A DNA stretch of 32,884 nucleotides, taken from contig JAYNIA010000027.1 of NCBI GenBank assembly GCA_038108555.1, positions 1 through 32,884 of the forward strand. The letters are read 5' to 3'. Shown piece by piece: positions 1 through 32,884 of this stretch; the first letter of the stretch is position 1, and every line of letters starts with the position of its first letter. The DNA comes from Nitrospinota bacterium (lineage in GTDB: Bacteria > Nitrospinota > Nitrospinia > Nitrospinales > VA-1). The position numbers and the translations under genes are program-made. The notes below the pieces were generated by a model, which ran no database searches, was not told where the DNA came from, and saw only the letters and a program-made list of their open reading frames with translations.

Positions 1-78
1 TGGCGTCCCCAGCGGGATTCGAACCCGCGTCGCCGGCGTGAAAGGCCGGTGTCCTGGGCCTGGCTAGACGATGGGGAC
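1..78 (-). tRNA. tRNA-Glu (anticodon TTC), CCA encoded
   Basis: Reverse complement GTCCCCATCGTCTAGCC...CCGGC-CT-TTC-AC-GCCGG...GGTTCGAATCCCGCTGGGGACGCCA folds as a cloverleaf with T-loop GTTCGAATC and a 3' CCA. Confidence 0.97.
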
Positions 79-106
79 GTTCAATTTATTGTAAAAAATA
101 AAGAAG

Positions 107-179
107 TGAGCCGCGAAGGGATCGAACCTTCGACCACTTGATTAAAAGTCAAGTGCTCTACCAACTGAGCTAGCGGCCC
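107..179 (-). tRNA. tRNA-Lys (anticodon TTT), CCA not encoded
   Basis: Reverse complement GGGCCGCTAGCTCAGTTGGTAGAGCA-CTTGA-CT-TTT-AA-TCAAG-TGGTCGAAGGTTCGATCCCTTCGCGGCTCA; canonical D, anticodon and T arms. Confidence 0.96.
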
Positions 180-207
180 CTTCTTGAAACGCGCAAGCGA
201 AACGTGG

Positions 208-236
208 AAAATATCAAACCTATAATAGCATGTCAA
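208..236 (-). promoter_or_regulatory. sigma70-type promoter of the tRNA-Lys/tRNA-Glu operon
   Basis: Minus strand TTGACA-17 nt-TATTTT ending about 30 nt upstream of tRNA-Lys. Confidence 0.65.
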
Positions 237-250
237 CGCATTTATTTGCC

Positions 251-279
251 TTGATTTTCAGCCTAAGGGCAAATAATAT
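251..279 (+). promoter_or_regulatory. candidate sigma70 promoter for ilvE, divergent from the tRNA promoter
   Basis: TTGATT-17 nt-TAATAT upstream of the AGAGG SD and TTG start. Confidence 0.4.
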
Positions 280-335
280 CTAACTTTACACTAATTTTAC
301 GTAATCACCCTAATTCTCGTATATAAGAGGCTCTT

Positions 336-1253
336 TTGGAAAAATCAGAAAAAATCTGGATGGATGGGAAAATGGTTCCCTGGCACGAAGCAAATGTTCA
401 TGTTCTCACACATACCCTCCATTATGGACTGGGCGTGTTTGAAGGAATCCGCTGCTACAACTCGAAAGAAAATGGTTCTGCCATTTTCCGGCTGCAGGAA
501 CATGTCGATCGTCTTTTCAACTCCGCCGTCATTCTCGGAATCGAAGCTCCTTTTTCCAATAAAGAAATCCACGATGCCATCCTCCAGGTGGTTCGCCAAA
601 ACAAGCTGGAGGAATGCTATATCCGCCCTATCATTTTTCTGGGAGATAACAAAATGGGTCTCAATCCGTCTGGGGTGGATGTCCGCTGTGCTATAGCTGC
701 CTGGCCGTGGGGAACCTATCTGGGTGAAGATGGACTCAACAAGGGAATTCGCGTTCGCCTGTCTTCGTTCACACGCCACCATATCAACATCACGATGACC
801 AAGGCGAAAGCATGTGGGTACTATATCAATTCTATTCTCGCAAAGGCGGAAGCGCATCGCGATGGTTACGACGAAGCCATTCTGCTCGACACCAGCGGTT
901 ATGTTTCGGAAGGTTCGGGAGAAAATGTTTTTATCTATTCCAAGGGGAAATTACATACCCCTGCCCTTTCGTGCGCCAACCTGGATGGAATCACTCGGGA
1001 TGCGGTCATTCAAATTTGCCGGGAACTGGGTATCGGGGTTGAGGAAAGAAACATCACTCGCGATGAACTATATATTGCCGATGAGTTTTTTCTGAGTGGA
1101 ACCGCTGCTGAAATCACACCGGTCCGTGAAGTCGATAACCGGACCATAGGTGAAGGAAAGAAAGGACCCATTACCGACAAAATCCAGCAGGCATTTTTTG
1201 AGATTGCCCGGGGTAACAATCCGGATTTCAGGGAATGGCTCACCCCCGTTTAA
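336..1253 (+). CDS. ilvE: branched-chain amino acid aminotransferase (PLP fold IV)
   Basis: Motifs [51 protein letters not shown] start with AGAGG SD. Confidence 0.95.
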
Positions 1254-1343
1254 AGGAATCCTCTGGAAAATTTTAGCCGTTGGCTTGCCAACCGGGCCTG
1301 CAAATCTTATTGAATAGCTGACAAAAAAAAGAGAGTTTGATTT

Positions 1344-1736
1344 ATGCCAATTTACGAATACGAATGTGAAAAATGCGGGGTCACTTTTGAGGCCATGCAG
1401 AACATCTCTGCAAAACCGCTTAAAACCTGCCAGGGCCTGGGCTGCAACGACAAGGACAATGGCAAGGTGCATCGGATCATGTCCCAATCGGGATTCATTC
1501 TCAAGGGCTCCGGCTGGTACGCCTCGGATTACCCATCAGAAGACCGCAAAAAGGGTTGGGAGAAAGAGAGCGGCCAATCCAAGGGTGGAACCGATGCCAC
1601 CCCTGCTCCTGCGGCAGACACCAAGGCTCCGGCTGCTGAAAAGAAAGCCGCACCGGCTCCGACCCCTGCTAAAAAACCAACGCAGAAAAATCCCTATTCA
1701 AGTGGAAAATCGAAAAAGGCCAAGGGTCCTAAATAA
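1344..1736 (+). CDS. FmdB-family zinc-ribbon protein with Ala/Pro/Lys-rich tail
   Basis: MPIYEYECEKCG...C...C...GFILKGSGWYASDY signature. Confidence 0.88.
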   Translation: MPIYEYECEKCGVTFEAMQNISAKPLKTCQGLGCNDKDNGKVHRIMSQSGFILKGSGWYASDYPSEDRKKGWEKESGQSKGGTDATPAPAADTKAPAAEKKAAPAPTPAKKPTQKNPYSSGKSKKAKGPK

Positions 1737-1745
1737 CCCTGCCTT

Positions 1746-2834
1746 ATGAACGAACCGGACCGCATACATCAAAATATTTTTTTCTCGCTCATTGATGGAC
1801 TGGTTCTGGTTTCCCCTTCCCTTTCAATCGTACAAAGCAATCTTGCCATTGAGGACCTTTTCCATAAATCCCGGGAAGCGATTGCAAACCGGCCTCTGGA
1901 AGAACTTTTCCCAAGACAACCGCAAATCATTGCCAAGGTCCGAAATGTTCTAGTTTCTGGAGCCTGCTACCACGATGTGGAAGCAAATGGAGCCAGGAAA
2001 ACAGCAGCCATCCAATTCCCTGTAAGTCTGACGATTTCTCCCTACCTCGAATCAGATGATTCTATCCAGGGTGTCATCATATTAATAAAAAACATGAGCC
2101 TGATTAAGGAATTGGAAGAACAGCAACGCCCCTCCGATCACTTGACCAATCTGGGGGCTTTGGCGATGGGATTGGCTCATGAAATTCGGAACCCTTTGGG
2201 GGGCATCCGTGGTTCCGCACAATTGCTGCGGAATGACATCAAGAAAAAAGCCCATCAGGAATATCTTGATGTGGTTGTCAATGAAGTGGATCGCATCAAC
2301 CAGTTGGTCAAACGGATGATGGATCTCACCAAACCCGTCGACATCAGGCTTAATGAAACAAATATCCATAAAGTTCTTGAAGATATTATTATCCTTGAAA
2401 AAGAAACTTTTGGCCGGAAGAATGGTCGCTTTCAACAAATCTACGATCCCAGTCTTCCTCTCATAGAAGCTGATGAAGACCAGTTAAAGCAGGTGTTCCT
2501 GAACCTCATAAAAAATGCGATCGAAGCCTCTCCCAATGGCGGCATCTTGCAAATCGTTACCCGGGTGAGCTCCGGGTTTGCGGTGAAAACTCCGGTTGCA
2601 AGTGTTCCCCGGCAATACATTGCGGTAGAGATTATTGACTCGGGCGAAGGAATGGATCAGGAAATGCAAAAAAAATTATTCACCCCTTTCCATACTACCA
2701 AGAGCAAAGGCAGTGGATTGGGTTTACCCATTTCCCTGAAAATTGTTGAAGACCACCACGGAAAAATAAAAGTCACCTCCGAAAAAGGACTGGGGACCAC
2801 CGTCCAGGTATTTCTGCCAATCCGCCAGAAATGA
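1746..2834 (+). CDS. ntrB: PAS-domain sensor histidine kinase, NtrB/GlnL-like
   Basis: PAS N-terminus; H-box LAHEIRNPLGGIRGSAQLL; YDPSLP; N-box LNLIKNAIEA; G-boxes DSGEG and GSGLGL; directly upstream of an NtrC-like gene. Confidence 0.85.
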   Translation: MNEPDRIHQNIFFSLIDGLVLVSPSLSIVQSNLAIEDLFHKSREAIANRPLEELFPRQPQIIAKVRNVLVSGACYHDVEANGARKTAAIQFPVSLTISPYLESDDSIQGVIILIKNMSLIKELEEQQRPSDHLTNLGALAMGLAHEIRNPLGGIRGSAQLLRNDIKKKAHQEYLDVVVNEVDRINQLVKRMMDLTKPVDIRLNETNIHKVLEDIIILEKETFGRKNGRFQQIYDPSLPLIEADEDQLKQVFLNLIKNAIEASPNGGILQIVTRVSSGFAVKTPVASVPRQYIAVEIIDSGEGMDQEMQKKLFTPFHTTKSKGSGLGLPISLKIVEDHHGKIKVTSEKGLGTTVQVFLPIRQK

Positions 2835-2846
2835 TAAAATAACTGA

Positions 2847-4295
2847 ATGAATTCACAACAAAGCAAAATTCTCATTGTCGATGACGAGAAAAATATTCTC
2901 TGGGTACTGAAAAAAGGTCTGGAGAAAAACAATTATCTCGTAGATACCGCCACCAGTGGTGAAAAGGCTCTGGACCAACTAAAGAACAACGATTACCTGA
3001 TGATGTTTTCAGATATTTTTATGGAAGGCATCAGTGGGCTTGAGTTGATGGAACAGTCCCGCCAGATTTCGCCGGATCTGAAAATTGTCATCATGACCGC
3101 ACAGGATTCCATGCGTAACACCATTGATGCGATGCGTTTGGGAGCCTACGACTATCTCGCCAAGCCTTTCGATTTTGAAGATGTTTATAAGCTGATCGAA
3201 AAGGCAGAAACGGCTCAATCCATTTCTCCCCCAAAGGAAGAAGAAATGAAACAGGGCCTTTCCACCACCGCCGAAAGCGATGGCGATACCATCATTGGTA
3301 AAAGCAGGCGCATGCAGGAAATATATAAAACCATCGGTAAATCGGCGGGCTCCGATTTATCCATCCTCATCACAGGTGAAAGTGGAACCGGGAAGGAAAT
3401 GATCGCCAGCACCCTGCATCACTATTCTGAAAGGAAAGACAAACCCTTTATCTGCATCAACTGCGCCGCCATTGCAAGGGAGCTTTTGGAATCCGAATTG
3501 TTTGGACACGAACGCGGTGCGTTCACAGGGGCGGTTGAAACAAAAACAGGAAAGTTCCAACAAGCGGATGGAGGCACCTTGTTTCTCGATGAAATCGGGG
3601 ACATGGAACTCCCGTTGCAGGCAAAAATTCTACGCGTCCTGCAAAACAATGAATATTACCGGGTGGGTGGAAAAGAACCGTTGCGTTCCAACGTGCGCAT
3701 CATTGCCGCCACCAATCAAAACCTGCTCGGCATGATTGAATCGAAAAAATTTCGTGAAGATTTGTATCACCGTCTGAATGTCATCCACATAGATATGCCG
3801 CCCTTAAGGGAGAGACTGGAAGACGTTCCCCTGTTGGCCAACCACTTTATCAATAGATACTCCAAGTCTCTGGCCCGGGGCACGGTATACCTTTCACCCG
3901 ATGTGGAACGCATTCTCAGTGGTTACCACTGGCAGGGAAATATCCGCGAGTTGGAAAATGTCATTAAACGTGCCGTGATGCTGGCGCTTTCCGGACCCAT
4001 CCTTCCCGAACACCTTCCTGCGCATCTACAGGAAGAGGACGATTCTTCCAGCCAATGGGATGACCGGTTGAACCAGCTCATCCTGGATTTTTTGAAAAAC
4101 AACTATGAGGAAAAAGAAGGCATCTTGTATGACACGCTCATTCAAAAGGTGGAGAAACATCTTTTCGAAATCATCCTCGGAAACCATTCGGGCAAACAGG
4201 TCGCTGCGGCGAAAGTCCTGGGCATCAACCGAAATACCCTGAAAAGGAAAATTGATGCCATGAATATTGAAGTCAAAAAAGGTCGCATCCAATAA
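2847..4295 (+). CDS. ntrC: sigma54-dependent response regulator, NtrC/GlnG-like (REC-AAA+-Fis HTH)
   Basis: VDDE receiver domain, GESGTGKE, ESELFGHERGAFTGA, LFLDEIGD, GNIRELEN, LGINRNTL HTH. Confidence 0.88.
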   Translation: MNSQQSKILIVDDEKNILWVLKKGLEKNNYLVDTATSGEKALDQLKNNDYLMMFSDIFMEGISGLELMEQSRQISPDLKIVIMTAQDSMRNTIDAMRLGAYDYLAKPFDFEDVYKLIEKAETAQSISPPKEEEMKQGLSTTAESDGDTIIGKSRRMQEIYKTIGKSAGSDLSILITGESGTGKEMIASTLHHYSERKDKPFICINCAAIARELLESELFGHERGAFTGAVETKTGKFQQADGGTLFLDEIGDMELPLQAKILRVLQNNEYYRVGGKEPLRSNVRIIAATNQNLLGMIESKKFREDLYHRLNVIHIDMPPLRERLEDVPLLANHFINRYSKSLARGTVYLSPDVERILSGYHWQGNIRELENVIKRAVMLALSGPILPEHLPAHLQEEDDSSSQWDDRLNQLILDFLKNNYEEKEGILYDTLIQKVEKHLFEIILGNHSGKQVAAAKVLGINRNTLKRKIDAMNIEVKKGRIQ

Positions 4296-4299
4296 GACC

Positions 4300-5250
4300 G
4301 TGCAAACTCAACGCATTTTTTCTATCAAAAGTCCTCTCGGGCCACCGGTAGAAATCCTCAAACATGTTTTCCCCGCACAATCCAATAACCCTCGGGTCTC
4401 TTTTGTTGCCGGACTCCATGGCGACGAGTTGGAAGGACTTTATGTCTGCCACAAACTTCTGCGCTATCTGAAAGAACTTGAAGCCTCCAACCCCGAAGCG
4501 ATTCAGGGGGAAATCAATATTTACCCGGCAGTGAACCCGCAGGCGCTGGATAACGCCACGCGGCTCTGGCCCTTCTTTTCCCAGGATATCAACCGCACCT
4601 TTGGTCCGGGACAAACAGAGTCCCTTGCCGTTGAAACATCACAAACGCTTTTAGAGGATTTAAAAGCATCCTCAGACATTGTGGTCGATTTTCATTCAAG
4701 CAATCTCCAGTTGATGGAGCTTCCACAAATACGGGTAATAAAGGATTTTGAAAAAAAGCTCCTGCCACTGGCCAAAAAATGCAATGTGGATTTGGTTTGG
4801 GTCCATCCCAACGCAGAAATATTTGCATCGACCTTAGGCTTTAACCTGAACATCGCAAAAACTCCTACGCTGGTCATCGAAACAGGAATTTGCCATCGCA
4901 TTCACCCCGAACAGGGCGATCAAATTTTTAAAGGCGTGCTCAACCTCCTTCGTGAAGCCGGAACCCTGGACATCAAATCAGAACCTGTCAAAGAACCCCT
5001 GCTGGTCCAACCGGATCACGTGAAAATGGTTCAAACCCAGTATGCAGGATTATTTATTAAACAGGTAGAGGTGGGCCAGACCCTTGAGGAAGGGGAAAGA
5101 ATCGGCCAACTCATCGACCCGGTGGAAGGCAGTGTTCTTAAAGAAATCGTTTCTCCGTGTTCGGGACTCTTGTTCACCCTGCGCGAGCATCCTCTGGTGC
5201 ATAAAGGATCACCACTGGCACGCATTGCCGAGGACCTGGGCAAAAAATGA
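4300..5250 (+). CDS. succinylglutamate desuccinylase/aspartoacylase (AstE/AspA, M14-like) zinc hydrolase with C-terminal barrel-sandwich domain
   Basis: AGLHGDE, DINRTF, VDFHS and IETG motifs; GTG at 4300 preferred over TTG at 4267 because it aligns with the paralog N-terminus and avoids overlap with ntrC. Confidence 0.85.
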   Translation: MQTQRIFSIKSPLGPPVEILKHVFPAQSNNPRVSFVAGLHGDELEGLYVCHKLLRYLKELEASNPEAIQGEINIYPAVNPQALDNATRLWPFFSQDINRTFGPGQTESLAVETSQTLLEDLKASSDIVVDFHSSNLQLMELPQIRVIKDFEKKLLPLAKKCNVDLVWVHPNAEIFASTLGFNLNIAKTPTLVIETGICHRIHPEQGDQIFKGVLNLLREAGTLDIKSEPVKEPLLVQPDHVKMVQTQYAGLFIKQVEVGQTLEEGERIGQLIDPVEGSVLKEIVSPCSGLLFTLREHPLVHKGSPLARIAEDLGKK

Positions 5251-6239
5251 AAGAAAAAATTCTCACACTGCCGACGCCATACGGTGGCAACCTGGAACTT
5301 TATAAAAACACCTGGGGGAAATCCGGCGAACCCTTATCTATCGTCAGTGGATTGCAGGGCGACCATTTAAACGGATTGTTTTTAAATTCCCACCTCACCC
5401 AGTTTCTCGATAGCGTGGTTGAAGGACTGGACCCCAATTACAAACTCACCGGTCAGGTGCAGACTTTTCCGGTGGTCAATGCCAACGCCGTGCAATCCGG
5501 CGCTCGGCTTTGGCCATTGGACGGAATGGATATGGACCTCGCGTTTCCCGGAAACCCGGAGGGGGAAACTTCGGAAGCGATTGCATCAGCCATTTTGCAA
5601 CATACTCAGGATTCTTTCTGGGGACTGATTTTAACCTCGGCCCCGCCGCATTACGAAGATGCCCCTCATATCCAGGCCCACAATCCTGATAGCAGAGAAA
5701 AGAAAATGTGCCGCGATCTGCAGATTGAGGCGGTGCGCAATCAAAAAGAATCTTCCACCCAAAAAGTGAACCTGTTCCATCACTGGCAGGAGCAGGAAAT
5801 TTCATCGGTCATGGTTTCTGCCGGGTCGCCCCGGACCATCAATCCGCAGCAATGTGAAGTTCTGTTTCAGGGGATTCTGAATTTTATGAAAGCGGAAGGA
5901 ATACTAAAGGATCAGCGAAATAAAAAAACTGAGAGCAAAGTAAAACCACGAATTTATCAACCCCATGAAGAAGTTCTGGTAAAGACAACAACGGCAGGAA
6001 TGCTCCTCAAAGAAGTTAAAGTGGGGAGCCAACTAAAGCAGGGGCAGAAAATCGGCGAAGTCCGCGACATATATAGTGGAAAGCGGTTGGAAGAACTCAC
6101 CGCCCCGGAAGACGGAATGTTGGTCACCCTCCGACAATACCCGATTGTTTATGAAAGAGAACCAATCGCTATCATCCTATCCGGCAAAGACAACTGGCAA
6201 AAACTCGGTCACGCCATCAAGTCGATGGTGAAGGGTTAA
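5247..6239 (+). CDS. AstE/AspA-family paralog with degenerate active site
   Basis: Colinear with the upstream gene (RLWP, LVTLRQYP); ATGA overlap; HGDE is replaced by QGDH, NR by DL, DFHS by LTS. Confidence 0.8.
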   Translation: MKEKILTLPTPYGGNLELYKNTWGKSGEPLSIVSGLQGDHLNGLFLNSHLTQFLDSVVEGLDPNYKLTGQVQTFPVVNANAVQSGARLWPLDGMDMDLAFPGNPEGETSEAIASAILQHTQDSFWGLILTSAPPHYEDAPHIQAHNPDSREKKMCRDLQIEAVRNQKESSTQKVNLFHHWQEQEISSVMVSAGSPRTINPQQCEVLFQGILNFMKAEGILKDQRNKKTESKVKPRIYQPHEEVLVKTTTAGMLLKEVKVGSQLKQGQKIGEVRDIYSGKRLEELTAPEDGMLVTLRQYPIVYEREPIAIILSGKDNWQKLGHAIKSMVKG

Positions 6240-6370
6240 AAATCTGGATAGGTAAAACCCTCCAACGCTAAAAATCCTTTTCTAAAAAATTTTTAATGTT
6301 GTTTTTATAGCGGGTTTGTTTTCAGGGTCTTATATTTATTTATAAACAAAGACATTTTAGGAAAACGGAC

Positions 6371-6931
6371 ATGCGAAAGAAAAAACGACAAAGCATTGAA
6401 GAGGCCTGGCGGGCCACGTTCTCCACCTCAGAGAGGACCAAGAAGCAGGCCGATATATCGTGGATCGTCTGGCTGTTCGAAAACCCGAGAAGTCCCCTGG
6501 CCCTGCACGGTGCCGCCAGCCTTTATACCCACGATCACATCCACCTGCTGCTGGACCGTTGTATCGACAAGGAAGATGAGGCCTTCGTCATCGGATTCTC
6601 CATGGGAAACGACACAAAAACCAACTGGCTGGATGTGTGGCTTTTTAAATTTGTCTCCCGTTTTTTGTATCCAGAAGACTACCGCTTCGATTCCCGACAT
6701 CTAAAAATTTATGATATGGGATTCCAGTTCGGCCGCACCCGCAAATTCAAAAACATCACCTCCATCGATTTTTCCAAACTTGATCTCAAAATGGACCTGT
6801 CGCGTGTCCGAAAAATATTTGATATCGATGAAAATGAACTGGAAGAGTTTGATAAGGAAATAGCGGTAGTAACCTTTGGTATCGGAAAGGAAAAACAACC
6901 CCCTCTGTCCCCCTTGTCAGGGGGAATCTAA
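6371..6931 (+). CDS. hypothetical protein with Coq4-like HDxxH-x11-E metal-binding motif
   Basis: HDHIHLLLDRCIDKEDE; AGGA upstream of ATG. Confidence 0.7.
   Translation: MRKKKRQSIEEAWRATFSTSERTKKQADISWIVWLFENPRSPLALHGAASLYTHDHIHLLLDRCIDKEDEAFVIGFSMGNDTKTNWLDVWLFKFVSRFLYPEDYRFDSRHLKIYDMGFQFGRTRKFKNITSIDFSKLDLKMDLSRVRKIFDIDENELEEFDKEIAVVTFGIGKEKQPPLSPLSGGI
6897..6928 (-). repeat. dispersed GC-rich palindromic (REP-like) repeat, copy overlapping the ORF 3' end
   Basis: Reverse complement GATTCCCCCTGACAAGGGGGACAGAGGGGGTT resembles 31632-31662. Confidence 0.65.
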
Positions 6932-6953
6932 AAGCTCTTCTAGAAGCTTTTTT
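6930..6953 (+). terminator. candidate intrinsic (possibly bidirectional) terminator
   Basis: AAAAGCT...AGCTTTTTT inverted repeat with T tract, between convergent genes. Confidence 0.35.
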
Positions 6954-7003
6954 GGTTTGGTTCGTCTTAGGAGCCACGACCATTTGGCCGCCGGGCCTCC
7001 CGG

Positions 7004-7246
7004 CTAGACGTGCATGAGGAAAAGGATCATACCACCCAGGCACAGCCCCGTACCCAGCAAGGTCATTAGGGTTCCGCGCAGGGATTTGGATTTGGCTCCA
7101 TCCGATTTTTTTTTGCCGTAACGGTTTTTGGCATCTTTTTCAAACTCCTCTTCTTTTCTTTCTATGTTGCGGCAGATACTGAGCACCACTCCCCCCAACC
7201 CAAACAAAACGACCGCCCAAATCTGTTCCACCACCAGCATATCCAT
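7004..7246 (-). CDS. small membrane protein with two TM helices, hypothetical
   Basis: Two hydrophobic segments separated by a charged loop; GGAG SD upstream. Confidence 0.65.
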   Translation of the reverse strand: MDMLVVEQIWAVVLFGLGGVVLSICRNIERKEEEFEKDAKNRYGKKKSDGAKSKSLRGTLMTLLGTGLCLGGMILFLMHV

Positions 7247-7429
7247 GAGTCACTCCAATCCTTTCACTTACTGTTTCTTATCGGAACAAAAACCGCTTAC
7301 TTTTGTGAGAGCCGCCAGTATAGCAATTAACGCTTAATAAACAAATAGTTCTAAGCCACAAAAGGTTGATGCTCCGTAACGAATGGGATAAAATTAAGGG
7401 CCAAAGTGTTGCAATGCCCCTGTTTCCTC

Positions 7430-8167
7430 ATGAGCGCAGCGAAAACCATAAAAAACAATATATTAATCCAGAACGACTCCGGCTACCGGTATTCGATAGA
7501 ACCCTTTTTATTGGCAGATTTTGCCAGGCTGCTGCCGGGTCAGGAAGTGCTGGACATTGGTACCGGTTGCGGCATCATTCCGCTTCTCATGCTCCACCGG
7601 GAACCGGAACTCAGGATAACCGGAATTGAAATCCAGGAATCGGCTGCTGCAAATGCCAGGGAAAATGCTTCGGGAAATCAGGAGAAAATTAAAATCATCC
7701 AGGGTGATTTTCTTGAAACGGATTTTAACCAGAACCAGTTTGATTTAATCGTGTCAAATCCGCCTTACCGCAAAATCAATTCTGGCCGCATTAATCCGGA
7801 TGAAGGAAAAGCCATTGCCCGCCATGAGTTGAAACTGAGTCTGCCCACCCTGCTTGACCATGCCAGACCGTGCTTGAAACGAAACGGTCATATCGCACTG
7901 GCCTACCCCCCCCTGCGGTTGCAGGAAACGTTACGCGAGTTGGAAAAAAGGGAACTGTTCCCTGCGCGGATTCGTTTCATTCATGGGAACAGGGATGCAG
8001 AGGCTAAAATTTTTCTGGTCGATGCCATCAAAGAAAAGAAAAGCGATTTAATAGTCGATTCTCCACTCTATGTTTATAATAAGGACGGAAGCTATTCTCA
8101 GGAGATGCAGGAGATCTATGATTCCTTTAATTGTGCTGACAGGCCCGACGACCTCGGGGAAAAGTGA
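7430..8167 (+). CDS. tRNA1(Val) A37 N6-methyltransferase-like (TrmN6/YfiC family)
   Basis: QNDSGYRYSIEPFLLADF, VLDIGTGCG SAM motif, IVSNPPY, IARHE; ATG at 7430 chosen over TTG at 7406. Confidence 0.85.
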   Translation: MSAAKTIKNNILIQNDSGYRYSIEPFLLADFARLLPGQEVLDIGTGCGIIPLLMLHREPELRITGIEIQESAAANARENASGNQEKIKIIQGDFLETDFNQNQFDLIVSNPPYRKINSGRINPDEGKAIARHELKLSLPTLLDHARPCLKRNGHIALAYPPLRLQETLRELEKRELFPARIRFIHGNRDAEAKIFLVDAIKEKKSDLIVDSPLYVYNKDGSYSQEMQEIYDSFNCADRPDDLGEK

Positions 8168-11100
8168 AACCGCACTTGCATTGGCCCGGCAACTGAACAC
8201 AGAAATTATCAGCGCCGATTCCATGCAGGTGTACAAATACTTCGATATCGGTACGGCCAAACCCTCCGCAAAAGCACGGCAAAGCATTCCCCATCACCTG
8301 ATCGACATCCTGGAACCGGATGAGGAATTCAACGCTTTCGACTTTAAAACACAGGCTCTGGAAAAAATTAATGACCTGATGGGTCAGAATAAAGTCCCCA
8401 TTGTAGTGGGAGGAACCGCGCTCTACCTCAAAGTATTAATTCAGGACTACGACTGTGCAGTGGAAATATCTGAAGAAACCAAAAAAAATATCCAGCAGGA
8501 TATTCTCGAACAGGGGGTCGAGCAGGTTTATAAAAAACTGCAGGCGATTGATCCGGTTTTTGCTGAAAAAATATCTGAAACAGATTCCGTCCGAATCGAA
8601 CGGGCGTTGGGGGTTTACCTTGATACAGAAAAACCCTTTTCAGAATTTCACAAGGAAGATTCCGCATCTGAAATACAATTTCCCATTTATACGTTCATCC
8701 TGGACTGGGATCGGTCAGAACTCTATTCAAAAATCGACCAGCGTGTGGATGATATGATTGAGGCGGGACTTGAAAATGAAGTGAAAATCATACTGGATCG
8801 TGGGTATTCAGCCGATTTAAAACCCCTAAAAAGCATCGGCTATGCTCAAATGACCCGCTACCATCAGGGTGAATTGACTTTGGACAGAGCCATCTACGAA
8901 ATAAAAAGGGAAACGCGTCACTACGCTAAGCGGCAATTGACCTGGTTTAGAAAAATGCATGAAGCACAAACCCTTCAAACCGGCCGACAAGACACCCCGG
9001 AAACCCTCTGCCAAAAATTACTTTCGCGCTTGCCCAATATAGCGGCTTGTCTACTTACACTTTTTCTGGCATTGAGTGTCGGCTCAAATTTGGAAGCGAA
9101 GGATACGGCGGAAAAATTTGAAAAAGCAAAAGGTTTTTTCTCTAAAAAGGAATGGGCCAAAGCCAAAAACCAGTTCCTCGCTATCCAAAACACGGCCCCG
9201 GATTTTCAGGAAAGTAAACGTTCGAGGTTTCTGCTCAGCCTCATACATCTTGAAAACAAAAAATACGACAAAGCGGCAGAACTTTTAGACCCTCTTGTTA
9301 AAAAGTACCCGGAGGTAGAAGATTATATTTTATTGAATCTTGCCAAAGCGGAATCCCTCAACAAAAAGCATGAAAAAGCCAAAGAGCATGTTGAAAAGCT
9401 CCTGAAAAAATTCCCGGAAACCCAACTCTATGCCGAGGCAAGAATTATTCTCGCAGACACCCATATTCAAACGGGCACTAACGAAAAAGCGATCGAAGTA
9501 ATCACAGAAACCATTCAAACGATAAAAACCTCTTTTTACCAAAGGCAATTTAAATCCTATCTGCCCGAACTCATTTTTAAACTAGCCACCCGCCAGGAAA
9601 AATCCGGGAATAAAAAAGAAGCATATTTAAATTTCCGGAAGCTCCACTACAAATACCCGAACCATGAATTGACTCCGGATGCAGAGGCTGAAATAAAAAA
9701 ATTGTTAAAAGCTACGGATACAAAGGAAGTCCCTTTAACCCTGAGGGAGCATACCCATAGGATTGAGGAATTGTTTAAGGGGGTGAGGTACAAAGAAATC
9801 ATTTCTGAAATTGGTAAAATCAAAAAAACAAACAATCCCATGCCGGGAAGATTTTATTTTTTCCTGTCGAATGCCCACCGCGGATTGCGCGACCGAAGAA
9901 AAGCAAACGTTGCCCTGCAGGAATTTTCAAAACTTTATCCAGAACACGCCCAAATTCAAAAGGCCAAATTCAATATCGGTCGCAACCTGTGGAATCTTGG
10001 CAAACCCATGGCAGGCGCCAAGTACTTTAAAGAAGTTTCCGAGGACTCTTCATCCGAACGAGCCATCAGGGCCTTATTTTTTCTTGGGAAAATTTACGAA
10101 GAACAAAAGAAATACCCCGAAGCGTTGAAAACCTATCAATCCGCATTAAAAAAATACCCTGAAAATTTTTACGGGCAATGGGCCGGATGGAGATTGGGAT
10201 GGGTGAATTATATTGACGGCAAATTTGACAAAGCTTTTGAACGGTTTCAGGATGTTGCCAAACGATTTCCTGATGGATCTTTTATAGAGTACAACCTGTA
10301 TTGGAGCGCAAAATCCGCTGAGAAAATGGGCAACAAGGAAGATGCCCGGAAAATTTTTACCGAGGTTGCCAGCCTCTATCCCTACACCTTTCATGGAATT
10401 CGCGCCAAGGAAAAGATGTTGTCGGAGGGTGTCAGTTTTCCCGAAAATAATTCGGAAAACTCTTCACCAAATAAGCAAATCAAACTGGATCGTGCATTGA
10501 CTCCACGGGAAAAATTTCATCATATCCGGGCCCTGGAGTTATCCGCCCTTGGCCTGAACAATGAAGCACGAAGTGAGATACATCAACTTGAAAAATCCAT
10601 TCGAAAAACTCTCACCGGGGTGTTGTGGCTTTCAAATCTTTATCACCAGGCCGGGGGTTATCCTGAATCGCTGCGGTTATTGCAATTGTATAAAGACTTT
10701 GCCACCAAGTCAGGAGAACGTACCCTGTCTCCGCGTTTCTGGAAATATTTTTTCCCACTTGCTTACAGTGAGGTGGTTGCAAAAAACGCCAAGTACCGGG
10801 AAGTCGACCCGTATTTCGTGAATGGAATCATCCGCCAGGAAAGCCTTTTCGACAGTCACGCCCTGTCCCCTGCCGGTGCTCGCGGACTGATGCAGATCAT
10901 GCCGGCAACCGGCAAAAGGCTTTATCCCAAAACAAAACTTAAAAAACCTTTTGAAGCGGATGTTCTTTTCGAACCCGACTTAAATATCAGGCTGGGAGTC
11001 AAATACGTGAGTCAGTTGAACAAACGTTTTGGCAAAAACGGAACCCATATTTTAATTTCCTACAATGCCGGTCCCCATATTCTAAAAAAATGGCTGAAAC

Positions 11101-11225
11101 GGTTTGGACATTTAAATGACCTGGATGTATTTATCGAATCCATTCCCTACCCGGAAACCCGGCGCTATGTAAAACATGTTTTGAGAAACCGCGGAATTTA
11201 CAAGGCCCTGTATTCTCCATCTTAA
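8118..11225 (+). CDS. miaA: fusion protein: tRNA dimethylallyltransferase MiaA + hydrophobic signal/TM segment + TPR array + soluble lytic transglycosylase (Slt70-like)
   Basis: GPTTSGKS, ISADSMQVY, DIGTAKP, VGGTALY, TRHYAKRQLTWF (MiaA); IAACLLTLFLALSV; TPRs; IIRQES, GARGLMQIMP, SYNAG, ESIPYPETRRYV (SLT); no in-frame stop; GGAG SD before ATG 8118. Confidence 0.88.
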   Translation: MIPLIVLTGPTTSGKSETALALARQLNTEIISADSMQVYKYFDIGTAKPSAKARQSIPHHLIDILEPDEEFNAFDFKTQALEKINDLMGQNKVPIVVGGTALYLKVLIQDYDCAVEISEETKKNIQQDILEQGVEQVYKKLQAIDPVFAEKISETDSVRIERALGVYLDTEKPFSEFHKEDSASEIQFPIYTFILDWDRSELYSKIDQRVDDMIEAGLENEVKIILDRGYSADLKPLKSIGYAQMTRYHQGELTLDRAIYEIKRETRHYAKRQLTWFRKMHEAQTLQTGRQDTPETLCQKLLSRLPNIAACLLTLFLALSVGSNLEAKDTAEKFEKAKGFFSKKEWAKAKNQFLAIQNTAPDFQESKRSRFLLSLIHLENKKYDKAAELLDPLVKKYPEVEDYILLNLAKAESLNKKHEKAKEHVEKLLKKFPETQLYAEARIILADTHIQTGTNEKAIEVITETIQTIKTSFYQRQFKSYLPELIFKLATRQEKSGNKKEAYLNFRKLHYKYPNHELTPDAEAEIKKLLKATDTKEVPLTLREHTHRIEELFKGVRYKEIISEIGKIKKTNNPMPGRFYFFLSNAHRGLRDRRKANVALQEFSKLYPEHAQIQKAKFNIGRNLWNLGKPMAGAKYFKEVSEDSSSERAIRALFFLGKIYEEQKKYPEALKTYQSALKKYPENFYGQWAGWRLGWVNYIDGKFDKAFERFQDVAKRFPDGSFIEYNLYWSAKSAEKMGNKEDARKIFTEVASLYPYTFHGIRAKEKMLSEGVSFPENNSENSSPNKQIKLDRALTPREKFHHIRALELSALGLNNEARSEIHQLEKSIRKTLTGVLWLSNLYHQAGGYPESLRLLQLYKDFATKSGERTLSPRFWKYFFPLAYSEVVAKNAKYREVDPYFVNGIIRQESLFDSHALSPAGARGLMQIMPATGKRLYPKTKLKKPFEADVLFEPDLNIRLGVKYVSQLNKRFGKNGTHILISYNAGPHILKKWLKRFGHLNDLDVFIESIPYPETRRYVKHVLRNRGIYKALYSPS

Positions 11226-11277
11226 AGACGGCATTATTCATCTTTTAAACTCCCTTCTTTAGTACTAGAATGACCCC

Positions 11278-12234
11278 ATGAAATCCAAAGTCCACATAAA
11301 GAAAATTGAAAACTACGAGCTGGAGCAGGTAGAGGATTTTGTTCGGGATTCCGTGACCGACCTGAGTGAAAACCAACCTCTTTTTTCCAGCGGACAAAAG
11401 GTTCTGCTGAAGCCCAATCTTCTCAGGGGGTTTAGCCCCGACCATTGCGTGACCACTCACCCGGTGGTGGTGGAAGCCATGTGCCGGGTGTTGAAAGATT
11501 TTTCAGTCGGCCAGATCACAATCAGCGACAGCCCGGCTCTCGGAAGTTTGGAAGCCGTTGCCAGAAAAGCGGGTTATGATCCCTTAAAGAAAAAATATGG
11601 TGTAGAAATTGTTCCCCTGACCGATCCGGTTCCATTTGAAAATGAAGAGGGCGTTCCGCATTTAAAAATTGCAGGTTGCCTGAAAGAGTTTGACCGTATC
11701 GTAAATCTACCCAAGGTAAAATCTCATTGCCAAATGAAGATGACCCTTGCCATCAAAAATTTGTTTGGTCTGGTAATAGGCAAACGAAAGCCGGTTCTCC
11801 ACTGCCTGGTCAAAAACGATAAAATAAAATTCGGAAAAATGTTGATCGACATCGCTCGTCACGTGAACCCCTGCTTTAACCTGGCAGATGGAATTGAAGC
11901 CATGCAGGGCCAGGGGCCGATCAATGGCAGTCCTTACCCTCTTGGAGTGCTTCTGGCATCCACCGATATGACGGCACTCGACCGTATTGCAGCAGAGATC
12001 CTCATGTTTACCAGGGTCTATGCGCTGGAAGCCGCACGATTAAAAGAATATGGAAATTATGAGCTTGAAAATATAGAGGTTTCCGGGGTGGATGATCTTT
12101 CCGACCTGATGGTTTCAGATTTTCAACCCGCCCGGGCCATGGATATCTCGTTCAATCCTTACCGGGTGGTAAAATCATTCCTCAAACAATTTTATGAAAT
12201 CGCTATCAAGGAAAAACGTGATGCTTACAACTAG
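11278..12234 (+). CDS. DUF362-domain protein
   Basis: KVLLKPNL, VTTHPVVV, DSPA, NLPKVKSH, TLAIKNLFG, DGIEAMQGQGP, ALDR. Confidence 0.88.
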   Translation: MKSKVHIKKIENYELEQVEDFVRDSVTDLSENQPLFSSGQKVLLKPNLLRGFSPDHCVTTHPVVVEAMCRVLKDFSVGQITISDSPALGSLEAVARKAGYDPLKKKYGVEIVPLTDPVPFENEEGVPHLKIAGCLKEFDRIVNLPKVKSHCQMKMTLAIKNLFGLVIGKRKPVLHCLVKNDKIKFGKMLIDIARHVNPCFNLADGIEAMQGQGPINGSPYPLGVLLASTDMTALDRIAAEILMFTRVYALEAARLKEYGNYELENIEVSGVDDLSDLMVSDFQPARAMDISFNPYRVVKSFLKQFYEIAIKEKRDAYN

Positions 12235-12247
12235 AGGATCAGATTCC

Positions 12248-12568
12248 TCATGCATTCGATGGCTTGTCGAAATTCACCGAACAACAACCCAGATCAAGCC
12301 CGGTTTCTTTCTTGGTTAAAAAATATTTTTCCGGGTGAATGAAATTTATGATTTTATTTCCTTCCCTGCGGGTTCCTACCAGTCCAGACGAACGTAAAAT
12401 AGATAGATGGTGGGAAGCTTGAGGTTGCCCCATCCTCAAACTGTTTACTATGCCGGATACGCTTTTTTCACCCTTTAGCAGTAACTGGACCATCTTCAAT
12501 CGTGTCTCATCACCCAGGGCTTTTAAAATCCGTGCACACTCTCCAGAATCTGTAGTTGCGTTACTCAT
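12248..12568 (-). CDS. ArsR/SmtB-family transcriptional regulator
   Basis: LKALGDETRL...QPQASHHLSILRSSGLV...REG wHTH; C-terminal LGCC; start placed at ATG 12568 to avoid overlap with the sigma gene. Confidence 0.88.
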   Translation of the reverse strand: MSNATTDSGECARILKALGDETRLKMVQLLLKGEKSVSGIVNSLRMGQPQASHHLSILRSSGLVGTRREGNKIINFIHPEKYFLTKKETGLDLGCCSVNFDKPSNA

Positions 12569-12634
12569 AAATTTCAGTATATTGACACAATTAAGAACCT
12601 TCAAGCTAAAACCTGAATTTAGCTCCGTTGAAGT

Positions 12635-13195
12635 ATGAACCAAGAATCACTTGAACCAGAAAAATGGGTTGAGAATTACGCGGACATGCTCTATCGCTAC
12701 TGCCTAATCCGTGTTAAGGACCCGGATATTGCCGAGGAACTGGTTCAGTCTACCTTTTTTGCGGCCTTGAAATCGCAACATACTTTTGCGGGAAAATCGA
12801 CTGAGAAAACCTGGCTGTTTGGAATATTGAAACATAAGACCATGGATTATTTCCGAGGGGCGAGAAAAAATATTAACCTGGATATTTCCGATTCCGATAC
12901 AGACAGCATCAACTTTGATTCAACAGGACATATGGTCCCCACCCCCAGCAACTGGAATTTAAACCCGGAAAATGCCGCAGAAAATAACGAGCTGGCCCAG
13001 GTATTGAAGGATTGCCTGAACGGTTTATCTGAAAAATTTCACCGTTTGTTTGTGTTAAAAGAAATTGAAGGTTTGAGCTCCGAGGAGATATGTAAAGAAT
13101 TTAATGTTAAACCGACCAATTTATGGGTAATGCTACATCGAGCGAGAAACCAGCTCAAACTATGCATTGAATCAAACTGGTTTAGCAAAGAATGA
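12635..13195 (+). CDS. ECF RNA polymerase sigma factor (redox/Msr-associated type)
   Basis: AEELVQSTF, KTWLFGILKHK (region 2); LKEIEGLSSEEIC...NLWVMLHRARNQL (region 4). Confidence 0.92.
   Translation: MNQESLEPEKWVENYADMLYRYCLIRVKDPDIAEELVQSTFFAALKSQHTFAGKSTEKTWLFGILKHKTMDYFRGARKNINLDISDSDTDSINFDSTGHMVPTPSNWNLNPENAAENNELAQVLKDCLNGLSEKFHRLFVLKEIEGLSSEEICKEFNVKPTNLWVMLHRARNQLKLCIESNWFSKE
13091..13119 (+). promoter_or_regulatory. candidate ECF-dependent promoter inside the sigma gene, upstream of anti-sigma and msrB
   Basis: TGTAAA-N16-CGACCAA, same layout as 14885-14913. Confidence 0.35.
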
Positions 13196-13211
13196 ACCCT
13201 ATAGGTTAATT

Positions 13212-13487
13212 ATGAAATTCCTGATGTCCCTTTTCAAAATGACCTGCGAGGATGTCTATCCTTTAATCTCGGAGGAAATGGACCGTCCTTTGTCGTTTGG
13301 GGCCCGAATGCGGCTCAAAATGCATTTGGCAATATGCCACCTATGCGAGGCCTACCGGAAACAACTTGAAACATTACGAAGGTTGGCTCAAAGTCTGGGG
13401 GAAGAGGACTCGAAAGTGAATGAAGAAGCAGTTCTTAATCCTGATATAAAAGAAAAAATTCAGAAAGCCATTAAAGAAAAAGTTTAA
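13212..13487 (+). CDS. zinc-finger (zf-HC2) anti-sigma factor
   Basis: TCEDVYPLISEEMD...HLAICHLC (C...HxxxCxxC); immediately downstream of the ECF gene; soluble, no TM. Confidence 0.88.
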   Translation: MKFLMSLFKMTCEDVYPLISEEMDRPLSFGARMRLKMHLAICHLCEAYRKQLETLRRLAQSLGEEDSKVNEEAVLNPDIKEKIQKAIKEKV

Positions 13488-13503
13488 AGAGAAGGGGTCA
13501 TTT

Positions 13504-13908
13504 GTGTCGGATAAAATAGAAAAATCGGAAAGCGAGTGGCGAGAAGAACTGACGGAAGAACAATTCCAGATTTGCCGAAAAAAGGGAACCGAAAGGGCTT
13601 TTTCAGGAAAATACTGGGACTGCCATGAACGCGGCACCTACCACTGCGTGTGTTGTGAAGAACCCCTGTTTTCATCCATGACAAAATTCGATTCAGGCAC
13701 TGGCTGGCCCAGCTTTTACGAAGCCGCCAACCCGAATTCCATTGCCACCAAGGAAGACTCTTCTTTTTTCATGCGGAGAGTCGAGGTTTTATGCAGCAAA
13801 TGTGATGCGCATCTGGGGCATGTGTTTGAAGATGGGCCCGAACCCACGGGCCTCCGCTATTGCATCAACTCCGCATCTCTTGAATTAAAAAAGTCTGAAA
13901 CACCTTAA
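13504..13908 (+). CDS. msrB: peptide-methionine (R)-S-oxide reductase
   Basis: GTERAF, KFDSGTGWPSF, HLGHVFEDGP, RYCINS; two CxxC zinc motifs; GTG start. Confidence 0.96.
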   Translation: MSDKIEKSESEWREELTEEQFQICRKKGTERAFSGKYWDCHERGTYHCVCCEEPLFSSMTKFDSGTGWPSFYEAANPNSIATKEDSSFFMRRVEVLCSKCDAHLGHVFEDGPEPTGLRYCINSASLELKKSETP

Positions 13909-13916
13909 AATAAAAC

Positions 13917-14858
13917 TTATTTTCTGGCGGAATTCGTCTTAAATACTTTTGTTTTCGGGTGGAAAACATACCAGGCAAACCAGTATCCAACCACGGAAGG
14001 CAATTCCTTATTCTTACCATCCTTTATAACAGCCGTTTTTGATTTGCCTTCATAATAGATTTTGACAGGAACCCCGTTAATAATATCCTTAACCGGAGAA
14101 CCGGATTTCCCTAACTCAGAAAACGGATAGGCCTTGGCCCGGCCTCCAATTTCGATTCCAATTACTATTTCCTTAGGATGAAATCTTGCATTTCGCCGGT
14201 CGACATCAAACATTAATCCCGAACTAAATTCATAACCCTGATAAGGATTGCGATCATAAGGCCGTCGATATCCCGTTTTGTCCGACAATACTTTTGTGTT
14301 CGGATGCTTTCTTTTCCAGGTAGCCCAATTGGTATGGGTAGAAGCAAGTAGTTTTAAACGGGTTCCGGTTAAAGGACCGGTCACGGCTTCCGATTTTATT
14401 TGGGACCATAAGCTTTCGGTTTCATGATCATAAAGCAGCATATCACTTTGATAAAGCAAACCGGATACCCCAAATTTGAGATTCCGCTTTTTCACGTGCG
14501 CATCAAATACCATACCAGTTCCACACAATGGACAAAAACTGACAACAATGGCTTTGTCCCCTACCCGGTCATTTACAATTTCATGCCAGTTTAAAATTTT
14601 TATAGGGTAGGCCCGGGCCTGCCCTTTATGGACAAAACCAAGAACACGATCTGCATTTTTCATCAGGGAGCCATCAGCTTCTTCAACTGAAAGAAAACGC
14701 GGATGATTTATGGAGGGAATGCCGTCCTTTCCGGGACCGCCATCTGAGATATCATCCAAAGGAATACTATGTCTGGAAAAATCGAATCCTGAGCCAATAA
14801 AAAAAACCAGACCCAACAAAAAAACCAGGCGGACCTTCTCTGTAAAAATTTTAGCCAT
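13917..14858 (-). CDS. DUF3179-domain exported protein with CxxC
   Basis: GGPGKDGIPSI, RAYP..IL.WHEIVND, SFCPLCGTG, FGVSGLLY, ETESLWSQ, YWFAW; N-terminal hydrophobic signal. Confidence 0.88.
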   Translation of the reverse strand: MAKIFTEKVRLVFLLGLVFFIGSGFDFSRHSIPLDDISDGGPGKDGIPSINHPRFLSVEEADGSLMKNADRVLGFVHKGQARAYPIKILNWHEIVNDRVGDKAIVVSFCPLCGTGMVFDAHVKKRNLKFGVSGLLYQSDMLLYDHETESLWSQIKSEAVTGPLTGTRLKLLASTHTNWATWKRKHPNTKVLSDKTGYRRPYDRNPYQGYEFSSGLMFDVDRRNARFHPKEIVIGIEIGGRAKAYPFSELGKSGSPVKDIINGVPVKIYYEGKSKTAVIKDGKNKELPSVVGYWFAWYVFHPKTKVFKTNSARK

Positions 14859-14884
14859 ACATCGACTCCACTATCCCTGGTGAG

Positions 14885-14913
14885 TTAGTCGGCGTATACC
14901 TTTCAGCCTTACA
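14885..14913 (-). promoter_or_regulatory. candidate ECF-dependent promoter of the DUF3179 gene
   Basis: Minus strand TGTAAG-N16-CGACTAA in the intergenic gap, about 27 nt before the start codon. Confidence 0.5.
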
Positions 14914-14923
14914 AAGGTAGGGA

Positions 14924-16159
14924 TCAGCAATGCAATCGGGAGGTCAATTGCTGGAGAGCGTCGGAAAAAATAGCATGCAACTCGCTTCGGATTTTTTTAG
15001 AGTCGTACTCCACCATCGACCCGCCACTTTTTAGGAAATCAATTTGTTCCTGAATTTTCAAGCAACTGTTTTCAGGGTCGCCCTTTTTTTCCCACAGCAT
15101 TAAATCACAAAACTTGATTCCCGCTTTTACAGAGCTGATCAACTGGGGATTAATTGCAAACCCCCTCTTTTTCAAGTGTTCGCTTATTTCAAGGACTTTA
15201 TTAAACTCAACTCCAGCCTCGTCATAATTTTTATCGAGTACATATTGCAGAGCTTTCATCATGGCGAGTTCTTTATTTCCCTTGAAATGCGGATGGGGAG
15301 GCGGACCTTTAAAATAACGATTTTCCAATTCAATCAATAATGCCCATGCGTTCTGGCGGGTTTTTGCAGCGGACAAAGGATGCTCTGACGGAAGGTTTTT
15401 GTTTTTGGGATTGATCTGCTCGGAAATGTAAAACCATGCAAGGGTTTTCATGGCCAGAGGCACAGAGGCGCCTTTCTTTAGGATCGCATGATCAATATGA
15501 TTCAGGCCCACCTGCCTCAAGTCTCTGCCGCCCTGCATAATAAAATTACCAAATCCTCCCAACCGACTGTTTCCATAGCGATACATTCCCAGACCGAAGT
15601 ACCCATCCACCAAATTGGGATTAAGAGCCAAAGCTTCTTCAAGGTGATTATCTGCCTGGAAACCATTGACCAAAGCCTGAAAGAGATTGCCCTGACCGTA
15701 TTCAAAAATTCCTATATAACCCTCTGCAGCCCCCAGGAAAAGTGAGGCTTCGGCTTCCTGTTCTTGTGTTTTAGATTCATCATTTAAAATTTCATTGGCC
15801 AGATCTTTCACGCGATTGCTGTGGAACAAGAATTCTTTAGAAACTTTTTTAATTCGATATTTACTGGTAAAAGCCAGCGTATGCGTCAACTCCCCCAACA
15901 TTCCGGCATAGTTGAAATAATATTTCATCAACTCGACCCTGTTTTTCAGGGAGGGTGTGGCAGACTCCAACCGGTTGATCTCGCCCTGAAATCGCCCAAA
16001 CCATTCATCAAAATGGTAATACATGGAATCCTCGAGAGCCAGGGGTGCCATTTCGTCCGCCGTCAGCTTGTCCAACTCAGCGAATGAAGGCCGACCCAAC
16101 ACATCGGCACTAACCAAAAGAGCAAGAAAAACACATAGAGTGGTGAATTTTGATTTCAT
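14924..16159 (-). CDS. exported alpha-helical/TPR-like hypothetical protein
   Basis: 411-aa ORF with signal peptide; TPR-like segment LEEALALNPNLVDGYFGLGMY. Confidence 0.7.
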   Translation of the reverse strand: MKSKFTTLCVFLALLVSADVLGRPSFAELDKLTADEMAPLALEDSMYYHFDEWFGRFQGEINRLESATPSLKNRVELMKYYFNYAGMLGELTHTLAFTSKYRIKKVSKEFLFHSNRVKDLANEILNDESKTQEQEAEASLFLGAAEGYIGIFEYGQGNLFQALVNGFQADNHLEEALALNPNLVDGYFGLGMYRYGNSRLGGFGNFIMQGGRDLRQVGLNHIDHAILKKGASVPLAMKTLAWFYISEQINPKNKNLPSEHPLSAAKTRQNAWALLIELENRYFKGPPPHPHFKGNKELAMMKALQYVLDKNYDEAGVEFNKVLEISEHLKKRGFAINPQLISSVKAGIKFCDLMLWEKKGDPENSCLKIQEQIDFLKSGGSMVEYDSKKIRSELHAIFSDALQQLTSRLHC

Positions 16160-16171
16160 AAAAATATAGTT

Positions 16172-17767
16172 TTAAGAATCCGATGGATATCGAAGCAAAA
16201 GCTGGCGAATGTAGCCGACCCGTTGAAAATCTTCCAGCTTCATAAAAAGCTTTTCTGCCCTTTTTAAATGATAAACCGCTTTTTCAGGTTCAGGAAGGTG
16301 TTCGCGGTATAAATTTCCCAGCATCATATGCCCATCAGCAAAATCGGGTTTGATTCTTATTACATCACTGAATGCCAGACATGCGTCATCATACAATTCT
16401 GCATCGATCAGGGACAATCCCAGATAAAACTGCACCTGCACAGAGTCGGGTTTTAAAGCCACCGCTTTTTTTAAATATTCCACCGCTTCTTTAAACCTGG
16501 ATTCAATGCGACTGGCAATTCCCAGATAAAAGTACACGTTCGAGTCTTTGGGACTTACCTTTTCAGCCCTGTTTAAAACTTCAATAGCCTCTTCTGTTTC
16601 ACCTTGTTTGATATAAGAAGCTCCTAAAGCCGTATATGCGTGTATGAACTCCGGGTTGAGGTCGATTGATTTTTTAAAAACCCAAACCGCTTTGTGCAGG
16701 GCATCGATCCCATTCTCCTCCATACAGCCATAGGCTACTCCCATATTGTAATAGGCATCAAGAAAATCAGGTTTAAATCCGCGCGCCATCTGGTAAGCAT
16801 CGACAGCAGCCTGGTACCAGGTCAGGTTTTGAAGTCGCAATCCCTCTTTCAACCATTCTTCTGCGGCCTTGTTTTTTTCCTGAACCTCGTCTTTGGGTCG
16901 ATAAAGCTGATGGACCAGCGCAGCTCTTTGGAAATCATTTTGACGGATATAAAGTTGCTCCGCCATTTCCAGATATTTCACTGCACGTTTTGGATTCCTC
17001 AATTTTTTGATATGCAAGGAACCCAGCAGATAATAACCTTCAGCAAATTCAGGCCACACCCGCACCGCCCGTTTGAAAGCCTGTCTGGCTGCCGTGTGAT
17101 AACCAAATTCCAGATAAGCCTGACCAATCAACCCACAGATACTCGCAAAAACCTGTAGGGGAGCCTCGGTATTTTTTTTATTCATCTCATAAACATCGCG
17201 ATTTCTACCCAGTCGATCAAAAATAAAAGTCAGCCAATAATCGGCAACGGCAAAATCGGGAGCCATTGGCACAATTTTTTTAAAGGCCGCATAAGATTTC
17301 TTTTCTTTTCCCTGCATCCAGTAGGCCGTTCCCAGGTCAATATATATTTGAGGATAATTGGGTTTTAGGCGTGCGGCCCGCCGGTAGTTTTCTATTTCTT
17401 CCTTGCGATTTCCCAAAGCCATATAAACATGACCCAGCAAATGGTAGGCGGGATAAGCATTCGGGTTTATACGGCAAACATCACGAAGAACCGCTATAGC
17501 TTCATTATAAAAACCCTGTGCGGTGAGTTTGATACCCTCCTCAAACAGCGCGGGGTCTTCCCAGGGATAAGGCAAAAGGTCTTCCACAACCTGAACCAGA
17601 CGGGGAACCGAAAGTTCCATCCCCTTAATGGCCTCAAAATGTTCTGCCAATTCCGGGTTGCTGCTTTTTAGTTTTTCCCCCAATGTGGAAAGGGCAATGC
17701 CGCCTGCGGGTGCCTGATTCTGTTTTTTTCTTACTTTATTTTTTGCCAACCCAAACCTCAAAAACAA
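16172..17767 (-). CDS. multi-TPR protein
   Basis: Repeated TPR units (e.g. NPNAYPAYHLLG, KPDFLDAYYNMG, KPDFADGHMMLG); start uncertain (TTG). Confidence 0.82.
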   Translation of the reverse strand: MFLRFGLAKNKVRKKQNQAPAGGIALSTLGEKLKSSNPELAEHFEAIKGMELSVPRLVQVVEDLLPYPWEDPALFEEGIKLTAQGFYNEAIAVLRDVCRINPNAYPAYHLLGHVYMALGNRKEEIENYRRAARLKPNYPQIYIDLGTAYWMQGKEKKSYAAFKKIVPMAPDFAVADYWLTFIFDRLGRNRDVYEMNKKNTEAPLQVFASICGLIGQAYLEFGYHTAARQAFKRAVRVWPEFAEGYYLLGSLHIKKLRNPKRAVKYLEMAEQLYIRQNDFQRAALVHQLYRPKDEVQEKNKAAEEWLKEGLRLQNLTWYQAAVDAYQMARGFKPDFLDAYYNMGVAYGCMEENGIDALHKAVWVFKKSIDLNPEFIHAYTALGASYIKQGETEEAIEVLNRAEKVSPKDSNVYFYLGIASRIESRFKEAVEYLKKAVALKPDSVQVQFYLGLSLIDAELYDDACLAFSDVIRIKPDFADGHMMLGNLYREHLPEPEKAVYHLKRAEKLFMKLEDFQRVGYIRQLLLRYPSDS

Positions 17768-17916
17768 TTTTTAAAACGGCAATCACTTGATTATATTGCA
17801 TAAAATCATTTTATCGGAGACCTTTTCAACTTGTTTATGTAGTTGAATGCATTGAAAATATGGGAAATGGCGAAGAAAAAAAGTGGGTCTCTATTCAATG
17901 GGAGGCGAGACCTGAT

Positions 17917-18990
17917 TTATTTTTCTACATATAAAGGAGAGTTTTTATATTGAAGTATCCCACGCGAAATAAGGACATTGAGCACCGCTACTGTGGGAAC
18001 CCCCAGGATCATTCCAACCAGGCCGAACAATTCACCTCCCAAAAGAACGGCGAACATAACGGCTACCGGATGAAGGCCGATATTTTCCCCCACCACACGG
18101 GGAGTAATGACCATGCCTTCCATCGCTTGAACAAAAGCAAAAACTCCAGCAACCCCAAGCACGGAAAGCCATTCCTGGGTATGCATAAAAGTTAAAATTG
18201 CCGCAGGCGCAAATCCCAAAATCAAACCTAGATAAGGAACCAGATTGAAAAGACCTGCCATCAGCCCCAAAGAAAGACTCATGGGAGTGTCACATAAAAA
18301 TAACCCAATCGCATACATAATCCCCATCAAAGCCACAACCATCAATTGTCCACGAACAAAACTGGATAAGACCTCATCAATTTCGCCAAGAACTTCTCGT
18401 GATTTCTGTTGATAGCGGGGAGGAACCAAAGCCATGAGTTTTGCATTTATAGAATCAAAATCTCTTAGCAAATAAAACATGACAACGGGAATGATCACCA
18501 GATTAGCAATCATTAAAATAATATTGAAAAGGTTTGAAATGGAGCCCCATAGCAGTTTCCCCGAAAACTTCAGGGCTTTCATGGGGATCTCTCCAAAACG
18601 CGACAAACCTTCGTTTAGAACCTCTTCAACCTTTATCGGATCAAGTCCCTTTACCATTTCAATGAGCGGACGCAACCAGTCCTGGAAAATCCCGATATAG
18701 ACCGGAATATTCTTAACCAGGTTTTCTGTTTGCATGCTTAACACCGGGACCAAAAATATACCGGCGAAAACCAGTAGCATGAAAAAAACAATCATCAGGG
18801 ACAAAACAGAGACGGTTCTTGAAACACCTTTCTCAACCATCTTATCCACCATCGGATCCAACAGATAGGAAAGAGCAAATGCGATGAAAAACGGGGCGAC
18901 AATTCGGCGAGAAAAATAAAGGAAAATACAAACCACGACAAACACAGCTAAAGCAATCAGAAACAGGTTTTTATTTTTCTCCTGATTCAT
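17917..18990 (-). CDS. AI-2E family (PerM-like) transporter
   Basis: PFFIAFALSYLLDP, FYLLRD, SSFVRGQ, NLVPYLG, EGMVITPRVVGENIGLHP, GMILGVP. Confidence 0.92.
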   Translation of the reverse strand: MNQEKNKNLFLIALAVFVVVCIFLYFSRRIVAPFFIAFALSYLLDPMVDKMVEKGVSRTVSVLSLMIVFFMLLVFAGIFLVPVLSMQTENLVKNIPVYIGIFQDWLRPLIEMVKGLDPIKVEEVLNEGLSRFGEIPMKALKFSGKLLWGSISNLFNIILMIANLVIIPVVMFYLLRDFDSINAKLMALVPPRYQQKSREVLGEIDEVLSSFVRGQLMVVALMGIMYAIGLFLCDTPMSLSLGLMAGLFNLVPYLGLILGFAPAAILTFMHTQEWLSVLGVAGVFAFVQAMEGMVITPRVVGENIGLHPVAVMFAVLLGGELFGLVGMILGVPTVAVLNVLISRGILQYKNSPLYVEK

Positions 18991-18993
18991 AAC

Positions 18994-19962
18994 TTACATA
19001 TCCGCCATGGGCATCGGGGGAGCGTCTACAACCTTTTCTTCAGGGGCCTGTACACCTTTCTCCCAATACCGATGAAAAGAAGGCAACAGAAAATCAGCCA
19101 GTTTCTTGCTGGTCACATCAAAGGCTTCAAGTTCTGCTGATAATTCATACTCATTTTTAATGGTTGCAAAATCGCTTTTTGCGGCAATCAGGGAAGAATC
19201 GATCGCCGAAATGGCCCTGGCACTGATATTTACCTGAACCATTTTCATATTTTTATCTTTATTTTTTTTTAATTTTGAGATAGCGGTTCCCACGATAACG
19301 ATATCTGCCCCGGCTTTCAAGCCGATATTCCTTGCATCTTCAACATTTCCCTTGATCGCACTTAAAACAACTGCTTCAGAAATCGTATCACGAATCTGCT
19401 CCCTGTCTATTACCTCCACTCCCGACTCCAAAAAGTTTTTGGCAAGCTGTGTCTCTGATATGGGTACCAGATCCCAGAAAGAGGAAATGGGTGCAGAGGT
19501 AAAACTGCTCTCCTTCATCAGGACGAGAACCTTGTGTTCACTGATGGGACCCGCAATCACCCCCATCCCCGCCAAAGCCTGATTAACGGCTCCGGGAAAA
19601 AATCGTACCTGCAACACAACCTGACTCACTTTATTTTCGATATCATCCACCGCCTGCAGGTACCTGTAGCTTTTTACATAACGACTGGCCCGTCGAATAA
19701 TTTTTTTTAGTTCTCGCTCATTAACAGCAAACTCTTCTTCACCCATTAAATCTTTGAACACCTGTTCCATCGCATCTTTCATGGCAAACGAAACCGCTTT
19801 CTTTCGGGCCACTACATAGTTCTCATTCTTTGCGGCGACCTGGGCCATCCCTTCATAAGAATCCTTTAATACCGGTTGAGCTGAAACATTCCCACAGGGA
19901 TTCACCAGCATTAACAAAAGCCCAAAGGACAGAATATTTTTTACAAGGATATACTTCTTCAT
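18994..19962 (-). CDS. exported hypothetical protein (FlgT N-terminal/CsgG-like domains possible)
   Basis: Signal peptide; ARKKAV..AMKDA helix; VIDRE and ARNIGLKAGADIVIVG resemble CsgG/LpoB-like folds. Confidence 0.6.
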   Translation of the reverse strand: MKKYILVKNILSFGLLLMLVNPCGNVSAQPVLKDSYEGMAQVAAKNENYVVARKKAVSFAMKDAMEQVFKDLMGEEEFAVNERELKKIIRRASRYVKSYRYLQAVDDIENKVSQVVLQVRFFPGAVNQALAGMGVIAGPISEHKVLVLMKESSFTSAPISSFWDLVPISETQLAKNFLESGVEVIDREQIRDTISEAVVLSAIKGNVEDARNIGLKAGADIVIVGTAISKLKKNKDKNMKMVQVNISARAISAIDSSLIAAKSDFATIKNEYELSAELEAFDVTSKKLADFLLPSFHRYWEKGVQAPEEKVVDAPPMPMADM

Positions 19963-20720
19963 TTCCTTTTCTTTGCCCCACGCGCCGCAGGTGGTTCAAC
20001 AGCCACCAGCCTTTTCAGCGACTTCACTTCTTTCGGACTCAAAAACCGGCACGCACCTATAGGAAGCCCTGTCAAATTCAATCCACCAAAATGGGTGCGT
20101 TGCAGCTTTATCACTGGATGGCCAATATGCTCGCAAACTTTTTTAATATGCCGGTTCTTACCCTCCACCAATGTCATTATAAGGAAACAATTCTTGCCAC
20201 TGGTTTTTTGGATTTTGGCTTCCATGGGTTTGAATTTCTCACCCTCTATATTGACCCCTCGGGTCAATCGCTTAAGTGTTTTCTCGTTGGGTATCCCCGA
20301 GACTTTCACTTTATAGGTTCGCTCGACCTGATACTTCGGCAACAGCAGCTTTTTTGCCACCGCACCATCATTGGTAAAAAGAAGCACCCCTTGAGTATTG
20401 TAATCGAGACGCCCCACAGGAAAAACCCTGACCTTTGTCACCTTGACATACTCCATAACCGTGGTTCGTCCGCGCTTATCATCCGCCATTGTTGTGAGAC
20501 AACCCGTGGGTTTATTAAGGACGATATAAACCTCATCCTGCTTTTTCGGAATTAGTTTTCCAGAAACCTTGATTCGATCGACACGAGGGTCTGCCAGTGA
20601 ACCCAATTGAGTCACTACCTTATTATTGACCTTGACCTTTCCTTCTTGAATCCATCTCTCCGCCTCCCTTCGGGAAGCAAGGCCTGCGTCAGCAATAATT
20701 TTTTGCAAACGAATTTCCAT
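19959..20720 (-). CDS. rluB: S4-domain rRNA pseudouridine synthase (RluB/RsuA family)
   Basis: RLQKIIADAGLASRREAE, LNKP, PVGRLDYNTQG, EGKNRHIK; follows scpB. Confidence 0.88.
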   Translation of the reverse strand: MEIRLQKIIADAGLASRREAERWIQEGKVKVNNKVVTQLGSLADPRVDRIKVSGKLIPKKQDEVYIVLNKPTGCLTTMADDKRGRTTVMEYVKVTKVRVFPVGRLDYNTQGVLLFTNDGAVAKKLLLPKYQVERTYKVKVSGIPNEKTLKRLTRGVNIEGEKFKPMEAKIQKTSGKNCFLIMTLVEGKNRHIKKVCEHIGHPVIKLQRTHFGGLNLTGLPIGACRFLSPKEVKSLKRLVAVEPPAARGAKKRK

Positions 20721-20764
20721 AATGTAAAAACCGGGTGGTGAAAACAGGGGATAAAGCCAGGGTA

Positions 20765-21388
20765 TTATTTTTGTGAGTCGCCTTCCGAATCTTGACCCGC
20801 TTCAGACTCTGAAGGACTCGCATTTGCGAATTCAATTTGCGCTTGCAAAGGAGGGTCATCGCCTTCCAGTTCTTCTTTTAAATCTTCCAGGGTCGGCAAG
20901 TCACTCAGATCTTTTAAACCAAAATACTCTAGAAACTTTTGGGTCGTGCGATACATGATGGGCCTTCCGGGTACTTTTTTCCGCCCTGCGGGTCCTATCA
21001 CTTTTTTCTCCAGCAGGGTCTTCAGAACACCGCTGGAATCGACCCCGCGAATATCGTCCACTTCCTGCCGGGTGAGGGGTTGTTTATAGGCAATGATCGA
21101 AAGCGTGTCCAAGCTGGGCTGGGACAAACGTGAAGACCGGTCGAGCTTTAGAAACTTTCTAATCCAGTCGTTATATTCATGCCGGGTACATAACTGGTAG
21201 CCATCTGCAACTTCCAGTATTTGAAGATTCCGGGACTGGTATTCTTCCTTTAATTCCTCCAGAATGGACTGCAATTCATTTTTTTCCGCCTCATTGAGAA
21301 AAATTTTTTCAAGCTCTCCCACGTGAACCGGCTGGTCAGCAGCCAACAAAACATTCTCAACGATAGATTTTAATTCTTCCCGTTCCAT
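20765..21388 (-). CDS. scpB: SMC-Scp complex subunit ScpB
   Basis: LSIIAYKQPLTRQEVDDIRGVDS, PGRPIMYRTTQKFLEYFGL..LSDLP. Confidence 0.95.
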   Translation of the reverse strand: MEREELKSIVENVLLAADQPVHVGELEKIFLNEAEKNELQSILEELKEEYQSRNLQILEVADGYQLCTRHEYNDWIRKFLKLDRSSRLSQPSLDTLSIIAYKQPLTRQEVDDIRGVDSSGVLKTLLEKKVIGPAGRKKVPGRPIMYRTTQKFLEYFGLKDLSDLPTLEDLKEELEGDDPPLQAQIEFANASPSESEAGQDSEGDSQK

Positions 21389-21420
21389 AATTTATTTATT
21401 CCATTTGTCCCCTGATCAGC

Positions 21421-21539
21421 CCCATTGCATCCCCACGCTAGTGGGCCCCTTGACAGGGGAAGTAACTTAAAAGAAAAAGCTTTACTACATCCTCCAGTTA
21501 TTTTTAAGTCTCGTCCCATTGCATCCCCACGCTAGTGGG
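21421..21539. repeat. 25-bp direct repeat CCCATTGCATCCCCACGCTAGTGGG (21421-21445 and 21515-21539) with a 69-bp spacer
   Basis: Two exact copies read directly; the second copy contains the dcd stop codon; internal CCC(C)AC-GCTA-GTGGG(G) hairpin. Confidence 0.9.
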
Positions 21540-22704
21540 GTTCAAAGTATTTGCTTAAGGCCAAGCCCTGCGAATGGTAATTGGAGTTCAACTCAATTCC
21601 ATAAACCCTCTCGGGCCTTTCCACTACACGCTCAAACTTGAGCCGACAAAAAGTCTGCCCATGCTCAACCATAAAAGGAACATCATGGGGCCGGACTTCC
21701 ATCACCGCCCGGGTTCCCTGATTCATTAATTCATCGGTACCATTCCATCCAAAACCGGAATCAAAAAAACCCGCATAGTGAGTGCGCAACTCACCGCTAT
21801 TCGGCTCATAAGCTATCATTTCTGCCAGCCAGTCGGGCCAGATACAGATTTTTTCCTTCGACATCATAATATAAAAGCTTTCCGGTTCCAGGATCAATCG
21901 GTTCTTTTTAGGTCGATAAATTGGTTCCCAAAATTCCTCCGCTTTGTAATGCCGTATTTTGGAAAGGTCAATGACACTGGAATTGGTTTTTGCCTTATAT
22001 GCGACAATAGAGTCGGGTTGGTCGCCTGAAACATCAACCCCCACATAAACCCCGCCCTCTACCTTAACCTGATCAAAGGGAATGGCGAACCCGCTGCGAT
22101 CGAATAAAATGGGGTTATTTTTATATTTGATCTCCAATCCCTGTTTACCAAGAGTATGCGAAGTGACATGGGCCACCCGCAATTGATTCAGAGACAGACC
22201 TGTTTTAACTTTTACCGGAAAAGAACGTGGAATCACTTCAAGATAAAGCTTACCCCGATAGCCACGTGGAATTTCATCAAACCGGTGACTTTCATCCACA
22301 ATTACCCGCGTGAACATATCCAACCGGCCGGTAGAGCTTTTCGGATTGGCCAGTCCATAAAATGAGGATGAAAGATTCAACTCTTCCATAAGTGGAATCA
22401 GGTAAATGGCATTTTTTTCCAATATCCCGCCGTTTGAAATATCAAATTCATAAAGGGATACTTCCTTCAAACGGGTTTCTACAGGCTCATTTTCGGGCAG
22501 AAAACTGCATTGAATTCGATACGCTTTGGCCCCCAACCGTAAATCCAGACTCACCGGCTGGATCTGCGACCCTTCAATGGGATTTTTGGAATGGATCATC
22601 CCCTCCTTCAATGCCTGTTCTATGAACTGGCAGGGAAGATAGCCGGATTTGCCTTTCAAGGTAAGCGCAAGGCCAGAATTCTCTGTTTCGGTAGCGGATT
22701 CCAT
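21532..22704 (-). CDS. dcd: 2'-deoxycytidine 5'-triphosphate deaminase, long two-domain type
   Basis: QIQPVSLDLRLG, ANPKSSTGRLD, RTHYAGFFDSGFG, MEVRPHDVPF, NYHSQGLALSKYF. Confidence 0.9.
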   Translation of the reverse strand: MESATETENSGLALTLKGKSGYLPCQFIEQALKEGMIHSKNPIEGSQIQPVSLDLRLGAKAYRIQCSFLPENEPVETRLKEVSLYEFDISNGGILEKNAIYLIPLMEELNLSSSFYGLANPKSSTGRLDMFTRVIVDESHRFDEIPRGYRGKLYLEVIPRSFPVKVKTGLSLNQLRVAHVTSHTLGKQGLEIKYKNNPILFDRSGFAIPFDQVKVEGGVYVGVDVSGDQPDSIVAYKAKTNSSVIDLSKIRHYKAEEFWEPIYRPKKNRLILEPESFYIMMSKEKICIWPDWLAEMIAYEPNSGELRTHYAGFFDSGFGWNGTDELMNQGTRAVMEVRPHDVPFMVEHGQTFCRLKFERVVERPERVYGIELNSNYHSQGLALSKYFEPH

Positions 22705-22834
22705 TTAAAATTAGACTCGCAGGGTATAAAGCCAAAGTGAATACCAGTTCACTTAAGCAAATTGTAAAAACGTTATGAGAGCGGAAAAATCTCGTTGGCA
22801 AGAAATAATCACCCCTCCAAACGAACCTGTCCGG

Positions 22835-22864
22835 TTGACAGGTCGTTCGCGGCTATGATTTAAT
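22835..22864 (+). promoter_or_regulatory. candidate sigma70 promoter for the 23051 ORF, overlapped by an inverted repeat
   Basis: TTGACA-18 nt-TTTAAT; the -35 lies within CGAACCTGTC-CGGTT-GACAGGTCGTTCG. Confidence 0.35.
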
Positions 22865-23050
22865 CGTATTACTCGATAAAATTCAACCTGATTATTCCCA
22901 TAATAGCTAAAAACTCTTTAAGTGCACGAATAGAATTGGTCATTAGATAGACCCCGCACATTATCCGGGGATTTGGGAATAAATAAGGAACCGCAGCGAT
23001 CTTTAGCAAACGGGTTATCAACAATGTCTATAGGGTACTAGAAACAAATT

Positions 23051-25048
23051 ATGGATTCAAAACACAAAAAAACAGAGTCGACAAATTTATTGAAAAACTC
23101 CATTATCACGGTTATTGGAGTGGCCATCGTTGGAGTAGGACTATGGGCCCTCATGTCTTATTCGACTCCCTCCAGCAATCTCCAACCCTATGACAACTAT
23201 AAGGAAGCTAAAAAACAACCTAAAGCCAAGGAAGACAAACCCAAACCCTCTAACGACCAGATAGGGTCTAAAACCCGGGAGATTGCTTCTACACCCAATA
23301 GTGATTTGGGAAACCTGGTAAAAACAGCAACTTCTACCCCGTCTACCCAATCCCAACTGCCTCGAAAAGCATTGGAGCATATCCAAAAAGGCATGCAGCT
23401 GACAGAAAAAGGCGAATTTAACGCCGGCAATATGGAGTTTGAAAAAGCGTCTCAAATAAGTCCCGATTCCGCAGACCTTTATTCCATTTGGGGAGCCGCT
23501 CTGAGAATGGCTAAAAAATTCAAAGGAGCTAATAAAAGGTTTGCCCGCGCTCACGAGCTGGCCCCCAACGACAGCGAAATCACTTTCAACTGGGCCATGT
23601 CGCAATTGGAAGGTGATATTCCCGATGATGCAATCCGCCTGTTCCAAAAATCCATCGATCTGGACCCCAATAACATCATGGCCTATAACCTTCTCGGAAA
23701 ATCGTATGGCAGAAAAAAAATGTACGACGAGGAAGCCGCCGCCTACAAAAAAGCCATCGAAATTGACCCCAATTTTGCTTTGGGCCATTTCAATCTTGGA
23801 ATCGTACTCGGTATTCAGAAAAAATTTGAATCGGCTGCACCGCATTTCCTAAAAGCAATTGAGTTGGATAAAGAGTATGAAAAACCCTTCGTTGTCCAAA
23901 TGCTGGTGGCTCTGGGTAAATACGATCCCTCCGGCAAACCCATCAATCAGCCGAAACCAGTGAAAAAGGAGGAACCCGCAAAAAAACCGGAACCCGTGGT
24001 TGAAGAAGCAAAATTAACAGAGAAGCCAAAGTCGGAGACACCAAAAAAAGAAGATAAAAAAAGCGAAGGTTCCGACCATAAAATGGAAGGTTCCAAAAAG
24101 GTTAACGAAACCACCCATGTAAAAGGTAAAATTTTGATCAATGGCAAACCACCCACGGCCAACACTCTCGTTTTCCTGGAAACAAAAACCAAGGTGCGAG
24201 TAAAAGACCAGCAAAAAGGCCAGGCCATCACGATCAACCAGAGTGGATTAAATTTTCACCCGCGTCACTCCATCGTCCAAGTGGGAGCCACCATCACATT
24301 CGCCAACCACGACAAGGAAGTGCACAATATTTATTCCAAATCCCAGAACAACCAGTTCAATCTGGGGGCCATGGCGGCTGGCTCTACAAAAACTATCGAG
24401 GTCACCAAAGCCGGACCCATCGTATTGCGATGCAATATGCACAAAGACATGATCGGAACCCTATTTGTTGTTCCCAATGGTTATTACACGCAACCAAATG
24501 CAAAAGGGGAATACGAATTTAAGAATGTAAAAAGTGAAGGCTATATCATGCAGGTGTGGGCTCCGATGCTGAGTCCCGATGAAGTGCATGCAAACCTCCG
24601 CTCCGCAGACCTTACAGGTGTGGACCAGACTTTCGATTTTGATATCAAGTCGGCCTCCGTCCCCGGTGAAATCCACGACATGACCGACCCGACGGACTAC
24701 AACGCCATCGTCGATAATATTGAAAAGGAAATGTTCCAGGCCATCGAAGACTGGAAGAATGGCAAAAAATTTATTTCGCGAAAACGCATGCTGATGGCCA
24801 TCACCAAACATTTCGATGGGGAAGGTTTGAAAGATGCCATCGCCAAAAGTTTCAGTTCCAAACGCAGTATCCTACTGGAACGAAAACTCGATAAAATCCG
24901 GAAGGAAATTTCCGGCTATGGCAAAACTGACGAGCCGGTAACCGAAGCCTCTCTGAAAAGCCAGGCCGAGTTCGCCGTATCCCAGCTTCGCTTGAACGTA
25001 AAAGAACTCGAAGCCCGCATCCAGCCCGGCAACGCCGGGGGGAAGTAA
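23051..25048 (+). CDS. membrane-anchored TPR + cupredoxin-like + helical C-terminal domain protein
   Basis: N-terminal TM, about 5 TPRs, Lys/Glu/Pro linker, NHDKEVHNIYS...LRCNMHKDM (His/Cys/His/Met), then a helical tail. Confidence 0.8.
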   Translation: MDSKHKKTESTNLLKNSIITVIGVAIVGVGLWALMSYSTPSSNLQPYDNYKEAKKQPKAKEDKPKPSNDQIGSKTREIASTPNSDLGNLVKTATSTPSTQSQLPRKALEHIQKGMQLTEKGEFNAGNMEFEKASQISPDSADLYSIWGAALRMAKKFKGANKRFARAHELAPNDSEITFNWAMSQLEGDIPDDAIRLFQKSIDLDPNNIMAYNLLGKSYGRKKMYDEEAAAYKKAIEIDPNFALGHFNLGIVLGIQKKFESAAPHFLKAIELDKEYEKPFVVQMLVALGKYDPSGKPINQPKPVKKEEPAKKPEPVVEEAKLTEKPKSETPKKEDKKSEGSDHKMEGSKKVNETTHVKGKILINGKPPTANTLVFLETKTKVRVKDQQKGQAITINQSGLNFHPRHSIVQVGATITFANHDKEVHNIYSKSQNNQFNLGAMAAGSTKTIEVTKAGPIVLRCNMHKDMIGTLFVVPNGYYTQPNAKGEYEFKNVKSEGYIMQVWAPMLSPDEVHANLRSADLTGVDQTFDFDIKSASVPGEIHDMTDPTDYNAIVDNIEKEMFQAIEDWKNGKKFISRKRMLMAITKHFDGEGLKDAIAKSFSSKRSILLERKLDKIRKEISGYGKTDEPVTEASLKSQAEFAVSQLRLNVKELEARIQPGNAGGK

Positions 25049-25296
25049 AACCCCTTTAGGTAAAAGCGTCGGCTCAGCAGACTAAAAACTAAGACCCTTT
25101 GGCCCTGCGCCAAGCAGCCCACTTCCGTGGGTGGGGAATAACCCCCTGGCGGGGGAGGCCATTGAAACGTCATTGCGAAAAGGCCAAACCAAATAGGCCA
25201 AAAAATTTCCGAGCAAACAATAACCCCTAAGCTTATAAACGCATTTTATGTTAACCACCTCTTTCCCAAAGTGGGTCGGGGTGATATATTGAGCCG

Positions 25297-26724
25297 ATGA
25301 GCTTGAAAATATTCAACACCATGAGCGGCAAGAAGGAAGACTTCGTTCCGCAAAAAGAAAACCATGTCGGCATGTATGTCTGCGGTGTCACCGTTTATGA
25401 CTATTGCCATGTAGGGCACGCCCGTGCCGCCATTGTTTTCGACACGCTGTATCGATACCTGCAATACCTCGGCAATGAGGTAAATTTCATCCGCAACTTC
25501 ACGGATATCGATGACAAGATCATCAACCGCGCCAACGAAGAGGGTGTCGAATGGCAGGAGATCAACCGCAAATATATCGAAGCCTTCCATGTAGATATGG
25601 GGAAACTCAATATCGCATCCCCTTCTGAAGAGCCGAAAGCCACTGACCATATCCCGGAAATGCTGGAGATGATCCAGTCACTTGTCGACCAGGACAAGGC
25701 CTACGAATCAGAAGGCGATGTTTTTTATTCCATAAAAACCTTCAAGGACTACGGTTGTTTGTCCGGGAAAAACATTGAAGACCTGCAATCGGGTGCCCGA
25801 GTGGAGGTCAACGAAGTTAAAAGAGATCCGCTGGATTTTGCGTTATGGAAAAAAAGCAAACCGGGCGAGCCTGCCTGGGACAGCCCCTGGGGAAAAGGAC
25901 GACCGGGTTGGCATATCGAATGCTCAGCGATGAGCAAAAAATATTTGGGTGACACTTTTGATATCCACGGTGGTGGGAAAGATCTTGTTTTCCCGCACCA
26001 CGAAAACGAAATCGCACAATCCTGTGGGTGTACCGGAAAACAGCCAGTACGTTATTGGGTGCATAATGGCTTCGTCAACATCGACAAGGAGAAGATGTCA
26101 AAATCGCTGGGTAATTTTTTCACCTTGCGCGATGTTTACAAGAAATACCACCCTGAAGTTTTGCGGTTGTTTTTAATCAGCAGCCAATACCGCAGCCCCA
26201 TCGATTTTTCTGAGAAAAATCTCGAAGACGCAACCAAGGTGATGAGTCGGTTTTATGAAGGGTTGGCAAATGCCAACAATAAATTAAAAAGCATAGACAC
26301 AAATTCCATCACGGAATTCCAGGAAAAAGTCAAAGCCCATGCGTTGACACAAAATTTTGAGACCGCCATGAATGACGACCTCAACACCGCCGTTGTTATG
26401 GCACATTTAAATGAAGGATTACGTACCCTCAATTCGGCATCTGCAAATGAAGATTTTGCGGTCACGGCACATGCCTGGATCAATGCTGCAAAAGTTTTGG
26501 GGCTTTTTTCCAGCACTCCCGAAAAATTTGAGGAAGAGTTGTTCGCCATTAAAAACGAATCTCTGGGTCTTGATGTAGAAAAAATCGAGCAATTGATTGC
26601 AGACCGTAATGCAGCACGCAAATCGAAAAACTGGGCCGATGCCGACCGATGCCGGGATGAGTTGACTGCCATGGGAGTACTGATCACGGACACGCCTAAT
26701 GGCACCGAGTGGAAGATCAAATGA
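25297..26724 (+). CDS. cysS: cysteine--tRNA ligase
   Basis: YVCGVTVYDYCHVGHAR, NFTDIDDKII, GRPGWHIECSAM, DLVFPHHENE, KMSKS. Confidence 0.98.
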   Translation: MSLKIFNTMSGKKEDFVPQKENHVGMYVCGVTVYDYCHVGHARAAIVFDTLYRYLQYLGNEVNFIRNFTDIDDKIINRANEEGVEWQEINRKYIEAFHVDMGKLNIASPSEEPKATDHIPEMLEMIQSLVDQDKAYESEGDVFYSIKTFKDYGCLSGKNIEDLQSGARVEVNEVKRDPLDFALWKKSKPGEPAWDSPWGKGRPGWHIECSAMSKKYLGDTFDIHGGGKDLVFPHHENEIAQSCGCTGKQPVRYWVHNGFVNIDKEKMSKSLGNFFTLRDVYKKYHPEVLRLFLISSQYRSPIDFSEKNLEDATKVMSRFYEGLANANNKLKSIDTNSITEFQEKVKAHALTQNFETAMNDDLNTAVVMAHLNEGLRTLNSASANEDFAVTAHAWINAAKVLGLFSSTPEKFEEELFAIKNESLGLDVEKIEQLIADRNAARKSKNWADADRCRDELTAMGVLITDTPNGTEWKIK

Positions 26725-28214
26725 TCGTTGCGGAAAGGTTTTCAGATGCCTATTTGAAATCCACCCGCCTTTTAAACCAGTTCGAAGTTCGTGAAGAAGA
26801 CCACACCATACGGGTTCCTGAAAAGGTCATTCGCTGCATCTGGAACGACCAGTTGTTTTGCACTCCTTCCCTTAAAACCCGGGACGGCCAAAACCTTGAA
26901 ATCATCTATCCGGGACACTGGAATTTTGGCAAAGGCCCGGACTTCACCAGCGCCACCATCAAAGTCAATGGCAAAACCTATGAAGGGGATGTAGAACTGC
27001 ATGTTTACGCCAGCGACTGGGACCAGCATGGCCACTCGGGAAATCCGGATTACGACAATGTCATCCTTCATGTTTATATGTGGCAGGGACGCGGACCGAA
27101 GCCTTCCAAAAAACATCTCAGAAAAAATGCGGCGTTTGATTTCGAAATAAAGGATTTTCTGACTCAGGGCCTGCTTGATCTAAACAACGAACTGGACTTT
27201 GAAACCTACCCAGTTCTCAATCAATGCAATGCAGGGCTCTGCCACGAACCGCTTTCCCAATTGCCTATGGAGAAATTACTTCACCTTATAAATGCAGCAG
27301 GTGAGGCGCGGATTCTGAAGAAACAGGAACGTTTTCATGATGCCATTATCGTGGAGGGATATGAGCAAACTTTCTATCGTGGAGTAGCAGAGGCTTTGGG
27401 CTATCCCAATAATAAAAAACCCTTCCAAACGCTTGCTGATACCCTGCCCGTCCTGACTTTGAAAGACAGGGTTCCTGCAAATATAAAAGACGAGGAAAGG
27501 GTTCTTCATTACCAGGCATTGCTCTTGGGTGCCTCGGGATTAATGGACATGAAGAGTTGGAAGGAAACTCCCGCTTTGCGCAAACTGGTAAAAATCTGGG
27601 AAGGATATAAAAATTTGATTCCGGAATCTTTCTTAACTAAAAAGGATTGGAGTTTTCGTTCCATTCGTCCTGCAAATTATCCCTACCGGAGGATTGCAGG
27701 CCTGGCCCATTTGCTGGTTCAACATGAAAAGAAGGGATTGTTCACTCAATTTGTTCAGGGCCTTTCAAAGACTCAAAAGTCTTCCCAAAAAGAAAGGGAT
27801 TCCTTACTAAACTTTTTCTGTGTGGAAACTGGAGAATACTGGTCGCGACACTACACACCGGGAGGCAAAAAACTCTCCAGCTCACAACAACTAATCGGTC
27901 CGGCTCGATCACGTGAAATTATTGTTAATATTGGAATCCCCATCGGTTTGATTTTTGCCCGAGCCGGGAAATTCCAGGATCTTGAAAAATCTCTTTATGA
28001 TCTTTTCCAGATCAGCAAGGGTTCCAGCGACAACAAACTGATCCGGTTTATGAAGCATTATATTTTTGGCGACCGAAAGGAAATGATCCAATTACTGACT
28101 TCTGAAAAACAGGTCCAGGGCCTGATGCAGATTTACCAGGATTTCTGCACCCAGAGCCAGAATAACTGTCTACGTTGTCCCTTCCCCGAAGTGGTGAGCC
28201 AGAATTTCTCCTAA
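26721..28214 (+). CDS. DUF2851-family protein
   Basis: PGHWN..GPDF, GDVELH...DWDQHGH..PDYDNVILHV, RPANYPYRRIA, C-terminal FC...CLRCP; ATGA overlap with the cysS stop. Confidence 0.85.
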   Translation: MIVAERFSDAYLKSTRLLNQFEVREEDHTIRVPEKVIRCIWNDQLFCTPSLKTRDGQNLEIIYPGHWNFGKGPDFTSATIKVNGKTYEGDVELHVYASDWDQHGHSGNPDYDNVILHVYMWQGRGPKPSKKHLRKNAAFDFEIKDFLTQGLLDLNNELDFETYPVLNQCNAGLCHEPLSQLPMEKLLHLINAAGEARILKKQERFHDAIIVEGYEQTFYRGVAEALGYPNNKKPFQTLADTLPVLTLKDRVPANIKDEERVLHYQALLLGASGLMDMKSWKETPALRKLVKIWEGYKNLIPESFLTKKDWSFRSIRPANYPYRRIAGLAHLLVQHEKKGLFTQFVQGLSKTQKSSQKERDSLLNFFCVETGEYWSRHYTPGGKKLSSSQQLIGPARSREIIVNIGIPIGLIFARAGKFQDLEKSLYDLFQISKGSSDNKLIRFMKHYIFGDRKEMIQLLTSEKQVQGLMQIYQDFCTQSQNNCLRCPFPEVVSQNFS

Positions 28215-28241
28215 AAAAACACCAAAATTACAGCATTCCCA

Positions 28242-28270
28242 TTGCACAAACGTCTAATTTCCCGTAAAAT
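28242..28270 (+). promoter_or_regulatory. candidate sigma70 promoter of cysD-cysNC
   Basis: TTGCAC-17 nt-TAAAAT; a second candidate TTGATT-17-TAAAGT lies at 28282-28310. Confidence 0.5.
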
Positions 28271-28438
28271 CGCCGTCCCCCTTGATTCTATTGAATAATC
28301 AGGATAAAGTGGAATTTCTTCAATAATAAAAACCCGCCGCAAGCGGATGGAGAATCCGGCTTTTTATAATTTTTTTATAATTTAATGTTAATAATATTAC
28401 CTGTTAAAGGTTTAATTTTTAAGGAATTATAGTTTCAA

Positions 28439-29242
28439 ATGGATCATTTAGACGAGCTTGAAAACCAAAGTATTTATATCCTCCGTGAGGCCTATAAAAA
28501 CTTTAAAAACCTGGCCATGCTGTGGTCGATTGGTAAGGATTCAACGATCATGCTCTGGCTGGCGCGAAAAGCCTTTTTTGGACATGTTCCAATTCCCCTG
28601 GTTCATATAGACACCACCTTCAAAATACCGGCGATGATCGAATACCGGGATTATTATGCGAAAGAGTGGAATTTAAACCTGGTAGTGGGCAAAAACCAAA
28701 AAGCACTGGATGAAGGCATGAACCATGAGAAGGGACGCCTGGTATGCTGTGAAGCCCTCAAAACCCAGGGCCTTCAATGCATCATGGAACAGGAAGGTTA
28801 TACCGGACTCATCCTCGGAATCCGTCGGGATGAAGAGGGAACCCGCGCCAAGGAAAGATATTTCTCGCCGCGGGACAAAAACTTTGAATGGAATTTCAAA
28901 GACCAGCCCCCGGAGCTCTGGGACCAGTACAAAACAACATTTTCTGAAGACACGCATATCCGCATTCATCCAATCCTCCATTGGACGGAACTGAATGTAT
29001 GGGAATATATTTTGCGGGAGAACATCCCCATCATCGATCTTTATTTTGCAAATGAAGAAGGCAAACGTTATCGGTCTTTAGGCTGCGCGCCTTGCACAGG
29101 GCACATCGAATCAAATGCAAAAAATGTGGAAGAGATCGTTGAAGAACTGAAAAACGCAACCACAGCAGAGCGCTCCGGCAGAGCACAGGATCAGGAAAAC
29201 ACCTATGCCATGCAAAAACTGAGAGCCCGAGGGTATATGTAA
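28439..29242 (+). CDS. cysD: sulfate adenylyltransferase small subunit
   Basis: [52 protein letters not shown]. Confidence 0.95.
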
Positions 29243-31054
29243 ATGGGCAATAACGGAAGCGCACCAGATCTTGCCAGCCGCTTGATGCGGATGGTTATTG
29301 TAGGTCATGTGGACCACGGCAAATCCACCCTGGTGGGTCGCCTGCTTGCGGACACCGGAAGCCTGCCCGAAGGCAAACTGGATTTCGTAAAAGATATTTG
29401 TGACCAGCAGGGAAAAACTTTCGAGTATGCCTTCCTGCTGGATGCCCTGCAGGAAGAACAGGAGCAGGGGATCACCATTGACACCTCACAAATTTTTTTC
29501 CATACCCAGAAAAGAAAATACGTCATCATCGATGCCCCGGGACATAAAGAGTTCCTTAAAAATATGGTGACCGGTGCTGCCGATGCCGAAGCCGCACTCC
29601 TTCTCATTGATGCGAAAGAAGGAGTTCAGGAGCAGTCACGCAGGCATGGTTATATTCTTAAACTTTTGGGACTCACCCAGGTCGCGGTCGTTATCAATAA
29701 AATGGACCTGGTGGGCTACGATGAAAAAGTTTATAACGAAATCAAAACGGAGTACTCCAAATTCCTGGAATCGATGGGAGTCGAGGCAAAAGAATTTATT
29801 CCCGTCTCGGCAAAACTGGGCACCAACATTGCAGAGCTGAAAGATGAAATGCCCTGGTATAAAGGACCCACCGTATTAAACATGGTCGACCAGTTCGAGA
29901 AAAAACCTCGACCCGACCACCTCCCCGTTCGCTTTCCGGTGCAGGACGTTTATAAATTTGACGAGCGCAGAATCATCGCGGGACGTGTGGAGTCAGGAAA
30001 ACTCAAGGTGGGAGACCGTGTCATCTTCTCTCCATCCAACAAGCAGGCAGTGATTAAAACCATTGAAGCCTGGAGCGTTCCCGAACAACCCAGTGTGGCA
30101 ACCTCTTCAGAATCCATCGGCTTCACTCTGGATGAACAGATTTTTGTCGAACGTGGAGACGTCTGCACCCTGATGGACGAATTGCCCATCGTATCCACCA
30201 CCTTCGATGCAAACGTCTTCTGGATGGGGCAACGCAACCTTGAAAAAGGACGCAAGTTCATTATCAAGCTCAATACTCAGGAAGTGGAATGCGAAGTTGC
30301 AGAATTTAAAAAAGCCATCGATGCCTCGACTTTGGAAACGCTCACCAATCAGGACTTCATCGCTAAAAACGATGTGGCCGAGGTTACGTTTAAAACCCGA
30401 TCGCCTGTGGCATTTGACCTTTTCGGCTCCATAGCAACAACGGGACGTTTTGTTCTGGTGGATCAATACGATGTTTGTGGTGGCGGAATCATCACCACCT
30501 ACACCCCGACAACACATGAAGATAAATTGCGGGATGAAGTCCGCACTCGAGACTTTAACTGGATCAAAAGTGACATCAAACCGGAAGAACGTGCCTATCG
30601 CAACGGACACCGTGCCGCGTTGATTCTCATTACAGGGGAACCGGGATCAGGTAAAGGTCCTTTGGCCAGAACATTGGAGAAGAGTCTGTTCGAAAATAAT
30701 TTCCAGAGTTATCTTTTAGACCGCAGGAATGTGAACCTTGGGGTCTCGGCAGACCTCGGTAGTTCTGAAGAAGAATCTGCAAGGCGCTTGGGTGAAGTGG
30801 CGAAACTATTCCTCGATGCAGGACATGTGGTGATCTCGACTTCCAATGCCTTCCATCGCGAAGACCAGGAAGACCTGAAGCTACTGGCGAATCCGTACCA
30901 GGTAATCGAAGTTCAAGTGAGTTCACAAACAACAGGCGAGCCGGATATTTCACTTTCGCTGGACGAAGCTCAAAACGTCAAAGACGCTTCAACAAAAATC
31001 CAGGACTACCTGAAAGAAAAGAAAATTTTGATGGGGCATAATTATTCCATTTGA
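29243..31054 (+). CDS. cysNC: sulfate adenylyltransferase large subunit (GTPase) with a C-terminal APS-kinase-like domain
   Basis: [39 protein letters not shown]-terminal ITGEPGSGK and [10 protein letters not shown]. Confidence 0.92.
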
Positions 31055-31156
31055 TTGTTATTTAAGGAGTAATTGCACCAAAGATATAGGGATTGACATT
31101 GTCCGGTGAATCGGGCATTAATAACGCTTCATTTTAATATTCATTAAAGGGTTCAC

Positions 31157-31462
31157 ATGCCAAAGATCAAAGTCATCAACACCGAAACCGAAGAAACCTG
31201 GGAATTCAAAGCAGGTTATGGTGCCAATCTCAGGCAGGCTGCTCTCTATAATGATGCCGAGGTTTATAAAGGCCTCAACAAATTCCTCAATTGTCGTGGC
31301 AGTGGGTTGTGCGCCAAATGTGTAGTGGAAGTCGAACCCATGGAAAACGTCAACGAGCGAACCTTCTTCGAAAAAGTCCACCGACTGGACGAAAATCAGA
31401 AACTCGGTTGTCGCATCAAAGTCTACGGCGACATCACCGTCAAAGCCGCCATCGCCGACTGA
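31157..31462 (+). CDS. 2Fe-2S ferredoxin
   Basis: NCRGSGLCAKC...LGC (C-x5-C-x2-C...C); TTGACA-like -35 upstream. Confidence 0.9.
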   Translation: MPKIKVINTETEETWEFKAGYGANLRQAALYNDAEVYKGLNKFLNCRGSGLCAKCVVEVEPMENVNERTFFEKVHRLDENQKLGCRIKVYGDITVKAAIAD

Positions 31463-31545
31463 CCGGTAATCACCTCTCCCTTTAGTTTCCTTTTACTTTT
31501 TTTCCGGTTTAACACCCTTTTTGTCATAACGAGGACCAAAAAGGC

Positions 31546-31662
31546 AACCCCCTCACTCCCCCTGTGATATTTCACCTTAAATTTCATGCCCGGCACGGGT
31601 ATTGTTAGGGGGAAGAAAAACACTAAGCTTGTTCCCCCCTGTTAAGGGGGGCCAGGGGGGTT
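31546..31662. repeat. inverted doublet of the GC-rich palindromic repeat; the left copy carries a ~37-39 bp insertion
   Basis: AACCCCCTCACTCCCCCT[insert]TGTTAGGGGGAA ... TTCCCCCCTGTTAAGGGGGGCCAGGGGGGTT, between convergent genes. Confidence 0.65.
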
Positions 31663-31705
31663 AACCATTCCTTACAAATTTCACATCGGCGGAGCGTATC
31701 GCCGT

Positions 31706-32053
31706 TTAGATTTGAATAACAATCAATAGGGGTAAAAGAGTCAAGCCAACGGTGGCGATCAGGGCGTGGACGAGAACATCCCAGCGTTTGCTGAAGGGGA
31801 CCAGTCCGACTATGTATAGGGCGACAGCATAATCCATCCATGTATTTTCATGGTGGGTCTGGTTCATGATCAGGAAATAGACCATACAGAACGCGATGGA
31901 ATAAAACAGGTATTTATGGATTTTAAGGGTCTGGGGAGTTTTCTTTTGAAAACCTATGACCAGCCCCATCAAAATATTGACCAGATAAAACCCCATCGCG
32001 GTCAATATCCAGACAAGGGATGGGGACGCTAAAATTTTTGGAAAAAATCCCAT
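31706..32053 (-). CDS. small integral membrane protein (about 4 TM), hypothetical
   Basis: 115 aa, four hydrophobic segments, His residues in the helices. Confidence 0.7.
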   Translation of the reverse strand: MGFFPKILASPSLVWILTAMGFYLVNILMGLVIGFQKKTPQTLKIHKYLFYSIAFCMVYFLIMNQTHHENTWMDYAVALYIVGLVPFSKRWDVLVHALIATVGLTLLPLLIVIQI

Positions 32054-32223
32054 AAGGCATCAGTCTATTAATTAAAAGCAAAATCAGGCGAAGAGATTAT
32101 AGCTTATTCATCGCCCGGGTGCTTTAACGAAGGTCTCCTTGACAAGCGAATCCGGTAGGTTTAAGGTTGGGATGTATAAGCATAAAAAAATTTCGATTTT
32201 TATGAAACCGAAAGGGGGATTTT

Positions 32224-32595
32224 GTGAGTGAATCCGATGGAGCTGAGCGTAATTTCGAAAAATTATCGAAAGCCATTACTGAAGCGGTAATGACATCGCC
32301 TAAGGTGAAAAAAATCGTTGCAGAAATTCAGAAGAATGATGATATCTGCCCCAAAAGTTTTATGGTTCTCGTCCTGAAAATGGAAGTCTTGACCGATTCG
32401 CTGGAATTGGAAGTCGAGGAAGGACCCACTGAAGAAGCTCCCGCTCCTAAAAAACGCGCCAGCCGAAAATCCCCAAAGAAAGCGCAGTTCATTGATGGGA
32501 AACAACTCACAAAAAAGGAAATCGAGTTCCAGGAATATTCCAACAAAAAATTCAACACCGAAGAATGGCTTAAGAAAAACGGGCTCATTCTATAA
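32224..32595 (+). CDS. hypothetical protein
   Basis: 123-aa ORF, GGGGGA SD before GTG, TTGACA-17-TAAGGT candidate promoter upstream. Confidence 0.72.
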   Translation: MSESDGAERNFEKLSKAITEAVMTSPKVKKIVAEIQKNDDICPKSFMVLVLKMEVLTDSLELEVEEGPTEEAPAPKKRASRKSPKKAQFIDGKQLTKKEIEFQEYSNKKFNTEEWLKKNGLIL

Positions 32596-32602
32596 ATCCC
32601 TC

Positions 32603-32854
32603 TTGCTGGCCTCTGCTTTTTTTTCCTGGCTTCCGTTTTTTAATACTGCATCTTCTTTCGATTTTGAATCGGCACGAAAGGAGATGGTGGAAACCCAGTT
32701 ACTCCCCCGCGGCATTCACGACACTGAAGTTTTAAATTCCCTGCTCAAAGTTCCCCGCCACCTGTTTGTCATCCCGAGATACAAGGAACTAGCTTATTCC
32801 GACTCCGCACTGCCAATCACCCACGACCAGACTGGCCTGCCCCCAATAAACTGA
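32603..32854 (+). pseudogene. pcm: protein-L-isoaspartate O-methyltransferase, 5' fragment interrupted after QT
   Basis: ARKEMVETQL..RGI.D.EVL..L.KVPRHLFV...AYSDSALPI..DQT; the expected IS(Q)P motif and SAM domain are replaced by GLPPIN*; start uncertain. Confidence 0.75.
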
Positions 32855-32884
32855 TCCAATGCCTATGTTAGGATTTGGGTCAAA
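32833..32884. mobile_element. probable terminal inverted repeat/end of an IS3-family insertion sequence, truncated by the window edge
   Basis: TGGCCTGCCCCCAATAAACTGATCCA starts exactly where pcm homology stops; 5'-TG..CTGCCCCC.. resembles IS3-family ends. Confidence 0.6.

Follow-up and report, generated by a model that had tools for sequence, protein, structure and literature searches.

How a single gene can supply two functionally unrelated enzymes, one soluble in the cytoplasm and one periplasmic, is the question raised by the fused miaA-slt gene at positions 8118..11225 (+ strand) of the window, the whole 32,884-nucleotide stretch of Nitrospinota DNA analyzed here. Translation yields 1035 residues without a stop (precursor mass 119.8 kDa), beginning with MiaA, which is followed by a Sec-type signal segment of 23 residues and then by TPRs and a catalytic domain of the Slt70 type, in a single frame that is conserved order-wide. 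A Shine-Dalgarno-like AGGAG (8109..8113, + strand) lies 5' of the miaA ATG, within the 3' end of an upstream methyltransferase gene that overlaps the miaA start (7406..8167, + strand). The ATG shows anti-SD pairing of −7.4 kcal/mol, and codons 1–10 are under synonymous constraint (z=4.9). The upstream SAM methyltransferase is TrmN-like but below cut-off (83.6 bits, cut-off 350); six of the 15 outgroup loci also have a SAM methyltransferase gene 5' of miaA, apparently an ancestral operon neighbor. An Rfam scan of the window returned two tRNAs only, and the literature search found no paper on a MiaA–Slt fusion.

Both halves of the protein are intact, as the sequence-only reading had proposed for this stop-free frame and as the translation and profile matches bear out. 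The MiaA domain (residues 1–304; 8118..9029, + strand), delineated by profile and structure alignment, matches TIGR00174 over residues 4–287 with 312.5 bits (cut-off 148.65) and aligns unbroken to residues 13–297 of 2zm5, where Asp34 pairs with Asp42 of the chain. The P-loop (GPTTSGKS), Asp34, and the HHL, GGT, and RQxTW motifs are conserved in the alignment, with D34 kept in 83 of 86 rows (two gaps and one misframed row account for the rest) and K15 in 83. The fused copy is the sole MiaA of the genome, which has seven A36-A37-A38 tRNAs and encodes MiaB; its predicted function is that it may form i6A37 on tRNA from DMAPP. The second half comprises TPR/alpha-helical repeats and the linker of a lytic transglycosylase, assigned from profile matches (residues 328–886; 9099..10775, + strand), with TPR matches between residues ~333 and 683, followed by a GH23, Slt70-type SLT catalytic domain (residues 887–1001; 10776..11120, + strand; PF01464, 92.3 bits against a cut-off of 21.3). 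The catalytic domain is intact, as had been claimed: the RQES (E908, 10839-10841), GLMQ, and YNAG motifs are all present, and the catalytic glutamate is kept in 80 of 86 rows (five gaps, one misframed). Purifying selection acts on both halves. A flagellum-specific role is unsupported, because two single-contig genomes, G092 and G093, keep the fusion although flgI was not found in them.

Because the assembly behind the window is of metagenome type and has 86 contigs, an assembly error or a recent stop-codon loss in a single strain could in principle have created the frame. The probability of this is negligible given the relatives. The junction is read through without a stop in 93 of 102 genomes of the order, and none of those that cover it has a stop there; the sequence-only reading had asked whether relatives carry separate miaA and slt genes, and within the order they are fused. 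The same fusion occurs at 38–81% identity in four families, single-contig genomes included, and in the named cultured species Nitrospina watsonii. A read-level check for a stop or indel had been advised; two more samples from the study behind the window have contigs that bridge the junction with no indel (X3, 7925-9388; X4, 8404-9218). X1, possibly the source, was not counted as independent bridging evidence, and run X5, from a relative 90–95% alike, did not cover the junction. These findings, with the selection on both halves, refute an artifact. Candidate split forms within the order were likewise rejected: short matches stop at scattered positions, the tails of two of them being presumably sequencing adapters, and the 706-residue P0292 begins 3' of the signal. 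The 150 best matches out of 1.84 billion representatives included no independent fusion; a single long outsider among them, P0188, carries two SLT domains and lacks MiaA. The MiaA–Slt fusion is a real and old one and is fixed across the order.

The segment that joins the halves, LPNIAACLLTLFLALSVGSNLEA (residues 305–327; 9030..9098, + strand), has a hydrophobic core, a polar c-region, and a predicted LepB cut at LEA/K, which would make K328 the N-terminus of mature Slt. It is the only segment of the protein whose 19-residue hydropathy exceeds 1.2 (1.82; next highest, 1.18), which upholds the earlier description of a hydrophobic, signal-peptide-like stretch at this site. The last MiaA helix serves as its positive n-side, and the charge before the core is net positive at 77 of 84 junctions and negative at none. 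A small-x-Ala site lies 5–11 residues past the core at 72 of 84 junctions, against 21.7 in shuffled junctions (maximum 34 over 1000 shuffles; 0.87 versus 0.29 per genus), counts that rest on author-made heuristics for core position and cleavage rather than on SignalP and that include related, nonindependent sequences. Such a motif follows 4 of 23 internal hydrophobic segments of the same genome. The signal segment is the least conserved stretch of the protein (0.41 versus 0.70), yet the cut motif is kept. The strict cut-site rule is failed by 12 of 84 junctions, mostly in two genera (g8, 2/7; g13, 2/5), and the window's own site, with Leu at −3, fails the strict rule and passes the lenient one. 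By the heuristic rules, the features of a signal peptidase I substrate are present (positive n-side, short core, helix breaker, small −3/−1 residues, no Pro at +1), but the signal begins at residue 305 instead of at the N-terminus of the translated chain. Other export routes were rejected: a lipobox-like 4-mer for signal peptidase II occurs at 23 of 84 junctions, always at the core start, and RR, for the Tat route, at one of 84.

On a rival reading, most Slt would be made as an ordinary preprotein from an internal start (Met280 or some near-cognate codon), with the full-length chain mainly a source of MiaA. Met280 is encoded by ATG in 52 of 83 sequences, synonymous constraint peaks mildly at codons 276–285 (z=2.4), and unfused f9 orthologs have long n-regions. 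However, residue 280 is V, L, I, S, or Q in the other 31, with just five GTG codons; 12 of 83 sequences lack any ATG, GTG, or TTG between W276 and the core; and anti-SD pairing at Met280 amounts to −2.2 kcal/mol. The synonymous peak is absent in two all-Met280 genera (g17, 0.98; g13, 0.95), and negative windows of comparable size occur. No promoter-like site was found on the + strand within the fused gene, and promoter and terminator counts were at chance level. MiaA would in any case be made with the signal attached. The TTG at 9030 was rejected as a start: its anti-SD pairing is 0 kcal/mol, in agreement with the earlier remark that no Shine-Dalgarno sequence precedes it, and only 10 of 83 sequences have a start codon at residue 305. 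Codons 286–335 show no synonymous constraint, and start codons, ribosome-binding signals, and frameshift sites are not conserved at the junction. On these sequence-level indications, we consider an internal start distinctly unlikely. Free MiaA arising by a programmed frameshift or hidden stop is extremely improbable: in each shifted frame, 45 of 84 sequences have a stop no more than 15 codons from residue 294, but stop distances range from 1 to 202 codons with no position in common, and slippery heptamers occur in only 16 of 84, in scattered positions. Autoregulation through MiaA-sensitive codons in the signal was also sought, and no enrichment was found (UUR/Leu, 0.30 versus 0.32; UCN/Ser, 0.69 versus 0.72).

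The model that best accommodates these data, to which we assign a probability of roughly 0.65, is a polyprotein cut by LepB. Translation would begin at the miaA ATG, and MiaA would fold in the cytoplasm. The internal core, acting as an N-in signal anchor, would enter SecYEG, and TPR-Slt would be exported. A cut by signal peptidase I (LepB) after Ala327 would give an 82.6-kDa periplasmic lytic transglycosylase, leaving a 37.2-kDa MiaA that is held at the inner face of the membrane by a 23-residue tail, or is freed by RseP, and that would prenylate A37 in UNN-reading tRNAs. The genome encodes both LepB and RseP, and cutting by signal peptidase behind an internal membrane segment has been shown for RsiV (PMC4183432).

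Alternatively, the chain might stay uncleaved, or be cut slowly or conditionally, as a bitopic protein with MiaA inside and Slt outside, possibly tying tRNA modification or DMAPP use to wall remodeling. The lack of junction stops in the covering genomes fits selection for a joint form, the uncharged run (median 21 residues) is long enough to span a membrane, and a core Cys present at 62 of 84 fused junctions, against 17 of 51 unfused homologs, is unexplained. Regulated signal peptidase cleavage is known for RsiV and RsiP (PMC4183432, PMC8844934), and a conserved AxA may also serve regulated cleavage, as it does in RsiV. Against this, the core has only ~12–13 strongly hydrophobic residues before Pro/Gly and charges, and the cut motif exceeds both chance and the internal segments of the same genome. 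Sister orders also manage with separate, sometimes unlinked, miaA and slt genes. Un-fusing would require a new start and ribosome-binding site within the coding region, so persistence alone is no proof of benefit. On balance, this arrangement is unlikely. A more elaborate version, in which the fusion is a sensor whose core Cys or a TPR ligand gates LepB, tying the release of Slt to that of MiaA and linking UNN decoding or DMAPP supply to peptidoglycan turnover, is very doubtful. DMAPP supply is shared with undecaprenyl phosphate synthesis.

The origin of the gene bears on the same choice. Free MiaA is present in all 15 matched genomes of sister orders, and slt lies immediately downstream of miaA in 10 of the 15 loci, with start/stop overlap in seven, from which we infer that two operon neighbors fused once. 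In the trees of both domains, the fused copies group as a single clade (support 100). In a FastTree SLT tree their sister group has a support of only 39, and in a second SLT tree they group with the phylum's orthologs (SH-aLRT, 92). The internal signal is Slt's own signal sequence after loss of its Met and n-region; KD19 hydrophobicity is 2.03 in fused signals and 2.04 in the N-terminal signals of 51 unfused homologs. Overlapping miaA and slt would thus have fused a single time in the ancestor of the order, and the fusion may have been retained because cleavage restores both products, which makes functional coupling unnecessary. Of the two options offered by the sequence-only reading, the polyprotein cut by signal peptidase is clearly favored by the conserved −3/−1 site and short core, whereas coupling loses ground, the pairing being explained by one fusion of operon neighbors.

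To our knowledge, bacterial polyproteins spanning two compartments are rarely described. Nitrospinales is an abundant marine nitrite-oxidizing order, and here the order-wide fixed fusion involves a core translation enzyme. If cut as predicted, the protein would show three things: a signal preceded by a 300-residue enzyme is still open to processing by Sec and LepB, fusion of operon neighbors across the membrane need carry no cost, and MiaA can function from a membrane tether. In the literature search, no tested example of a signal preceded by a folded enzyme of 300 residues was found; the presence of the fusion in a cultured species makes the prediction testable. The fusion is a candidate marker for the order, and because databases label the protein MiaA only, the order's main long lytic transglycosylase has been overlooked.

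The MiaA half resembles known enzymes (PDB 2ZM5/3FOZ, an E. coli-type entry, 2QGN, and 3D3Q; TIGR00174) in a continuous match over residues 4–288 (E 1e-56 to 5e-59). In contrast to free MiaA of ~310 residues, its last helix leads directly into the signal segment and 708 more residues, in a 1035-residue frame with no junction stop in the order. The catalytic domain matches Slt70-type structures (PDB 1QSA, 5OHU, 6FBT, 5O1J; E 1e-23 to 1e-27), and residues 311–1033 match the Borrelia BB0259-type TPR flagellar assembly transglycosylase, but scores fall below both NCBIfam cut-offs (Slt70 equivalog PRK11619/NF008631, 114.9 versus 536 bits; NF047373, 174.5 versus 234 bits), the repeats are TPR-like, and the signal is internal. 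In the FbcH cytochrome b-c1 precursor of Bradyrhizobium japonicum, one gene reportedly yields two proteins through an internal signal-like segment cut after Ala-x-Ala; FbcH is said to join two subunits of one membrane complex, whereas here a soluble cytoplasmic enzyme is joined to an unrelated periplasmic one. The anti-sigma factors RsiV and RsiP (PMC4183432, PMC8844934) share an N-in membrane segment with a conserved AxA-type site behind it, at which signal peptidase cuts; a site-2 protease acts later. Their cytoplasmic parts are short (RsiV is cut at residue 66), their cleavage is regulated, and their products are regulatory, whereas here a 304-residue enzyme precedes the signal.

The frame at 8118–11225 on the forward strand translates without a stop into 1035 residues. 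The MiaA equivalog profile matches residues 4–287 with 312.5 bits against a cut-off of 148.65, and solved MiaA structures align to this half without a break; TPR families match residues ~333–683, followed by an SLT domain (887–1001) whose best structural relatives are Slt70-type enzymes. Residues 305–327 (9030–9098), at the junction, form the sole candidate membrane segment of the chain. An AGGAG site precedes the true miaA start, and the internal TTG at 9030 has none. The sequence-only reading had described one open frame joining MiaA, an internal segment, TPRs, and an SLT domain, with no Shine–Dalgarno sequence before the TTG, and everything it described is present. It had named a stop or indel at the junction as evidence against a fusion; in two additional samples from the same study, contigs bridge the junction with zero indels. 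That the fusion also occurs in four families and in Nitrospina watsonii leaves an artefact a negligible prospect.

The fusion is real and order-wide. In a search of 41 genomes, the whole protein was found in a single frame at 38–81% identity in four families, single-contig genomes included. For a junction survey, query residues 1–461 were compared with 120 Nitrospinota genomes, 102 of which belong to Nitrospinales. Within the order, 96 of 102 genomes match, 93 of them stop-free through the junction; the other three are truncated where a contig stops, after residue 327 in G002 and within MiaA in G063 and G090. The six without a match are all incomplete, and none of the order's genomes shows a stop at the junction. 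Named relatives are Nitrospinales or Nitrospinota, and the 1056-aa protein of N. watsonii (WP_282010411.1) is annotated as MiaA only. Among the best 150 matches from 1.84 billion representatives, fusions score 616–1135 bits; below them, at ~300 bits or less, lie fragments and unfused MiaA or SLT proteins.

Separate genes in relatives, another counter-indication raised earlier, were seen in the sister orders: relatives within the order are fused, whereas all 15 matching genomes of the 18 from other orders encode a free MiaA (frames of 310–362 aa, one partial). Ten of the 15 have a separate TPR–SLT gene directly after miaA, its likely start overlapping or abutting the miaA stop in seven; in the remaining five genomes the slt ortholog is on a different contig. 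Fused copies form one clade with support of 100 in the MiaA tree and both SLT trees, and in the second SLT tree (18 fused rows, three duplicate rows dropped) fused SLTs cluster with the phylum's unfused orthologs (SH-aLRT 92). With the order of events taken from synteny and unrooted trees, the simplest history would be a single fusion of operon neighbors in the ancestor of Nitrospinales.

Two fusion copies (L099 and L100) sit on different contigs of G069, a genome with 5% contamination. In a 59%-complete genome, locus L014 (G003:C6) carries an A-run frameshift around MiaA residue 122, probably a sequencing error. Two proteins, on one contig each, stop early, P0312 within the signal core and P0318 at residue 397. 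The singleton P0319, 306 aa long and encoded on a 1135-base contig, begins as a Nitrospinales-type MiaA but changes at WFRK to a different, ordinary stand-alone MiaA tail; a chimera could explain it, as could a rare reversion of the fusion.

The junction was analyzed in 86 loci, one per gene copy, of which 83–84 were scorable (L016, which lacks MiaA, and the misframed L097 were left out, and L052 was missed in some counts). Conservation along the protein is lowest in the signal segment (0.41), yet its anatomy is shared: the last MiaA helix with Lys300, Leu-Pro, ~12–13 hydrophobic residues, Pro/Gly, an Ala 5–7 residues on, and charges. Its hydrophobicity matches that of ordinary signals on the insertion scale used, and 77 of 84 junctions have a positive n-side. 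The −3/−1 signal peptidase rule is stated in PMC8844934. A strict small-x-Ala site is found at 72 of 84 junctions, whereas composition-preserving shuffles give 21.7. Two comparison sets have it in 24 of 51 cases (N-terminal segments from unfused homologs, seemingly with lipoproteins among them) and in 4 of 23 (internal hydrophobic segments from the window's genome, a crude set, buried cores included). All scored junctions have a lenient site; the window's own LEA|K meets the lenient rule only. A chain that stays uncut, or is cut under regulation, is a possible but distinctly less likely outcome. The signal core contains a Cys in 62 of the 84 fusions; by comparison, 17 of 51 unfused homologs have one, as do 47 of the 187 N-terminal signal-like segments in the window's genome. 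Among the fusions, it is found in at least one member of 14 of 20 genera, and in the window is Cys311 (9048–9050).

An added internal start supplying Slt is improbable. Met280 is present in 52 of 83 junctions and codons 276–285 reach a synonymous-constraint z of 2.4, but this peak is missing in two genera whose members all have Met280. Ten of 83 junctions have a start codon at position 305; 33 have none from residue 281 to the core, and 12 none even with position 280 counted. The same amino-acid-corrected test gives z = 4.9 at the true start and no constraint at codons 286–335. A frameshift yielding free MiaA is highly improbable, as no slippery site or off-frame stop is shared across scored junctions. 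Whatever else happens, MiaA can be made only with the signal attached.

Both halves look active from their conservation. Asp34, Lys15, Glu908, GLMQ, and YNAG vary little or not at all in the rows that cover them in an 86-row alignment (L097 is in the wrong frame there, and correct in the later synonymous-constraint data). Within six genera, dN/dS is 0.06–0.13 for MiaA, 0.10–0.18 for the TPRs, and 0.03–0.11 for the SLT domain, values that are rough because synonymous sites are near saturation. The window's genome has no second MiaA, carries miaB and seven tRNAs with A36-A37-A38, and its further SLT-domain matches are short frames. Since the fusion is retained in single-contig genomes where flgI was not found, the Slt half is more likely a general wall-remodelling enzyme than a flagellar one. 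In a 98%-complete genome, flgI is fragmented (G072:C10:146785–147829), which suggests ongoing flagellar loss in genus g20. In 17 fused copies, from genera g3, g8, g9, g14, and g18, Lys, Glu, Asn, or Arg stands in place of the second glycine of the MiaA P-loop (GPTxSGKS, residue 14 of the window's protein). Many order members have a second long TPR–SLT paralog (~800 aa, ordinary N-terminal signal; L197–L202), which was not found in the window's genome or its genus.

Upstream, a TrmN-like methyltransferase gene (7406–8167) shares 50 bases with the beginning of miaA, placing two possible A37-modifying genes side by side, as in sister orders. Two tandem AstE/AspA-family deacylase genes (4267–6239) lie behind a sigma-54 two-component pair; ORFs of 186 aa (6371–6931) and 411 aa (14924–16159) have no Pfam match, ~470 bases (6932–7405) are devoid of a long ORF, and two tRNA genes (4–179, minus strand) lie at the contig start.

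No description of a MiaA–Slt fusion was found in the open-access literature on miaA, lytic transglycosylases, Nitrospina/Nitrospinota, and internal bacterial signal peptides; annotation and proteome tables in genome papers on Nitrospina may be relevant to novelty. This order-wide cross-membrane polyprotein of two known enzymes is apparently undescribed. We put the probability that the product is a cut polyprotein at about 0.65. The internal segment would insert N-in, TPR–SLT would be exported across the membrane, and LepB would cut after Ala327 to give products with computed masses of 37.2 and 82.6 kDa; MiaA would then be membrane-tethered or freed by RseP. LepB and RseP are both encoded in the window's genome. 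The closest known polyprotein precedent is FbcH of Bradyrhizobium japonicum. PMC10202637 names a role of site-2 proteases on released signal peptides, once in a table and once in the title of a cited work. The fusion resembles RsiV in its conserved AxA after an internal membrane segment: in RsiV, signal peptidase is observed to cut there (PMC4183432), and in the fusion such a cut is predicted.
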